From: Nitrospirota bacterium | Lineage (GTDB): Bacteria > Nitrospirota > UBA9217 | Length of the DNA stretch: 64,000 bases | Assembly: GCA_963740085.1 (NCBI GenBank) | Contig: CAVUCU010000007.1 | Span: 64,001-128,000 of the forward strand | Direction: 5' to 3' | Part shown: in pieces, positions 1 to 64,000 of the stretch | Position numbering within the stretch: the first letter of the stretch is position 1 | Layout: each line of letters opens with the position of its first letter | Program-made: the position numbers and the translations under genes | The notes under the pieces: generated by a model | The model's input: only the letters and a program-made list of their open reading frames with translations | What the model was told of the DNA's origin: nothing | Database searches by the model: none

Positions 1-235
1 GAATTATATTCCGTACAATCCGGACTTGAGCCGAACGATTGGAAACCTATGCCCAGTAATAGGACGCGGGGTCAAGGAAATCCGTATTCACGTCCTGGGA
101 GAATGGCGCATTATTTATGTGACAAAGTTCGAGGACGCGGTATATGTCCTCCATTCGTTTCAAAAGAAGAGCAAAAGAACGAATCAAAACGATATTGAAT
201 CAGCTCGCAAGCGATTCAAGCAAATTGGAGGGTAG
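1..235 (+). pseudogene. RelE/HigB-like toxin (Gp49/DUF891-like), 5'-partial, with an apparent +1 frameshift at ~58
   Basis: Frame 1 reads ELYSVQSGLEPNDWKPMPS; the next frame continues IGRGVKEIRIHVLGEWRIIYVTKFEDAVYVLHSFQKKS. Removing one A at 58-59 joins them. Lies directly upstream of an HTH antitoxin. Confidence 0.75.
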
Positions 236-239
236 TATT

Positions 240-524
240 ATGAAAGAACCTATTATTAAATCATCCGGCAACGTATTTCTTGATCTCGGGTTTTCCCCTG
301 AGGACGCCGCAATTCTTCAGATGCGTTCTGAGATCATGGCTGATCTTCGGAAGTTCATCAAGAACAAAAAGCTGACGCAAGCAAAAGCGGCTGAGATTCT
401 TGGCGTTAGTCAGTCCCGCATCTCTGATCTTACAAGAGGCAAATGGGAGAAGTTCAGTTTGGAAATGCTTATCGCTCTTGCGACTAAGGCAGGCATGCGT
501 ATCAGTCTCAAAAGAGCCGCATAG
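240..524 (+). CDS. HigA-like XRE-family HTH antitoxin
   Basis: MKEPIIKSSGNVFLDLGF...LTQAKAAEILGVSQSRISDL; GGAGG RBS before ATG 240. Confidence 0.85.
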   Translation: MKEPIIKSSGNVFLDLGFSPEDAAILQMRSEIMADLRKFIKNKKLTQAKAAEILGVSQSRISDLTRGKWEKFSLEMLIALATKAGMRISLKRAA

Positions 525-529
525 ACATG

Positions 530-587
530 ACTTAACAAGTCGTTCGAGCCCCGCGCTTTACAGCGCGGGCTCAACTCGTCGATATGT
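530..587 (+). repeat. Degenerate integron attC-like site 1
   Basis: ACTTAAC-AAGTC-GTT(C)GAGCCC(C)GCGC-TTTACA-GCGCGGGCTCAAC-TCGTC-GATATGT: RYYYAAC start, imperfect hairpin with extrahelical bases, GTT core mutated to GAT. Confidence 0.6.
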
Positions 588-675
588 GCAAAATAAATAC
601 TAAAATAATGAAGAAAATAGCCCTGGTGCTGATATGTCTTATCGTTCTAACAGCAGAGACGGGAGGAGTCTATCT

Positions 676-1335
676 ATGTCTAAATGCAGAAGCGGATTAA
701 GGCTTTTTTTGCTGATCATAGTCGTGCTCACAGTCGGTGTGCCGATATTGACGCATCCGGCACATGCTGCGGATACGACCGAAGCTGCTATGCAGGATTA
801 TGAGGCGACTATCCGTAAGGCCGAAAACTACTTTTCGGTCGGCAACTATTTCGAAGCGGTCCTCAGTTATGAGCGTGCCCGACGGGTTGCCTACAATAAC
901 AAGCTTCGGACAGACACTGCTGCGCTCGAAAAGAAGTTGGCCCAGGCCCGTGATGCGCGCGACGGCAAGCTGCCGGTCGGCGGATCTCAATCTTCACCTG
1001 GATCAATACCGCAGAGAGCAGGAACTGGCCCGGCTGGCGTTTCTGTTTTTGCCGAGCTGACAACTTCGCGCGGCAGCGTTCCCTGGGTCCTGACAGCCCG
1101 CGACGTGCCGAAGGGTAACAAACTAAACTTTGGACCGTATGATCCCGCATCGCGCTGGGACATCTCTAATCCGTTTCTTCGGCATGATGCACGCTTCTTC
1201 AGTAATATCTGGAACGTGGCCTGCACTGCGGACGGGACCATCTATCTCGGCGCGGAAAGCGTCGTTCCGGCTGAAGAATTCCGGCGCATGCCGCGGGCAA
1301 ACCGCGACTGGTATAGTGGCGTAAGAGAACATTAA
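676..1335 (+). CDS. Secreted protein with a TPR-like helical hairpin and the start of an NHL-like repeat; probably 3'-truncated
   Basis: GGAGGAG RBS; signal peptide ending PAHA-A; AENYFSVGNYFEAVLSYERA; NVACTADGTIYLG; abrupt GC drop at the stop. Confidence 0.55.
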   Translation: MSKCRSGLRLFLLIIVVLTVGVPILTHPAHAADTTEAAMQDYEATIRKAENYFSVGNYFEAVLSYERARRVAYNNKLRTDTAALEKKLAQARDARDGKLPVGGSQSSPGSIPQRAGTGPAGVSVFAELTTSRGSVPWVLTARDVPKGNKLNFGPYDPASRWDISNPFLRHDARFFSNIWNVACTADGTIYLGAESVVPAEEFRRMPRANRDWYSGVREH

Positions 1336-1405
1336 TGTTCGTTGTAAATTTTTTAGTAAAATGATAAGATAATACAATGTTATTCACGGTAAAAGGAGGC
1401 AATGT

Positions 1406-1627
1406 ATGCGCGTTAAAGACCTTCCCGAAATATCAAAATTAAGCACACCTGAAAAGATACTGCTGGTCGAGGATCTTTGGGACAATATCTCTGCAGATGA
1501 CGCTTCCATACCTGTGCCAGAAAGCCACAAAGCCGAACTCGATAAACGTTACAGACGATTTCAATCTGCGCCCGGCACCCTCCTGTCTCTTGATGATCTC
1601 AGAGCGAGAGTAGAAAAAAGGAAATGA
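1406..1627 (+). CDS. Putative addiction-module antitoxin (TIGR02574-like)
   Basis: LSTPEKILLVEDLWDNI...HKAELDKR motif; AAGGAGG RBS; ATGA overlap with the toxin. Confidence 0.85.
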   Translation: MRVKDLPEISKLSTPEKILLVEDLWDNISADDASIPVPESHKAELDKRYRRFQSAPGTLLSLDDLRARVEKRK

Positions 1628-1935
1628 CGTACACCCTTCGCTTTCTGCCAGAAGTCGAAGATGATGTTATCAGCGGCTATTCATGGTATGAATCGAAATC
1701 GCCGGGACTTGGAGAAGATTTCCTTCGGATGTTTTATGCCTGTGTCGGGGATATTCCCAGAAACCCCCTCATGTACCACAAAGTTCATCACGAATTCAGA
1801 CGTTGCCTGCTCCGGCGCTTCCCTTATGCAATCTATTTCATAATCAACGACAATCAAATTATCGTAACTGGCCTCTTCCATGGTGCCCGTGATCCCAGTA
1901 CTATCGAGTCGATGCTGAGGAACCGAAAAGCGTGA
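1624..1935 (+). CDS. ParE/RelE-family toxin
   Basis: LRFLPEVEDDV...WYESKSPGLGEDF...RRCLLRRFPYAIYF...FHGARDP. Confidence 0.85.
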   Translation: MTYTLRFLPEVEDDVISGYSWYESKSPGLGEDFLRMFYACVGDIPRNPLMYHKVHHEFRRCLLRRFPYAIYFIINDNQIIVTGLFHGARDPSTIESMLRNRKA

Positions 1936-1938
1936 GTT

Positions 1939-1994
1939 TTTTAACGAATCGTTCCACGCCGACCGCTTCGCGGCGTGTGAACTCGTCATTGTCC
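1939..1994 (+). repeat. Degenerate integron attC-like site 2
   Basis: TTTTAAC-GAATC-GTTCCACGCCGACCGC-TTC-GCGGCGTGTGAAC-TCGTC-ATTGTCC, 3 bp after the toxin stop; same layout as 530-587. Confidence 0.6.
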
Positions 1995-2232
1995 TGACTA
2001 CGTTTACAACGTCCGTCTGGTGTTCCTCGAAACGAACTCGGACGCGAAAGCGCGGAAGGACAGGGTAAGACGATAGCGCAAAGCAAAACGAGCTTTCCGA
2101 AAGGCGCGCTGTTCCATTGCCGTTATTTATCCCCGAGAGTCTCTACCGGGGATCAAGATGAAACGAAATAGATGACTCTCACCCTGCCCTGTTCCACAAG
2201 GGGAGAAGATAAAGGCGGATACATCCTCGACC

Positions 2233-3012
2233 ATGGAACACGATTTCTGGCTCATCCTCTTTGGTTTTCTCGTCGGCGTCTTCGGCACCATGATCGGCGC
2301 CGGCGGGGGCTTCATCCTGACACCGGTCCTTTTGCTGTTATATCCTCACGACAGCACGGACACCATCACGAGCATATCGCTCGCGGTGACCTTCGCCAAC
2401 GCTTTTTCCGGCACCATCGCCTATGCGCGCATGAAGCGCATCAACTACAAGTACGGGCTGATCTTTTCGGCCGCCGCTGTTCCCGGTGCAGTGCTGGGCG
2501 CAATGGCGACCTACTATGTCCCGCGGAGCGTCTTCGACCCCATCTTCGGCGTAGTGCTTCTGGCGATCGCGGCGGTCATAATCGTCAAGCCGCCCCGGGA
2601 GCATGACGGGGACGGGAACGGTCAGGTGCATCTGTCGCGCCGGCGCCTTCTCCTCGGCATCGCGATCAGCGTCGGCGTGGGCCTTGTCTCGAGCTTCCTG
2701 GGAATCGGCGGCGGAATTGTGCATGTCCCTGCACTTTCGACCATCCTCGGCTTCTCCGTGCACATGGCCACGGCAACGTCGCACTTCATTCTTGCCATCG
2801 TGACCGCAGTCGGCGTCCTGGTGCACATCGCGACCGGGACCTTCAATCACGGCGTGGTGCGTACCGCGTTCCTTGTTACGGGAGTCCTGCTCGGAGCGCA
2901 GCTGGGCGCTCTTATCTCATCGAAGGTGGAAGGAAAGTCCATTATCCGCGTGCTGGCGGTGGCCCTTGCGCTCGTCGGGGTCCGACTGCTGTATCTGTCT
3001 GTTTCCGCATAG
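2233..3012 (+). CDS. Sulfite exporter TauE/SafE (TSUP) family membrane protein
   Basis: Multiple TM helices; two repeats GAGGGFILTP and GIGGGIVHVP; ATATS motif. Confidence 0.9.
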   Translation: MEHDFWLILFGFLVGVFGTMIGAGGGFILTPVLLLLYPHDSTDTITSISLAVTFANAFSGTIAYARMKRINYKYGLIFSAAAVPGAVLGAMATYYVPRSVFDPIFGVVLLAIAAVIIVKPPREHDGDGNGQVHLSRRRLLLGIAISVGVGLVSSFLGIGGGIVHVPALSTILGFSVHMATATSHFILAIVTAVGVLVHIATGTFNHGVVRTAFLVTGVLLGAQLGALISSKVEGKSIIRVLAVALALVGVRLLYLSVSA

Positions 3013-3074
3013 CATAACTGGAGTTAATTCATATCAAATAATTTGTCGAAGAAGCTTTTCAACAGGACGCCGGC

Positions 3075-3692
3075 ATGCTTCATATGGACAAAACCATCTT
3101 CTCGGATACCTGTGATCTTCCCGAATGGCACCACGGGCGTCAGGACTACTCCGTCTGGCTCATTGAACTCAGCAGTATGGAGGTTTCTCAAAAAGTCCGC
3201 GATGCGAGAGAACATCTTTCCGAATTCCTCATCCAGCCCTATCAGCGACAGCCGCATATTACGATCTTTGTCTGCGGCTTTTTAGCCGATACCGCGCGTT
3301 ACGCTGACGATTACAGCGTTGAGCAGTTCGAACGCCATGCGCAGTTGTTGAGGGCGGCGGATTTTAAGCCCTTTACCGTGGAGATCGGGGGACTGAACAG
3401 CTTTGCTTCTGCGCCATATCTGGAAGTCGCTGATCCGGAGGGCGGGATAGAACGTTTGAGGACCCTCTTCCTGGCCAATGGATCGGAGATCGCCCGAAGC
3501 ATGACATATGCTCCCCATGTAACCATTGGACTTTACGCGGCAGCATTTCCGGGCAGCGTGGTGTACGAGAGAATAGCTTCTTTCCCCAGGACGTATTGCA
3601 AACATGCCGTGGATCGGGTGACGTTTGCGACCTATCGGCCACAGGAAACGGCCGGGGAACTAACGTGGCGGCATGTAGTTGCCTTTCTTTGA
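3075..3692 (+). CDS. 2H phosphoesterase (2'-5' RNA ligase superfamily)
   Basis: Two HxT motifs: PHITIF and PHVTIG. Confidence 0.8.
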   Translation: MLHMDKTIFSDTCDLPEWHHGRQDYSVWLIELSSMEVSQKVRDAREHLSEFLIQPYQRQPHITIFVCGFLADTARYADDYSVEQFERHAQLLRAADFKPFTVEIGGLNSFASAPYLEVADPEGGIERLRTLFLANGSEIARSMTYAPHVTIGLYAAAFPGSVVYERIASFPRTYCKHAVDRVTFATYRPQETAGELTWRHVVAFL

Positions 3693-4019
3693 AATCAAGC
3701 GGGCTACATCTGCATTTGCTGGAATGCCGTGAATTGCCTTGCGCGAGCTTTGAGCCGCAGAGGAAGTATCTCCCCTTGATACCGCTAAACGCGAAGATGG
3801 TCAGACGGCTCTGCGCTGGATACTGATGTTCGATGCCGTGACCTGCGCCTTCCCGGGAGCAAAGCGCCTGACACAGACAGAAGACAATATCGCTTCCCCG
3901 TCAATCGAAGGCGGTCCTTCCGCACAACATCCGCACAGCATGCTCTTGACAAACGGCCTTCATTGTCTTACTCTATACCTGCTTCAGACGAGAATGAACC
4001 TCAGGTATAACCCAATAAT

Positions 4020-5354
4020 ATGAACCCTATCTGTATAGTAGACGACGAATCTTCCATTTGTTCCACGGTAGCCAGCATCCTGAAGGACGAGGGATATCAG
4101 ACCATCGCATTTCCGGATGCGGAGAGCTTCTGGCAGGAACTCGATACCATGGAGCCCGCTCTCGTCCTGCTGGATATCTGGCTTCCCGGCATAGACGGAA
4201 TGCAACTCCTGAAACGTCTTCATGGCCGATTGCCCGCGCTCCCGGTCATCATGATGAGCGGACATGCCGGTATCGAGGCGGCGGTTGCCGCCATAAAGGC
4301 CGGTGCCTATGATTTTTTGGAAAAACCGCTGCACCTCGAGGTTTTACTCGACAAGGTGGAGTCTGCGCTTAAGCACAGCCCTTCCGTGAGCGGCGCAACC
4401 CTGCCGTCGGATACGAGGCTCGAGATCGTCAGCACCGACCTTTTGATGCCTCCCGGCATGGTGGACGTGGTGGATTCCCGCGAACCTCAGCGCACTCTCA
4501 GAAGGAATGTGGTCCTTAACGGCATAGGGCTCCTGAGCGGCCGGAACACCGGTATCATCCTGACCCCCCTCGGGATCAACGAAGGGATCATCTTTCAAAC
4601 TCTTGACGGTCAAACCATCCGTGGACATGTCACTTCCCTTGAGGATTTCTCCCGAAAAGTCCTGTCAAAGACCTTCGCCGCCAACTCCACCACACTGGAC
4701 AACGGGAGGCGGCGGGTGCGCACGGTTGAACATCTGATGGCGGTTCTTTCGATGTACGGAATAACCAACGTGCTCATAAAGGTCGACGAGGAGATCCCGA
4801 ACATAGACGGCTCCGCCATGGGTTTTTGCGGCCTCATAGAAGAGGCCGGGATAGAGGAACAGCCCGCCTTCACCAGGGTTGCGGTCATCCGTCAGAAGAT
4901 AGGGGTGGGAAACGAGGAGAAGCATGAAAAACACGTCTATGCAGAGCCCTTTGAGGGGTTCGAGATATCGATGCGGGTCGACTACCTTCCACCCATAGGC
5001 GAACAGGTCCTCACGTTCAATCCCGAAAAGGCGTCTTTTGCAAAGGAGATCGCCCCTGCCCGCTCCTTCAACACGTTTGAGAATATAGAAATGGCCCAGA
5101 AACTTGGAAAGGTCGGCGGCGGATATCTCAATTCGCACATCATCATGTACGATGGCAAGGTCATCAACACGGAGCTTCGTTATCCCGACGAATTCGTTCG
5201 CCACAAGATATTGGATCTGATCGGAGACCTCTACCTCCTCGGCTTCTCCATCAGAGGACGCTTTACCGCCAATATGACCTCGCACGGTTACAATCAGGCC
5301 ATGGTGGAACGCCTGTACCAGGCTATCCAGAGCAGCTCCGGGAAAAGACCGTAA
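4020..5354 (+). CDS. lpxC: Response-regulator receiver domain fused to UDP-3-O-acyl-GlcNAc deacetylase (REC-LpxC)
   Basis: N-terminal IVDDE, LLDIWLPGIDG, MMSGH, FLEKP; C-terminal QRTL...GIGLLSG, TVEHLMA, EIPNIDGSA, EIAPARSF, EFVRHKILDLIGDL. Confidence 0.92.
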   Translation: MNPICIVDDESSICSTVASILKDEGYQTIAFPDAESFWQELDTMEPALVLLDIWLPGIDGMQLLKRLHGRLPALPVIMMSGHAGIEAAVAAIKAGAYDFLEKPLHLEVLLDKVESALKHSPSVSGATLPSDTRLEIVSTDLLMPPGMVDVVDSREPQRTLRRNVVLNGIGLLSGRNTGIILTPLGINEGIIFQTLDGQTIRGHVTSLEDFSRKVLSKTFAANSTTLDNGRRRVRTVEHLMAVLSMYGITNVLIKVDEEIPNIDGSAMGFCGLIEEAGIEEQPAFTRVAVIRQKIGVGNEEKHEKHVYAEPFEGFEISMRVDYLPPIGEQVLTFNPEKASFAKEIAPARSFNTFENIEMAQKLGKVGGGYLNSHIIMYDGKVINTELRYPDEFVRHKILDLIGDLYLLGFSIRGRFTANMTSHGYNQAMVERLYQAIQSSSGKRP

Positions 5355-5397
5355 ACAACCGTCATCTTTATTGCCCGCCCGCCATCAATCCGTCATT

Positions 5398-6165
5398 TCA
5401 GAATTGGAAATATTTCGTCTGGCCCTTCCCCACCGGCCTCGCAGTTTTCAACATCTTATCCACAAACTGTTTCGCCTTTTCCACAGCCTTTTCCACAGGC
5501 AGTCCCCGGGCTATGAACACGGTTATTGCCGAGGAAAGTACGCACCCGGTGCCGTGAAACTCACCCTTTCGGCGCGTTGTGGAGAAGCTGAGCACGGTTT
5601 TACCGCCGTATAAGGTATCGGTAGCGGGACCATACCCATGCCCTCCCTTGATCAGCACGTACGCCGGCCCCATGTCGAGGATCTTTCCGGCGGCGTAATC
5701 CATGTCCGCGTCTTTTCTGATCAGCATCTTTGCGAGGGTTTCTGCCTCGGGAATATTGGGTGTCACGATCAATGCCCGGGGGAGGAGTGCTTTCTTGAAT
5801 GAAGCGAGCGCGGCGGGCTGAAGCAGTGCCTTGCCTGAACTCGATCTGAGCACGGGATCGACCACGAGGTTCTTGATATTGTACTTTCCGAGGACCGCAG
5901 CCACGGCTTCCACATTCTGTCTGGTCAGGATCATTCCGGTCTTGACCGCATCAGGCCTGATATCCGACAACAGCGCATCGATCTGCTGCAACAATACCTT
6001 TGGTTTGATTGCGTGCGTCGCTGATACGCCCCTGCTGTTTTGGATGGTAAGCGCTGTTGGAATGGCCATGCCGAAAACGCCGAGGATTTGAAAGGTCTTC
6101 AGGTCTGTCTGAATACCCGCGCCCGAGGAGGGGTCGGAACCCGCTATGGAGAGGACTTTGATCAT
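5398..6165 (-). CDS. thiD: Hydroxymethylpyrimidine/phosphomethylpyrimidine kinase
   Basis: LSIAGSDPSSGAGIQTDLKT, TPNIPEA, IKGGH, HGTGC. Confidence 0.95.
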   Translation of the reverse strand: MIKVLSIAGSDPSSGAGIQTDLKTFQILGVFGMAIPTALTIQNSRGVSATHAIKPKVLLQQIDALLSDIRPDAVKTGMILTRQNVEAVAAVLGKYNIKNLVVDPVLRSSSGKALLQPAALASFKKALLPRALIVTPNIPEAETLAKMLIRKDADMDYAAGKILDMGPAYVLIKGGHGYGPATDTLYGGKTVLSFSTTRRKGEFHGTGCVLSSAITVFIARGLPVEKAVEKAKQFVDKMLKTARPVGKGQTKYFQF

Positions 6166-6173
6166 AATTTTCG

Positions 6174-6254
6174 AGAAGTCAGGAGCCAGAATCCAGAAGT
6201 CAGAAAAAACCAGATGTCCGTTTTCCTGACTCCTGACTCCTTACTCCTGTCTCC
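6174..6254. repeat. Inverted pair of degenerate heptamer tandem arrays (AGRAGTC / TCCTGAC)
   Basis: AGAAGTC AGGAGCC AGAATCC AGAAGTC ... TCCTGAC TCCTGAC TCCTTAC TCCTGTC. Confidence 0.8.
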
Positions 6255-6263
6255 CCTGCTTCT

Positions 6264-7115
6264 TTATTCCAATTTGAGCTTGATCAACTCAAGCGGGTCC
6301 ACCTTCGCGCCTTGCAGGCGCACGCCCCAGTGCAGGTGGGCGCCGGTAGCGCGGCCGGTGGAACCGACGAGTGCTATAACATCACCCTTCATGACTGCCT
6401 GCCCGTACCGGACGTTGATCTTCGAGAGATGAAAGAACATGGTGTAGATCCCCTGTCCGTGATCGAGAACAACACTGTTCCCCGAAAAGAACTGGTCATC
6501 AACCAGCACCACCACCCCGTCATTGGGCGCCAGCACCGGGTCTCCCTCGTCCGCCGTAATGTCAACTCCCGAGTGAGAATTCTTCGGAATTTTATTGATG
6601 ATCCTTCTGACGCCGAACGGGGTGCCGATCTTTTTCCCCGGCAGGGGGTCGATGAAGTTCCCCTTCCAGAAGCGCGCCGAGTCGACTGGCCATATGGCAG
6701 ATGTCTTTTTCTGGTCCCGCTCCGCTCTCGCCTCGTTCTCGGGCGAGAGGACCACCATGTCCTTGGGCAAGGTGAGCCGCTGGATCGGATACCTCTTCTT
6801 CCTGATTTTGATTTTTTTCAAAATCTTCTTGCCGTTGCTCATGACCTCAAGCGGATAGACCCCCGGCTCTCTGTTCAGGTCGATGCCGAGAACGGCCTTA
6901 TAGGAGGTCTTCGCAATATTAAAGTAAACCTTCTTGCCATTGAACGTGCCTTCCACCGGTCCGGCAACATTCGTGACTACGACGGTGACGATATCACCGG
7001 GACCGATCTGTTTCGGCTGTATAATGATCGTTGGCGGCGCACCGGTCGCAGCGCGAGCAAGGACGGGAGAAATAACCAGCGCAAAAATGAGTAAGATGTT
7101 CTTCAATGTCTTCAT
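6264..7115 (-). CDS. M23 family metallopeptidase, secreted
   Basis: Signal peptide; HSGVD and HLH zinc motifs. Confidence 0.9.
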   Translation of the reverse strand: MKTLKNILLIFALVISPVLARAATGAPPTIIIQPKQIGPGDIVTVVVTNVAGPVEGTFNGKKVYFNIAKTSYKAVLGIDLNREPGVYPLEVMSNGKKILKKIKIRKKRYPIQRLTLPKDMVVLSPENEARAERDQKKTSAIWPVDSARFWKGNFIDPLPGKKIGTPFGVRRIINKIPKNSHSGVDITADEGDPVLAPNDGVVVLVDDQFFSGNSVVLDHGQGIYTMFFHLSKINVRYGQAVMKGDVIALVGSTGRATGAHLHWGVRLQGAKVDPLELIKLKLE

Positions 7116-7135
7116 ACCTCGGCCCTTCTTACTTC

Positions 7136-8458
7136 TTACTTCTTACTTATGGCCTCTGTCTTCTTTTCCCTGTCTTCTTTCTTCAAATATTTGCTCACGC
7201 CCTTCATGGAGCAGAACTCGCCGCACATGCTGCAGACGTCTGATTCCTGCGGCAGGCTTGACTCGCGCAGCTTGCGCGCCCGTTCAGGATTGATCGAAAG
7301 CTCGATCTGGCCTTTCCAGTCGAGCGCTTTGCGCCGGCGTGCCATCTCGTTGTCCCAGTCCATCGCGCCCCTGACACCCTTTGCGATATCCGCGGCATGA
7401 GCGGCAATGCGCGACGCGATCACGCCCTCGCGCACGTCCTCAAGGTCAGGCAGACGCAGGTGTTCGGAAGGAGTAACATAGCAGAGAAAATCCGCGCCGG
7501 CGGCTCCGGAGATCGCTCCGCCGATGGCCGAGGTGATGTGGTCGTATCCCGGCGCCACATCCGTAACGAGCGGACCGAGCACGTAGAATGGAGCTCCCTT
7601 GCACAGTTCTTTTTGAATTTTGATATTGGTTTCAACCTGGTTGATCGGGACATGGCCCGGTCCCTCGATCATCACTTGCACACCGGCTTCGTGCGCCTGG
7701 TCGCGCAGTTCTCCAAGGGTGATCAGCTCCTCGATCTGCGCCCTGTCCGTAGCATCGGCGAGACAGCCGGGCCGCATACCGTCGCCGAGCGAAAGGGTCA
7801 CGTCGAACTTCTTGCAGATCTCGATCAGCCGGTCGTACTGCGTGTAGAGCGGGTTTTCCCTTCCATTCACGACGATCCATTCGAGGTGGAACGCGCCGCC
7901 GCGGCTCACCACGTCCATGATCCTGCCCTGGCGCTTGAGCCGCTCCACGCTCGCGATGGTCACGCCGCAGTGCACGGTCACGAAGTCCACTCCCTCTTCG
8001 GCCTGCTGCTCGATCACGCGGAACAGCACCTCGGGGTCCATCTGTACGATCGATTTGCCCTGAGCCACGGTCTCGACAGCGGCCTGGTAGATCGGCACGG
8101 TGCCGATGGAAACCGTTGACTGCTTCAGGATCTCCTTTCGGATCTCGATGATCGGGCCGCCGGTCGAGAGATCCATGACCGCGTCGGCCCCGGCGGAAAC
8201 CGCGACCTTGAGCTTCGCGATCTCGTCATCGATCGACATCCGGTCCCTGGATGTACCGATGTTCGCATTGACCTTGGTTCGCAGACCCTTCCCGATCCCG
8301 AGCGGGGTGATCGACGTATGCCGGTTATTCCGGGTAATGACTATCGTCCCGTTGACAATTCCGTTCAATATATGTTCAACACTCACGCCCTCGGCCCTGG
8401 CCACCGCTTCCATCTCGGGAGTGATGTTGCCTTTTCGCGCTTCGAGTATCTGCGTCAT
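7136..8458 (-). CDS. thiC: Phosphomethylpyrimidine synthase (short-form ThiC)
   Basis: MTQILEARKG start; KVNANIGTS, SRGG, EGPGH, APGYDH, CSMCGEFC; within the TPP-controlled operon. Confidence 0.93.
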   Translation of the reverse strand: MTQILEARKGNITPEMEAVARAEGVSVEHILNGIVNGTIVITRNNRHTSITPLGIGKGLRTKVNANIGTSRDRMSIDDEIAKLKVAVSAGADAVMDLSTGGPIIEIRKEILKQSTVSIGTVPIYQAAVETVAQGKSIVQMDPEVLFRVIEQQAEEGVDFVTVHCGVTIASVERLKRQGRIMDVVSRGGAFHLEWIVVNGRENPLYTQYDRLIEICKKFDVTLSLGDGMRPGCLADATDRAQIEELITLGELRDQAHEAGVQVMIEGPGHVPINQVETNIKIQKELCKGAPFYVLGPLVTDVAPGYDHITSAIGGAISGAAGADFLCYVTPSEHLRLPDLEDVREGVIASRIAAHAADIAKGVRGAMDWDNEMARRRKALDWKGQIELSINPERARKLRESSLPQESDVCSMCGEFCSMKGVSKYLKKEDREKKTEAISKK

Positions 8459-8498
8459 AGTACACCTCGCTCCGTTTTTTAACCTGGTCCGATCCCGT

Positions 8499-9176
8499 TC
8501 ACCTGCGGCCGCACTGAACACAGATAGACCTGTCGACAATACGCACCATGTTGACGGTGTTCTGCGCCGCCTTCCGTATATCCTCCGCGCCAAAGATCGC
8601 TGAGATCATGGAAACACCATAGGCGCCGGCCCACAAGACATTGCCGATGTTCCTTCCTCGTATCCCGCCCAGAGCGAATATCGGGATCGAAACAGCTCTC
8701 TTTACGCCTCTTAGTGCCTCCAGCCCCACGGGAGCGCCGAGCTTCACTTTTGACGGCGTTTCATAGATGGGCCCGAACGTAATGAAATCAGCGCCTTCAC
8801 TCTCGGCAACAACCGCCTCGTCAACCGTGTGCGTTGATGCTCCGATCAGCATCTTCGTGCCGACGATATTCCTGACCGCTGACGGCGGCATACTCTGATG
8901 ACCGAGGTGGACGCCGTCGGCCACTGCTGCCACGGCAATGTCCACATGGTCATTAATGAAGAGCAACGCGCCAAATTCGTTCGTCAGCGCCCTCATCTCC
9001 TGCGCAAGGGCGAGCAACTCTCTGACCGGAAGGTCCCGCTCCCGCAGCTGTATCGCATGAACGCCGCCTTGAAGCGCCAGTCTCACCGCATCAGGAAGAG
9101 GCATCTTTGTCTGCTGACGGTCTGTAATAAGATAGAGGTTGAAATCAACGGCCAATGGACCCTCCGCAATAGGCAT
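8499..9176 (-). CDS. thiE: Thiamine-phosphate synthase
   Basis: LYLITD, IQLRE, DGVHLG, GASTH, GPIYETPSK, ALGGI. Confidence 0.93.
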   Translation of the reverse strand: MPIAEGPLAVDFNLYLITDRQQTKMPLPDAVRLALQGGVHAIQLRERDLPVRELLALAQEMRALTNEFGALLFINDHVDIAVAAVADGVHLGHQSMPPSAVRNIVGTKMLIGASTHTVDEAVVAESEGADFITFGPIYETPSKVKLGAPVGLEALRGVKRAVSIPIFALGGIRGRNIGNVLWAGAYGVSMISAIFGAEDIRKAAQNTVNMVRIVDRSICVQCGRR

Positions 9177-9235
9177 GGAGCAGAGGGCATAGTGAAGTGC
9201 TTCACGCTATACTCTCTCCGCTCGCGCTTTGATTC

Positions 9236-10015
9236 CTACGTCCCGATCATCCCGTCCAGCGGGCTGCTGGCCGTGGCATAGAGCTTCTTCGGGATCCTCC
9301 CCGCTTTGTACGCGAGACGGCCGGCAAGCACGCCGTACTTCATGGCCTCGGCCATCACGATCGGGTCCTTTGCTCCGGCGATCGCGGTGTTCAGCAGCAC
9401 GGCATCGCACCCCAGTTCCATGGCAAGCGCAACATCCGAGGCCGTTCCCACGCCCGCGTCAACGATCATCGGCACCTTCACGGTTTCCATGATGATCCTG
9501 AGATTGTACGGGTTCCTGATTCCGAGGCCGGAGCCGATAGGCGCCGCAAGCGGCATGACCGCGGGACAGCCGATGTCCACAAGCTTCCTGGCCATGATCG
9601 GGTCATCGCTCACATAGGGAAGCACGACCAGGCCTTCCTTCACCAGTACCTTCGCCGCCTCAAGCGTCGCTTCGTTGTCCGGAAACAGGGTCTTGTCGTC
9701 TCCGATCACTTCGAGTTTCACGAGCTTCGAGATTCCCGCCTCCGCCGCGAGCATGGCCGTGCGGATCGCGTCCTTTGCCGTGTAGCAGCCGGCGGTGTTC
9801 GGAAGGATCTTATATTTTTTCGGATCGATATAATCGAGCAGGTTATCTTTGCTCTTGTCGATAATGTTGACCCGCCGGACCGACACGGTCACGACATCGG
9901 TGCCCGAGACCTCGATCGCCCTCTTCGTCTCCTCAAAATCCTTGTATTTCCCTGTCCCCACCCAGAGCCGCGAACTGAACTCAATGCCTGCAATGGTCAG
10001 TTTGTCGTCAGTCAT
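9236..10015 (-). CDS. thiG: Thiazole synthase
   Basis: [42 protein letters not shown]. Confidence 0.96.
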
Positions 10016-10032
10016 ACTAAACCCATCCTTGA

Positions 10033-10281
10033 TTATTCAATTTCCAGCATGCAATTTGTAATTTCCGATTGCGCTTGCGCGCACCCTCCCGCCATAAAGC
10101 TCACCACTTCCAGAACATCACCGTCCCTGATCGTTGTCTCGCCGTACCGGTCCTTCTTAACGATCTCCCTGTTCAGCTCGACCGCAACGCGCTGCTGCTG
10201 GACCTTCAGAAAATCGAGCAACCCGGGGACCGTAATGCCGCTCGGAACTTCTTTCTTTTCACCGTTCAGCGTTATGATCAT
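10033..10281 (-). CDS. thiS: Sulfur carrier ThiS with a 16-aa extension after the GG motif
   Basis: MIITLNGE...[11 protein letters not shown]...[14 protein letters not shown] followed by [16 protein letters not shown]. Confidence 0.88.
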
Positions 10282-10360
10282 TCGGCCTCTCCCTTTTTTG
10301 GACCAGGATAACCGCCTTAGCGTGATCGGCAACAACACGCCGACATGGTGGGCTCGATCC

Positions 10361-10395
10361 AAAAAACAAAAAAACCACGCCGGATGGCGTGGCTC
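10361..10395 (-). terminator. Intrinsic terminator, expression platform of the TPP riboswitch
   Basis: Minus strand: CCACGCC-ATCC-GGCGTGG followed by a T-tract. Confidence 0.75.
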
Positions 10396-10419
10396 GAAAA
10401 GGTTTTACACGATGCGCTA

Positions 10420-10516
10420 CTCGCCTTCCCTACGCCGGTACTACCCGGATCAGGTTCTAAGGGTCGTCCCTGATATCAGGACTCTCAGCCCCGCCCTGCG
10501 GGGCTCCCCCAGCTTT
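10420..10516 (-). ncRNA. TPP riboswitch
   Basis: Minus strand: GGGGGAGCCCC...GGCTGAGAG...GACCCTTAGAACCTGATCCGGGTAGTACCGGCGTAGGGAAG, upstream of thiS. Confidence 0.95.
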
Positions 10517-10526
10517 CTGTAGTGGT

Positions 10527-10555
10527 ACAATACAGCACGTCAGAATCATTGTCAA
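10527..10555 (-). promoter_or_regulatory. Sigma70-type promoter of the thi operon
   Basis: TTGACA-17 bp-TATTGT just before the riboswitch. Confidence 0.65.
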
Positions 10556-10582
10556 TAACATTTAGGCGCCGTTGCCGCGCTT

Positions 10583-11179
10583 TTACCCGTTCAGCAGTTT
10601 TACAACAGCCATGCCGTCATCATAAAAATCGATGATATTGAGACCGCCGAAGGCCTGTTCTATCCGAAAAATATTCAGCGGTTCCATGCCGAGCGTGTCG
10701 GCAAGGATGACCCTGTTCACGCCGCCGTGGAGGAGCATGGCGATCTCCTGCTCCCGATGGGACGCGACCAGCCGTTTGAACACCGGCAGGACCCGCGCGC
10801 TCACGTCGAGGAGACACTCTCCGCCGGGAGGGCGATAATGGAGCAGGTCTGCCCGCCACGCCGCGTATTGTTCGGGGAAGCGCGTTTTTATCTCTTCGGC
10901 CGTCAGGCCTTCCCATGCGCCTACGCTGCGTTCCCGGAGTTCGGGAAGGGGCGTGTACGATATGCCGAAACGGTCGGAGATGATTGCGGCGCCTCTGGTC
11001 GAACGGATGAGGTCGCTCGAATAGACGGCGGAGATCTTCTTGTCTTCAAGCAGCCCCGCCAGCCGGTGCATCTGTTCGATGCCCTTCTTCGTGATGTCGA
11101 TATCAATATGACCGTTGTACCGCTTCTCACCGTCGTTCGCCACTTCGCCGTGGCGCATGAGGTAAACCCGGGTAGGCAT
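10583..11179 (-). CDS. cobC: Alpha-ribazole phosphatase (histidine phosphatase)
   Basis: YLMRHGE, SSDLIRS, LRERSVGAWEG, HGGVNR; next to cobS. Confidence 0.85.
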   Translation of the reverse strand: MPTRVYLMRHGEVANDGEKRYNGHIDIDITKKGIEQMHRLAGLLEDKKISAVYSSDLIRSTRGAAIISDRFGISYTPLPELRERSVGAWEGLTAEEIKTRFPEQYAAWRADLLHYRPPGGECLLDVSARVLPVFKRLVASHREQEIAMLLHGGVNRVILADTLGMEPLNIFRIEQAFGGLNIIDFYDDGMAVVKLLNG

Positions 11180-11183
11180 TGCC

Positions 11184-11969
11184 CTAATTCCCACTCGATA
11201 AGATCACAAAGAGAAAGAGCACAAGCACCTCGTTCAATTCGCTCATTGCACCGATCGCGTCCCCGGTCACCCCGCCCAGCTTTCGAACAAGGTATCGCTT
11301 ACCGAGATAGGTAAGCAGCAGAACACCGCCGATCAGGGTAAAAAAAAGGATAACGGAATGTACATCCAGCCGCACCACCACGAATGCCGACAACCCGATG
11401 GCTACTGCGGATGTTGCGAGCACGCCGCTTGTTCTGAGATGTCCCACAAAGGCCTTGCCCATGCCGTGCTCACGGACGTACTCCGCATTGGACACCATGA
11501 GCGTCTGCGACCAGCGGGCCAGCACCGGCGCGACAAGCAGCGCGACGATCCTGTCAGTCTCAAAGAGATTGTTGAGACACAGATATTTCATGAACAGGAC
11601 GAAGACGATACCAAGCGCCCCGGCGGTCCCAAGCCTGCTGTCCTTCATGATGGCAAGCCGTGAGGAGTGGTCGCTTCCGCCCATCAGTCCGTCGAGCGTA
11701 TCGGCCAGTCCGTCGACATGGAGCGCCCGGGTGATGAACACGGAAATGATGACGAGAAGGAACGTGGCAACGGTCTGGGGCAGGGCGATCAGGGCAAAGA
11801 TCTTGTCCGCGTTGACCAGAAGAACCCCGATCAGAAAGCCGATAAACGGGAAATAGACCATGGACTTCGCCAGGTCCCCTTCCTCTACCTCATGATCCTT
11901 GCGTATGGTGAAAATGGTGAGAAATTGCAGCGCGGTAAGAAAGTTTTTAATCATCTTTTCATCCTGCAT
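11184..11969 (-). CDS. cobS: Adenosylcobinamide-GDP ribazoletransferase
   Basis: ALQFLT, LHVDGLADTLDG, IMKDSRLG, GGVTGDAIGA. Confidence 0.95.
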   Translation of the reverse strand: MQDEKMIKNFLTALQFLTIFTIRKDHEVEEGDLAKSMVYFPFIGFLIGVLLVNADKIFALIALPQTVATFLLVIISVFITRALHVDGLADTLDGLMGGSDHSSRLAIMKDSRLGTAGALGIVFVLFMKYLCLNNLFETDRIVALLVAPVLARWSQTLMVSNAEYVREHGMGKAFVGHLRTSGVLATSAVAIGLSAFVVVRLDVHSVILFFTLIGGVLLLTYLGKRYLVRKLGGVTGDAIGAMSELNEVLVLFLFVILSSGN

Positions 11970-12052
11970 CCGCTGCGGAAAACCATCCCGCTTGCCTCTC
12001 TGTTTTACTCCTTACGCTTGAGACTTACTCCTGTCTCCTGATTGCCATTTCC

Positions 12053-13120
12053 TCACGCCTTCACCCCTTCGGCCTTCTCTGCCACACCTGCATCCGCAAA
12101 GGTCGACATCTCACCAAGTATCTTCACACCTGCTTCAACGAGGGACATGCCGAGGGCGGCGCCGGTTCCTTCTCCGAGCCGAAGGTTCAGGTCCAGAAGC
12201 GGGACCTGTTCGAGGTGTTCGAGCATCTTCCTGTGGCCGATCTCCACCGACTGATGCGCGGCAATAAGGCAGCCTGTGACCAGAGGATTCATTTCCGCCG
12301 CAATAAGCGCGCCCGCGGTCGAGATAAATCCGTCGATAACAACAGGGATCCGGTACAGCGCGGCCCCAAGCACGAGGCCCGTGATTCCGGCGATTTCAAA
12401 CCCTCCGACCTTGGCGAGCACGTCAAGGGCGTCCTTGGGATCCGGGTTATTCACGGAGATCGCCTTTCTGATAACAGCGATCTTGTTCTGCAAAGAACGG
12501 TCGTCAATACCCGTACCGCGGCCGGTAACTGTACCCGGGTCCGCGCCGGTGATGACGGCGACTATCGCCGAAGACGGCGTCGTGTTCCCGATGCCCATGT
12601 CCCCGGTTCCCAGAAGGTCGAGGCCATCTTTATATTTTTCCACCAGTTCTATCCCGTTCAGCACGGCCCGCTCGGCCTCGTCGCGAGTCATGGCCGGGCC
12701 TTTGGTCATATTCCGGGTGCCGCGGCGTATCTTCCTGATCTCAAGTCCTTCCATCGGCTCGAAATCGTAATCAACGCCCATGTCAACCACGATAACCCTC
12801 GCGCCCACATGCTTTGCAAGCACGTTCACCCCGGCGCCGCCGCGGATGAAGTTCAAAACCATCTGGGGCGTTACTTCTTTGGGAAATGCGCTGACACCCT
12901 CTTCGGTCACTCCGTGATCGCCGGCAAAGGTGAAAATGATCTTGTTACGGATCGTCGGCTTGTCTTTGCCCGTGATAAGACAATATTTTTTGGCGAGTTC
13001 CTCAAGCCGCCCGAGGCTCCCCTGCGGTTTCGTCAGATTATCGAGCTGTGCCTGGACCGCATTGCTGCGCGATACGTCGACAGGCTTAATGCCGTTTATG
13101 ACTTCCTGGAGTTTGCTCAC
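12053..13120 (-). CDS. cobT: Nicotinate-nucleotide-dimethylbenzimidazole phosphoribosyltransferase
   Basis: [42 protein letters not shown]. Confidence 0.96.
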
Positions 13121-13347
13121 TTTGTTCTCCTTTTAAGCAAAAAAAATATTATGGGGCAAGGGGCATTTCTTTCATAACCTTCGGCAATATAAGCAGGGAT
13201 AGAAACAACAGCACGTTGTATTTGTGATATCAATCCATACGTTTCAGCCTTCGGGAATATCTTTGTAAGCCGATAAATCTCCAAGGTTAGTTCATATGCC
13301 ATTTGCCAAACAGTAAGTTGCCTAAATCCCTTTGTTTCTTTTTCCAT
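13117..13347 (-). pseudogene. Truncated four-helix-bundle protein (23S rRNA intervening-sequence / TIGR02436-like), flanked by heptamer repeats
   Basis: FRQLTVWQMAYELTLEIYRLTKIFPKAETYGLISQIQRAVVSIPAYIAEGYER then loses similarity; lower GC than the cob genes. Confidence 0.85.
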
Positions 13348-13386
13348 GACCCATGACCCCTGCCCCCGCCGCTTGCCCCTGACCCA

Positions 13387-13908
13387 TTATTTGATCTTCA
13401 CCGGTATTCCCGCCGCAGTGAAATATACCTCATGTGCCGCCAGTGCCACCCGCTGGTTCAGGATCCCGGCAAAATCCCGAAATCTCCTCGCAAGCGGATT
13501 ATCCGGCACGATGCCGAGCCCCACTTCGTTGGACACAATGATGCATGCGCCGTCAAACTTTTCTATCGCCGCCACCAGATCTTCGGTCCTGGAGGTCACT
13601 GCGCCGTCACCCTCCGTATGGGCCATGACGTTGCTCAGCCAGAGGGTGAGGCAATCGAGGAGCACCACGTCATAGCGGCCGGAGAGCCTCTTGAGCAGTT
13701 GAGCCACCGCGATCGGCTCCTCATAGGTGTCCCATGCAGTGCCCCGGTCTTTTCTGTGTTTCTGGATCCTCGCCGCCATCTCGGGGTCGAGCGCCTGCGC
13801 TGTGGCGAGGTACGCCCGCTTACCCCCCAGTTCGCCGGCCAGTTTCTCGGCAAACGCCGACTTCCCGGACCGTGCCCCGCCGGTAATGAAGTATATTTTA
13901 TGAGACAT
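13387..13908 (-). CDS. cobU: Adenosylcobinamide kinase / cobinamide-phosphate guanylyltransferase
   Basis: ITGGARSGKSAFAE, YLATA, LLDCLTLWLSN, VSNEVGLGIVP. Confidence 0.96.
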   Translation of the reverse strand: MSHKIYFITGGARSGKSAFAEKLAGELGGKRAYLATAQALDPEMAARIQKHRKDRGTAWDTYEEPIAVAQLLKRLSGRYDVVLLDCLTLWLSNVMAHTEGDGAVTSRTEDLVAAIEKFDGACIIVSNEVGLGIVPDNPLARRFRDFAGILNQRVALAAHEVYFTAAGIPVKIK

Positions 13909-13927
13909 GACAAGGCATCATTCGCAG

Positions 13928-13959
13928 AAAAAAACCCCGCCTGTTCCTTCAGGAGGGGT
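13928..13959 (-). terminator. Intrinsic terminator directly upstream of cobU
   Basis: Minus strand: CCCCTCCTG-AAGGAA-CAGGCGGGG-TTTTTTT. Confidence 0.75.
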
Positions 13960-14083
13960 GAACATTCAGACTGACACGTGACAGCTCGTCAGATCGCAAA
14001 CAAAATTCCGTTACTCCTTCAAAAGCCTTTTTGTCCGTCGCCTGCCAGTCTGTCTCAGTAAATCTGTCTTCGTAATGCATGTA

Positions 14084-14111
14084 TGGACCGGGCGACGGGA
14101 TTCGAACCCGC
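14084..14111 (-). repeat. Direct-repeat copy of the tRNA-Gly 3' end (att-like, or tRNA minihelix)
   Basis: 27 of 28 nt identical to 15096-15123. Confidence 0.9.
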
Positions 14112-14131
14112 TTTGACTCAACCCGGAAGTG

Positions 14132-14160
14132 ATTATAATTCAAGTGTTACATCTTGTCAA
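14132..14160 (-). promoter_or_regulatory. Consensus sigma70 promoter
   Basis: TTGACA-17 bp-TATAAT on the minus strand. Confidence 0.8.
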
Positions 14161-14529
14161 TAGCGTAAAAAGTGCTTTACTTTTCCTTTACACATTCAAG
14201 TTGGCGATTAGATTCTCACCCCCTTGCAAATTACTTCAGTCCGTCTATACTCTACCCCATCACTAGCACAATCGAGGAAAGAACACCCCCACATGACCCT
14301 CTCCCTATTCGGTTTACCAATAGACATCCTCGGCGTTCCCAGCTACGATTTCACACCCCGTACCTTCTCATAGTAAACTGTCCTTCAAAAGCCTATATAT
14401 CAGATGGAACCGTACCCCACCAAAAGCAAACCATTTATAATGGTCTTGACATATTTTAGATGGAATGTTACAATATTTCATAACTGATGGCTATCATGGT
14501 TTCTGCTGAGAGGAGAGAGGAGATAGGAA

Positions 14530-14784
14530 ATGAAGGATGGATTAGATTTGCAAATCAATCAGTCACAAGATACTTCAGCAACTGTGAATTTTGCTGCCTT
14601 TATTCCCCGATTGTGGATGATAATGATTGTTTTTGCCATTCCCTTTTTGATTATCACTTGGCACTTTTTTGAAGCGTTAGAAAGACGTGGAGACACTTGG
14701 GCTTTTATTGCAGATATGCTTCTGCCAGCAACCAACATAGCTTTCGTGGCGTTGATATTTATGTTAAAAAGTAAAAAGATTTAA
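14530..14784 (+). CDS. Small hypothetical membrane protein with 2 TM helices
   Basis: Purine-rich RBS; two hydrophobic stretches; AT-rich. Confidence 0.45.
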   Translation: MKDGLDLQINQSQDTSATVNFAAFIPRLWMIMIVFAIPFLIITWHFFEALERRGDTWAFIADMLLPATNIAFVALIFMLKSKKI

Positions 14785-14894
14785 TTTTTCATGAAAAAAG
14801 ATAGCAACAGAAGGATGTTGCATATTAGGTAAATCATCAAAACAAGGAAACCATATGTAGAAGTAACAATCAAATATTCCGCTGTTAAGAACTA

Positions 14895-14980
14895 CGTAAT
14901 TTCGGCAAACCCGGTGAAAATCGGTGACGCAAAGCTATAGGGGCTTCGATTAATAACCATGCCAGCCAGCTGTAATTACG
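14895..14980 (+). ncRNA. c-di-GMP-I (GEMM-I) riboswitch-like element with a variant 3' junction
   Basis: CGTAATT-TC-GGCAAACCCGGT-GAAA-ATCGGT-GACGCAAAGCTATAGGGG...ATGCCAGCCAGCTGT-AATTACG; outer P1 arms are complementary. Confidence 0.8.
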
Positions 14981-15095
14981 GGCATCTAGGAACGGATGCG
15001 GCTAAGAGGGTAGTAGATGGGTAATTTAGGTACGTTACAGATACTTTACACTCGGCTGAAACGTTATAATTTGCCTAATGAATTCATGTAAATAA

Positions 15096-15171
15096 TGGAG
15101 CGGGCGACGGGATTCGAACCCGCGACACCAAGCTTGGGAAGCTTGTACTCTACCAACTGAGCTACGCCCGC
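15096..15171 (-). tRNA. tRNA-Gly(CCC)
   Basis: GCGGGCGTAGCTCAGTTGGTAGAGTACAAGCTTCCCAAGCTTGGTGTCGCGGGTTCGAATCCCGTCGCCCGCTCCA; 76-nt cloverleaf with encoded CCA. Confidence 0.97.
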
Positions 15172-15184
15172 TTTTCCGAAAATC

Positions 15185-15213
15185 ATTATAGCGGCCGGCC
15201 TCTGTGTTGTCAA
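15185..15213 (-). promoter_or_regulatory. Consensus sigma70 promoter of tRNA-Gly
   Basis: TTGACA-17 bp-TATAAT. Confidence 0.8.
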
Positions 15214-15248
15214 TCAAAAACCCCGACGTCGCGTGCGACGCCGTTGCA

Positions 15249-15731
15249 TTACAGGTAAGCCTTGATGTCCTTTTCCAGCTCCTCGTCGCTGCCCATACCG
15301 AGATACCGCTTCGATATCTTGCCTTCTTTATCCAGCACCAGCATCATGGGGATCGAGCGCACCTGGTATTTTTTGGCGACATCCTCGGTGCCCTTCAGTA
15401 TGGTATAGGTAATTCCGCTTTCCTTTATAAACGACTGTACCTCATCCCATCCGCCCTCGTCCATTGACACCGCGAGCAGCACCAGCCCCTTGTCCTTGTA
15501 TGCCTTATGCAGCTTCTCAAGACCCGGCACGGATGCGCGGCACGGCGGGCACCAGGTGGCCCAGAACTCGAGCAGCACAACCTTGCCTTTGTAATCCGAC
15601 AGTTTAATGGTCTTCCCGCTCATGTCCTGGAGCGAAAAATCAGAGGCCATGGTGTCCAGATGTGCGCCTTTGTCAGTGCAGCCGGCCAGCAACGCCATCG
15701 CGATGATTGATAGAACAACGAATCTCTTCAC
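15249..15731 (-). CDS. TlpA-family disulfide reductase lipoprotein
   Basis: Lipobox LLAGC; FWATWCPPC. Confidence 0.9.
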   Translation of the reverse strand: MKRFVVLSIIAMALLAGCTDKGAHLDTMASDFSLQDMSGKTIKLSDYKGKVVLLEFWATWCPPCRASVPGLEKLHKAYKDKGLVLLAVSMDEGGWDEVQSFIKESGITYTILKGTEDVAKKYQVRSIPMMLVLDKEGKISKRYLGMGSDEELEKDIKAYL

Positions 15732-15850
15732 AGAAGCATCTCCTTCTCAAACAACCGATAAAACAAAAACTGCCCGCCAAAGCGGGCTGTCGATCCGACG
15801 ACTTGCATTCGAACCCAACATACCGGTGTCCAGCCATGCAGGAAAGACAA

Positions 15851-16174
15851 TTATTTCGATAGTAGTGTGTCCACCTTGGTCTTAAGCTGGGCCTTGGGCA
15901 CAGCACCGACCACCTGATCCACGGTCTGACCGCCCTTAAAGAACATGAGCGTCGGAATGCCCATGATGCGGTACTTGCCGGCTATGTCGGGATTCTCGTC
16001 CGTATTCAGTTTAACGACCTTGAGCTTGCCCGTGTAATCCTTCGCGATCTCGTCAACAATCGGTGCAACCATCCTGCAGGGCCCGCACCAGACCGCCCAG
16101 AAGTCCACCAGTACAAGACCTGGCGCTTTCAATACTTCCTGCTCCCATGTCGCACTCGTCACCGCTTCAGCCAT
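15851..16174 (-). CDS. trxA: Thioredoxin
   Basis: [15 protein letters not shown]; GAGGAG RBS before MAEAV. Confidence 0.95.
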
Positions 16175-16191
16175 TGTAATCCTCCTCTTGA

Positions 16192-16386
16192 TTAAGCCTT
16201 TGCGACCGTTATGGATAGAACCTTCTTGATCGCTCCTTCGGGGCAGACGCGCGGACAAGCCCCGCAATCAATACATTCAAACGTAATGACCGCGTGCCCG
16301 TTTTGCATCTTGATCGCCTCGGTAGGACACACATCCAGACAGGTACCGCATCCGGTGCACTTATTTTCTGTAATTTGATACTGCAT
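16192..16386 (-). CDS. 2[4Fe-4S] ferredoxin
   Basis: [12 protein letters not shown] and [12 protein letters not shown]. Confidence 0.9.
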
Positions 16387-16687
16387 ATAACATATAACAA
16401 CTGTTTGCAATAATAAACCTTGCGATAGTCATTGTCAATAAATTTTACCTGTCCCGTAAATACATACTATCGCAGGCAGCGCTAAAAACCTGTTATAGTT
16501 TCGCCTCGTGATGGAGTAATTATGTTAAATTCTTCTTAAAAGAGCAAGAAGATCCAGAAACTATTTTGCCCCGTATTAAACCGGCGACATGGAACTACCC
16601 TGATTCAATTTATAGGTCCGGCTTATCCGGCCCAGGGAATGCGAAATCATTGTCTATTTACGGGACTTGTGGCATAATCAAAACGAG

Positions 16688-19600
16688 ATGAAATGCATCA
16701 TTTTGCCATACGGGAACGTTGGTTGGGTGGAAAAGAACAGGCTCATGGAACAGGTTATCGCGTCCAGGCCGGGCCCGCCGTTTATCTATAATGATGTTCT
16801 GATCCTCGTGCCCTCTTCTCGCATGAAGCGAATATATGCCCGGATGTTCCTCGATATCGTTCATCGCAAAGGATCCTCCGCGCTCGTCCAACCCGAGATC
16901 CATACGCTCCATCACTTCTTCGAGAAGCTCTACTCCTCCCTCAACGGCCCGCGGCTCATGGACGAGAACGGCAGACTGGTCCTGCTCGAGGGCCTGGTCA
17001 AGAAGCGCCTCATCAGCAGTTCACTATTCAACCAGAGCCCGGATCTGCTCGCACCTTCTCTCTCAGCCGCGCTCGCCACGATGATCGAACAATTATCCGC
17101 GTCGGGAGTGGGTCCTGACGAACTGTCTCGAAAGATAAAAGACGCCGATTTTTTCGACAAACCCCAGGTCAAGCTGCTCGTTGAGGTCTACGAACGGTAT
17201 GCGGCCCTCCTGGAAAAACGCGGCCTGATCGACCCGGCTGGCATGCGCGCCTATCTGCGCGACCACTTCGAGCCCGCGTGGCTCGCGGGCTATTCCCGGA
17301 TCATCATTGATGGGATCCAGGACGCGGGCAGGCTTGAAGCGGACATTCTGCGCAGGATGATCGATCGCGGCAATTGCGTCTACCTGCTGGATGCCCCATC
17401 AACGGACCTGCTCAAGCGCGCCGGAGAATTCCATCCCCTCAGGCTGACGAAGGACTTCATCTCCGGCATCGGGATCATGCCGGAGGAAGAGAGCGCCGTC
17501 ATGAACAACGATGACCTGTTCCTTGCATCAACACTGTTCTCGGACCGGCCCTTTGCCGAGATAATGCAGAGCGCGCCCGCCCCATCGCTGTTCTCAAAGA
17601 CGATCAACCTGCTCTCAACGGTCAATACCCGGGAAGAAGTGTCGATGATCGCGGGAATGGTGAAGGACTCGTTACGGAACGGCGCCGCGCCGGACTCCGT
17701 TCTCGTGTCCTTTCCTGCGCTCGACGAATATGGTCCCCTCGTGGAGGAGATCTTCAACGATTACGGCATCCCGTTCAATCGCGCCCTCGGCAGGCAGATC
17801 AGCGCGTCGCCGGTCTCAACAGCGGTGATTTCGCTCCTCCGGTCCTGCCAGGAAGACTTCTCCGGCCCATCGTTGCTCAGGATATTCAGCTCTCCATTCC
17901 TGAAGTTCGGCGAGCATCCGGCCCTTGCGCCTGCCCTCGACCGGCTCATGCGGGACGAGAGAATATCCGGTGGTAAGGAGAAGCTGCTTTCCGCGCTTGC
18001 GCGTTTTCCCCCGGGAGATGAACGCAGGGGCATCCTCTCAGGACCGCTGACCGAACTTTTTATTGCCCTCGAACCCTTTGCGGAGAAAGCGGCGATAACC
18101 CTTTCGGTCTGGATGAAGCGTCTTTACGGCCTCATAGCCTGGTCGGGACTCGCGGAGCGGGTGGACAAAATTCACGGTCCCTTGAACATCAATCTTCAGG
18201 CATTCAGGAAATTGAGCGATACCCTCGACTCCCTCAATCGCGCTGGATTGCTCTTTCCGGAATATCCCCTTACGTTTAACGAATGGCTGTTCCTGCTCAA
18301 GAAGACCTTCATGCACGCCCGGTTCCAGGTGCCCCCTGAAGATGAAGGCGGCGTCCAGATACTTGGCCTCGAAGAAAGCATGGGCCATCCGTGGAAGGAG
18401 GTCTATATCGGCGGACTCGTTGACACCGCGTTTCCCCGGCGTTTGCCGCAGAACATCTTCCTGCCCGAACAGGCGCTCGAGACCATGGGCGTTCGCACGG
18501 TCGAAAAGGCGCGCCTGGCCGCGGCATACCATTTCTATCGTCTCCTGCTCTCCGCCGATGTCGTGACGCTGACCTGTCCCGAGAATGAAGGCGACCGGCC
18601 AATGGCGCGGTCGCCGTTCCTGGAAGAGCTGACACCGCTCATGAAAGCCGGCCTCCTGAATCGCGGTATCGAGAAGACCTCCGGCATCCAGTTCAGTCTG
18701 AAGATAGAAGAGAGCCGTGGCCTTCCCGAGCTGGCAAAAGCACTAAGCCTTTCAGTGAATGTGAAAGGCATCCAGGACGTCCTGAATGCAGGGATCGACG
18801 GCCTGTCCGGGATAAGGTCCGCGTTCGAGTTCAAACCAACGGGCTCGGCCCTGCCGGTCGTGCGGCGGCAGAAGCGCGCGTTCCGGGTCACGGAGCTGGA
18901 CGCCTATATCAACTGTCCTTATGACTACTACATCACCAGGGTCCTCGGCATTGAACCGCTCGAAGAGCTGTCCGAGGATATCTCTCCGATGGACCGCGGC
19001 AGCAAGGTCCATTCGATCCTGCGGAACTTCTACCTTTCATGGAACAGGTCCGTTACGCGGGATACCCGCGATGAGGCGCGGGCGCTCTTGCGAAAGCTCG
19101 CGGACTCCGCCTTTGATAAGGAGGCCGACACCTTCCGCAACAGACGTGACAAAGAGCTGTTCACCGGCGTGATGGCGGAACGGTTCCTCGATGCAGAGGA
19201 AGCTTTCTGGCGACAGGGAATGAAGCCGGCCTGTCTCGAAAAGAAGATCGAGCGATATCGCATTGTCCTTTCGAATGGCGAGGCGGTCGAGCTGTCGGCC
19301 AGGATAGACCGCATCGACATGGACGAAAACGGCAACTTCATCGTCGTGGATTACAAGACCGGCAGCTATCCTCCGCCGAAGATGGATCTGGAGCAGGACA
19401 TCTTCCAGCTCCCGGTCTACGCGGTTATGGCAATGCACGCATTGTCCGGTGAGGGAGGGTCACCATGCGCCGTAACCCTGCGAAAGCCCATCGGCGTGGC
19501 ATATTACGATCTCGCCGGGAAGACCGGGGGCGGGGCAAGGGATGTGGTGCTTTTTAACCGAGAAGCGCGCAACGACCACCCGATGGCAAAACCCAAGACG

Positions 19601-19768
19601 AGCCCCAAGAGCGAAGAGGAATTTGAGGCGATATTAAAACAGAGCATGGACAAGGCCCGCAAAGCGGTAGAAGGCATCCTCGCGGGCGATTTCTCAGCCA
19701 GACCGCGAGACGAGAACAAATGCCGGTATTGTCCGAACGAGATGATGTGCGAGAAAGAGGAATCGTAG
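16688..19768 (+). CDS. addB: AddB-like helicase/nuclease subunit (PD-(D/E)xK nuclease with Fe-S cysteines)
   Basis: YINCPY, RGSKVH, RIDRID, VDYKTG, CRYCPNEMMC; upstream of addA. Confidence 0.8.
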   Translation: MKCIILPYGNVGWVEKNRLMEQVIASRPGPPFIYNDVLILVPSSRMKRIYARMFLDIVHRKGSSALVQPEIHTLHHFFEKLYSSLNGPRLMDENGRLVLLEGLVKKRLISSSLFNQSPDLLAPSLSAALATMIEQLSASGVGPDELSRKIKDADFFDKPQVKLLVEVYERYAALLEKRGLIDPAGMRAYLRDHFEPAWLAGYSRIIIDGIQDAGRLEADILRRMIDRGNCVYLLDAPSTDLLKRAGEFHPLRLTKDFISGIGIMPEEESAVMNNDDLFLASTLFSDRPFAEIMQSAPAPSLFSKTINLLSTVNTREEVSMIAGMVKDSLRNGAAPDSVLVSFPALDEYGPLVEEIFNDYGIPFNRALGRQISASPVSTAVISLLRSCQEDFSGPSLLRIFSSPFLKFGEHPALAPALDRLMRDERISGGKEKLLSALARFPPGDERRGILSGPLTELFIALEPFAEKAAITLSVWMKRLYGLIAWSGLAERVDKIHGPLNINLQAFRKLSDTLDSLNRAGLLFPEYPLTFNEWLFLLKKTFMHARFQVPPEDEGGVQILGLEESMGHPWKEVYIGGLVDTAFPRRLPQNIFLPEQALETMGVRTVEKARLAAAYHFYRLLLSADVVTLTCPENEGDRPMARSPFLEELTPLMKAGLLNRGIEKTSGIQFSLKIEESRGLPELAKALSLSVNVKGIQDVLNAGIDGLSGIRSAFEFKPTGSALPVVRRQKRAFRVTELDAYINCPYDYYITRVLGIEPLEELSEDISPMDRGSKVHSILRNFYLSWNRSVTRDTRDEARALLRKLADSAFDKEADTFRNRRDKELFTGVMAERFLDAEEAFWRQGMKPACLEKKIERYRIVLSNGEAVELSARIDRIDMDENGNFIVVDYKTGSYPPPKMDLEQDIFQLPVYAVMAMHALSGEGGSPCAVTLRKPIGVAYYDLAGKTGGGARDVVLFNREARNDHPMAKPKTSPKSEEEFEAILKQSMDKARKAVEGILAGDFSARPRDENKCRYCPNEMMCEKEES

Positions 19769-19827
19769 GGCAGGCCCCGGTGACTGGCCGGATAATCATG
19801 AGGACAACCACGGGGGCCGCCCCGACA
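19765..19827. repeat. REP-like inverted pair (GTAGGG...GCCCCGAC)
   Basis: GTAGGGCAGGCCCCGGTGACTGGCC...GGACAACCACGGGGGCCGCCCCGACA. Confidence 0.55.
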
Positions 19828-19834
19828 ACAGAGT

Positions 19835-22800
19835 ATGACCACCAACCCAAAAAATGAGACCGCGTCAAACGCCGCCGACACCGCCAGGTCCGTGCACCTT
19901 TCGGCCTCGGCCGGCTCCGGCAAGACCCGCGCGCTCAAGGACCGCTACCTTGCCCTGCTTGACGCGCTCGACAAACGCGGGCTCAACATCGACCAGGCCG
20001 TGGCCATCACGTTCACCGACAAGGCAGCCGCGGAGATCAAAGAGCGCGTGATGCGCGACCTGCCGGAGGCCATGCTCAAGAGGATCATCCGCGGCAGACA
20101 GGACCTCCGTATCTCGACCATCCACTCCTTCTGCATGAACCTGCTGAAGCGCTACCCGCTCGAAGCGGGACTCCCGCCGGACTTCGGCGTGCTCGACTCC
20201 CGCGATCAGGCCGCCAAGATCCAGAAGGCCATCGAAGACACCCTCGAAGAATCCGACCGGGACCAGGAGATCATGGCCCCGCTCAAGGGGTTCACGGTTA
20301 ACGAACTGATCTCCACGGTCGAGTACCTGCTTTCGGTCAGAAGCAGGCTCAAGCGCATGGAGATCGACGCGCAGGGACCGGACGGCCTGCTTAAGTCCAT
20401 CCGCGCCGGAATGGAAACGGATGCCGCGGAGGCAGAGCTCACGGCCCTCATCTCCAGCGCTGAATGGCGGACATCCTTCCGGGAGATGGGGCGCCTGCTC
20501 AAGGCAGAGGGCGACAATTATTACGATTGCAGGGGACCGGGACATGTTCTCCTCGCAGAGGCACAGTCCGCCGATGCCGCGTTCGGGACAACGGAGGCGC
20601 TCTTCCCGATTTACTTCACCCTCGAAGGCGCTCCGCGCAAGAACGCGAAGATCACCGCAAAGTCATTTAAGGGCCGGAGCAGAAAGGAATACGAGAAGCT
20701 CTTCTTCCACATCCAGACATTGCTTTACCGGCTCAGGAACGCGTATCAGCGCGCACAAGCAGGCCGAGAGTCGCTCAGCATGCTCCGGCTGTATCTGCGC
20801 GCCGCGGAACAGTACCAGACAGCAAAGCTCAGGGAAGGCCTTCTCGACTTCGATGATCTCGAGATCTGCGCCTACCGCCTTCTTCAGAACATTGAATCGC
20901 CTGAGATCCTCTACTGGCTCGACCGGAAGATACTGCACTTCCTCGTTGACGAGTTCCAGGACACCAGCGATATACAATGGGCCATCCTCGATAAGCTGAC
21001 CAGCGAGATCTTCGCCGGCCAGGGTGCGGAAAAACGCATGTCGCCTACCTTGTTCGTTGTCGGCGACGAGAAGCAGTCCATCTACCGGTTTCGGGAAGCG
21101 AACTACCGATTGTTCGAGAACGTCAGGCAAAAAATGGAGGCACTGCTTCCTCCCGGATCGCGGGCAATCCTCACGCTCGACAAGAACTTCCGCTCAACGC
21201 CCGAGGTCGTTGAGACCGTGAACAAGGTCTTTACAGGGCTGTGGGGGGAAGAGTATAAATCCTCTGACGTTGACCGGAAAGACCACAAGGGTAGCGTCCA
21301 ACTCATCGAGCTTCAGTCTGTTTCCGGAGAAGGGGGCCCTTCCGGCCCTGCCGAAGCCGGGGTGCTTGCGCAGAGGATACTATCGCTCGTGGGATTTGGA
21401 ACGATCGTCTACGAAAAGATCGACAATGACTGGATCACCCGTCCCGCAGCCTACGGCGACTGCGCAATCCTGATCCAGTCGCGCACAAAGCTCAAGGAAT
21501 ACGAGACTGCGCTGCAGCAGGCAGGCATTCCCTTCCGCGTGATCGGCGGCATCGGCTTTTACGACGAGGACGAGATCCAGGCCTTGATGAGCACCCTCTC
21601 CTTCCTCTGGAACAAGGATGACAAGCTGGCGCTTGCCGCGGCGCTTAAATCGGACCTTTTCGGGTTCACGGACGAAGACATCTTCGACCTTATGCAGCAG
21701 GGTGGCGATATGGCCGATTCACTCCGAACACTGAGGCCGGAATCGCGGGCGTTATTGCACCGCTGGCAACAGATCGCAGGCGTCGCGCCTCTTGCGACTC
21801 TCATTCATATGATCATCAATGAGAGCGGCGCCTATGTGCGGTTCGGCAGGAGGAACCCTCAGGCGATCTTCAATCTCGATAAACTGCTGGATACTGCCCG
21901 CGAGTTCGACCGCCGCGGCTACACCACGCTCCAGGACTTCGTGGAGTGGGTCAGGAACATCCGGAGGACGGAACAACGCGAAGCCACCGCTGACATGAAC
22001 CTTCCCGGCTTCCAGGGTTCCGTCAGCATCCTGACCGTGCATAAGGCAAAGGGTCTGGAATATCCCGTCGTGTTCCTGCCGGGAATGAACCAGGCTGCGC
22101 GGTCGCTTACCATCGGACCGGAGGCGCTCATCAGCGAAGCGGACGGGACCAAGCGCATCGCGATCAAGGACGCGACCAATCCGGTGTACGGCGATATGTG
22201 GAAGGGAGACAGCAGTGAGCAGGAAGAACTGAAGCGGGAGCAACAGCGGCTTCTCTACGTCGCGATGACTCGGGCGCGTGACCACCTGGTCATGCTCGGC
22301 ACCCTCGGAACCGGCAGGACACCGATCAAGCAGGATACCTGGCTGGATTACCTGCACACCACGGCTCCGCAGCCCTTATTCGAACAACCGATCGACGGTC
22401 CGGCGGGCATGCGTCTCTATTCGATTCCAATGTCCGCATGGGCGTCAACCATAATCATGAATCCCCCTTCATTCCCCGCCCCGGCAAAGAGGGGCCGGGG
22501 GGAAGATGAGCAGGGCGTTTCAGCACAGGTAGATTTGCAAAAGGTCCTCGACCATATCTCCCCTCTCCTGCGCTCGGACGCCTTAGAATGGAAGCGCGCG
22601 ACAGACTTCATTGCGCAGGACATTGGATCACTGCCAGAGACTCCGGTAGCTTCAGACGAAGCAAGGGTCGTCTCTCCACTCACCCGGGGGAGTGTTCTCC
22701 ATCGCTGCCTTGAGGAATATGCAAAGACCGGTGCGTACGACATCGACAGGATCACTGCCGAATATCCTGAGATACTGGCGCTCGGGCACGATGCTCAAAA

Positions 22801-23158
22801 TAACATCAGGGTTGCCGTCGAGTCGATCCTGGGATCGGTCCTGAAGAATCGGGACACCTCATGGATCTTCGAACGCCGCGATACCTCATATGCGGAACTG
22901 CCCTTCCTGTACAAAAAGGGCCGTTCCCTGGTAAGCGGAATCATCGATCGCGTTGTTGTCAAGGATGGGAAAGGATTCGTTATCGATTATAAGTCCATTC
23001 TGGTCGAGAATGACGACGCACTCAAATCCTGGACGGAACATTACCGCCCTCAGATTGTGGTATATTGTGAGGCAGTGAAAGAGATCTTCCAGCTGGGGCG
23101 CGTTGAAGGATATATATTCTTCCTTGACAGCAACCGGTTGGAATTGGCAGTACCCTAA
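19835..23158 (+). CDS. addA: AddA-like UvrD helicase/nuclease
   Basis: SASAGSGKT, ITFTDKAA, VDEFQDTS, VGDEKQSIYRFR, TVHKAKGLE, LYVAMTRA, GIIDR...IDYKS. Confidence 0.88.
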   Translation: MTTNPKNETASNAADTARSVHLSASAGSGKTRALKDRYLALLDALDKRGLNIDQAVAITFTDKAAAEIKERVMRDLPEAMLKRIIRGRQDLRISTIHSFCMNLLKRYPLEAGLPPDFGVLDSRDQAAKIQKAIEDTLEESDRDQEIMAPLKGFTVNELISTVEYLLSVRSRLKRMEIDAQGPDGLLKSIRAGMETDAAEAELTALISSAEWRTSFREMGRLLKAEGDNYYDCRGPGHVLLAEAQSADAAFGTTEALFPIYFTLEGAPRKNAKITAKSFKGRSRKEYEKLFFHIQTLLYRLRNAYQRAQAGRESLSMLRLYLRAAEQYQTAKLREGLLDFDDLEICAYRLLQNIESPEILYWLDRKILHFLVDEFQDTSDIQWAILDKLTSEIFAGQGAEKRMSPTLFVVGDEKQSIYRFREANYRLFENVRQKMEALLPPGSRAILTLDKNFRSTPEVVETVNKVFTGLWGEEYKSSDVDRKDHKGSVQLIELQSVSGEGGPSGPAEAGVLAQRILSLVGFGTIVYEKIDNDWITRPAAYGDCAILIQSRTKLKEYETALQQAGIPFRVIGGIGFYDEDEIQALMSTLSFLWNKDDKLALAAALKSDLFGFTDEDIFDLMQQGGDMADSLRTLRPESRALLHRWQQIAGVAPLATLIHMIINESGAYVRFGRRNPQAIFNLDKLLDTAREFDRRGYTTLQDFVEWVRNIRRTEQREATADMNLPGFQGSVSILTVHKAKGLEYPVVFLPGMNQAARSLTIGPEALISEADGTKRIAIKDATNPVYGDMWKGDSSEQEELKREQQRLLYVAMTRARDHLVMLGTLGTGRTPIKQDTWLDYLHTTAPQPLFEQPIDGPAGMRLYSIPMSAWASTIIMNPPSFPAPAKRGRGEDEQGVSAQVDLQKVLDHISPLLRSDALEWKRATDFIAQDIGSLPETPVASDEARVVSPLTRGSVLHRCLEEYAKTGAYDIDRITAEYPEILALGHDAQNNIRVAVESILGSVLKNRDTSWIFERRDTSYAELPFLYKKGRSLVSGIIDRVVVKDGKGFVIDYKSILVENDDALKSWTEHYRPQIVVYCEAVKEIFQLGRVEGYIFFLDSNRLELAVP

Positions 23159-23344
23159 TAGTACCAGCATACACGGCGTTCTTAATTCCTGGAAATATCA
23201 CAATCTTTGTTAAACCAATTTCCCTATTGAGTGTCAAACATCTACATACCCCATGCGGTCATAGAGAGATGACAACACCACCCGGAATTAATACAGATTT
23301 GTTGTTACCACAGAAGAGGCTTATCATTTAAAGAGGAGGAGCAC

Positions 23345-24805
<1,461 letters not shown>

Positions 24806-24836
24806 TGATTTTTACCTCCCGAAAAATCCCCACTCG

Positions 24837-24868
24837 CTTAGTCCTCTCCCACGAGGGAGAGGACTAAG
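24837..24868. repeat. Perfect 14-bp-stem palindrome after degP
   Basis: CTTAGTCCTCTCCC-ACGA-GGGAGAGGACTAAG. Confidence 0.8.
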
Positions 24869-25226
24869 TCCGTCTTTGCAGCGACAATTTTGCAGAGCTG
24901 CTAACCTCATGACCCCTGACCCGGACAAGCCGGGACCAAAAGCAAAAATTGAAAGGCGTCTCTCGCAAAGACGCAATAGCCTATGAAAGAAAAGCGGCCA
25001 CTGAGGGAATCACGCCAGGAAAATCTTTAAGTCTTGGCTTGATAAAAACTAAATACTATGGCCTTTCTTTGCGAGCTTAGCGTCCTTGCGAGAAAATTTC
25101 TGGCCATATGACCTGATTGACACTCCGCGGGAAAATGTTACAATGTTTGTAACTGCTCAGGTTCAATGTTTCAAGGGTTCAGAGTTCGAGGTTTAGAAGA
25201 GAAAGGCTCCTCTTGAAAGGACTACC

Positions 25227-26606
25227 ATGAAAGAATACGACATCATCATCATCGGCTCAGGCAGCGGGGCGAACCTTGTCAATGACGCACTGTCACACAA
25301 TAAGACCGTTGCGATCGTGGACAAGGGGCCCGCGGGCGGCACCTGTCTGAATGTCGGTTGCATACCCACGAAAATGATCGTCTACCCGGCTGACAGGATC
25401 ATGGAGATCCGCGAGGCGAACAAATTAGGCATCACCGCAGAGATCAAGGAGATCGATTTCGCATCCATCATGGAGCGGATGCGCAAGGCCGTAAAAAAAA
25501 GTCGCGATAATATCCAAAAAACGTTGGACGAGGCCAGGGATTTCGATTACTACCGGGGCGAGGCGCGTTTTACCGCGGACTATACGCTCGAGGTTAATAT
25601 TAAAACGATCAAGGGGAAAACAATATTTCTGGCTTCCGGCGCCCGGCCGCTCATTCCTCCCCTCAAAGGCATCGAGAGCATCGAGTACCTCACGAACGAA
25701 AGCGCGCTCCAGCTTACCGAACGTCCGGAAAGCATGGTCATCATCGGAGGCGGATACATTGCCGCTGAGTTCGCCCATTTCTTCGAGGCCATGGGCACGA
25801 AGGTAACTATCATACAGAGGAACGAGCGGCTCGTACCCGAAGAGGAGCCTGAGATCTCCGAACTGCTGAAGACAGCCCTTTCCCGCCGCATGACAATTCA
25901 TACGAATACAGAAGCCGTTGAGGTCCGCCAGACCGGGAAGGTCACGACGGTCGTGGCAAGAGAACAGAACAGTGGAAAACAGCTGGAGATCATTGCCCAA
26001 CAGATCCTGATCGCCGCGGGACGAAAATCAAATGCCGATATCCTGATGGTCGAAAAGACCGGCGTGAAGACGGACGAAAAGGGGTACATCAGTGTGGATG
26101 AGATCCTGGAGACCTCGAAGAAAAACATCTGGGCGTTCGGAGATGCCATCGGCAAAAAGATGTTCCGGCACTCGGCCAATCATGAGGCCGAGCTTGTCTG
26201 GCACAATGCCATCCACGGCAAGAAATCACGGATGAACTTCATTACCGTACCGCATGCCGTGTTCTCATATCCCGAAATCGCTTCCGTGGGACTTACCGAG
26301 GAGCAGGCGATCAAGCTCATGGGCAAACACGAGGTGTTGGTGGGCAAGGCCATGTACCGGGAAGTGGCACGCGGCGAGGCCATGATGGAAACCGAGGGAT
26401 TCACCAAGACCATGGTGCACCGGAAGACGGGAAAGATACTGGGATACCATATCATCGGTCCGCAGGCGTCTATCCTGATCCAGGAGGTCGTGAACGCCAT
26501 GGCAGGTGACGGGAACATCTGGTCCGTTGCAAAAGGAATGCATATTCACCCGGCGCTGTCTGAGGTTGTGCTGAAGGCATTCGGGCAGCTGAACGAGGTG
26601 GAGTGA
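25227..26606 (+). CDS. Class I pyridine nucleotide-disulfide oxidoreductase (dihydrolipoyl dehydrogenase family)
   Basis: IIIGSGSG, GGTCLNVGCIPTK, GGGYIAAE, HIHPALSE. Confidence 0.88.
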   Translation: MKEYDIIIIGSGSGANLVNDALSHNKTVAIVDKGPAGGTCLNVGCIPTKMIVYPADRIMEIREANKLGITAEIKEIDFASIMERMRKAVKKSRDNIQKTLDEARDFDYYRGEARFTADYTLEVNIKTIKGKTIFLASGARPLIPPLKGIESIEYLTNESALQLTERPESMVIIGGGYIAAEFAHFFEAMGTKVTIIQRNERLVPEEEPEISELLKTALSRRMTIHTNTEAVEVRQTGKVTTVVAREQNSGKQLEIIAQQILIAAGRKSNADILMVEKTGVKTDEKGYISVDEILETSKKNIWAFGDAIGKKMFRHSANHEAELVWHNAIHGKKSRMNFITVPHAVFSYPEIASVGLTEEQAIKLMGKHEVLVGKAMYREVARGEAMMETEGFTKTMVHRKTGKILGYHIIGPQASILIQEVVNAMAGDGNIWSVAKGMHIHPALSEVVLKAFGQLNEVE

Positions 26607-26776
26607 TCCTAAAAACAGCGACGCCGCATTCGCGGGACCAACACTTCGCGTGAGGGGCGCGGTTTCAGCGACCCCCTCCAAACGAATGGTTATCCTTGTC
26701 TTTCATCATCACCTATAGCCAGTGTGCTCCACCACGTTCTCGGCTCACGATTGGGAAGCTAAGCGAATCGGCTCGT

Positions 26777-27601
26777 TTAAAAGACATATCCCAGTCTTAA
26801 CCCGAGGAGATCAGAAGTGGAACGGGGCTGAAACACGATATACCCACCGGCGTGTTCATCGTCGGACCGCGAGAACCTCATGCCGTCATAGAACAGGCTG
26901 GTCTTCAAATGGCGAAACTGCAATCCCAGCTCGCCGAACAGCGAGGCCTGCCTGCCGGGATGCAGGGTAACATCGCCTATGCCGAAAGAGCTGAGATCTA
27001 CCGAACTTTCGTTATAGACAGGCAGCTTTACTCCGGACTCCGCGAAAAGCCGCACCCCGCTTGACACGTCAAGCCGTGCGCGCAGGCCAAGACGCACATG
27101 CAGTGTTTTCCAATTTTCCTTGTACCCGTATGCCGTCGCTCCGTTCGCTGAGGTTCCATCATTGATCGTCCTCAACCAGGCGGCAAAACCCAAACCACCG
27201 AAGGGTTCTATTTGCACGCTGTCTGCGGAGCCGAAGACGTGTCCAGCCTCGATCTTGAGCTTTACCCCGAAATAATCGACCGTGGTGCTGCTCTGTATGC
27301 CGGATTGCGTCATGCCGTCGTAATCGACATTGCCGCCGAAGAGCTCGGCCCCCGCTTGCAGGGATACCGGACCCCTGGGTTTCCACCAGTAGGAACCGCC
27401 TATCCCGAAGAGCGTACCCGATTCCTTGAGAAGGCGCGAGCCGTTGTCATCGAACTCCTTCCAGGAGAAGCTCGAAACCATGGTATAGATATTGACATCC
27501 CCGGCCCATGCGGTTCCGCAAACCATGATGCCGGCCGAGGCCAGCGCGAGTACGAGCGCCGTCCTTCGAAGTCTGATTAAAACAAAGCTCAACAGGTTCA
27601 T
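26777..27601 (-). CDS. Outer-membrane beta-barrel protein
   Basis: Signal peptide (AWA-G); alternating amphipathic strands; C-terminal LGYVF BAM-type signal. Confidence 0.7.
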   Translation of the reverse strand: MNLLSFVLIRLRRTALVLALASAGIMVCGTAWAGDVNIYTMVSSFSWKEFDDNGSRLLKESGTLFGIGGSYWWKPRGPVSLQAGAELFGGNVDYDGMTQSGIQSSTTVDYFGVKLKIEAGHVFGSADSVQIEPFGGLGFAAWLRTINDGTSANGATAYGYKENWKTLHVRLGLRARLDVSSGVRLFAESGVKLPVYNESSVDLSSFGIGDVTLHPGRQASLFGELGLQFRHLKTSLFYDGMRFSRSDDEHAGGYIVFQPRSTSDLLGLRLGYVF

Positions 27602-27698
27602 TACAGTCCCCTTATCATCGAGGTTATTCAACCAATCGACGGCTTTTCCTCTTCAACTCCTTATGACTCTTCCCAGGCAATACGGCTTCCCGCGTCAA

Positions 27699-29103
27699 TT
27701 ATGACCCCGTGGGACGCGGTATATGAATCGCTTCTTTATGCACATCTTCTGCCGCTTCCATCAAGGCCTCTGCCAACGTAGGATGCGCATGGATCATCTC
27801 CCCGAGCTGCTTTGCCGTGGCGCCCAACTGCATGGCCAGCGCACCCTCATGGATCAGGTCCGTTGCATGGGCGCCGCAGATGTGAACGCCGAGGACCTTG
27901 TCCGTTGCCTCATCGGCGATGATCTTTGCCATACCCGTGATCTCTCCCATGGCGTGCGCCTTGCCAAGCCCCCGGAATTGGAACCTGCCCACACGGTACT
28001 TGATGCCTCTCTCGACGGCCTGCCCTTCCCTGAGTCCGACGCTGCCGATCTCGGGCATGGTGAAGATGCCTGCCGGGACCACGCTATAATCCATGCGTGA
28101 ATCCCCGCCGAGCGCGTTAGCAACAGCCACGAGACCCTGCTGCGACGCGACATGAGCCAGCATCATGTTCCCTGTCACGTCGCCGATCGCGTAGACGCCG
28201 GGGACGCTGGTCTCCATCCTTTCATTTACCGTGATCTCACCGCGTTTGCCGATGGCCACGCCGACGCTCTCGAGCCCGAGGTTTTCCGAATTCATGCTCC
28301 GGCCGATGGAAACAAGAATCCGTTCGGTCATTACCTCTGTCCCGTTCGAGAGCTTCGCGACCATCATGCCGTCGGTGCCTTTCTCCACCTTTTCCACCTT
28401 TACCGTCGTCACCAGCTTGATCTTCGCTTTTTTAAGCTCCCGTTCGAGAATCCCGGACATTTCCTCATCCTCGGTCGATATTGCATGCGCCATCATCTCG
28501 ACCATGGTCACCTCGGCCCCAAAGGACCGATAGATGAAGGCAAATTCGGAACCGATCACGCCCGCACCAACGATCAGCAGGCTTTTGGGAATGCTGGTGA
28601 GTTGGATCGCTTCATCGCTCGTGATCACGCTCTCGCCGTCGAACGGGAAACCCGTCACCTTCGCAGGCCGCGAGCCTGTGGCGATAATGATCTTGTCGGA
28701 CTTCATGTCCGTCACGGTGCCGTCCTTATTGACAACCCGCACCATGTCGGGAGAGAGTAGTGAGCCCCGGCCCTCGATAAGAGTTACACCCCAGCTCTTG
28801 AACAGGCGCCCGGATGCCCTTGACCTGAGTGGAAACGACCTTGTCCTTGCGCTCGCGGATCTTTTCCAGGTTGTAGCCGACCTCGCCTGACACCTGGATG
28901 CCGAAATCAGCTGCGTTCCTCGTGCGCTCGAGCACCTCGGCTGAAGCGATAAGGGTCTTCGTCGGTATGCATCCCCGGTTCAGGCAGGTGCCGCCCACTT
29001 CAGCTCCTTCGACGACTGTCACCTGCGCGCCCTTCTGAGCTGCGCGGATCGCGGCCACATAACCGCCCGGTCCCGCGCCAATTATGGTCAGTTTTATTGT
29101 CAT
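27699..29103 (-). CDS. lpdA: Dihydrolipoyl dehydrogenase, split by a +1 insertion at ~28805
   Basis: [31 protein letters not shown]; after removing one C reads [18 protein letters not shown]; GAGVIGSE; HAHPTLAE. Confidence 0.88.
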
Positions 29104-29331
29104 AAGATTCTCCCGGCTTGTTCGGTCATCCTCAAGCGCCCCCATAAGGGACATGGCTCTTCCAAGTGAAAATTACCAGGTTCATGCTGAAAACCTGCAC
29201 CCGCATGTTGAAAACCGGGGCGGAAAAGGACAAATGGAAAAGACACCTTCACTAAACGCCAATGATCGCTGCGGCTGTATGCCGTATCCCGCTTACGCGA
29301 TTTTATTACGTATGACCTATGCCACTGTCTT

Positions 29332-29763
29332 TCAACCTGCCTGACCTTTTCCCACGATAAATTTGCCCGTAAAATATTTTTTCCTTATTTGTCCTGCCTC
29401 CTCTTCAATCCAGAGATCGAGCCCGACCTTCTTGATTCGGCAAAGATTGTATAATTTTATGTTGTGAGGGCGAAGGCCAGCAAGGTCTGCCATCGGAGCC
29501 AGGAAGGCACACGGGAAATCATTACAGTCGCAACACATCTCCACACCTTTAGCCTTGACACAGTCGAGTGTCGCGCACCCGTGCGGCAGATGAACATGTT
29601 TCCCATCCTGTGCTCGGCAACCTTTGCAAGCTATTTCTTCTGTCGGCCAGCCATATTTGCCATGCAACAGTTCTGCAACGTCACTCGACAAATTATCTTC
29701 GTAAATTTCGCAGTTGAAGCAGTCGATTCCGCAAGGTGCCGTCAAAACCTTTTTGTTTTTCAT
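29332..29763 (-). CDS. Cys-rich Fe-S/zinc-binding protein (DUF3795-like)
   Basis: APCGIDCFNC, CKGCR, CATLDC, CCDCNDFPC. Confidence 0.75.
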   Translation of the reverse strand: MKNKKVLTAPCGIDCFNCEIYEDNLSSDVAELLHGKYGWPTEEIACKGCRAQDGKHVHLPHGCATLDCVKAKGVEMCCDCNDFPCAFLAPMADLAGLRPHNIKLYNLCRIKKVGLDLWIEEEAGQIRKKYFTGKFIVGKGQAG

Positions 29764-29898
29764 AGATCCTCCTTATGACCAATGACCCGGCCCTCTTCGA
29801 CCTCTGAGAGAAACACAATCCTTTCAGTAAAAAAAGGGAGAGTATACACTCTCCCTTTCGGTTGTCTCTTAACCATATGCAGCTCCAAGAACGCTCCG

Positions 29899-30288
29899 CT
29901 ACTTCGCCTCTTCTTCCTTCAGGAACTTCTCGTACTCCGATTTGGTCATCAGATCGTTCAACTCCGTGGGATCGCTCATGTCAAGCACGACAAGCCATCC
30001 GTTGCCGTACGGATCTTCATTGATAATCTCAGGCGAGTCGGTAAGGTCCCCGTTCACTTCCACGACCGTGCCCGATACCGGGCTGACGACGGGCGAGGTC
30101 GCCTTCGTGGACTCGACCTCGGACAGTTCCGAGTCAGCATCGATCTCGGTATCAACCTCGGGCAGATCGATATACACGATATCGCCCATCTGCTGCTGAG
30201 CATAGTCAGTGATCCCGATAGTGGCACGCTTACCTTCTGCTCGCACCCAGGCGTGTTCCCTATGGTATTTGATATCATCAGGATTCAT
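29899..30288 (-). CDS. gcvH: Glycine cleavage system H protein (lipoyl carrier)
   Basis: GITDYAQ, VESTKAT lipoyl lysine, INEDPYGNGW. Confidence 0.93.
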   Translation of the reverse strand: MNPDDIKYHREHAWVRAEGKRATIGITDYAQQQMGDIVYIDLPEVDTEIDADSELSEVESTKATSPVVSPVSGTVVEVNGDLTDSPEIINEDPYGNGWLVVLDMSDPTELNDLMTKSEYEKFLKEEEAK

Positions 30289-30540
30289 ATGTGTACCTCC
30301 AGAAAATGGTCGCGTCGAAATTGAGCAGAATGACGAATGAGTCTGTTTTTAACCTAAGCGCGGAATTTTGTCAAGCAGAAAAAGGAAGTGTTGCCGATCT
30401 GCGTTTCTGTACAAATCGTCCACGAACTGCGTTCACCGGGGACATGCAATTCCCTTCACCCTCCCCTTCCCTTCCATCGAGGAGGGGCAAAACCTTTTCC
30501 CCTCTGCTTGAGAAAGCCGGGGTGAGCGGGCTTTTTAGGT

Positions 30541-30572
30541 AAAAAAAGGGAATGCGCTTAGCGCATCCCCTT
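30541..30572 (-). terminator. Intrinsic terminator after rnfB
   Basis: Minus strand: GGGGATGCGC-TAA-GCGCATTCCC-TTTTTTT. Confidence 0.7.
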
Positions 30573-30595
30573 CTCTCGCATTGGTTAAGGTGACG

Positions 30596-31760
30596 TTAAA
30601 CAGCGACCGGCTCCTTCACTTGTGCGGGTTTCTTCACCACACCCGCAGAGGGCGCTTCGACCATCGTAATGGCCTTCTTGGGGCACCGGGACTCGCACAT
30701 CCTGCAACCGATGCACTTCTCCTGATCGACCGTATGCACCGATCGGATGTCTCCGGAGATGGCACTGACCGGGCAGACCTTTTCACACACATCGATGCCC
30801 ACACACTTTGATGGATCGATATATGCCTTTGGCCGCGCCGGGATATAATCGCGGATCGCGTTCGTCGGACATTTCTTGACACAGAGGCCGCAGACGATGC
30901 ATTTGCTGTGGTCGATCCGCGCGAGATTATTGTCGATGCTGATGGCATTCACCGGGCAGGTCCTGACGCAGATGCCGCAGGCGATACAACCGACCTGGCA
31001 CTTTTTCTTGACGTCGATGCCCTTGTCCTTGCTGTGGCAGCTGATGACCACGGCCTTGGACTCTACCGCAAGTTCGATCACCTGCTTCGGACAGGCGGCA
31101 ACGCACTTGCCGCAGGCAGTGCATTTTTCCTTACTGATGATCGGCAGATTGTCGGCGCTCATCGTAATCGCGTCGAAGGGACAGGCGCGCATACACGTGG
31201 CGTATCCGAGGCATCCATACTCGCAGGACTTGTCGCCTCCTGCCGCAAGCACCGCGGCTGTGCAGTCCATTACGCCGGTGTAGATGAATTTTCGCTGGCT
31301 CAGGGATCTGCCACCCTGGCAGAAGACCCGTGCGATCTTCGGGTCCATCTTCTCCGCCTTTTTGCCCGTGATCTCCGCTATCTTCTCGGCTACTGGCGAT
31401 TTGCCGGGGGCGCACATGCTCACGGCAACATCGGGGTTCCCCACCACGGCCTCGGCATATCCCATGCATCCGGCGAAGCCGCAGGCGCCGCAGTTTGCTC
31501 CCGGCAGAACATCGCGCACCTTCTCTACTTTGGGATCGGTTTTCACGACGAACCGGGCCGCGATAATGGCCAGCGACACGCCAAAGACGATACCCAGCCC
31601 GGCGAGCACGATCAGTGTCGTATACACGGTTGAGAGGGGCACTGTTTCCGGCAGCCTCGGCTCCGGCACCGGCTTCGACGAGGAAGATCAGTTTATTGGC
31701 TGCCATTGACAGCGCGTGCGACAATACCTGGACCAGGATATGCACTGATTGTTCAATCAT
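30596..31760 (-). CDS. rnfB: Rnf complex subunit B with extra ferredoxin domains; apparent +1 insertion at 31636-31639
   Basis: LPGANCGACGFAGC plus several CxxCxxCxxxCP motifs; the RBS-preceded ATG at 31760 joins the main frame if one base of a 4-base run is removed. Confidence 0.88.
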
Positions 31761-31867
31761 GGTTTTATACCTTCACTATTATATTTACCACTCAGGACGC
31801 CAAGACGCTTAGAGCACTAAGAGAATCTAACTCTTCTTTCGCGACTTCATGGTTTTAATTTACATCT

Positions 31868-32452
31868 TTACAGCGTGATCATCCCCGAGAACCCCAGAAA
31901 TGCCAGGGCGATCAACCCGGTCAGAACGAATGAGATGGGCAAACCCTGAAATGACTTGGGCACATCGGCGAGTTCAAGCTTTTCCCTGATGCTCGCCATG
32001 ATAATGAGCGCCAGGCTGAAACCGAGACCCGATCCCAGACCGAGCGCCATGCTCTCGAAAAATCCGTAATTTTCATCCGCGTTGATGAGCGGCACTGCCA
32101 GGATGACACAGTTCGTGACGATCAACGCAAGGTAGATACCCAGTTTATAGTATAACGCGGGAGCTATCTTTTTCATCACCGTATCAGCGGCCTGCACGAA
32201 GGCGGCGACCGTTCCGATGAAAATGACGATCTTTAAAAACCCGAGATGATAGGGGATCATAACATAGGTATAAATAATCCAGTTCAGGGCAGCGGAAACG
32301 AGCATGACGGCTGTAAAGGTAAAGCTCATGCCGATGGCGGTTTCCATCTTCTTGGTCACACCGAAAAAGATGCAGAGGCCAAGGTAACGGGAGAAAACGA
32401 AGTTATTGATAAGCGCCGACGCTATGAATATTGTCAGGACATGCTGCAACAT
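31868..32452 (-). CDS. rnfA: Rnf complex subunit A
   Basis: NNFVFSRYLGLC, LGIYLALIVTNCVIL, IREKLELADVP. Confidence 0.93.
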   Translation of the reverse strand: MLQHVLTIFIASALINNFVFSRYLGLCIFFGVTKKMETAIGMSFTFTAVMLVSAALNWIIYTYVMIPYHLGFLKIVIFIGTVAAFVQAADTVMKKIAPALYYKLGIYLALIVTNCVILAVPLINADENYGFFESMALGLGSGLGFSLALIIMASIREKLELADVPKSFQGLPISFVLTGLIALAFLGFSGMITL

Positions 32453-32538
32453 GATAACCTCCGGTTATAGTCTATAAAGTTCATAGAGTCTCTTTTGAGT
32501 TCATAAAGTGAAGCCTCTATAATAGACTCAATGGACTC

Positions 32539-33186
32539 TTAATGATGTCCGCCGCCACCGCCACCGCTGCCTCCGAAGAACTTCCGGTCTATCCAGTTCA
32601 GCCAGCCCATCATGAGACCCATGGCGAAGAAACCGCCTGTCGGCATGATCATGATAAGAAGCGGTTTGATCGCCTTTCCATCGGAAACCAGTATCTGATT
32701 CCCCCAGAGAGACCCTTTTCCCAGAAATTCCCGGAAAATTCCGAGGAGCACGAGCGCAAGCAGAAAACCCAGTCCCATTCCGACCCCGTCAATAAAGGAT
32801 GGCAGGACCTTGTTCTTGCTCGCGAACATCTCCGCCCGGGAAAGAATTATGGCAAAGGCAACAATGAGCATGATATAGAGGCCCATTTGCTTGTAAACCG
32901 CCCTCTGGTAGGCCGCCATCAACTGATCGATCACAGTGACCCACGTGGCGGTGATGAACACATAGGAGGGAATCCGGACTTTCGGACTGATAAAGTTCCG
33001 CAGCAGGGAAACCGTTACGTTCGTCATGGTCATGACGAATAAAACCGCAACCCCCATCAAGAACCCGTTTTTTACACCACTCGTAACAGCCACGGCCGGG
33101 CAGAGAGAAAGTGCAAGCCTGAAGACCGGGTTTTCGCCGAAGATGCCGTTCTTGAATAGTGCCCAGTAACTAACGTTGTCGCTCAT
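32539..33186 (-). CDS. rnfE: Rnf complex subunit E
   Basis: ENPVFRLALSLCPAVAVT, VRIP, REFLGKG. Confidence 0.92.
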   Translation of the reverse strand: MSDNVSYWALFKNGIFGENPVFRLALSLCPAVAVTSGVKNGFLMGVAVLFVMTMTNVTVSLLRNFISPKVRIPSYVFITATWVTVIDQLMAAYQRAVYKQMGLYIMLIVAFAIILSRAEMFASKNKVLPSFIDGVGMGLGFLLALVLLGIFREFLGKGSLWGNQILVSDGKAIKPLLIMIMPTGGFFAMGLMMGWLNWIDRKFFGGSGGGGGGHH

Positions 33187-33770
33187 TTTGTCACCTCTTG
33201 CACCGCCGATTTGATGCCCACTCCGTATTTATCGATGAGCACCTGCGCTGCGTCCTTAACGCCTTTCGTCACTCCTCGGCTCGAATAGGTGGCGCCGGAC
33301 ACGGCCTGGATGTTTTCTTTTGTCTCCACCTTCACCAGTTTGATCTGTTCAAGGGACTTTCCCTTGAACTGGTCAAGAAAGCTCCTGTCCTCTACCTGAT
33401 CCCCGAGACCGGGGGTCTCTTCATGGCCGAGGATCTTGACATCTCTGATCTTAAAATCAGGACCGAGAGAGACGAGCAACTTGATGAAGCTTGAATATCC
33501 CTTGCCCGCGGAGCTCGCGATATACGCTACCGGTTTCCCGCTGGAGGTTGCCACAAAATATTCATAGGGTTTATTATCAGCGGACCAGTCTCCCGCGACT
33601 TTAATGGGGTCAGTTGCATCAGGCGCCATCTCTTTCAGGGCCTCTTCCTTCTCCTTCTTTTCTGCCTGGAACCGCACGGGATAGGCAAATTTGTAAGTAA
33701 GCCCCATGATCAATCCCGCAACGACGAAGATCGCGACCAGGCTCAGGGTTATTTTCAGCAAATCTTTCAT
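33183..33770 (-). CDS. rnfG: Rnf complex subunit G
   Basis: N-terminal TM helix; HEETPGLG; SGAT FMN-attachment motif. Confidence 0.92.
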   Translation of the reverse strand: MKDLLKITLSLVAIFVVAGLIMGLTYKFAYPVRFQAEKKEKEEALKEMAPDATDPIKVAGDWSADNKPYEYFVATSSGKPVAYIASSAGKGYSSFIKLLVSLGPDFKIRDVKILGHEETPGLGDQVEDRSFLDQFKGKSLEQIKLVKVETKENIQAVSGATYSSRGVTKGVKDAAQVLIDKYGVGIKSAVQEVTK

Positions 33771-34822
33771 TTCTTTACCCCCTTGGCCTCTGCCTTGCCG
33801 AAGACGCTGCTCCTCATACCCCGGTCAAGGAGCGGTGCAAAGCAGTTCATAAGCAGGATCGCGAACATTACTCCTTCAGGATACCCGCCCTTGAGGCGGA
33901 TGAGCACCGTAAGAACGCCGCACAATGCGCCGAATACGATCTGTGCGCTGCGGACCGAGGGGCCGGTCACATAATCAGTGGCCATGAAGAACGCGCCGAG
34001 GACAAGTCCGCCGGACATCATATGGAAAAGGGCGTCGCCAGTCATAAGCCCTTCCTTACCGCCGAAGACCCAGGCAAGCATGCCAACCGTCGCAATGAAC
34101 GTGATCGGAATATGCCACGTGATATACCGCTTCATCATGAGGAACGCGGCGCCGAGCAGCAGCGCGATCACCGACGTTTCGCCGAGAGACCCTGCCCGGT
34201 TGCCAAGGAAAAGGTCCTGATACAAGGCAGCCTTGGTATGATAGATCTCAAGCAGCCTCGACATCCCCTCCTCTTTCAGGAGAACGAGCGGCGTTGCAGT
34301 GGTCTTGGCATCAACAGCCATGAAGGTGGTTGTCGGCGCAACGTATGTGGTCATGATCTTCGCGAAGCTGACCAGGACAAAAGCACGTCCGATGAGCGCT
34401 GGGTTGAAGATATTGAAGCCGAGACCTCCGAAAAGATGCTTGGCGATCATGATGGCCACGAAAGACCCGATGAATGGTATATAGAGTGGTGCATTAGCGG
34501 GGAGGTTCATGGCCAGGAGCAATCCTGTCAGGAACGCACTCCCATCGGAGAGTGTAACAGGCTTCTTAAGTAGCCTCTGCATCCCCGCCTCGGTCAGGAG
34601 TGAAGTCACGATGCAGACGAGAATAACCTGGATGGCAGGCATTCCAAAATAGTAGACCGACATGAGCGTGGCCGGAAGAAGTGCTCCGCTCACGGTCCAC
34701 ATGATCTTCGCCGTGGTCTCTTCATCGTGCACATGGGGCCCGATTGAGACGATCAATTTATGTTGTTCCCTGGGTTGTTGTTTGGGTTGTTCTTTGGGTT
34801 GTTCCTTCGCGGATGCTTCCAT
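33767..34822 (-). CDS. rnfD: Rnf complex subunit D
   Basis: FGGLGFNIFNPA, DAKTTATPL, GSLGETS, FFMATDYVT, GYPEGV. Confidence 0.94.
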   Translation of the reverse strand: MEASAKEQPKEQPKQQPREQHKLIVSIGPHVHDEETTAKIMWTVSGALLPATLMSVYYFGMPAIQVILVCIVTSLLTEAGMQRLLKKPVTLSDGSAFLTGLLLAMNLPANAPLYIPFIGSFVAIMIAKHLFGGLGFNIFNPALIGRAFVLVSFAKIMTTYVAPTTTFMAVDAKTTATPLVLLKEEGMSRLLEIYHTKAALYQDLFLGNRAGSLGETSVIALLLGAAFLMMKRYITWHIPITFIATVGMLAWVFGGKEGLMTGDALFHMMSGGLVLGAFFMATDYVTGPSVRSAQIVFGALCGVLTVLIRLKGGYPEGVMFAILLMNCFAPLLDRGMRSSVFGKAEAKGVKK

Positions 34823-34892
34823 TATTATCTATACCTCATTCGGCCAGGATATTTGTATTGATTACTCCAAACTCCGAGCAGTGGACTCCGAA

Positions 34893-36227
34893 CTAATTCT
34901 TTTTCTTCGCCAGTTCCTTTTTCGCCTTCTTCACCCACTGGACTATGGGCCGGTTGGCCGGGCAGACGAATGTGCAGGAACCGCACTCAAAGCAGTCCAT
35001 CAGGTTATAGTCCTTTGCGTCCAGATAATGCCCCTTCTCAATATAGAGCCCAAGAAGAGACGGCTGAAGCTTCATGGGGCAGGCATCAATACACCGTCCG
35101 CAGCGAATGCAGGGTCCGTAGGATTTTACGCCTACTTCGGCTTTCGGGAGGACCGTAATGCCGGAGGTACCTTTGATCACGGGCACATCAAGCGTGTACT
35201 GGCTCATCCCCATCATGGGGCCGCCTGAGATCACCTTAGCCGCCTCGTCAGTAAGGCCGCCCGCCTCTTCTATAAGCTGGGAGAACTGCGTACCGATCCT
35301 GACAAGCAGGTTCTTCGGGTCTTTCACGCCCCTGCCGGTCACGGTAACGTATCGCTCGATGAGCGGCCTGCCGTAGCGCACCGCATTGTAAATCGCGTCG
35401 GCAGTGCCCACGTTCTGCACCACCACGCCCACATCCATGGGCAGGCTGCCTGCAGGGACCGTCCTGCCCGCGATCGCTTTAATGAGCATTTTCTCAGCTC
35501 CCTGCGGGTACTTTACCTTGACGGGCCAAACCTTTATTTCCGGTGAACCTGCAGCAGCCCTGGTCATGGTTTCAATCGCATCCGGCTTGTTTGCCTCGAT
35601 ACCGACATATCCCCTGCTGACATTCAGGATCCGCATGAGGATCTTGAGACCCTCAATGATCTCCTTTGGTCTTTCGAGCATGAGCCGGTGGTCGGAGGTC
35701 AGAAAGGGCTCGCACTCGGCGCCATTCAGGATCACCACGTCGATCGGTTTCTCTTTGGGAGGAGAAAGCTTCACGTGTGTAGGGAAGGTAGCCCCGCCCA
35801 TTCCAACGATACCGGCATCCAATACAAGTTTCTTGAGCTCGTCAGGGCTTAATACGTTGAAGTCAGGCGTTTCCTTGAGGCCGGCTATCCACTCATCCTT
35901 GCCGTCACTCTCGATAATGATAGACGGCATGTCCGAACCGAGGATGTGCGGGAAATTGCCGATGGCCGTTACCTTGCCGGAGATCGAGGCATGGACGGGT
36001 GCCGAGACAAAACCGGTGGTTTCGCCGATCTTTTCTCCTTTTTTTACTTCCTGTCCAATGACGACGAGGGGCTTGGTGGGAGCGCCAATATGCTGGCTCA
36101 GGGGAATTATCACGCGTTTGGGAATTGCGGCGGCAATGGTCGGTTTGTGTGATGTGAGATGCTTGTTATCAGCAGGATGCACGCCTCCGCTGAATGTATC
36201 GTGCGCATTTACTTTCGTAGCTTCCAT
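34893..36227 (-). CDS. rnfC: Rnf complex subunit C
   Basis: GGVHP, PLSQHIGAP, GIVGMGGATFPTHVK, NGAECEP, two 4Fe-4S motifs. Confidence 0.95.
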   Translation of the reverse strand: MEATKVNAHDTFSGGVHPADNKHLTSHKPTIAAAIPKRVIIPLSQHIGAPTKPLVVIGQEVKKGEKIGETTGFVSAPVHASISGKVTAIGNFPHILGSDMPSIIIESDGKDEWIAGLKETPDFNVLSPDELKKLVLDAGIVGMGGATFPTHVKLSPPKEKPIDVVILNGAECEPFLTSDHRLMLERPKEIIEGLKILMRILNVSRGYVGIEANKPDAIETMTRAAAGSPEIKVWPVKVKYPQGAEKMLIKAIAGRTVPAGSLPMDVGVVVQNVGTADAIYNAVRYGRPLIERYVTVTGRGVKDPKNLLVRIGTQFSQLIEEAGGLTDEAAKVISGGPMMGMSQYTLDVPVIKGTSGITVLPKAEVGVKSYGPCIRCGRCIDACPMKLQPSLLGLYIEKGHYLDAKDYNLMDCFECGSCTFVCPANRPIVQWVKKAKKELAKKKN

Positions 36228-36862
36228 TCTGTCTCACCTGCCATCTGTTATAACATTGAGATTACCGCATGCGAAATTACTGATTGAGAACTTCTACGAA
36301 AAGCCGTGGAGTTTATAACAGAATGGGGTCCAAGTGTCAAGCGATTTTTGTCAACGGCCAGATACAAAACAATAGCGTTTCATTTCGTAACATCAATGGC
36401 GTTTATCACATACGCACGGTCATCTTTTAAGTTGGCGACGAACCCAACAAACGAATAAGCATTTGGAAGAGACAAGATCGTGTGAAGGGAATAGAAAAAA
36501 TAGCGCGCCGATGTTGTACCAGGCTCCCGCCCCACGACGATGATCGGGAACACCTTCGTGACTTGAAGAGGGGTGATATTCGATGCCGAAACTGGTTTCC
36601 CGATATTCAAAGCGAATTTGAGGAGGCCGTGTAACAGATGTCCTGGGGTACCTCGTTTATCAGATGTTGCCCGAACGAACCCGCAACCCTTCAACAAGCA
36701 CAGGCCGAACGACACCATGATCATCATTAGTATTTCAATATTTTTATGTTCATGACTGAGTGCCTCGGCAGACCGTCCCGAACCGGCCAAGAGATCTCGG
36801 GACAGGCTTGTCGAACCACGGAATTGACTTGAGCAATGGCGGTCACTTTGTCAACACATCAC

Positions 36863-37090
36863 TTATGCTACCTGAACGACTTCCTTTATCTCGGGGAACT
36901 GCTCCTTCAAGTGTTTCTCCACGCCCATTTTGAGGGTCATTGTGGACATCGGACAGGACCCGCAGGCACCTTTGAGCCGAACCTTTACCGTACCATTCTC
37001 TTCAACACTGACAAGTTCAATGTCACCACCGTCACGCTGGAGTGCCGGTCTGACCTGCTTGAGGGCTTCCTCAACTTTTTCTTTGTTCAT
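36863..37090 (-). CDS. NifU/NfuA-like Fe-S scaffold domain protein
   Basis: [24 protein letters not shown]. Confidence 0.92.
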
Positions 37091-37478
37091 GATTTGTTCT
37101 CCTTTAATTAATCCTCTGATTAATCCTCATTTTCTTCACCCATATGTTATAGTATACACCATCTGACCCCTTATTTTAATAGAATTTCTGTAAATACGCT
37201 GATCTCCATACGAAATCATCAAAAAATAGTATTGCAGAGCGGTGATGATCATCGTCGTATAATAATATAGACATAATTACGCATCTATGGTATCATTTTT
37301 CACATAAAAAAGAATGATACGCGGCGACTCGACCACAAGACCATGCCGGATTCGTAAATAATGAATGTGCAGTTCTTTTTAGTTAGTTATAATTACTTCC
37401 AAAAAATAATAGGTACTCGGCTTATTGTTGTTTTCCCTATGATACCAGCAGTTCGTTAATCATTGGATATGTAAGGAT

Positions 37479-37811
37479 ATGAAAACAAACATAACAGAAA
37501 AAGCATTATACGAGATGCAGGCTGAGATCTGCAAAACCCTTACCAACCCCAAGAGAATCGAGATCCTGAACACTCTTAAATCCGAAGAGAAGACGGTCAC
37601 TGAACTGGTGGCTGCCCTTGGTGCATCAAAGGCGAATGTCTCCCAGCATCTCGCAGTGATGCGGCGCTCGGGAATTCTGGGCTCACGACGGGAAGGAGTC
37701 AATATATACTATCGGGTGTCAAACCCAAAGGTCATTGATGCATGCGCGTTAATGAAAGAAGTGCTGTTTGAGCAACAGTCGGTCAGGAAAAAAGCAATGA
37801 CGGGGGTATAA
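37479..37811 (+). CDS. ArsR/SmtB-family transcriptional regulator
   Basis: CKTLTNPKRIEIL, SKANVSQHLAVMR, RREGVNIYY. Confidence 0.92.
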   Translation: MKTNITEKALYEMQAEICKTLTNPKRIEILNTLKSEEKTVTELVAALGASKANVSQHLAVMRRSGILGSRREGVNIYYRVSNPKVIDACALMKEVLFEQQSVRKKAMTGV

Positions 37812-38045
37812 CGTACTGACATCCTTGTCATAAGCTTTGTATATCCTGTCGTGAACAAAAGATTCAATCTGAGCCAAGACACAAGTGACCGACAACGCAG
37901 CGGTCAAAGCAATTTTCGTCAGAGATAGTTCCTCTGCAACGCAAATTCTTCCCCTTTTTTCCTCATTCTTCCCCGTGGACGCAATATCGGCATACCAGCA
38001 GGGTTCCTGAGCGGTGGCCCCGTTTGGTGAATTGCTGAATTGAAC

Positions 38046-38084
38046 GTAAAAACCCCGAAGATGGGGGCCCTTCGGGGTTTTTAC
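38046..38084. terminator. Bidirectional intrinsic terminator
   Basis: GTAAAAACCCCGAAG...CTTCGGGGTTTTTAC. Confidence 0.8.
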
Positions 38085-38123
38085 TCACACGGGACTGTCC
38101 GCGAGTTAAACAACGCATGGTTG

Positions 38124-38330
38124 TTAGGAAGCTTTCAGTACATTTGATGCCTGGGGACCCTTATCCCCCAGAATAATTTCGAACTCAACAGGCTGTCCCT
38201 CGGAGAGCGTCTTGTATCCTTCACCCTGGATTGCCGAGTAGTGCACGAACACATCTCGTCCGCCTCCATCCAGTTCGATAAAGCCGTATCCTTTCGACTC
38301 ATTGAACCACTTCACTTTTCCTGTCGACAT
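38124..38330 (-). CDS. Cold-shock protein
   Basis: [27 protein letters not shown]. Confidence 0.95.
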
Positions 38331-38518
38331 ATTGCCTGCTCCCTCCTTAGCTTGTTTCCGTTGTTGAAAATCCGAGAATCTTGAATACGAGCCAACGAAA
38401 CACGTTTTAAATACAAAGGGAAAAGCTTTAACCGACCCCCCACGCTCTTCCCCCCGGCCAACCAAGGATATGTATAAGGCATGAATAACAACAAGCAAGG
38501 TGTTCGCGATGCAACTTT

Positions 38519-39475
38519 TTAATTCATGTATCTCATCGGGTTCACCGGCAGTCCATTCAAACGCACTTCGTAATGGAGGTGAGGGCCCGTGCTCGAACCG
38601 GAATCGCCCAGGTAGGAGATCACATCGCCGCGCTTGACCCGTTGTCCTGCTTTGACGTTCAACCGTGAATTGTGGGCAAAAATCGTTTTAATGCCGTATC
38701 CGTGGCTGATCTCAACCATATTACCATAGCCAGTATTGAAACCCGCCATGATCACCACGCCATCTGCCGGCGCCACGACCGGCGTCCCGGTCTGGGCCGC
38801 GATATCGATGCCTTCATGGAACTTCAGGATGCCGCTGAACGGCGAGGTCCGGTTCCCGAAGGGCGAGGTGACCCAGCCGCGGACCGGCCATACCGAGGGT
38901 GTTGATGCATACAGGGAACGTTTGTCCTCAAAATACTCAATCAGCAACTGAAGACTGGCCTCTTGCCGTGACGCAGCGCCCTTCAACTGGCTCAACTCCT
39001 GGTGCATCTCTTTCAGGGCTTCTTCCTGTTTTTTCTCACCCAGGGTGGTAAGGTTCTGAAGACCGAGTTCATCAGGTCCTCCGATGCCGAGTACCTGTTG
39101 AGCCTTGTCCCGGGGGCCGAGGCTCACGACACGCCGCAACTTGGTATCAAGGTCGCGCAGCAGGAACATTTGACGTTTATAATCCAGCAGGTTAAGCGCA
39201 AAACTCTGCACCTGCGCCTTTTGCTGCATCAGTTCTTCGCGCACCGACTGCAATTCCCAGACCTTGTCTTTTACATCGTTATATTCGTAGACCAGATAGA
39301 GGGAAAGGACGAGCACAGCCACAAACGAAAGGAAAACAGACTTAAGAGCGGATTTTGAAATACTCAGTGTTCTAACCCGAGAGTTGGGACCGGGCAGGAA
39401 CATAAGGGTGAAATACTCTTTTTTCCTAATCTTTCTTGGATTCTTCGATCTCATCAAACCCCCGATAGTGTGCAT
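38519..39475 (-). CDS. M23 family peptidase with TM anchor and coiled coil
   Basis: [22 protein letters not shown]. Confidence 0.9.
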
Positions 39476-39595
39476 AACTGCTTGTCAAAGTCTACACAAA
39501 GTGATAGTAATTGTCAAGCATTTATTCGTCTGGTTTTTTTTAAAAAATATTATAATAACAATGTGTTAAGTGCTATTTGTGACGTGGACCACATA

Positions 39596-40279
39596 TTAAA
39601 TATCTGAGATTTTCACACGCTTGCGACACTGCCGGTGAATCGGACAACCGCTGCAGAGGGGCCTCACTTTTTTGCAATGCTCTTTTCCGATTCGTACAAT
39701 AAGTGCATGATATTCATTGTAAAAACTGGCGTTATGGGTCAGGTTGTCCATGAAAAGTCCCTGCATCGCCTGGTAATCTGCATTACCCGTAATCAACCCC
39801 TGCCTGCTGAAGATGCGCTTGGTATAAGCGTCAACCACAAAGAACGGCTTTCCTCCGGCATACAGCAGGATCGAGTCGGCCGTTTCGGGACCAATGCCGT
39901 TTATTTCGAGCAACTGTTGACGCAACCATACCGGATCCGTTGCGAACATTCTTGTAAGATTATTGGAATACCGGGTGTGGATAAACATTAGCAGGTGCCG
40001 AAGACGCTTTGCCTTGATATTGAAATAACCACTTGGCCGTATGAGCAAAGCCAGTTTTCCCGGATCTACGTTGATCAGGCGATTGAAAGTCAGGACCCGT
40101 TCCCGCTTGAGGTTGGCAATGGCTTTTTCCACATTCGCCCATGAGGTGTTCTGCGTCAGTACCGCGCCCACCATCACCTCAAAGGGGGTATCGCCGGGCC
40201 ACCAATGCTGGGGACCGTAAGCCTGAAAAAGCAAACGGTAAATGTACGTTAATTGTTTTCTAATCTCTTTATCAAACAT
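39596..40279 (-). CDS. Endonuclease III-related HhH-GPD protein
   Basis: YGPQHWWP, LTQNTSW, GIGPETAD, CKKVRPLCSGCPIHRQC; start approximate. Confidence 0.88.
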   Translation of the reverse strand: MFDKEIRKQLTYIYRLLFQAYGPQHWWPGDTPFEVMVGAVLTQNTSWANVEKAIANLKRERVLTFNRLINVDPGKLALLIRPSGYFNIKAKRLRHLLMFIHTRYSNNLTRMFATDPVWLRQQLLEINGIGPETADSILLYAGGKPFFVVDAYTKRIFSRQGLITGNADYQAMQGLFMDNLTHNASFYNEYHALIVRIGKEHCKKVRPLCSGCPIHRQCRKRVKISDI

Positions 40280-40515
40280 CCTGAACCTGAAACAGGAAAG
40301 ACCAAGACAAAATCTTTGACAAGGAGAATGGCGGATTAACAACCTGGAAGATCGCGATTTTTATAATCAGCGCAAATCTGCTGTAAAGAAGTTGACTATT
40401 TTCTTTACTCGTCTTTCCTTGTTACTTTGATTCTTGATCGCAAATGTCGGATTGGTTTTTCCCGTCTATCTCATTTTTAATTCTGCATTCTCCATTTCGT
40501 AATCCATACTTGGAT

Positions 40516-40878
40516 TTACTCCTTGGTCGCTTCCTGCATCCAGTCCAAGTACTCCCGCGAACCCGCGACGATCGGGAGCGCAATCACCTCCGGCACACTA
40601 TACGAGTGGAGCGATTTCACCTGAGCAACAAGTTGCTCCATATGCGTCAGCCTGCTCTTGCAGATGAGCAGGGTCTCCCGCTCATCGCGCCTCTTGCCCT
40701 CCCAGAAGAACAGGGAGCGCACCTCTGGCACGATGTTCACGCAAGCCGCAAGATGCCCGTCCACCAGCGCAGTCCCAATCTTGGCCGCTTCATCCCTGGT
40801 CGATGTCGTTATCAGCACAATGATTTCGTCTCCCACGCTATCATCCTCCAGGTCCTTATTTCGTTCCCCTGCTGCCAA
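40516..40878 (-). CDS. cutA: Divalent-cation tolerance protein CutA
   Basis: LAACVNI, SLFFWEG, HSYSVPEVIALPI; start uncertain. Confidence 0.9.
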   Translation of the reverse strand: MAAGERNKDLEDDSVGDEIIVLITTSTRDEAAKIGTALVDGHLAACVNIVPEVRSLFFWEGKRRDERETLLICKSRLTHMEQLVAQVKSLHSYSVPEVIALPIVAGSREYLDWMQEATKE

Positions 40879-42910
40879 GGCCTTTTAAGTCTATCATGGC
40901 TTTGTAGCGGTATTCCCCCGGCGTGACCGTATACGTCACGCTTAATCCCCAGCATTGTGATGTATAGTGCAGGAGATACTCCTCCTGTGTGGTCTTCTTG
41001 TTCAGCATATCGCGCCCCACCTGCGCGCGAAGGTCCCACTTGCTGAACTTTAATTCTCCCCCGCTGATCAGGTATTCCGCCCCTCCCTGTAAAAAAGAGT
41101 GCGTGAGATTCAGCGATACCACGCTTCCGGTAAAACCCACACTTTCGGAATGAGAAGACACGACGCGGTCATAGGCATTATAACTTCCGGTCGCTGACAT
41201 GCTGAACGTCTTGGGCGTTCGCAGATAAAGTTCTCCGAGCACCTCTGAACCCGGATGGGCTGGACTCCCGTGCTCCCGCGCTACGGAAAAGTCATAGGAC
41301 CGGGAGAGCCTGAAAACCATTAGGTCAAAGGTCGTATAATTAGGGGCATCCTTCGATTCTTTATAGTGTGCAGTCACTCGATTGATAAGTGAGATACTTG
41401 CAAGATTTTGCTCGGGAACGAAGTCCACTGAATCGAATTGAGGCAGGTTCCCCTGCTCCACATGGGGAACATAATTATATGATATCGTCGGTTCTAGTGA
41501 ATGCCTCACTTTTCCGATCCCGACCGCCCCATCGCTGCCATACACCCGGGAAACACGGGCATTCACATCAGTCCCCGCATAAAAATATTTTCGCTCCGTC
41601 GGTTCCACGGTCGTGGCGCTTCGATCATAAAACGTGGCCCGCACGCCGGCGTTCGGAGTAATACTCAGGCCGTTACTGCCGAACGTTGCAATCAACCGCG
41701 GGTTGAAGTCCGCGCGCCGCGCACCGCCATCTTCCTGTTTCGTAAAATTCGCCGCAGACCCCTCAAAGTTCAGGTGAAGGGGGCCGGCAAGCGTTTCATC
41801 GTAGATCGTATAGCGCAGTTCAGGCAGTTTTTGAACCGTCTTTTCGTTGGTCCGGGTGAGGTCGATCGAATATTGTCCCAGCAGATAGAGTGAAGCGGTG
41901 TTCCAGCGTTCCACGTAGAAAGCATTCGAGTCGAGATATGGTTTAGACCTGTTATCAAGCTTCTTATCGAGGTCGTAAAAGTAGTGCTCATCGCTCACCA
42001 GGTTGATGTCCGCACGGCCGGAGAGGTCATCGGCAAACTCCTCCTGGTGCTGGAGCACAAAATTCCACCTCGATTCGCCGGTATGATACTGGTCGAAAAA
42101 CTTGTAATACAGATTGCCCCTGGACTCCTGGGAATTCATATAGCGGTATTCTACAGCGGTCCCATGCCCGGTGCGCGCCCGGTAATCCGAATAGATGGTC
42201 ATATCTTTGTAATCCGAGATGGCCCAGAAGAACGCATTATCCGTGAAAACACCATCGCGGCTGCTGTACCCGACATCCTCCGGCAACAGAAATCCGGTCT
42301 GCCTGCGCACGGGAAAGAGAAAGTAGGGCGTGTAAAGCACCGGCAGACCTGCCACATTGAACGATATACTCCTGCCGGTGGCATACCGCTGCATGTCGAT
42401 GTTCAGCACATCCGCCTTCAGAAACCATTCTCCCTCATCGCAGGTGGTGATAGTGCCCTTCTCAACATGGTAGACGTTCTCAGAGTGCCGTTCGATCAGG
42501 TTTCCCTTCACGTGGAGATTATCCTTCTTGATAAAGATATCGCCGTTCGAGATAATTCCATCCCGGGTATTGATATTGACCTTCATTTTCTCGGCGTGCA
42601 TGATATCGCCCTTGTCCTGCAGGAACACCTTTCCTTCGGCCACGGCCTCTCCGGTCTTGTTGTCAAGTATTACCTTTTCGGCCTCAAGCCGCAGCCCCTC
42701 CTGCTCGATCTTCACGTGTCCGATCGCAATATACCGGTCATTGGTCCTGTCATAATCAAGAGTGTCCGCCGTCACCGTAACCGGGATTTTCTTCGGGAAT
42801 ACCTCGCTCCAGGCGTGTCGCGTAGGTCCTGCCAGCATCGCGGCGACAAGAAGGATGAGAACTATCGATGCTCTCCCGTGTTTCATAATGATCTTTTCAA
42901 GTCCTGACAA
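40856..42910 (-). CDS. lptD: LPS-assembly protein LptD
   Basis: N-terminal OstA jelly-roll (VTADTLDYD); TTC; RQTGFLLP; C-terminal QCW. Confidence 0.85.
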   Translation of the reverse strand: MSGLEKIIMKHGRASIVLILLVAAMLAGPTRHAWSEVFPKKIPVTVTADTLDYDRTNDRYIAIGHVKIEQEGLRLEAEKVILDNKTGEAVAEGKVFLQDKGDIMHAEKMKVNINTRDGIISNGDIFIKKDNLHVKGNLIERHSENVYHVEKGTITTCDEGEWFLKADVLNIDMQRYATGRSISFNVAGLPVLYTPYFLFPVRRQTGFLLPEDVGYSSRDGVFTDNAFFWAISDYKDMTIYSDYRARTGHGTAVEYRYMNSQESRGNLYYKFFDQYHTGESRWNFVLQHQEEFADDLSGRADINLVSDEHYFYDLDKKLDNRSKPYLDSNAFYVERWNTASLYLLGQYSIDLTRTNEKTVQKLPELRYTIYDETLAGPLHLNFEGSAANFTKQEDGGARRADFNPRLIATFGSNGLSITPNAGVRATFYDRSATTVEPTERKYFYAGTDVNARVSRVYGSDGAVGIGKVRHSLEPTISYNYVPHVEQGNLPQFDSVDFVPEQNLASISLINRVTAHYKESKDAPNYTTFDLMVFRLSRSYDFSVAREHGSPAHPGSEVLGELYLRTPKTFSMSATGSYNAYDRVVSSHSESVGFTGSVVSLNLTHSFLQGGAEYLISGGELKFSKWDLRAQVGRDMLNKKTTQEEYLLHYTSQCWGLSVTYTVTPGEYRYKAMIDLKGLGSRGTK

Positions 42911-42955
42911 TTTATGATCCGAAATCCGGAATCCGAAAGCCGCAATCGACTCACC

Positions 42956-44305
42956 TCATCCTTTCAGCCCGCTCAGCGCCCCGGACACGTCTGCTTCCGG
43001 GTGGAACACCGCCCGCGCATCGCCCACCATGTAGAGTGAACCGGTGACAAGCACAAGATCGTCCGAAGATACTTTGTCCCCGGCCGTTGCGATGGCCTCA
43101 CTGACCGTATTCGCGGTCTCGACGGAGCGATGCAGCTTCCGTATTTCCGCCGCAAGCGCCTGGACCTCCCTTGCCCGTGAATACCGGGGCTTCGTCACCA
43201 CCACGTGGTCGGCAAGAGAGACCAGTGCGGTTATGATCCCCTGGTAGTCCTTGTCTTCAAGAATGCCGAGAATGAGGACGACCCGCCGGTAAGCCGGTTT
43301 CATTTCCCGGATTGTCGCTGCGAGTTTCTGTGCTGATGCGGGGTTATGCGCGCCATCAAGATAGATATCGGGTTTGCGCGCTACAAGCTCAAGACGTCCT
43401 TCCCAGCGGGCCTGTTCGAGACCGCTGCGCACCGCAGCCTCGTCCACAATAATTCCGGCGTCGCGCAGGCATTCGATCGTCGCCAGGGCCAGACTCGCAT
43501 TGTCCACCTGATACCTGCCGAGCATGCTGATCCGAATCTTTTCGTAAGAAGTCTTGATCCCCCGATAATCAAAGACCTGCGCAAGCTGAGATGCGATAAC
43601 GCCGGGCATAAAATCCTTGGACAACCGATAGACCCTGGCCTTGCGGGCCGCGGCCTCCTGCTCGATGACGGTGATGACCTCCTCTTGTATTGCTCCTGTC
43701 ACCACCGGGACCCCGTGCTTGATGATGCCCGCCTTTTCTCCGGCGATCTGGATGAGCGTGGTCCCCAGGAACTCAGTGTGTTCAAGCTCAATATTCGTAA
43801 TCACCGAAACAAGCGGGGTGATGACGTTCGTGGAATCGAGCCTGCCGCCCATCCCGACCTCGATCACGGCAATGTCCACGCCTTCTTCCGCGAAGTAGGT
43901 GAACGCCATGGCGGTCGTAACCTCGAAAAACGTGGGACTGAACGCGACCGTTCCATCAGGACCTTCCGTGTTCCGAGCAACGTCCCGCACCCGACCCGCA
44001 AGCTCCACCACCTTAGCCTCGGTGATCAGAGAGGTGTTGATCCTGATCCGCTCGGTAAAACTGACCAGGTGCGGAGAGGTATAAAGCCCGACGCGATATC
44101 CCGCAGCCTGCAGCATGCTCGCGATAAATGAAGACGTCGATCCCTTTCCGTTCGTGCCCGCAACATGCACGGACCGGAACTTCCGGTGCGGGTCTCCCAT
44201 GAGCGCCATTAGCGCAAGGCTGTTGGACAGCGCAAGTTTGATCCCGTGCTTCTGGAGCGCATAAAGGTAGTCGATGGTTTCCCGGTATGCTCTGTCAAGG
44301 GACAT
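42956..44305 (-). CDS. folC: Folylpolyglutamate synthase / dihydrofolate synthase
   Basis: HVAGTNGKGST, YTSPHL, EVGMGGRLDSTN, LDGAHNP, VTGSLY. Confidence 0.95.
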   Translation of the reverse strand: MSLDRAYRETIDYLYALQKHGIKLALSNSLALMALMGDPHRKFRSVHVAGTNGKGSTSSFIASMLQAAGYRVGLYTSPHLVSFTERIRINTSLITEAKVVELAGRVRDVARNTEGPDGTVAFSPTFFEVTTAMAFTYFAEEGVDIAVIEVGMGGRLDSTNVITPLVSVITNIELEHTEFLGTTLIQIAGEKAGIIKHGVPVVTGAIQEEVITVIEQEAAARKARVYRLSKDFMPGVIASQLAQVFDYRGIKTSYEKIRISMLGRYQVDNASLALATIECLRDAGIIVDEAAVRSGLEQARWEGRLELVARKPDIYLDGAHNPASAQKLAATIREMKPAYRRVVLILGILEDKDYQGIITALVSLADHVVVTKPRYSRAREVQALAAEIRKLHRSVETANTVSEAIATAGDKVSSDDLVLVTGSLYMVGDARAVFHPEADVSGALSGLKG

Positions 44306-44379
44306 CGTCGTATGAGCTCCGTTTCTCCGTCAACAGTCCGGTCCGCTGAGCCTCGGGGATGCCGCCAGCCGGCTTCCCG

Positions 44380-45240
44380 CTACAGTGCGGCTGAGGTTGC
44401 GGGAGCGGTCACCAGCGGGGCGGGGGCCGCGGTCACCGGTGTGTGCGTTTCAGCGCTTTGGACCGGATGAGACGCCGGTATCGATTTTTCAATGGTCTGG
44501 GGAGCCTCTTTCAGCGTCAGCACAAAAGGGATCTGTTGGTCGGCGGGGAACGATTTAAACCGCTTACGATCATAGCGCACCTTTGCCACTTCCGCCATCC
44601 GGTCGAAGAACGTAAGGAGCTCTTGCGCTGTCAGCTTGCCGGACAACTGCCGTTCAGTGTCGCTGAACTTCATCTTCCGAAGTTCCCCGTGGCCGCCCAT
44701 GACCTCATTGACCCGCTGAATTGCAGAGGTCTCATTGATCGGCACAATGCTCACCGCCAGTGGAGCCAAGGCTCGACTGGAGACGCGTTGCGGCACCGGC
44801 CGTTGCACCCCGGCCACCGGCTTCGTCACAACAGGTGCCTCTGTTTTCGGCGCTGCCGCCGGAGCTGGCGGGGTGGTTGCCGGCGAGGTCCTCTCGATGC
44901 TCTCGATCTCAAGATCAAGCTGACGCGGCAGCATAGCGTAATAATAGATTCCCGCGGCAACAAGGACGATCCCAGCGAGCCATAAGGGTCGATACAGGAT
45001 CTTCTTAAGTTTCGCAAGCGCGAAGACGCCTTCCTTCAGCCGGTGAGAGACGCCCTCAGTTTGGTCGATGTCTTTCAGAAGCTGGCGGGTTTCCTCCATG
45101 CGCCTGAGCGTTTCGAACTCTGATTTGCATACCACACAGGCCCGCAGATGCCTTTCGATCCTGTTTCGCGTGGTCCAAAACACGTGGCCGCGCAGAAGGT
45201 CAGGGAGCGCCTTTCTTGTCCGTTCACATTCTTTTTTCAT
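44380..45240 (-). CDS. zf-HC2 (anti-sigma-like) membrane protein
   Basis: HLRACVVC (HxxxCxxC); single TM helix; Pro/Ala-rich linker. Confidence 0.7.
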   Translation of the reverse strand: MKKECERTRKALPDLLRGHVFWTTRNRIERHLRACVVCKSEFETLRRMEETRQLLKDIDQTEGVSHRLKEGVFALAKLKKILYRPLWLAGIVLVAAGIYYYAMLPRQLDLEIESIERTSPATTPPAPAAAPKTEAPVVTKPVAGVQRPVPQRVSSRALAPLAVSIVPINETSAIQRVNEVMGGHGELRKMKFSDTERQLSGKLTAQELLTFFDRMAEVAKVRYDRKRFKSFPADQQIPFVLTLKEAPQTIEKSIPASHPVQSAETHTPVTAAPAPLVTAPATSAAL

Positions 45241-45307
45241 ACGAACTCACCTCGGTGCGCCGGCATTCGGACGATCCTGAACCAACGTCACAAAGCGCGC
45301 TTGAGCG

Positions 45308-46120
45308 CTACACTCCTCCCACCTTCACCTGCTCCGCGTGAAGCTGCGAATCACCGAGAAACCGCTTGCCGATCGCCTCGAAACGCATCGGTGTGTCGGT
45401 CACATAAAATTTCCGGATAATCTCGCCGGCCATGCCCCCTCGCCATTTAAGCTTCTCGAGCACATCCGCCACTTCCTTGGCCGTTTCGGTCGCCGAGTCG
45501 ATCAGCGTGATCCCGGGGCCGACGGCCTTGCTGATCACCGTTTTGAGCAGCGGATAGTGCGTACAGCCCAACACCAGCATATCAATGCCCGTTTTCCGGA
45601 ATGGAGCGAGATATTTTCCGGCAACCAGCTCCGCCACATCATTGTCCGTCCATCCCTCTTCGGCCAGCGGCACGAAGAGCGGACAGGCAAGGCTCGTTAC
45701 CTCGACATCGGGTGCAAGCCGTTTGATGGCCTTCTCATAGGCGCCGCTGCTGATCGTGGCCTCGGTGCCGATGATCCCCACCTTGCGGGTCTTCGTTGCG
45801 GCGACCGCGGCACGGGCGCCAGGTTCGAGCACGCCAATAACGGGCAACGGGAATTCCTTCTTTATCGCCTCGAGGCTGACCGCAGTCGCCGTGTTGCAGG
45901 CTACCACAAGCATCTTGATCTCCTGGGACAGCAGGAAGTTCGTGTTCTCGAAGCTGTAGCGCGTCACTGTCTCAGCCGAGCGAATGCCATAGGGGACCCG
46001 CGCCGTGTCGCCGAGATAAATGATGTTCTCGTCCGGAAGCTTGGCCATGATCTCCTTGAGCACCGTGAGACCACCGATGCCGGAGTCGAATATGCCGATT
46101 GCCTTTTGCATAGTATTCAA
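45308..46120 (-). CDS. murI: Glutamate racemase
   Basis: FDSGIGGL, VACNTA, LGCTHYP. Confidence 0.96.
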   Translation of the reverse strand: MNTMQKAIGIFDSGIGGLTVLKEIMAKLPDENIIYLGDTARVPYGIRSAETVTRYSFENTNFLLSQEIKMLVVACNTATAVSLEAIKKEFPLPVIGVLEPGARAAVAATKTRKVGIIGTEATISSGAYEKAIKRLAPDVEVTSLACPLFVPLAEEGWTDNDVAELVAGKYLAPFRKTGIDMLVLGCTHYPLLKTVISKAVGPGITLIDSATETAKEVADVLEKLKWRGGMAGEIIRKFYVTDTPMRFEAIGKRFLGDSQLHAEQVKVGGV

Positions 46121-46303
46121 TAAAACCTTTTCACCGCAGATGACGCAGAGGAATCCTTATAAAAATATTGTGCACTCGGTAGCGTCGGAAGAACGGATTT
46201 AGATCCCGGATCATGACTGATTTTTAAATGCCTGAATTGATCCGAGTTCATCTACGTCCGGAAGGTTCCTGCTTTGTCTTCCTCTTTGGTAAAAAATGCG
46301 TTC

Positions 46304-46900
46304 TTACTGTTTCGCCAGGTCCATTCTCTTTGTGAACGTCCTCGACAGGTCCATATGCCCCGCCAGGGTCTGCGCTTCCCTGCCGTCAAGCAGCAACATG
46401 ACCTGCTTGATCTCCTCGAAATTCTGAAGGAGCGTATTCACCAGCGCGTAGATCGCCAGCTGCTCCTCCCATGCCGACGCGCGCACGTCCTTTTGCGGGC
46501 CCAGGGCGAGGTCGATGTAGGCCGTGCCGGAACCGTCAAGATACAGCTCCCGCAGCCTGATGTCCCGCAACACCGGCTCCAGCGGGGCCCGCTGGTCTTC
46601 GAACAGGGCCGCAAGCGCTGCACGCGCCTGCGCCTGCATATCGGGCTGACGCTTCACAACAGTTGACCCCGTCGCAAGCATCCCCTCATGGGGGTAATAG
46701 AGCGTGATCGAGAGCGGCTCGTCGCGCATCAACTGCTGTGCGAGCTGCCGGTCCTGCTCCGCCGGAACCGGGGCCGTATTCGTTAAGTCCATCCGCCACC
46801 AGAGCAGCCCCGCCCCTGTCGCGACGATGGCGGCGAGGATGATCACCAGGCCGAACAGCATCCGGTTGCTTTGCATGCTGCGGTCAGTTCTCTCGGACAT
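46304..46900 (-). CDS. GerMN-domain protein
   Basis: TM helix; TAYIDL, IYALVNTL, TLAGHMDL; between the amidase and murI. Confidence 0.85.
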   Translation of the reverse strand: MSERTDRSMQSNRMLFGLVIILAAIVATGAGLLWWRMDLTNTAPVPAEQDRQLAQQLMRDEPLSITLYYPHEGMLATGSTVVKRQPDMQAQARAALAALFEDQRAPLEPVLRDIRLRELYLDGSGTAYIDLALGPQKDVRASAWEEQLAIYALVNTLLQNFEEIKQVMLLLDGREAQTLAGHMDLSRTFTKRMDLAKQ

Positions 46901-47894
46901 ACTGTTCGATCCCCTTTACGATCGCCTCAGCCGTCTGTACCCGGTCCGTCTCCATGCCTATCTCGACCATGACCGCTGCCGCGTCCACGGCCTTGAGCAG
47001 CACCAGCGGTGCCTGCACGGGCTCGGCGATGTCCTGACCGGCAAGCTGCCGCGCAAGCAGCCGGCCGAGGGCCCCGCTCTCTCGTGCGTGTGCCGCCTGC
47101 TGTTTTCCCCAGAGCATCTCCTTCTGTTCGCTCCCTGCCTCGTAGCCGAGGAAATCACCGCTCACGGGCCGGGCGGTCTGCGTTTCCGGCTCATCAAGCA
47201 GGTCCTGGATAAAGACCCGCGAGCCGGTGCCCGTCGCGGAATGAATGGCCACGAAAAGCAGTGCACCGGCTGCGTTCGATGCTGCGGCCCGTTCGTCAGG
47301 CGTGAGCGAATGGTCCTTTTCCCGGGTAAGGATCACCTTCAGCTTCGGGTCCTTCTGCAGCATCTTCCTGATCGCAAGCGAGAGGTCCAGCGTGATCATC
47401 TTTTCCTGCCCCCGCGGCGCAACAATACCCGTGTCTTTGCCTCCATGTCCTGGATCGAGCACGATGACCGTTGGCTTGTCCGCTAGAGGTGCAGTGACCG
47501 GGGCCGCTCCCTTCGAGATGTCGATCACGATCCGGTCAGGCCCTCGAAGCACGAAGTCCTTCGCCTCTCCGGCCGCTCCGTTAAGGTGGATGACAACAGC
47601 GGTCCTCCCCGCCTCTACTCGCGACTCCAGGCCGAGCACCACGCTGTCACGGACCATCGGCAGCGGCGTTTTAAGCTTGAACGGGCCGTCATAGGCGCTC
47701 AGCGTGAAGCTGCGCCCGTCCGTCGAGCGCAGCAGAACATAGGGCGCCGCGGCCTCTATCTCAAAAACGATCCGGGTGAACGTAGCGTAGGAAGCATACC
47801 GCACGCCCTTTACGGTCAGTCCTTTTTCAGCTGCGCCTGCGCAGACAGGCGACGAAAGCTGACAGAGAATAATGAGTGCGAACAATGTGCGCAT
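46884..47894 (-). CDS. N-acetylmuramoyl-L-alanine amidase (AMIN-like + Amidase_3)
   Basis: MRTLFAL signal peptide; TRIVFE, PDRIVID, LDPGHGGKD, LTRE, AIH, VEIG. Confidence 0.88.
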   Translation of the reverse strand: MRTLFALIILCQLSSPVCAGAAEKGLTVKGVRYASYATFTRIVFEIEAAAPYVLLRSTDGRSFTLSAYDGPFKLKTPLPMVRDSVVLGLESRVEAGRTAVVIHLNGAAGEAKDFVLRGPDRIVIDISKGAAPVTAPLADKPTVIVLDPGHGGKDTGIVAPRGQEKMITLDLSLAIRKMLQKDPKLKVILTREKDHSLTPDERAAASNAAGALLFVAIHSATGTGSRVFIQDLLDEPETQTARPVSGDFLGYEAGSEQKEMLWGKQQAAHARESGALGRLLARQLAGQDIAEPVQAPLVLLKAVDAAAVMVEIGMETDRVQTAEAIVKGIEQYVREN

Positions 47895-48007
47895 ACCGCT
47901 TGCAATACTAACATAACAAACAGCTTTGCGCAAGAAAAAGGCGGGAAAATCAGGATCGTGCAACTTGAATTTGCTTTCTTCCGTTCTCCATGTTAATCTG
48001 CTTTTCG

Positions 48008-49942
48008 ATGAATGCCATGAAGATTTTCGGGGACACGGGAATGATCGCGCTGGCCATGCAGCGGGCTTACGAGCATCGTCCGCAGCAGAGTGAGATGGCG
48101 GCGGCCGTGGAGAAAGCGCTCGAGAGTAAAAAGCATTTGACCGTTGAGGCCGGCACGGGCGTGGGCAAAAGTCTGGCTTATCTTGTGCCTCTGGTCCTCC
48201 GGGCGCGGGAGGAAAACCAGCGCGCCGTGGTCGCGACGTACACCAAGGCTCTCCAGCAGCAGCTGGTGAACAAAGACCTGCCTTTCCTGAGGTCCGTGCT
48301 CGGAGATTTCCGCTTTGCGCTCTGCGTGGGCGGCGAGAACTACCTCTGCCTCCGCAGGTTCGACCACCTCCGCATCGGCAACCTGTATGAGCAGCAAGAG
48401 ATCGAGCCCCTGAATCGCCTCTTTGTCTGGTCCACCATGACGCGCACCGGGCTTCGAAGCGAGCTGGACATCGAGCCCTCTCCAGCCCTTTGGGGCAAGG
48501 CATGCAGACAAGCGGACCTCTGCTTCGGCAAGGACTGTTCCTACTTTAAAGATTGCTTCTATCTGAAGGCGAAGGCGATCGAGCAGCAGGCGCACATTCT
48601 CGTGGCGAACCACCACCTTTTCTTTGCCGACATGGCAACGGGCGGCAATGTGCTGCCCCTGCATAAGGTCGTTGTCTTCGACGAGGCGCACCAGATCGAG
48701 GATGTGGCAACAGATTACCTCGGGGTCGAGGTCACGAACTTCGCGGTCCGTTACCTCATGGACACGCTCCTGAGCCAGCGCACGCGCAGAGGTATGCTCA
48801 CGCGCCTCACCATACAGGACCCGGATACGCAGATCGTGCACGGTATGGTTGACGCTCTCCGCGTCATATCGGACAACTTCTTTTTAAACTTCCAGCCCCT
48901 GCTCGCCAAAGATCCGGCGCTCAGGATCAGACGGAGGAACATCGTGCCCGATATCCTGAGCGAACCGCTCATGGAACTCCGGGACGCCCTTCTCCAGCTC
49001 AAGGCCGGGACCCAGGAGGAGGAACTCGAGATCAAGGCCCTGGCCAACAGGGCGCAGTCCTTTGCGACCGCGATACGGGTAAATCTCGAACAGAGCGCCG
49101 ATGGCTTCGTGTACTGGGCCGAGCGCGAGAACATGCGGTATCGGCTCGTTGCTTCGCCCATCGATGTCGCGGATACACTGCGGGAAAATCTTTTTGAAAA
49201 AACAGACACCGTAGTGCTCACCTCGGCCACGCTCTCCACCGCAGGCACCTTCACCTACATCAAGAACCGGCTTGGTCTGGACGCGCCGATGGAATTGATC
49301 CTCGACTCACCCTTTGACTTCCAACACCAGGCCCTGCTCTACATCGCCTCCGGCCTCGACGATCAGCAGGCAAGCGGGTATCAGGAAAGGTTCGATGCTG
49401 AATTGAGCGCTGTTCTGTCCGTGACGCGGGGGAGAACGCTTGTGCTCTTTACCAGTTACGGCCAGCTCAGAAAGAGCGCGGAGACGCTGCGGAGGGAAAT
49501 GCCCGACCTCGGTTTCCTGTGCCAGGGAGAGATGCCGCCCTACCGGCTGATCGAGCAGTTCAAAAGCGCGTCGACCGCGGTACTCATGGGCACGGCGTCC
49601 TTCTGGCAGGGCATCGACATCCCCGGCGATGCCCTGCAGTGCGTCGTCATCGCGAAACTGCCGTTCGCTGTGCCCGACGAACCCATTGTCGAAGCGCGCA
49701 TGGAGCGGCTCAAAAATCCCTTCTATGAATATCAGGTGCCGCAGGCTGCGCTGCTCTTCCGCCAGGGCTTCGGCAGGCTCATCCGCACAAAAACGGATCG
49801 CGGAGCGGTGGCCGTGCTTGACTCGCGCATCATGACAAAAGGCTACGGCAAGTGGTTTTTGAGGTCGATCCCGAAGTGCCGGATCACGGATGATCGGGAG
49901 GAGTTCAGAAAGTTTTTCGAGGGTCTACGGGGGAAAAAGTAA
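48008..49942 (+). CDS. DinG/YoaA-family Fe-S ATP-dependent DNA helicase
   Basis: RPQQ, EAGTGVGKS, Cys cluster, VFDEAH, LTSATL, FWQGIDIPG, QGFGRLIR. Confidence 0.92.
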   Translation: MNAMKIFGDTGMIALAMQRAYEHRPQQSEMAAAVEKALESKKHLTVEAGTGVGKSLAYLVPLVLRAREENQRAVVATYTKALQQQLVNKDLPFLRSVLGDFRFALCVGGENYLCLRRFDHLRIGNLYEQQEIEPLNRLFVWSTMTRTGLRSELDIEPSPALWGKACRQADLCFGKDCSYFKDCFYLKAKAIEQQAHILVANHHLFFADMATGGNVLPLHKVVVFDEAHQIEDVATDYLGVEVTNFAVRYLMDTLLSQRTRRGMLTRLTIQDPDTQIVHGMVDALRVISDNFFLNFQPLLAKDPALRIRRRNIVPDILSEPLMELRDALLQLKAGTQEEELEIKALANRAQSFATAIRVNLEQSADGFVYWAERENMRYRLVASPIDVADTLRENLFEKTDTVVLTSATLSTAGTFTYIKNRLGLDAPMELILDSPFDFQHQALLYIASGLDDQQASGYQERFDAELSAVLSVTRGRTLVLFTSYGQLRKSAETLRREMPDLGFLCQGEMPPYRLIEQFKSASTAVLMGTASFWQGIDIPGDALQCVVIAKLPFAVPDEPIVEARMERLKNPFYEYQVPQAALLFRQGFGRLIRTKTDRGAVAVLDSRIMTKGYGKWFLRSIPKCRITDDREEFRKFFEGLRGKK

Positions 49943-50234
49943 CTCCGCAGCCCTGTCTCGTGCAATGGCCAAAATAGGTTTTGGTCCGGACTGTCCAGGA
50001 TATTTCCTGACCCTCCGCTGCTCCTCCCCTCTGAATATGATAGAATCAATCCAAAGGGAGGCCCGGGGAGAACAACCGCCGTTCCTGATGCTCATGTTCA
50101 GCGCCGCGCTATGACCTTTCCACTGCCAAATTTTTTGACACTTGAGAAAAGGCTGATACAATTACCGTCATGTAAAAGCAACGATATTGACACGGAGGGT
50201 TCACCCTTTTTTCTTTCGCCCAATGGAGGACGCC

Positions 50235-50531
50235 ATGAATAAGTATCAGCTCAAACTTTTCATTACCGGGCAAACCATCCGCTCTGGGCGTGCAATCACC
50301 AACCTGCGCCGGATTCTTGAAAAGGAACTGGGGACGGGATACGAACTGATCATCATCGACGTCCTGGAACAGCCGCAGGATGCCGAACATGACAAGATCC
50401 TTGCTACGCCGACCTTGATCAAGGAATTTCCGCCGCCGGTCAGACGGATCATCGGCGATCTCTCCGATACGAAACAGGTTTTGCTGGGACTTGAGCTGCC
50501 TCACCAGGAATCAAGAACGGAGGAAAAATAA
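50235..50531 (+). CDS. kaiB: KaiB-family protein
   Basis: [45 protein letters not shown]; GGAGGA RBS. Confidence 0.93.
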
Positions 50532-52022
50532 ATGGGTACTTCAGCACAGAAGGGCATTGAAAAAATCGTCACCAATATCCCTGGCCTCGATCACATTACC
50601 ATCGGCGGCCTGCCCAAAAACCGAACTACCCTTGTTTCGGGGACCGCCGGCAGCGGCAAGACCGTATTGGCAGCTCAGTTTCTTGCCGAAGGGATCCTGA
50701 AATCGGAGAAACACGGTGTATTCGTCACCTTTGAAGAGCCTCCCGACGATATCCGCAGGAATATGGCCTCCATGGGCTGGGACATCGAGACGTGGGAAAA
50801 GGAAGGGAAGTGGATCTTTGTCGACGCGTCGGTGCAACCTGGTGAGACGCCGGTGGTAGCAGGCAGTTATGATCTCGGGGCGCTCCTTGCCCGCATCGAA
50901 TACGCGATCACCACGTGCAATGCCGACCGGGTCTCTCTGGACTCGCTCGACGCCATTTTCAACCAATTGCCCGACCGGGCCAGTGTCAGGCGGGAACTGT
51001 TTCGGATTGCCATGACACTGAAAAAGTTAAAGGCAACTGCCGTCATGACGGCGGAGCGGAGCCAGGAATACGGAGATATCTCCCGTTACGGCGTCGAGGA
51101 GTTCGTCGCCGACAACGTCATTATCCTGCGCAATGTCCTGGATGAGGAGAAGCGGCGGCGCACTGTTGAGGTCCTCAAGTTCCGCGGCACTGTTCATAAA
51201 AAAGGGGAGCACCCCTTTACCGTTGTCCCCGGCGAAGGGCTGATCGTGATCCCCCTCTCCGCCATCGAACTGAAACAGAAGTCGTCCGAAATCCGGATCA
51301 CCGCGGGGAACAAAGAACTGGATGCGATGTGCGGCGGCGGCTTCTTCCGAGATTCTCTCGTTCTCGTCTCCGGGGCCACCGGTACCGGCAAGACCTTGAT
51401 CACTACGGAATTCATCGCCGGCGGCCTCAACAACGGCGAACGGTCACTGTTGTTCGCCTTCGAGGAGAGCCGCGAGCAGCTGTTCCGCAACGCCAGCGAC
51501 TTTGGGACGGATTTTGAGCAGATGGAAAAGGATGGGAATTTGAAGGTGGTCTGCGATTATCCCGAGGTCATGGGTCTGGAGGACCATCTGATCCACATGA
51601 AGAAAGTGATCGATGTTTTCAAGCCGCTCCGGATCGCCGTGGACAGCCTCTCCGCGTTGGAGCGGGTCTCTTCTATCAAAGGATTCCGTGAGTTCGTCAT
51701 CGGCCTCGCCTCCACCATCAAGGAGCAGCAGATAGCCGGCCTTTTCACCTCCACCACGCCGACCCTCCTCGGATGGTCCTCCATCACCGAGGCCCATATC
51801 TCCGCCACGACCGATTCGATCATACTCCTGCGTAACGTGGAGATGAATGGGGGCATGCGGCGCGCCATCACCGTTCTCAAGATGCGCGGTTCCGAACACG
51901 ACAAGGATATCCGCGAATTCGTCATTGACGGCAGCGGGATGCATATCGGCAAACCGTACCGTAATGTGGCCGGCATCCTGTCCGGCAATCCGATCCAGGT
52001 CGCACCGGGAAACGTAATCTGA
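50532..52022 (+). CDS. kaiC: KaiC (double RecA-like ATPase domains)
   Basis: GTAGSGKT and GATGTGKT Walker A; FEE/FEES; LKFRG/LKMRG; EAHISATTD. Confidence 0.95.
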   Translation: MGTSAQKGIEKIVTNIPGLDHITIGGLPKNRTTLVSGTAGSGKTVLAAQFLAEGILKSEKHGVFVTFEEPPDDIRRNMASMGWDIETWEKEGKWIFVDASVQPGETPVVAGSYDLGALLARIEYAITTCNADRVSLDSLDAIFNQLPDRASVRRELFRIAMTLKKLKATAVMTAERSQEYGDISRYGVEEFVADNVIILRNVLDEEKRRRTVEVLKFRGTVHKKGEHPFTVVPGEGLIVIPLSAIELKQKSSEIRITAGNKELDAMCGGGFFRDSLVLVSGATGTGKTLITTEFIAGGLNNGERSLLFAFEESREQLFRNASDFGTDFEQMEKDGNLKVVCDYPEVMGLEDHLIHMKKVIDVFKPLRIAVDSLSALERVSSIKGFREFVIGLASTIKEQQIAGLFTSTTPTLLGWSSITEAHISATTDSIILLRNVEMNGGMRRAITVLKMRGSEHDKDIREFVIDGSGMHIGKPYRNVAGILSGNPIQVAPGNVI

Positions 52023-52072
52023 GCAGGCAAAGGCTATCCTCATTGCAGCGGCAGAAAACGAGGAGTCAGTAC

Positions 52073-53278
52073 ATGGTTGTCAAGGAACCCGACCTGAAAG
52101 AACTAATCCAACAGCGTTCGCTGGAGTTGCGGGCAAGTGAAGAGCGTTTCCATAATATCGTATCCATAAGTACAGACGGCATCGTCATCATTGACGGCTC
52201 CGGCAAGATCCTCTTTGTTAACCCGGCTGCAAAGTACCTTTTTGGCCGCAAAGCGGAGGAACTCCAGGGAGAACAGTTCGGCTTTCCGATCATTGCGGGT
52301 GAGACCACGGAACTGGATATCGCCAACAAGGAAGGGAAACAGACGATTGCCGAGATGCGGATCGTGGTCACGGAATGGGAAGGGAAGCCCGCCTATCTCG
52401 CGACCCTGCACGACATTACCGAACGCAGGCAGGCGGAGGAGCGGATCAGCGAAGTCAACCGGCAGCAGCAGGCCATTCTTGACCATATCCCCAATATCGC
52501 CTGGCTTACGGACCGGAGGGGAAGGTATGTCGCGGTAAACAATTCCTTCGGCAAGGCGGTTGGCAAGGAACCGAAGGATCTGGTTGGAAAGAGCGATCAT
52601 GATATCTATCCGCCGGAGCGTGCGGTGAAATACGAGAAAGACTCCAGGGAGGTCATGGCCGCCGGCAAGCGCACCTATTTCGAAGAGTCCTTTGTTGACC
52701 GTGAGGGGAAGACCCAACACGTGGAGAAGATCGAAACGCCCATTTTAAATGACGCGGGAAAGGTCATCGGGATCATCGGTATCTCCAATGACATCACCAG
52801 CAGCAAGGAACTGGAAAAAAAGCTCCGTTACGATAGCACTCACGATATTTTGACCGGCCTCTTTAACCGGGCGTTTTTCGATGCAGAGTTGGAGCGGCTT
52901 GGCCATGGAAGAAGGTTTCCCCTATGCATCGTGATGGCGGATGTGAACGGTCTGAAAAAAGTCAATGATACCCTGGGGCATGAAGCCGGGGATGATCTGA
53001 TCCGAATGGCGGCCCGGATCATTCTGGGAGCATTCCGGGCCGGGGACATCGTTGCCCGTCTCGGGGGAGACGAGTTTGCCGTTCTTCTCCCGGGAACGGA
53101 CAAAACCGTTGCGGAGGAGGCCGTCAAGAGGATCATGAGCTCCCCCGAGATCATCAATGGTCTGGTGAGCATCGCTTTCGGAATTTCTTCCGCGGAAAAC
53201 AAAGATCAGCTTGCTGAAGCTTTAAAACACAGTGACGAGAGGATGTATCAGGATAAATCCGACCAAAAGGAATTGTAG
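52073..53278 (+). CDS. PAS-PAS-GGDEF diguanylate cyclase
   Basis: Two PAS domains; HDILTGLFNR, DVNGLKKVNDTLGH, RAGD I-site, GGDEF. Confidence 0.92.
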   Translation: MVVKEPDLKELIQQRSLELRASEERFHNIVSISTDGIVIIDGSGKILFVNPAAKYLFGRKAEELQGEQFGFPIIAGETTELDIANKEGKQTIAEMRIVVTEWEGKPAYLATLHDITERRQAEERISEVNRQQQAILDHIPNIAWLTDRRGRYVAVNNSFGKAVGKEPKDLVGKSDHDIYPPERAVKYEKDSREVMAAGKRTYFEESFVDREGKTQHVEKIETPILNDAGKVIGIIGISNDITSSKELEKKLRYDSTHDILTGLFNRAFFDAELERLGHGRRFPLCIVMADVNGLKKVNDTLGHEAGDDLIRMAARIILGAFRAGDIVARLGGDEFAVLLPGTDKTVAEEAVKRIMSSPEIINGLVSIAFGISSAENKDQLAEALKHSDERMYQDKSDQKEL

Positions 53279-53483
53279 GCAAGAGGTATAGGGCGGTCAC
53301 CCTTTCAAGATCACCTGATCGAGAGCAATGACGTTCTTCTGCTCATGAAAATTTGCTAACGTCATTTCTATCGGATTTTCGAACTCATCGTGACGGGTTC
53401 CGTTCATTTCATTATTCGTTCTTACGTCAGGGAAGCGCGATCGGCGCCATCACTTCTTGACACAAGGGGAGATTCATACCGCC

Positions 53484-54110
53484 ATGAAGACAGGTAATCC
53501 GCGCAAGCCCTTCTCCATGATCCGAGAGTTCCATCTTGCCGACTGGTTCACGCTGGCAAACGCGGTCTGCGGCACGGGGGCAATGTTCTCCATGCTGACG
53601 TACCTGCAAACGGCCGACGTCATGCATATCTACTTCGCGGGCGGGATGGTCTTTGCGGCTTTCGTCTTCGATGTCCTGGATGGACGGATCGCCCGGTGGC
53701 GACAGAAGACGTCTGGAATGGGTCGTGAGCTCGACTCTCTCGCGGATGTCATCTCCTTTGGTGTAGCCCCGGCCCTGATCGGATATGGTTGCGGCATGCA
53801 GGGTTTTTACGACCGGATCATCCTGACCTATTTTGTTGCATGCGGAGTATCCCGCCTGGCGCGCTACAACATTACGACCGAGGCGCTGTCAGAGGGCGGA
53901 GACAAAGTGAAGTACTTCGAAGGAACTCCTATCCCAACATCGCTGCTGCTGGTGCTGTTGCTGTTATGGGCCGCTTCGCAGGGAGCTTTGCGCGAGTCCC
54001 TCTGGTTCGGACAGGTCGCGTTTGCCGGCTTCACGCTTCATCCGATAGCGCTGTTTTTCGCGGTTTCCGGCTCACTCATGATCAGTCGAATACGGATACC
54101 AAAGCTCTGA
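53484..54110 (+). CDS. CDP-alcohol phosphatidyltransferase (PssA-like)
   Basis: DVLDGRIARW...GRELDSLAD motif. Confidence 0.9.
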   Translation: MKTGNPRKPFSMIREFHLADWFTLANAVCGTGAMFSMLTYLQTADVMHIYFAGGMVFAAFVFDVLDGRIARWRQKTSGMGRELDSLADVISFGVAPALIGYGCGMQGFYDRIILTYFVACGVSRLARYNITTEALSEGGDKVKYFEGTPIPTSLLLVLLLLWAASQGALRESLWFGQVAFAGFTLHPIALFFAVSGSLMISRIRIPKL

Positions 54111-54216
54111 GCTGCCCCATGCCGGGCTGACACAAACAGCCAAGCCAGCCTGGCCGGGCTCTACGGCTCGATGCCATGTTGGGACAAAAAGAGATCCACC
54201 CTGCCCTTCTCCCGCG

Positions 54217-54690
54217 TCACCTGCCCTGCTTCCGGCTTAAAAAATCCTTTTCGATCACGCGACTGATCGCTTCTCTGATATCAGGGTCGCTTATCCCGCG
54301 AACATGTTCCTTGATCTTCTCCCGCTCAGCCTGGCTAAGAACGGTACGCACAGGGGTTTCTTCCGGAGGTTCTGCCGGTGACTCGACCTCGCCGATTCTC
54401 AATGAGATGTCGTTGATCGTTTTCTTCCCAAGGGTGCTGTTCACTTTTTCGATGATCTCGGGCTTGAGCAGTGAAAGCTGCTGCATCCAGGCCGGGCTGT
54501 CCACGATGAGCGTGAGTTTCTTTCCCCGCACGGCCTGCGGCTGGGCGTGGCGCGCTATGGCCGGGCCGACGGCCTTCTCCCACTGGCCGAAAATACGGTA
54601 CTCGCTCAAGCGGCTCCCGAGACCTCGTGCCTTCAGCATGCTGCCGAGCGTGTACGACAGCCTGTCCAGTTTCTTCCTCATGGCGCCCAT
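54217..54690 (-). CDS. DUF721/DciA-family protein
   Basis: WEKAVGPAIARHAQP, VDSPAWMQQL. Confidence 0.8.
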   Translation of the reverse strand: MGAMRKKLDRLSYTLGSMLKARGLGSRLSEYRIFGQWEKAVGPAIARHAQPQAVRGKKLTLIVDSPAWMQQLSLLKPEIIEKVNSTLGKKTINDISLRIGEVESPAEPPEETPVRTVLSQAEREKIKEHVRGISDPDIREAISRVIEKDFLSRKQGR

Positions 54691-54906
54691 CTTAGCACAG
54701 CAAGAGTTCTTTTGACAACAAGGAACAAGATGGTTATAATATGTAACTACACAGGTGAATAGACTGAAGGTAGATAGGTTGGAGTTGATGGTGAAAAGTT
54801 AAGGGATAGTCAGCCTTCAGCCTAAAAACCCGACTCCTTCAGTCTTCAGCCTGACCGCCTAGGTGTCTGCAAAAAAAGTCTTTCATAAGCGCACACGGGA
54901 GCATAT

Positions 54907-55908
54907 ATGCCTGAATTACGAAAAGATCCTATCACCGGCCGCTGGGTCATCATCTCTTCCGAGCGCGGCAAGCGACCCGCGGATTTCCAGGACCAGCGCG
55001 GTAAAAAAAGGGGGGGGTTCTGCCCCTTCTGTGCAGGGAACGAACGCACCACTCCGAATGAGGTCCTGGCCTATCGCGCTGCCGGGGTGAACACACCAAA
55101 CGGACCGGGCTGGCGGCTCCGCGTAGTACCGAACAAGTTTCCCGCGCTCCAGATCGAGGGCAACCTGAACAAGCAGGGCGAGGGCATCTTCGACAAGATG
55201 AACGGGATCGGCGCACACGAGGTGATCATCGAAAGCCCCGACCATAACGCCACGCTCGCGACCCTTCCGCAGCAGGCGATGGAAGAGGTGCTCTGGGCGT
55301 ACCGGGACCGCATGGAAGACCTGAAGCGGGACACCCGCTTCCAATATGCGCTCATCTTCAAGAACGAAGGACTTTCGGCAGGGGCAACGCTCGAACACAC
55401 CCATTCACAGCTCATCGCGCTGCCGATCGTGCCGATCCATGTGCAGGAAGAGCTCGACGCGTGCCGACGACACTACAACCTCAAGGAGCGCTGCATTTTC
55501 TGCGACATCGTGCGTCAGGAGATACGATCGGGGGCGCGCGTGGTGCTCGAGACACCGCTCTTCATTGCCCTGGCGCCCTTCGCACCCCGTTTCCCTTTCG
55601 AGACCTGGATCATGCCCAAGTCACATCTCTCCTGTTATACCTCCTCCTCCAACGAGGATTTTAAAGATCTTGCCGGTCTCCTGCAAAATGTTCTTCAGCG
55701 GATCGATCGTGCGCTCTCGACTCCTCCGTACAACTTCGTGATCCATACCTCTCCGTTCAAGGATGAATGCAACGATTACTATCACTGGCACATCGAACTC
55801 ATGCCCAAGTTAACGAACGTGGCAGGTTTCGAATGGGGATCCGGGTTCTATATCAATCCCACGCCGCCCGAGGAGGCGGCGAAATTCCTGCGGGAAATCA
55901 AGGCATGA
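54907..55908 (+). CDS. galT: Galactose-1-phosphate uridylyltransferase family (HIT-related)
   Basis: ELRKDP, CPFC, VVPNKFPAL, HEVIIE, HTHSQ, YHWHIE. Confidence 0.88.
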   Translation: MPELRKDPITGRWVIISSERGKRPADFQDQRGKKRGGFCPFCAGNERTTPNEVLAYRAAGVNTPNGPGWRLRVVPNKFPALQIEGNLNKQGEGIFDKMNGIGAHEVIIESPDHNATLATLPQQAMEEVLWAYRDRMEDLKRDTRFQYALIFKNEGLSAGATLEHTHSQLIALPIVPIHVQEELDACRRHYNLKERCIFCDIVRQEIRSGARVVLETPLFIALAPFAPRFPFETWIMPKSHLSCYTSSSNEDFKDLAGLLQNVLQRIDRALSTPPYNFVIHTSPFKDECNDYYHWHIELMPKLTNVAGFEWGSGFYINPTPPEEAAKFLREIKA

Positions 55909-57347
55909 AAATCCTGTTCGCGGCATCCGAGGCGGCCCCCTTTGCAAAGACCGGCGGGCTCGCGGACGTCGCCGGGAGCCTCCCGCCCGCAATCGCCTCG
56001 CTCGGCCATGAGGTGCGTGTGGTCATGCCGTACTACCGGCAGGTGGGCCGGCATGCGTCGAACCTCAAACACGTCGCGACCTTCTCGGTCCCTCTCGGAT
56101 CCTGGGAGGAGCGCTGCGATGTCTTCGAGGGGAGAACGGACCGGGACGTCGTTGTCTATTTTATCAAGAAGGATATCTACTACGACCGGCCCGGGCTCTA
56201 CCAGACAGCGCGGACTGATTATCCCGACAACGCCGAGCGGTTCATTTTTTTTTCGCGGGCCGTACTGGAGCTTTGCCGCGCCCTGGACTACAGCCCGGAT
56301 ATCATCCACGGGAACGACTGGCAAACAGGCCTCCTGCCGCTCTACCTGAAAACACTGTACCGCGGGTCCGAAACATTGCACGGAACAAAAACGGTCTTCA
56401 CGGTGCACAACCTCGGCTATCAGGGTATTTTTTGGCACTGGGACATGCGTCTGACCGGTCTCGGTTGGGAGGTGTTTACCCCCAAGGGCATTGAGTTCTG
56501 GGGCAAGATCAATTTTCTCAAGGCCGGCCTTGTCTACTCGGACATCATTACGACGGTGAGCAAAACCTACAGCCGCGAGATCCAGACCCCGGAATACGGG
56601 TATGGTCTCGAGGGCGTGCTCGTGAACCGGGCTGCGGAACTCTTTGGCATCGTGAACGGGATCGACTACCGGACCTGGGACCCGGCACGCGACCGCGACA
56701 TCCCGAAGCCCTTCAGCGCGGCGAGGCTTGCGGGCAAGGCCCTCTGCAAAAAGGCGCTTCAGGGATTGATCCGCATGCCGGGGACCGATGATCCGCTGAT
56801 CGGCATGGTAACGCGCCTTGTGGACCAGAAGGGGCTCGATATTTTGACCGAGGCGCTTCCGGAGATCATATCCCTCGGCGTGCAGATCGTCATTCTCGGG
56901 ACCGGAGACGAAAAATACCATCGCATTCTGTCCGATGCAGCCGACCGCTATTCAAAGAAAATGCGAGTTCTGCTCCGGTACGATGATTCGCTCGCGAGGA
57001 AGGTGTACGCGGGGTGCGATATGTTTCTCATGCCGTCGCTCTACGAGCCCTGCGGTCTCGGCCAGATGATTGCGCTGCGCTACGGCGCCGTACCGGTCGT
57101 CCGCAAGACAGGCGGGCTTAGCGACACGGTCGCGGACTATAACCCGAAAACGGGACAAGGGACCGGATTCCTGTTCGAGGAATACGCCGCGTCGGCGCTC
57201 ACCGACTGCCTGCGCCGCGCGCTTTCAGCGTACAGTGACCGGAACGCATGGAAACGCCTGGTGAGGAACGGCATGAAACAGGATTTCTCGTGGGAGCGCT
57301 CGGCAAAGGAATATGTGAAGGTTTACAGGAAAGCGATGAGAAAATAA
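55905..57347 (+). CDS. glgA: Glycogen synthase
   Basis: KTGGLADV, HGNDWQ, RLVDQKG, PSLYEPCGL. Confidence 0.95.
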   Translation: MKILFAASEAAPFAKTGGLADVAGSLPPAIASLGHEVRVVMPYYRQVGRHASNLKHVATFSVPLGSWEERCDVFEGRTDRDVVVYFIKKDIYYDRPGLYQTARTDYPDNAERFIFFSRAVLELCRALDYSPDIIHGNDWQTGLLPLYLKTLYRGSETLHGTKTVFTVHNLGYQGIFWHWDMRLTGLGWEVFTPKGIEFWGKINFLKAGLVYSDIITTVSKTYSREIQTPEYGYGLEGVLVNRAAELFGIVNGIDYRTWDPARDRDIPKPFSAARLAGKALCKKALQGLIRMPGTDDPLIGMVTRLVDQKGLDILTEALPEIISLGVQIVILGTGDEKYHRILSDAADRYSKKMRVLLRYDDSLARKVYAGCDMFLMPSLYEPCGLGQMIALRYGAVPVVRKTGGLSDTVADYNPKTGQGTGFLFEEYAASALTDCLRRALSAYSDRNAWKRLVRNGMKQDFSWERSAKEYVKVYRKAMRK

Positions 57348-57435
57348 CAAGGGTCCGGGGTACAGGTTCAGCGTTCAGGAACGCGGACAGGCAACTGACC
57401 CCTGAACCCTGACTAACTGACTCTGCATTTCAACC

Positions 57436-59826
57436 ATGGGAACGACCGAAAAAAAAGAACTGAGCATCCTGAGCGAGATCAGCCGCATATCGAATTCATC
57501 GGTCGGTCTCACGGAGAAGCTTCAGCGCCTCGTCGAGGCCGTTGCGCGCGGCATGGAAAAGGACGGCGCCTCGGTGTTCCTGTTCGACCGCTCCCGAAAG
57601 ATCGTTACGCTCGCCGCTGCAATCGGCCTGAACCAGGAGTCCATCGGCAAAGTGAGTTTCCCGATCGGGATGGGCATCGCCGGCTGGGTAGCGGAGCAGA
57701 AGGTCCCTCTCGCGCTTGATGACCCGTATGCCGATCCACGCTTCGCCTATGCCCCCGAATCGGGCATTGAGAAATTCAAGTCCCTTGCCGCCGCACCGAT
57801 CATGTACGAAGACCAGTGCCTCGGCGTGGTCTTCGTCCTCTCCTCCACGGTGTGGAGTGCTGCTTCATCGGACATTACGCTGCTCACTACCACCGCCGAC
57901 CAGATAAGCGGGGTGATCAAGAGCGCTCAGATGTTCCAGGACATCCAGGACCGACTGGCCGCGCTTGCCACCATCTACGAGATCGGTCTGGCGCTCACTT
58001 CCACGCTCGACCTCGAGCCGCTCCTCTCGCTCATCGCCAAGAACAGCACGCAATCGCTCCGCGCCCAGGGCTGCACCATCCGGCTCATAAACCTGCCGGA
58101 GATCATGCCTCATAAAACCTTCTCTTCCTACAGCGTTATCGGCGACACGATAGCCGACATGGATACGAAGATCGGCGGTATCCTGGCCGAACGCGTCGCG
58201 CGGGAGAAAAAACCGACCCTGATCCAGGATATTACGAAAGACCCCGCCCTCGCCGCTTCCAGCGGGGTCCCTGCGGCGTCCATCATCAGCGTCCCGCTCA
58301 TCTTCCGGGACAAGGTGATCGGAGTCATCACGCTCTATAACAAACAGGAAGGCCAGTTCTTCACCGAGGACGACCTCCAGTTCCTGACGACCGTCGCCAG
58401 CGGTGCCGCGGTGTCAGTCGAGAACGCGGCCATGTATGAGCGCATGGAGGACCTGGCGATCGAAGCGCGCACCCGGGCCCGGGAACTTTCCATCCTCTAC
58501 GATATCGGCACCGCCATGAGCACGACGTTGAACCTCGACCGTCTGCTCAGGATCATTCTTACCGCCGCAACCATGGGCGGGAGCGGTCTGGGCTTCAACC
58601 AGGCGCTTCTGCTCCTGACCAATGAACGAACCAACACGCTCCAGGGCATGATGGGCGTCGGACCGACGAGCTGGGAAGAGGCGGGCCGAGCCTGGAATGA
58701 GGTATCGCGCATTCATAAAAGCCTCATGGAGTGGATCCAGACGGGCGACCTTTTCGAGCACCGCGATTCGCCGCTCAATACGCTGGCAAAGGGCATTCGC
58801 GTTTCGCTCCAGCCGAACGAGGAAGTGCTGGCGCTCACGGTACTGAACAAAAGACCATATAACATCACCAATGCCTTCACAGACCCCATCGTGAGCGACA
58901 AACTCCGTGAAACGCTCAAAGTGAACAGCTTCGCAACGGTCCCGCTTATTGCAAAGGACCGGGTCATCGGTGTCATCCTTGTGGACAATATGTTCACCCA
59001 GAGGCCGATCACCGATGGAGATATCCGTTTTCTCACCATGTTCGCGCACCAGGCCGCGCTCGCCATCGAAAACGCCATTTTCCACACAAATCTCGAGACC
59101 ATGAACAAGGCCATGCGCGCAATGCACGAGCAGCTTGTCCAGTCCGAGAAGATGGCGGCACTCGGCGCCATGATGGCCGAGATCACCCACGAGATCAGGA
59201 ATCCGCTCGTCTCCATCGGCGGCTTCACCAGACGGCTTGCGAAGAAGCTCAAGGACAACGAAGACAAAAAATATGTCGATATCATCCTGAGCGAGGTCAC
59301 GAGGCTCGAGGGGATCATCCATGACAACCTTTCTTACATCAAGGAGATGGCGCCGCAGCTCGCTGAAACCGACATCAACGGCCTCATCGAGGAGGTCCTG
59401 ACCCTCTATGAAGACGAACTTGCCCAGCGGCACATCCGTGTCGAGCGGCATTTTACCGCTTCTCTGCCGCACCTTATGGTCGATACGCAGCAGCTCAAGC
59501 AGGGAGTGATCAACGTTCTCAAGAATGCCATGGAGGCCATGGAGAACGGCGGCACGCTCTTCATCAGGACCTATGCGGTTCCTGACGATGAGGCGGCGGC
59601 AATCGAGATCGGGGACACGGGGCCCGGCATTTCAGCCAAGGCCATGCATAATATTTTCAACCCCTACTACACGACGAAACCGCGGGGCACGGGGCTGGGA
59701 CTGCCGATCACGAACAGGATCATTCAGTCCCACAAGGGCAAGATCGAGCTGCGGAACCGGGACGGGGGAGGCGCCCTCTTTACGATCAAGCTGCCTCTCC
59801 CGGAGAAAAAGGACCCGCCATCCTGA
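57436..59826 (+). CDS. Cytoplasmic multi-GAF sensor histidine kinase
   Basis: Three GAF-like repeats; HEIRNPL H-box; NVLKNA, DTGPG, GTGLGL. Confidence 0.92.
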   Translation: MGTTEKKELSILSEISRISNSSVGLTEKLQRLVEAVARGMEKDGASVFLFDRSRKIVTLAAAIGLNQESIGKVSFPIGMGIAGWVAEQKVPLALDDPYADPRFAYAPESGIEKFKSLAAAPIMYEDQCLGVVFVLSSTVWSAASSDITLLTTTADQISGVIKSAQMFQDIQDRLAALATIYEIGLALTSTLDLEPLLSLIAKNSTQSLRAQGCTIRLINLPEIMPHKTFSSYSVIGDTIADMDTKIGGILAERVAREKKPTLIQDITKDPALAASSGVPAASIISVPLIFRDKVIGVITLYNKQEGQFFTEDDLQFLTTVASGAAVSVENAAMYERMEDLAIEARTRARELSILYDIGTAMSTTLNLDRLLRIILTAATMGGSGLGFNQALLLLTNERTNTLQGMMGVGPTSWEEAGRAWNEVSRIHKSLMEWIQTGDLFEHRDSPLNTLAKGIRVSLQPNEEVLALTVLNKRPYNITNAFTDPIVSDKLRETLKVNSFATVPLIAKDRVIGVILVDNMFTQRPITDGDIRFLTMFAHQAALAIENAIFHTNLETMNKAMRAMHEQLVQSEKMAALGAMMAEITHEIRNPLVSIGGFTRRLAKKLKDNEDKKYVDIILSEVTRLEGIIHDNLSYIKEMAPQLAETDINGLIEEVLTLYEDELAQRHIRVERHFTASLPHLMVDTQQLKQGVINVLKNAMEAMENGGTLFIRTYAVPDDEAAAIEIGDTGPGISAKAMHNIFNPYYTTKPRGTGLGLPITNRIIQSHKGKIELRNRDGGGALFTIKLPLPEKKDPPS

Positions 59827-60116
59827 TCCATACAGTATGGTCCCTGGAAAATCAAAAGGTATGGGTCCTTTGCTGTTCTTTGTGCGCTTCGTGCCTTCGT
59901 GTGAGTATGTGCTTTAGGGTCTTGCGAGTTACGGTTCAACTTGCATTCATGCCGCGGAGCAGACAGAAAATCATAAGAGGAAGGGCATTTGCCTTTCACC
60001 CGTGATTGGATTCTCTCCGTTCACTCGGTCAACGCTGTGGCTAAAAATATTTTTCCGGTTTGTCAGGGTTACGTTTCAGAAATTCTGATTTCGAATTTAC
60101 TGCCGAGGAGGTGCGA

Positions 60117-60467
60117 ATGAAAAAGATACTGGTTATCGACGACGAGGAAAATATCCGGGAACTTTATAAAGAGGAGTTCATGGAGATGGGCTACGAAGTA
60201 ATGACGGCTCACGACGGGGTTCAGGCGCTTGCGGCTATGGACACTACAAAGTTCGATCTGGCCACTCTGGACATGCGTATGGAAGAAATGGACGGCATAG
60301 AAACCCTTCGGAAGATGAAAGAGAAGGACAGCTCGCTTCCCGTCATTATCTGCACCGCTTACGAGGAATATAAGCACGACTTCGGAAGCTGGTGTTCCGA
60401 TGCCTACGTAGTCAAGTCCTCAGACCTGTCTCTGCTCCGGGACACGGTGAAAAAGATCCTCGGATGA
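60117..60467 (+). CDS. Single-domain response regulator
   Basis: LVIDDE, LDMRM, ICTAY, YVVK. Confidence 0.92.
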   Translation: MKKILVIDDEENIRELYKEEFMEMGYEVMTAHDGVQALAAMDTTKFDLATLDMRMEEMDGIETLRKMKEKDSSLPVIICTAYEEYKHDFGSWCSDAYVVKSSDLSLLRDTVKKILG

Positions 60468-61762
60468 GCGAAAAGACAGACACGCTCGAGGTGCTCATTG
60501 AAAAACTCGTCCACGGCGGCAGCGGGCTGGCGAGGCTGGACACAGGCCAGGCGGTCTTTGTTCCCGGTGTGCTGCCGGGAGAGCGGGTCTTCGTCACCAT
60601 CAGGAAAAAGCGAAAAGGCGTTTTAGAAGCCGCCCTCGTCAAGGTCCTCACACCGTCGAAAGACCGCATCACGCCGCCCTGTAATGGAGAAATAGAATGT
60701 ACCGGCGCAACCTGGGCGCACATCGCATACCCGTCCCAGCTTAGGCATAAGCAGGAGATCCTGCTCGACACGCTGAAAAAAATAGGTGGCATCGAGCCCG
60801 ATCGCCTTCTTCCGATACTCCCCTCGCCCCACACGGACCACTACCGGCTGCGGACTCAGTTCAATGTCCGGATGAAGGACAACCGGCAGCGCATCGGTTT
60901 TTTCCGCCAGGGTTCGTACGATCTCATTGAAGTGAACAATGCGTTCCTTATCCACCCCGTCATCGACGGGGTACTGAAGAACATCCGAACCCTTTCTGAC
61001 AGGCTCCCGTTGCTCACCGAACTCCATATCAACGCCTCGCCGACGGGAGAGGTGCATCTCCTGCTCTTCAGCGAACAGCCGCTTTTCCCTGCAATGGACC
61101 CCTTTTTCGCTGACCTGAAAAGAATCTCACCCGAAGTGATCGGCATGACCGGATTCGCGGGCAGAAAAAAGGTCTCAGCCCTCGGCAGGAACCAGCTCAC
61201 TCTCGAAATAGAAGGAATGACGCTCAAAGCCACTGAAGGGAATTTCTTTCAGGTAAACTGGGAGCAGAACAGGAACATGGTAAGGACAGTACTGGAATTT
61301 ACCGAACTCACGGGGAACGAGACCGTGCTCGACCTTTACTGCGGCATCGGCAACTTCTCCCTGCCGCTCGCGAAGAAAGCAAAGGCCGTGATCGGCATCG
61401 AATCGGGTTATTCGGCGATCGAGGACGCGAAGGCGAACGCTGAGTTGAATGGTGTTCCAAATGCGGAATTCATTGCCGACGATATGCAGAAGGGATTAAA
61501 GGCCCTGATCCAGAGGAAGCTGCGCGCCCAAGTGATCGTGCTCGACCCGCCGCGCGCCGGCGCTACAATCAAGACGCTCGAGCGCGTGCTCGCCTTTGTC
61601 CCTCAGAGGATCGTCTATGTCTCGTGCAATCCCTCGACGCTTGCACGGGACCTGAAATTCTTTCAACTCTTTGGCTTCCGCCTCGACCGTCTTCAGCCCG
61701 TGGACATGTTCCCCTATACCTATCATATTGAATGCGTGGCGGAAATGGTGAGGACGCAATAG
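60464..61762 (+). CDS. rlmD: 23S rRNA m5U methyltransferase RlmD family
   Basis: TRAM domain; FFQVN, DLYCGIG, LDPPRAG, YVSCNP, DMFP. Confidence 0.9.
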   Translation: MSEKTDTLEVLIEKLVHGGSGLARLDTGQAVFVPGVLPGERVFVTIRKKRKGVLEAALVKVLTPSKDRITPPCNGEIECTGATWAHIAYPSQLRHKQEILLDTLKKIGGIEPDRLLPILPSPHTDHYRLRTQFNVRMKDNRQRIGFFRQGSYDLIEVNNAFLIHPVIDGVLKNIRTLSDRLPLLTELHINASPTGEVHLLLFSEQPLFPAMDPFFADLKRISPEVIGMTGFAGRKKVSALGRNQLTLEIEGMTLKATEGNFFQVNWEQNRNMVRTVLEFTELTGNETVLDLYCGIGNFSLPLAKKAKAVIGIESGYSAIEDAKANAELNGVPNAEFIADDMQKGLKALIQRKLRAQVIVLDPPRAGATIKTLERVLAFVPQRIVYVSCNPSTLARDLKFFQLFGFRLDRLQPVDMFPYTYHIECVAEMVRTQ

Positions 61763-62327
61763 AAGCGGCAATTCTTTGAACCGACAGTCTTCCCCATCCG
61801 AGTAAAAAGTTAATATTGAACTTTGGTAATCACGAATAGATAAGGATGGGCGTAATTGTGGGTGTAGTAAGCCTAAAGTTATGGGTATATAACCCAACAC
61901 GCACTTTGCTTTTTACTGAGGCATGATGAAATGGTTTCGTTTAAGGGATATAATGTTTATAAATATTACAAAAAAATTACCAATTTTCCATTTATTGACC
62001 GTTCACAAAGGCAAAGAGAGGAGCCGGGCATTTAGATTATCGTGTAATTGATTCTTCAAAATTCTTTGATGCTGATATTAACTTTTTGTTTTTATTATAA
62101 TATTTATTCTCAGAAGTGGTTTCATTTATACACACGCTGTTTTTTCTTTCACTCCCCCATAATCCCCACGAATCCATATGTACGATTGTCGAACAAACTT
62201 ACACGAAAAAACATAATACTATTTTAGTACAAAATTCAATCAGTTCTGTTTTGGCAATTCTTTTGCATTTTAATTCCATAGAGAAAGAGATTGAGCAGGT
62301 AATGTAACCAAAGTTCGGTGAGTATCC

Positions 62328-62534
62328 ATGAGCAAGCAAGAATTCATTAAAATTACCCGGGAACAGGAAAAAGAGATCAACCATATTTTGAACGACAGCT
62401 CTCTTTACCTGAGCATGTCTGCGGCAGAGAGACGAAAGCTCATACACTATCTCGTATCATCTTACTTTAACCTTCTACCTGTTGAAAACCGTCGGGCCCT
62501 TCCCACGGCAATGCGCACCGGATCGGCGATGTAA
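62328..62534 (+). CDS. Small hypothetical protein
   Basis: 68-aa ORF after an AT-rich intergenic region; no recognisable motif. Confidence 0.4.
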   Translation: MSKQEFIKITREQEKEINHILNDSSLYLSMSAAERRKLIHYLVSSYFNLLPVENRRALPTAMRTGSAM

Positions 62535-62666
62535 ACCAGGATGCGTTACGTATTGCCCCTGGGAAATGAGTATATAATAAAGTGCCTTGTACCGTGAAAA
62601 TGGTTTGGCCTAAATGGGCAATACGCCCCCTGCCACACTCGCGGGCCCGAAACATTCGCCTCCCTT

Positions 62667-62709
62667 AATGTCGGAAGCTTTGAGTATGATCGCTTCCGAC
62701 ATTTTTTTA
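62667..62709 (+). terminator. Intrinsic terminator
   Basis: AATGTCGGAAGC...GCTTCCGACATT followed by a T-tract. Confidence 0.75.
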
Positions 62710-62762
62710 TTTCACCATCATCGCAAAGAACGATCCACTCTTCTCTCGTCTGCATGCAACTC

Positions 62763-63167
62763 TTAAACAAACGAGACCATGCGGGTAGCCGCGGAGAAAA
62801 CAAATACTCGATCCATATTGGATCCCGGATCGGCGGGAAAAACAAAGAATCCCGGCCGGCCCGGCTGATAGCCCTGCGTCGTTCCGACCAATTCCTCCCC
62901 GTCCTTGAATACCACCTTGATCTTTTTCCCCACAGCCGGCTTGACCGTGTCGAATGTTCTTTTCTCCTGGTATTGACTATCCCCGTCAAAGTCCTTCACA
63001 AAAAATACAGCCTTCAATACGTTGACGTAAACATCAAGCGGCTTGGAACCGGCCGGGGCGTCATACGGCAGGAGATGGAAAATGTCCTTGTTGGGCATGA
63101 AATTGCTCGTATAACCCTTTGATATGCGGCCGTCCTGATAACGAACGACGATCTTATTTTGTATCAT
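62763..63167 (-). CDS. Conserved hypothetical protein with an internal duplicated motif (DUF6982-like)
   Basis: KIVVRYQDG..SKG and KIKVVFKDGE.LVG repeats; LKAVFFVKDF. Confidence 0.65.
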   Translation of the reverse strand: MIQNKIVVRYQDGRISKGYTSNFMPNKDIFHLLPYDAPAGSKPLDVYVNVLKAVFFVKDFDGDSQYQEKRTFDTVKPAVGKKIKVVFKDGEELVGTTQGYQPGRPGFFVFPADPGSNMDRVFVFSAATRMVSFV

Positions 63168-63227
63168 AACGATCCTTTCTTCAGCTTCCAATAATGCATC
63201 GCCGGAATTCTGAAAAGAATGCCGTTT

Positions 63228-63896
63228 CTATCCGTCCAACGGTTCTATGCTTTCCGGCGAATCGTATTTAAAAGAGTTCACCTTTGGAGTAACAGGGAAT
63301 AATTCCATCTCCTCTGATGGGTAAGGATTCAATAGCCCGGGAAGAACTGAACTATCCTGAACCCTGGGATCCAGCCATAGGTCATATTTGTCCGCCGGGG
63401 CAATGACCGGCATCCGCTCGTGAATGGGCATGACCAACTGGTTCGCGCCGGTCGTTATGATCGTACTCATCGTGAGCAGTTCACCGTCCGGGGACCCCCA
63501 GGCGTTATACAGTCCGGCAAAGCCAAATGGCTTGTGTGACTTGAGCCTGACATAGAAAGGCTTCCTTGTCGTTCCTTCCTTTCGCCATTCGTAGAATCCA
63601 TCAGCCACCACAAGACACCGCTGTTTCTCGAAGGCCGATTTGAACGCCTTGCTGCTTGCAACGGTCTCCGCACGAGCATTGATCATCCCGTAGCTGGCAT
63701 CAAGGTCCTGGGACCAGGACGGCACAAAACCCCATCGGGACTTGATAAGCCTCCGTTTACCATCGTTGACGACGATCAGAATGTCCTGACTGGGCGCGAT
63801 GTTATAGTGGGGCGGATATTCAAGATCCCGGTCAGCGATCCCGAATATCTCCGCGATTACCTCAATGGCGCTATGTATCTCAAATCGTCCGCACAT
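63228..63896 (-). CDS. SOS response-associated peptidase (SRAP / HMCES / YedK)
   Basis: N-terminal MCGRF; YNIAPSQ, INARAET, GFYEW, IHERMP. Confidence 0.95.
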   Translation of the reverse strand: MCGRFEIHSAIEVIAEIFGIADRDLEYPPHYNIAPSQDILIVVNDGKRRLIKSRWGFVPSWSQDLDASYGMINARAETVASSKAFKSAFEKQRCLVVADGFYEWRKEGTTRKPFYVRLKSHKPFGFAGLYNAWGSPDGELLTMSTIITTGANQLVMPIHERMPVIAPADKYDLWLDPRVQDSSVLPGLLNPYPSEEMELFPVTPKVNSFKYDSPESIEPLDG

Positions 63897-63963
63897 AACC
63901 GGTCACCTAACCTGTTGTAAGTATAGCACGTTGCTGCAACCGCGCCCGGGATCCAGAAAACCC

Positions 63964-63993
63964 TTGACAGGTGAACGTTCGTTCACTTATACT
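63964..63993 (+). promoter_or_regulatory. Sigma70-like promoter with a palindromic operator in the spacer
   Basis: TTGACA-18 bp-TATACT containing GTGAACG-TT-CGTTCAC. Confidence 0.6.
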
Positions 63994-64000
63994 ATCTTCA

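Follow-up and report, generated by a model that had tools for sequence, protein, structure and literature searches.

A receiver domain fused to LpxC, the sole LpxC of a Nitrospirota genome: a candidate phosphorylation switch on lipid A synthesis

The window (the whole stretch of 64,000 nucleotides that was analysed) carries on its forward strand a gene that joins a response-regulator receiver (REC) to LpxC. The features of this locus, in window coordinates, are listed below.

3946..3974, forward strand: promoter-like block (TTGACA at 3946-3951, 17 nt, TACTCT at 3969-3974; weak -10)
4020..5354, forward strand: REC-LpxC fusion gene, 444 amino acids plus stop, ATG start
4029..4358, forward strand: receiver (REC), residues 4-113, from Pfam; NtrX-type signature LLDIWLPG.DG, MSGH, DFLEKP
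4173..4175, forward strand: Asp52 codon, predicted phospho-acceptor; D in 70 of 73 fusions
4359..4487, forward strand: linker, residues 114-156, from alignment
4488..5318, forward strand: LpxC (UDP-3-O-acyl-GlcNAc deacetylase) domain, residues 157-433, from profile and PDB-chain matches
4728..4733, forward strand: Glu237-His238 codons, aligned with residues 77-78 of the P. aeruginosa LpxC chain; 80/80 in the clade
5202..5216, forward strand: His395...Asp399 codons (HKxxD), invariant in 65 aligned sequences; 80/80 in the clade
5283..5285, forward strand: His422 codon, aligned with P. aeruginosa His264

The initial annotation had described a single uninterrupted frame of 444 residues with a receiver and an LpxC domain. 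This description held, since Pfam found both domains and no internal stop occurs in 4020..5354; stops are present in the same register of the opposite strand. The GC content of the gene (0.53-0.565) equals that of its flanks and gave no signal of horizontal transfer. The promoter-like block is conserved in L002 and L124, the closest two of the loci compared, and was assigned from this alignment alone, a consensus promoter scan upstream of the fusion gene having called nothing. The public runs listed with this stretch numbered 17, none of them RNA. The gene is flanked by TauE, a 2'-5' RNA-ligase-like gene, ThiD and an M23 peptidase. As had been noted at first, no kinase adjoins it in the window and it is isolated from other lpx genes, the lipid A genes lying on another contig. 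Neither a flanking gene of the window nor any neighbour family recurred beside the fusion in loci L002-L013.

The receiver half was matched by Response_reg (PF00072) over profile positions 1-110 of 111 (E 1.4e-28, 99.7 bits against a cut-off of 30.2). It contains VDDE (D8, D9), LLDIWLP (D52), MSGH (S80) and EKP (K102), and all of the receiver and LpxC motifs quoted in the initial annotation were present. The best NCBIfam receiver model was NtrX (NF051870, 111 bits, receiver part only), and the best PDB receiver matches were NtrX as well (5m7n and 4d6x), in line with the NtrX-like signature proposed before. The signature can be attributed to the family, which includes full NtrX-type regulator-LpxC fusions; the 444-residue protein itself gave no Sigma54_activat AAA+ match and no HTH_8 match in Pfam. 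Among 73 fusions from several phyla, the phospho-acceptor set was kept in 67-72 (D52 in 70, K102 in 72, S/T80 in 72 and D9 in 68). The fusion receivers grouped with the receivers of NtrY-adjacent regulators, though only at SH-aLRT 83, and have a signature in common with them. We infer that phosphorylation of Asp52 would alter LpxC activity.

LpxC commits the cell to lipid A; it is the point at which lipid A synthesis is controlled, and a major antibiotic target. The LpxC half of the fusion was matched by PF03331 over profile positions 1-267 of 268 (E 2.8e-72, 243.9 bits against a cut-off of 27), scored 216.2 bits with TIGR00325 (lpxC; equivalog cut-off 187.25) and was matched by P. aeruginosa LpxC chains from PDB at E 2e-42. 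Its motifs are VEHL (E237, H238), RHKILDLIGD (H395, K396, D399, D403) and TSHG (H422), and these seven residues were invariant in 65 aligned sequences and in 80/80 rows of the fusion clade. In the alignment, P. aeruginosa residues 78, 237, 241, 77 and 264 correspond to H238, H395, D399, E237 and H422, respectively. By these positions E237 is the predicted general base, H238 together with H395 and D399 of HKxxD the Zn ligands, and H422 the catalytic His.

The neighbourhood of the active site is less uniform. At the substrate-site positions Thr190/191 and His19 of LpxC, the fusion has Ser349 and Leu172. The first is S in 12/14 rows of the window's subclade and T in 67/80 rows of the clade; the second is L in 11/14 rows of the subclade versus H in 74/79 canonical rows. 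All 14 rows of the subclade also have G to N, F to T and A to H changes beside the active site (N351, T352 and H373 in the present protein), and the subclade has a 6-residue insertion there (residues 214-219). This remodelling could alter the substrate fit. At the site equivalent to E. coli K262, 39/80 fusion rows have M, versus K or R in 64/79 canonical rows.

Among seven distant members, the receiver (59% identity) was conserved as much as the enzyme (65%), whereas the linker kept its length and only 24% identity. Such a long and poorly conserved linker fits a loose tether; it would also fit a receiver acting on something else. Beyond the LpxC domain the fusion has a short, variable tail of 11 residues, versus about 30 residues in canonical LpxC of same-genus genomes.

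It might be thought that two genes were merged by assembly or gene calling, and some relatives do show disrupted genes: the halves are in different frames in the long-contig relatives G047 and G048, and they are split in G020. However, both domains were present in 120/120 homologue clusters listed (83-100% identity, 438-479 amino acids) and, in a second listing, in 119/120 clusters among the matches listed. The junction (REC, linker and LpxC) was bridged by contigs of other public runs from two studies (X3 record 14, 4102-4923; X1 record 4, 4351-4707; X2 record 8, 4184-4483), and 41/64 genomes of family f1 had a full or near-full fusion match (E <= 1e-70). These results refute the artefact, to which we give practically no weight. 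The fusion is carried by thousands of independent assemblies. A suspected selenocysteine or read-through in the fusions of G010 and G068 was rejected, since the flagged '1 TGA' was the stop codon itself.

The fused LpxC domains form a single clade, separated from canonical LpxC by one branch (FastTree 95 with 159 rows; IQ-TREE SH-aLRT 100 with 80 rows). REC-AAA+-HTH-LpxC forms lie inside it, and the closest representatives are REC-Sigma54_activat-AAA_lid-HTH_8-LpxC and REC-HTH_8-LpxC proteins. Among the long relatives, Sigma54_activat is present in P0124, P0129 and P0131, and HTH_8 in P0124, P0125 and P0132. GAFTGA was found in 0/17 long forms and Walker A in 12/17. The phylogeny indicates one evolutionary origin common to REC-LpxC and full NtrX-LpxC fusions. 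Database sources name the fusion proteins plain LpxC, so that the regulatory half goes unnoticed in automatic annotation. No description of the fusion was found in the literature searched, which agrees with the earlier suspicion that such proteins were annotated yet uncharacterised.

The initial annotation had asked whether the genome has a second, canonical lpxC. None was found: the source genome (G000, completeness 98.54%) gave a single PF03331 match, and the fusion was the sole match when canonical LpxC was searched against the genome by tblastn. Three same-genus genomes carry canonical lpxC at a locus whose syntenic counterpart here is unbroken but lacks the gene, measuring 191 bp versus 1245 bp in G008. 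The canonical gene was thus cleanly deleted. On the contig other than that of the fusion gene, lpxA, lpxD, lpxB, lpxK and waaA are all present as single copies above the cut-offs. With the fusion as the sole LpxC homologue beside these genes, it is predicted with good confidence to serve the Raetz pathway of this organism. Among the 64 genomes of family f1, 20 had only the fusion (eight of them at least 97% complete), 23 had both enzymes, 18 had only canonical LpxC and three had neither; in the 23 genomes that also keep canonical LpxC, the main enzyme need not be the fusion. The canonical gene was lost recurrently, in several genera of the family. In other lineages the fusion was the sole LpxC in 5/5 genomes, including a closed 4.26-Mb chromosome, and likewise in G340, a genome of the same phylum.

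In the window's subclade (L002-L012, L124, L126, L127 and L129) no kinase is adjacent to the fusion; a 1067-residue frame in L013 was a spurious upstream extension and not a kinase fusion. In some other relatives the fusion occupies the slot of NtrX, right behind an NtrY-type kinase. In L094, L102 and L119 this kinase, with the domains NtrY_N, HAMP, PAS, HisKA and HATPase_c, is the next gene upstream in the same orientation, separated from the fusion by 20, 41 and 215 nt. G340 encodes DUF4390, then ntrY, then REC-lpxC, with stop and start codons overlapping by 4 nt. Unfused lpxC was found beside DUF4390-ntrY-ntrX in 15 diverse metagenome loci, a frequency that is biased because an NtrX-LpxC query was used to rank the loci by similarity. 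Three observations can be set side by side here: the series NtrX-LpxC, REC-HTH-LpxC, REC-LpxC; the DUF4390-ntrY-[REC-lpxC] operon; and the lpxC-DUF4390-ntrY-ntrX clusters. The source genome has an orphan NtrY-type kinase gene outside the window (G000:C1:395448-397913), which is the presumed kinase of the fusion. Its ortholog occurs in 60/64 family f1 genomes with or without the fusion, and co-occurrence is therefore uninformative. An orphan NtrX-like regulator is also encoded in the source genome (C1:595957-597327).

We favour, with a probability of about 0.6, that the fusion is a functional LpxC whose control depends on phosphorylation by an NtrY-type kinase, encoded by the orphan gene in the source genome. 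The NtrX-type receiver would be tethered at the N-terminus of LpxC through the flexible linker of about 40 residues, the kinase would phosphorylate Asp52, and lipid A flux would thereby be coupled to the envelope or periplasm signal of NtrY. [quoted passage not shown] Because the fusion is the only LpxC of this genome, a sensor kinase is probably the direct switch of outer-membrane synthesis in this organism.

NtrY/NtrX acts on lpxC in Rhodobacter sphaeroides and Caulobacter crescentus, where the kind of kinase, the receiver family and the target enzyme are the same as here. In R. sphaeroides, loss of NtrYX raised lpxC mRNA 8.8-fold and increased LPS, according to the accessible parts of PMC7240162 and the review PMC12444477. 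As far as these texts go, the alphaproteobacterial control is transcriptional and indirect (no NtrX site at lpxC) and belongs to a large regulon; here, in contrast, receiver and enzyme form one polypeptide, from which the DNA-binding and AAA+ parts have been lost. By analogy with this repression of lpxC, we lean weakly towards phosphorylation lowering LpxC output. DUF4390 is described as a periplasmic partner of the kinase in the accessible part of PMC13001219. The PlrP (DUF4390) - PlrS (NtrY family) - PlrR module of Bordetella and other beta- and gamma-proteobacteria has the same gene order as G340, but the third gene of G340 is REC-LpxC and not the transcription factor PlrR/NtrX. The term 'lpxC' is absent from the text of the Plr paper (PMC13001219) available to us. 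A wider proposal is possible, with the odds somewhat against it: NtrY-type kinases with periplasmic DUF4390 may be at root sensors of outer-membrane or LPS status with LpxC as the most direct output, the three observations above may reflect one conserved NtrY-to-LpxC axis, and phosphotransfer to an LpxC-fused receiver may have replaced the canonical enzyme as well as the proteolytic control of lipid A synthesis in several phyla.

The receiver might instead set the amount or location of LpxC rather than its catalysis. Phosphorylation might, for instance, direct the protein to a protease, taking the place of the E. coli C-terminal degron route, or the receiver might bring it to the membrane or to NtrY. 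The short, variable tail and a long variable linker suited to a tethered recognition module agree with this, as does the wide variation of LpxC control among lineages (FtsH/LapB, Lon and Ght, in the accessible part of PMC12444477). No protease or adaptor was linked to the fusion by gene context, however, and we regard this explanation as rather unlikely; it shares the phospho-switch premise with allosteric control, and nothing here separates the two. Less probable again is a specialised, conditional paralogue acting on another acyl chain or a related substrate, such that its status as sole LpxC in some genomes would mean a changed lipid A chemistry and not a simple replacement. The coordinated remodelling of Insert II and the active site in the 14-row subclade, the M at the K262-equivalent position and the 23 genomes with both enzymes speak for it. 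Against it, TIGR00325 scored above its equivalog cut-off, the catalytic residues are all kept, the other Raetz genes are single-copy above cut-off, and canonical loss is recurrent in several genera.

The receiver could also be a non-signalling relic of the ancestral NtrX-LpxC fusion, serving only folding or dimerisation of a constitutive LpxC. The AAA+ and HTH parts are indeed lost or decaying, and the window's subclade has no adjacent kinase. Yet the phospho-acceptor quintet persists across several phyla, the receiver is conserved like the enzyme, and ntrY operons persist, which leaves this improbable.

If the favoured reading of a phosphorylation-controlled LpxC is right, the many genomes whose sole LpxC carries a receiver in cis would have a new mode of control, and an experimentally simple one: the activity of one and the same protein could be measured in its phosphorylated and unphosphorylated forms. 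It would also bear on the purpose of NtrYX systems, as gene fusion and gene order tie the kinase family to LpxC in distant lineages, in agreement with alphaproteobacterial genetics previously thought indirect. To our knowledge, the known controls of LpxC (FtsH/LapB/YejM proteolysis, activation by MurA, Lon, transcription) all act in trans and depend on the lineage. E. coli LpxC is controlled by FtsH/LapB(YciM)/YejM proteolysis, and P. aeruginosa LpxC is activated by MurA. These systems rely on proteins acting in trans and on a C-terminal degron, whereas here a phospho-receiver is present in cis and the protein ends in a short tail. LapB (PF18073) was discarded as a marker of the proteolytic route, as it gave two matches in 10/10 genomes and also matched in Bacillus and other controls.

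Response regulators with enzymatic output are well known (CheB methylesterase, the PleD/WspR cyclases and RpfG), and in them phosphorylation relieves inhibition or drives dimerisation. Like REC-LpxC, they have an N-terminal receiver, a linker and a C-terminal enzyme. In Desulfovibrio vulgaris, the DNA-binding response regulator DVU2934 targets lpxC (PMC4114195, accessible part); this, too, places lpxC of a sulfate reducer under two-component control, but as far as that source goes the control is transcriptional and uses separate proteins. Bifunctional LpxC-FabZ is another natural LpxC fusion, whose model (NF009667) gave 171.5 bits on the present protein, below its cut-off of 465; its partner is a C-terminal metabolic dehydratase, as opposed to the N-terminal signalling domain found here.

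The fusion of a receiver domain (REC) to LpxC is encoded in a single open reading frame, and the opposite strand is interrupted by stops in that register. The relevant features of the window are as follows.

144-524, + strand: small protein of HTH_37/XRE type, upstream of the fusion
1624-1935, + strand: small ParE-toxin-like ORF (E 1.2e-5), upstream of the fusion
4020-5354, + strand: REC-LpxC fusion, ATG start, 444 codons, no internal stop
about 4533-5140, within the fusion: subclade remodelling at residues 172, 214-219 and 349-373, close to the active site and Insert II
5398-6165, - strand: ThiD
6264-7115, - strand: M23 peptidase gene
7136-8593, - strand: ThiC
8499-9176, - strand: ThiE
9236-10015, - strand: ThiG
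10033-10362, - strand: ThiS-like ORF
10409-10520, - strand: TPP riboswitch (RF00059, 69.8 bits), ahead of the minus-strand thiamine cluster

The two small upstream ORFs may be toxin-antitoxin remnants. An M23 peptidase gene amid thiamine genes is unusual.

Both halves of the product (P0001) are well supported. Pfam placed the receiver at residues 4-113 (1.4e-28, covering profile positions 1-110 of 111) and the LpxC domain, which is complete, at residues 157-433 (2.8e-72, positions 1-267 of 268). The fusion scored 216.2 bits with TIGR00325, the NCBIfam LpxC equivalog (cut-off 187.25), and its enzyme half aligned over the whole length with the solved LpxC structures of P. aeruginosa and of E. 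coli (E ~1e-42). E237/H238, H395, K396, D399, D403 and H422 aligned with P. aeruginosa LpxC 77/78, 237, 238, 241, 245 and 264, which in LpxC serve as general base, as the three zinc ligands and as second catalytic histidine. For the receiver half, NtrX was the top NCBIfam receiver model and the best structure matches were Brucella-type NtrX chains (5m7n, 4d6x). The initial annotation had described an NtrX-like receiver, and all of its receiver and LpxC motifs were present in the 444-aa frame. Among 73 receiver-bearing fusions, D52 was conserved in 70, K102 in 72, Ser/Thr80 in 72, D9 in 68 and D8 in 67, with Glu in its place in 3 more; judged by these residues, the receiver looks live, that is, competent for signalling. 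The linker of the window's fusion keeps its length while its sequence varies: distant members share 24% identity there, versus 59% in REC and 65% in LpxC. Neither Pfam nor linker conservation revealed an HTH remnant in it. The GC content of the gene is in line with that of its flanks.

The fusion was also found elsewhere. When 5.8 billion clustered proteins were searched, all 120 best clusters listed contained both Pfam domains (83-100% identity, 438-479 residues). In a second cluster search with a Bdellovibrionota-type seed (7999 scored, 1514 at E <= 1e-60), both domains were found in 119 of the 120 clusters listed. Public-run contigs from two studies span receiver, linker and enzyme. Occurrence in other genomes and a spanned junction were among the checks originally proposed, and an artefact origin is ruled out by the two-domain clusters and the bridging contigs from other runs. 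Broken versions were seen in three genomes. In two of one genus, with long contigs and low completeness (L173, G047:C6:213900-215900; L174, G048:C1:5000-7000), the two halves lie in different frames, with the shift inside the linker; in the third (G020:C14:235004-236330) the gene is broken in two and a TAG is present. Such breaks reflect indel errors or else a true split into separate REC and LpxC genes.

A second, canonical LpxC (the ordinary unfused enzyme) had been suggested as a further check. The only LpxC-family match in the window's genome (G000; 3.46 Mb in 7 contigs, 98.54% complete) is the fusion. Three same-genus genomes encode a canonical LpxC of 302-318 aa, just 34-37% identical to the fused domain. 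The flanks of these genes (L086-L088) are colinear with one unbroken stretch of contig 1 of G000, where the lpxC slot is absent (G000:C1:1270343-1270534, outside the window; 191 bp versus 1245 bp in genome G008). Because the flanks are colinear and contiguous without this slot, the loss of canonical lpxC is genuine, with no assembly gap to account for it. lpxD, lpxA, lpxB, waaA and lpxK all exceeded their cut-offs in G000 and cluster on contig 4, which bears out the earlier remark that the fusion is isolated from other lpx genes.

This replacement was recurrent. Of 64 genomes in the window's family, with gene fragments at contig ends scored as present, 20 had the fusion only (8 of them at least 97% complete), 23 had both forms, 18 had canonical LpxC only and 3 had neither (65, 87 and 92% complete). 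Since the fusion-only genomes span several genera that also hold genomes with both, there has been more than one loss of canonical lpxC. Of 401 genomes sampled from the phylum, 44 contained the fusion at E <= 1e-70; 41 of these belong to the window's family, 2 to family f11 (35 sampled) and 1 to family f38. The f11 fusions (G348:C3:1068264-1069583, G392:C4:1636495-1637829), whose genomes also have canonical LpxC, are 84% identical to the window's; this is as high as between fusions of its own family and suggests lateral transfer. Beyond the phylum, full-length fusions were found in MAGs labelled Bdellovibrionota, Oligoflexales, Leptospirales, Pseudomonadota and Deltaproteobacteria/Myxococcota, one full-length fusion lying on a closed 4.26-Mb chromosome, and the fusion was the only LpxC-family match in 5/5 such genomes tested. 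Because it was repeatedly left as the sole copy beside a complete Raetz pathway, the fusion is predicted to be, almost certainly, a working LpxC.

To trace the origin of the fusion, 1.84 billion representatives were fully scanned (472 at E <= 1e-30). The proteins nearest to the fused LpxC domain showed 42-50% identity, versus 33-40% for ordinary LpxC, and long proteins of 680-736 residues were among them. By Pfam, the long forms (680-749 aa; P0124, P0126-P0129, P0131, P0133-P0135, P0138, P0139, P0141, P0143, P0148, P0153 and loci L089 and L090) consist of Response_reg, Sigma54_activat, AAA_lid_14, HTH_8 and LpxC, a whole NtrX-type regulator joined to LpxC; intermediate forms (491-505 residues) consist of Response_reg, HTH_8 and LpxC. 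One source calls a long form 'NtrX', and those cluster members that carry a name come from Nitrospinota and Entotheonellia MAGs. GAFTGA was found in 0/17 long forms and Walker A was kept in 12/17 and lost in 5/17, which points to an AAA+ module that is decaying. In a FastTree of 159 LpxC domains, all those with an N-terminal signalling part fell on one side of a branch (support 95), which held 48 REC-LpxC, 22 AAA-containing, 2 REC-HTH and 7 unfused or truncated rows, with 79 canonical rows on the other. IQ-TREE gave the identical single split (SH-aLRT 100) on a random 42 + 38 subsample in which three unfused rows were placed in the fusion clade on the FastTree result. Four LpxC-only proteins of 283-292 aa (P0122, P0165, P0182, P0189) branch within this clade and result either from gene calls truncated where contigs are short or from secondary receiver loss. 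The simplest history would be one fusion of an NtrX-type regulator with LpxC, after which the AAA+ and DNA-binding parts were lost repeatedly and selection retained the receiver-enzyme pair. On sequence grounds, the window's fusion is a trimmed NtrX-LpxC and the sole LpxC of G000.

No kinase lies among the neighbours of the fusion in the window, as first reported, or near the fusion at the loci examined in its own subclade. At three other loci (L094, L102, L119), a kinase of the NtrY type, the family that partners NtrX, directly precedes the fusion in the same orientation, with 20, 41 and 215 nt between the two genes, and has NtrY_N, HAMP, PAS, HisKA and HATPase_c domains; at a fourth (L107) the contig begins within a kinase fragment. 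A DUF2203 gene was seen 3' of the pair in L094 (6857-7306) and L102 (7309-7749). The clearest pairing is in genome G340 (same phylum as the window, 94% complete), where the fusion is the only LpxC-family match: DUF4390, ntrY and REC-lpxC follow one another, and the kinase stop and fusion start overlap by 4 nt. DUF4390-NtrY-NtrX has been described as the three-part module PlrP-PlrS-PlrR (PMC13001219); there the regulator holds the third slot, whereas in G340 the fusion takes it. Within G340, the nearest relative (59%) of a receiver encoded beside NtrY elsewhere is the fusion receiver.

Fusion receivers and regulators encoded beside NtrY share the signature LLD[IV]W[LM]PG.DG / SGH / DF.EKP, and the other NtrC-family receivers of G000 are without it. 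In the receiver tree, 67/67 fusion receivers cluster with 11/12 NtrY-neighbour regulators and an orphan NtrX-like regulator of G000, at an SH-aLRT of only 83. G000 has one NtrY-type kinase (C1:395448-397913), with no regulator beside it; along its entire length it shares 36-38% identity with the operon kinases. Its ortholog occurs in 60/64 genomes of the family, regardless of LpxC type. We infer that it is a candidate partner of the fusion.

Unfused lpxC provides an independent link. At 15 loci from a metagenome scan (L093, L096-L098, L101, L104, L105, L108, L109, L111, L117, L121, L123, L130, L139), ranked by likeness to an NtrX-LpxC query so that the gene order is real and the count no measure of frequency, the genes after lpxC, all in its orientation, are DUF4390 (13/15), ntrY and, if the contig extends far enough, a regulator of NtrC/NtrX type. 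Because their LpxC proteins are mostly 40-50% identical (range 39-98%), this order is old or recurrent. A gene-order link of lpxC to a PlrP-PlrS-PlrR-type module was not found in the literature read. NtrYX is reported to repress lpxC transcription within large regulons in R. sphaeroides and C. crescentus (PMC12444477); R. sphaeroides without NtrYX has 8.8-fold more lpxC mRNA and more LPS, with no NtrX site at lpxC (PMC7240162); and a DNA-binding regulator targets lpxC in D. vulgaris (PMC4114195).

[quoted passage not shown] The ntrY-[REC-lpxC] operons, the conserved receiver and the sole LpxC support and extend this reading, and the fusion is most likely under the control of an NtrY-type kinase. 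The observations concern the anatomy of the fusion, its conservation, and which genes are present and in what order, and we infer that phosphorylation would alter LpxC output, the size and direction of the effect included. The receiver might dock on LpxC and be freed upon phosphorylation, or its dimerisation might shift the state of the enzyme. As a less probable rival that fits the observations too, the receiver may instead govern the stability or location of LpxC. Control through phosphorylation would be a variant of two known kinds of system, response regulators with an enzymatic output and those that control LpxC. REC-LpxC fusions are annotated everywhere as plain LpxC; the initial annotation had anticipated possible annotated examples in Deltaproteobacteria, with no characterisation known. 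No description of a receiver-LpxC fusion was found in the literature searched, and the words 'fusion' and 'receiver' are absent from a 2025 review of lipid A regulation (PMC12444477).

The window's 14-row subclade also shows changes around the active site and in the Insert II region, which may bear on the mechanism. The His19 equivalent is Leu in 11/14 and a Thr is Ser in 12/14, and Gly to Asn, Phe to Thr and Ala to His (His373) are found in 14/14, together with a 6-residue insertion containing a conserved Phe. These coordinated changes could reshape the acyl passage or make a docking surface for the receiver.

Follow-up and report, generated by a model that had tools for sequence, protein, structure and literature searches.

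A promoter-led copy of a tRNA-Gly 3′ end, probably the attachment-site scar of a small decayed integrative element

The tRNA-Gly(CCC) locus and its second 3′ end

We analyzed a stretch of 64,000 nucleotides (the window) from a Nitrospirota genome, here labeled G000, and compared it with the other genomes of the same genus (G001 to G008). Both ARAGORN and Rfam call a single tRNA gene in the window, an intact tRNA-Gly(CCC) at positions 15096–15171 of the minus strand (Rfam tRNA score of 69.6 bits, fold z = −3.37), which is the apparent target of an integration event. Scanning upstream of this gene identified its own perfect promoter, TTGACA-17-TATAAT (15185–15213, minus strand). The same promoter is likewise perfect in six of the eight genus relatives read (G001, G003, G004, G005, G006 and G008) and in a member of another genus (G020), while the spacer in G002 is 18 nt long.

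The last 29 nt of this locus, running from the 5′ strand of the T stem to the CCA and one further T (15095–15123, minus strand), form the 3′ end of the working tRNA and are repeated in direct orientation at 14083–14111 with a spacing of 1012. The two copies, identified with a repeat finder, are identical at 28 of 29 positions; the single mismatch places a G at tRNA position 72 of the distal copy instead of a C. Read on the minus strand, positions 14111–14084 therefore hold the T stem-loop, the 3′ strand of the acceptor stem and the UCCA of a glycine tRNA. We refer to the proximal and distal copies as the attL and attR cores, respectively.

Directly before the distal copy, the minus strand carries TTGACA (14160–14155), a 17-nt spacer, TATAAT (14137–14132), the bases CACTT, the arm CCGGG (14126–14122) and a 10-nt linker, TTGAGTCAAA (14121–14112), which includes the palindrome TTGAGTCAA. 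The arm and linker together (14112–14126) lie beyond the repeat boundary, as does the promoter, and all three are consequently insert DNA. An earlier note on this DNA had described the same order, from the promoter through 5 nt, CCGGG, linker, T arm and acceptor strand to UCCA, with C72 to G as the sole difference from the tRNA-Gly 3′ end; re-reading the minus strand showed this layout to be accurate to the base, and the repeat alignment gave the same one mismatch. We also considered that the locus could encode a split or permuted tRNA, and rejected it, given an intact tRNA and the lack of any partner for a 5′ half. A second candidate, that the CCGGG arm is the decayed remnant of the anticodon-loop region from a longer attP homology, is not supported by alignment by hand, which gave 7–8 matches over 17–18 positions and no convincing gaps.

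Downstream of the distal copy lies the native tRNA-Gly trailer (13928–14082, minus strand), delimited by alignment and folding, which ends in a conserved terminator hairpin and U-run (13958–13928). The hairpin and its T-run are kept in all seven aligned genomes of the genus. Beyond it is cobU, encoding cobinamide kinase (13387–13908, minus strand; Pfam CobU, E = 6e-63), whose start codon is 20 nt past the terminator U-run in the window and 20–30 nt past it across the aligned genus members. We found no recognizable promoter or Shine-Dalgarno sequence in the gap between terminator and cobU, either in the window or in the relatives' loci L002–L007 and L010. Expression of cobU may occur by read-through from the tRNA promoter, or the gene may be served by its own promoter in a form that escapes recognition. 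In G020, the tRNA and cobU are separated by another gene. The stretch of trailer from tRNA to cobU was also compared with known riboswitches, and Rfam returned only noise at E ≤ 10.

A small remnant of an integrative element

The two repeat copies enclose 983 bp of AT-rich DNA (14112–15094), with a GC content of 0.32–0.47 compared to 0.52–0.64 in the flanks. When 40 related genomes were searched with positions 13300–15800, both flanks were matched and the middle was not. In seven of the eight other genus genomes (G001–G006 and G008), the site is empty, and tRNA-Gly directly abuts DNA homologous to the window from 14082 downwards; the eighth, G007, could not be assessed, as its contig stops short of the site. 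The comparison with relatives further shows that the junctions of the extra DNA coincide exactly with the ends of the repeat, which is the mark that site-specific integration leaves at a tRNA gene's 3′ end.

The tRNA-Gly(CCC) gene is an integration target in other Nitrospirota as well. In G182, a 3.8-kb element (contig C63, 340–4192; L059) sits at tRNA-Gly(CCC) with the same core from T arm to CCA, and it encodes a 411-aa tyrosine integrase (phrog_1, E = 2.5e-50). The tRNA-Gly(CCC) of G387 holds an insert of 6.9 kb (contig C4, 2596–9537; L060), the core of which extends as far as the anticodon loop. A second copy of a tRNA 3′ end could instead have come about by local duplication, gene conversion or an assembly artefact, and the shortness of the repeat and the lack of an integrase between its copies are compatible with such an origin. 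However, the intervening 983 bp are foreign in composition, absent from the relatives and bounded exactly by the repeat ends, the same core bounds the integrase-bearing element of G182, and the insert is single-copy in the genome, in a unique region on a 281-kb contig. We consider an origin of this kind extremely improbable.

The insert itself encodes no integrase. None of its ORFs matches an integrase, and the integrase of G182, used as a tblastn query, gave matches only at E ≥ 12. Elsewhere in the genome, the search for a cognate enzyme returned just four distant tyrosine-recombinase matches (24–30% identity), none of them nearby. Because it lacks an integrase of its own, we file the insert as a decayed remnant that resembles a CIME, rather than as an autonomous island. 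According to section 2.3 of PMC5704250, a CIME is an element whose integration and transfer genes have been lost while attL and attR are kept; in the window's insert, both att sites are present and integration genes are absent. Partial tRNA genes left behind by integrating elements are described as common in PMC9897764.

It is very likely, in our assessment, that the distal fragment is the attR scar of such a decayed, CIME-like integrative element, with a promoter that faces outward from it. The earlier note had named this as the simpler alternative to its own proposal, and the intact tRNA-Gly(CCC) lying 1012 bp upstream, the shared 29-nt core, the AT-rich insert and the seven of eight empty sites bear it out. 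On this reading, the fragment is a commonplace scar of integration that shows no sign of having been selected for a function. As in other integrase-type insertions into tRNA genes and in CIMEs, a direct repeat of the 3′ part of the tRNA is present, with one copy completing the tRNA, the DNA in between is foreign in composition, relatives have an empty site and the att sites are kept without integration genes. Unlike a typical CIME, the insert is very small (983 bp), and neither a partner element nor a cognate integrase was identified in the genome.

The proposed sequence of events begins with a site-specific, integrase-type insertion that would have placed about 1 kb of foreign, AT-rich DNA in the 3′ end of tRNA-Gly(CCC). 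The 29-nt core from T arm to CCA would thereby have been doubled, so that attL completes the tRNA and attR lies 1012 bp downstream, beside the original trailer and terminator. The element would later have shed its recombinase and most of its cargo while keeping both att sites. A source element with both an integrase and this insert end was not found, and the part played by an integrase is therefore proposed by analogy. For annotation, tRNA-Gly(CCC) would be recorded as the site of a small, decayed integrative element, the distal att copy of which should not be annotated as a gene.

What remains of the cargo is a small mosaic. A promoter that matches the consensus at 11 of 12 positions and has an extended −10 (14446–14474, plus strand; promoter scan) precedes a gene for an 84-aa, two-helix membrane protein (14530–14784, plus strand; ORF list). 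The protein has no Pfam or PHROG match. Its homologues, found by tblastn at 55–67% identity, occupy unrelated loci in G002, G004, G005 and G018, and a related-locus search with the protein returned a G002 contig alone. The two homologue loci profiled for composition, in G002 and G004, sit in patches of lower GC.

The insert also carries a c-di-GMP-I riboswitch aptamer (14894–14977, plus strand; 54 bits in Rfam, compared to a gathering score of 35), oriented towards the tRNA and followed only by a 24-codon ORF (15017–15091, plus strand). The aptamer thus points at the antisense of tRNA-Gly. Five other c-di-GMP-I riboswitches are present elsewhere in the genome, and two of the four that were read downstream precede CxxCH-rich, cytochrome-like ORFs. 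The window contains a TPP riboswitch as well (10409–10520, minus strand; 69.8 bits).

One segment of the insert, 14222–14368, matches G104 at 74–79% identity. On contig C1 of that genome (L028), the two halves of the segment (9538–9608 and 10022–10102) are separated by 414 bp with a 113-aa ORF, and the G104 segment may mark where a related element, decayed and with a variable cassette, ends. A fragment resembling a tRNA T arm lies about 170 nt beyond the matching segment in G104, and about 5 kb from it L028 carries a match to group II intron D1-D4 (3936–4168, minus strand; 75.6 bits). A search of phage and plasmid DNA returned one 42-nt match in a single phage record and none in plasmids. We conclude that the insert is a small mosaic remnant that retains both att sites.

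Six other tRNA 3′ fragments occur in the genome; several of them, at tRNA-Glu and tRNA-Ala, are clearly the scars of islands. Copies of the tRNA-Glu(TTC) 3′ end occur in tandem downstream of that gene at C1:911812 and C1:904721, with a tyrosine-recombinase match at C1:910953–911711. A copy of the tRNA-Ala(GGC) 3′ end (C4:315520) lies 40 kb from its tRNA, which a recombinase match adjoins. The end of one tRNA-Glu scar (Glu_b) and the tRNA-Ala end share the sequence just before the fragment; thus, one island family appears to use two different tRNAs.

The outward-facing promoter, the terminator and cobU

At the edge of the insert, facing outward, is a perfect promoter of the sigma-70 type (14132–14160, minus strand), with −35 and −10 hexamers that match the consensus at 12 of 12 positions and are spaced by 17 nt. 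The 64-kb window contains three perfect TTGACA-N17-TATAAT sequences, compared to 0.00 expected from 100 shuffles. Besides the promoters of the insert edge and of tRNA-Gly, there is one at 54712–54740 (plus strand), 167 nt upstream of a galT-like ORF (54907–55908). The consensus appears to mark working promoters in this organism, and we therefore take the promoter at the insert edge to be functional; judged by its sequence, it is almost certainly real.

The usual distance between a −10 hexamer and its start site predicts that transcription would begin at 14126–14124, which are the first bases of the CCGGG arm. The start near the 5′ end of the helix that the earlier note had predicted agrees with this estimate. 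If transcription instead began at the first purine, G14124, the RNA would lack both the C1-G72 and the C2-G71 pairs.

The insertion cut the tRNA from its terminator. As a result, tRNA transcripts should run into the insert, where the first site of its kind that they meet is a weak, terminator-like hairpin (14821–14804, minus strand; terminator scan). The promoter of the insert now occupies the tRNA's former place relative to the terminator and cobU. Transcription would begin 12–15 nt before the att core and continue across the tRNA fragment and then the former trailer, and it would mostly stop at the native tRNA terminator, yielding an RNA of about 200 nt, with read-through at whatever level the tRNA promoter formerly supplied. 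Any read-through would enter cobU, the start codon of which is 20 nt beyond the terminator, with a putative effect on that gene's expression. If the machinery that processes tRNA 3′ ends were to trim the transcript to its CCA, a hairpin of about 43 nt could arise as a by-product.

The locus is a tidy example of an insertion that parts a tRNA from its terminator and brings a mobile-element promoter to lie before a host operon, here cobU. Promoters that face outward from the ends of mobile elements are known mostly from IS elements and transposons. As in those cases, a consensus promoter within the edge of the element is aimed at a flanking host gene; unlike them, the element here is an integrase-type remnant and its effect on the neighbor is putative.

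It is possible, though unlikely, that the promoter is a relic of the element's own circuitry, which would have read across the attP joint into the element's other end in the excised circle, has no role in the integrated remnant and persists only by virtue of a recent insertion. Some transposons and conjugative elements have promoters that span the joint in this way. Here the promoter is situated within the insert, 20 nt away from the core and aimed at it, and in a circle it would enter the insert at 15094 and proceed downwards until it met the minus-strand hairpin at 14821–14804. The presence of the insert in just one genome of the genus fits a recent event, and the mosaic of remnants, with its orphan riboswitch and the segment that flanks an extra 113-aa ORF in G104, also speaks for a relic. 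However, the far side retains no gene that the promoter could drive, no related intact element with such an arrangement was found and the perfect 12/12 match would be left unexplained. Such an origin of the promoter is compatible with the attR-scar explanation and does not exclude it.

Is the helix at the insert edge more than chance?

The earlier note had read the site as a promoter-driven tRNA minihelix. On this account, the promoter makes a mimic of the top half of a tRNA that was selected for a function, either as an enzyme substrate or decoy or as a processing signal, with RNase P, the CCA-adding enzyme, GlyRS or toxins that read U73 and G71 as candidate targets. The geometry speaks for it. 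A perfect promoter has its predicted start at the 5′ end of the helix, and the 43-nt RNA folds at −15.6 kcal/mol into a 6-bp outer stem, including U6·G67, stacked on the T hairpin and followed by a free UCCA. The stack is tRNA-like in length, comprising six pairs, one U-C mismatch and then the 5-bp T stem.

However, the fold is no better than that of shuffled sequences. Of 200 shuffles, 15 are at least as stable as the 43-nt RNA (z-score of −1.43); for the real tRNA, none of 200 is (−3.37). The helix is interrupted by a bulge of 8–9 nt and a U-C mismatch, with 9 nt unpaired on its 5′ side and 1 nt on its 3′ side, and the CCA is internal to the inferred transcript, 125–155 nt before the terminator. 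It is accordingly not an uninterrupted coaxial helix of acceptor and T stems with a terminal CCA. No tRNA is called at 14084–14126, either by ARAGORN or by cmscan with the tRNA covariance model (RF00005, E ≤ 10).

We next consider how often a 5′ arm of this kind arises by chance, counting arms of at least 5 nt in Watson-Crick pairing that include the terminal pair. Among 30-nt windows, 36 of 1906 in the insert contain such an arm (1.9%, counting windows with the real arm), as do 6146 of 127,940 across the whole window (4.8%), an expectation of about 2–5%; when the same arm is allowed in any register, the frequencies are 3.3% and 9.8%, respectively. As a control within the genome, the last 24 nt of each of its 43 tRNAs were sought outside tRNA genes, giving seven copies. 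Two of the seven have an arm within 74 nt upstream, the Gly fragment and the tRNA-Glu scar Glu_b, while a promoter-like site within 120 nt is found only at the Gly fragment and at none of the other six. The distal tRNA-Gly fragments of G182, G387 and a metagenome contig (L071) have no arm by eye and no promoter-like site upstream (none of three). We conclude that the promoter exceeds chance, that the T arm simply comes from the tRNA by inheritance and that the 5′ arm exceeds chance marginally at best. The pairing of five insert bases with a displaced acceptor strand is most probably incidental.

The earlier note had also proposed to look for the locus in relatives and to examine it for covariation. 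The insert end has no homologue among 400 other Nitrospirota genomes (searched with 14112–14529) or among 63 other genomes of the family (searched with 14112–14330), which leaves neither conservation nor covariation to support a selected helix. The sole match beyond chance length is the one in G104, which covers 14222–14368 and not the promoter or the arm. The exact 24-mer across the junction had no match in metagenome and viral collections.

Synthetic tRNA minihelices and microhelices serve as substrates for aminoacyl-tRNA synthetases, RNase P and the CCA-adding enzyme, and Gly microhelices can be charged. The RNA predicted here resembles them in having an acceptor-like stem on a T arm and a single-stranded NCCA; it differs from them in its C-G first pair, its 8–9-nt bulge, its U-C mismatch and a CCA that is not the end of the transcript. 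In PMC9976931, the bacterial glycine identity set is given as G1-C72, U73, C2-G71, C35 and C36, and G1-C72 is described as being of importance to glycylation both in E. coli and in T. thermophilus. By sequence and fold, the minihelix possesses U73, C2-G71 and G3-C70, while its first pair, C1-G72, inverts G1-C72, and C35 and C36 are absent. It carries the glycine identity elements U73 and C2-G71 and lacks the remainder of the set. With the first pair inverted, no anticodon, an interrupted helix and an internal CCA, a glycine-accepting minihelix is not what the sequence predicts.

The change at position 72 is the best point in favor of a tRNA mimic. All tRNA-Gly genes read in relatives have C72, so the G72 of the distal copy is derived, and in a phylum-wide pattern search a G at this position was absent among the matches listed. 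It could be a mutation that followed integration or, had the strands been exchanged within the last five bases, a base contributed by the element's attP. The G lengthens the arm to five Watson-Crick pairs from the four formed with the ancestral C, and a random substitution rarely extends a helix in this way. The earlier note had called the resulting C1-G72 pair compensatory. The pair does form and adds one Watson-Crick pair; it also inverts a glycine identity pair, and the arm to which it belongs is within the range of chance.

A 25-mer with the G72 variant was found in no viral contig and in one metagenome contig (L071). There, at 11050–11102, it is part of a lone, degenerate 3′ fragment of tRNA-Gly(CCC) that extends from the anticodon loop to the CCA, and tRNA calling over 11.5 kb of this contig returned no gene. 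We also compared the Gly fragment with tmRNA, whose tRNA-like domain likewise joins an acceptor stem and a T arm without an anticodon arm in an RNA that is not a tRNA. Unlike tmRNA, the fragment has no tag reading frame and no pseudoknots, and it shares just a 15-nt T-loop match that scores 12.4 bits, compared to a gathering score of 47, which rules out membership.

Taken on these measurements, the headline of a selected tRNA mimic has only geometry in its favor, and we hold it to be highly improbable. A more specific version, in which the 5′-triphosphate RNA from the insert edge, its first 43 nt folded like the top half of a tRNA, is trimmed to UCCA and acts as a decoy or competitor for enzymes that recognize the acceptor end of tRNA-Gly, or in which the structure protects the 5′ end of transcripts that read into cobU, appears very unlikely to us. 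If it were true, the cell would have turned an integration scar into a small RNA gene, with C72 to G as a fixing mutation. If the RNA is made and trimmed to its CCA, the locus would be a natural case of a tRNA-like small RNA derived from a scar. Among the papers listed by our literature search, none was on point about transcribed tRNA fragments at attR, which is not a claim that they are unreported.

The same genome has another set of elements that end like a tRNA, and their existence is a point on the side of a tRNA mimic, since they show that modules of the tRNA end occur outside tRNAs in this lineage. On contig C4 of G000, an element of about 125 nt follows both tRNA-Arg(TCG) and tRNA-Arg(CCG) (38789–38920 and 39173–39294; L082 and L084), and its final 25 nt copy the 3′ terminus of the tRNA directly upstream. 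Related sequences with 74–89% identity over at least 100 nt are present in 13 other family genomes, at as many as three copies per contig. RNAalifold predicts two hairpins, a short stem, the T arm and ACCA, with compensatory changes at three pairs, and the element has no Rfam match at E ≤ 1. It is a candidate for a new tRNA-linked RNA family, and a better candidate than the Gly fragment for a natural RNA that bears a tRNA end.

The rtT segments of the E. coli tyrT operon offer a comparison. These tandem, non-tRNA segments lie downstream of the tRNA gene, are co-transcribed with the tRNA and finish with a copy of its 3′-terminal nucleotides; tRNA processing frees them. Like them, the Gly fragment is a copy of a tRNA 3′ terminus downstream of that tRNA gene; unlike them, it is separated from its tRNA by a foreign insert and has its own promoter. 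The elements linked to tRNA-Arg resemble rtT more closely than the Gly fragment does.
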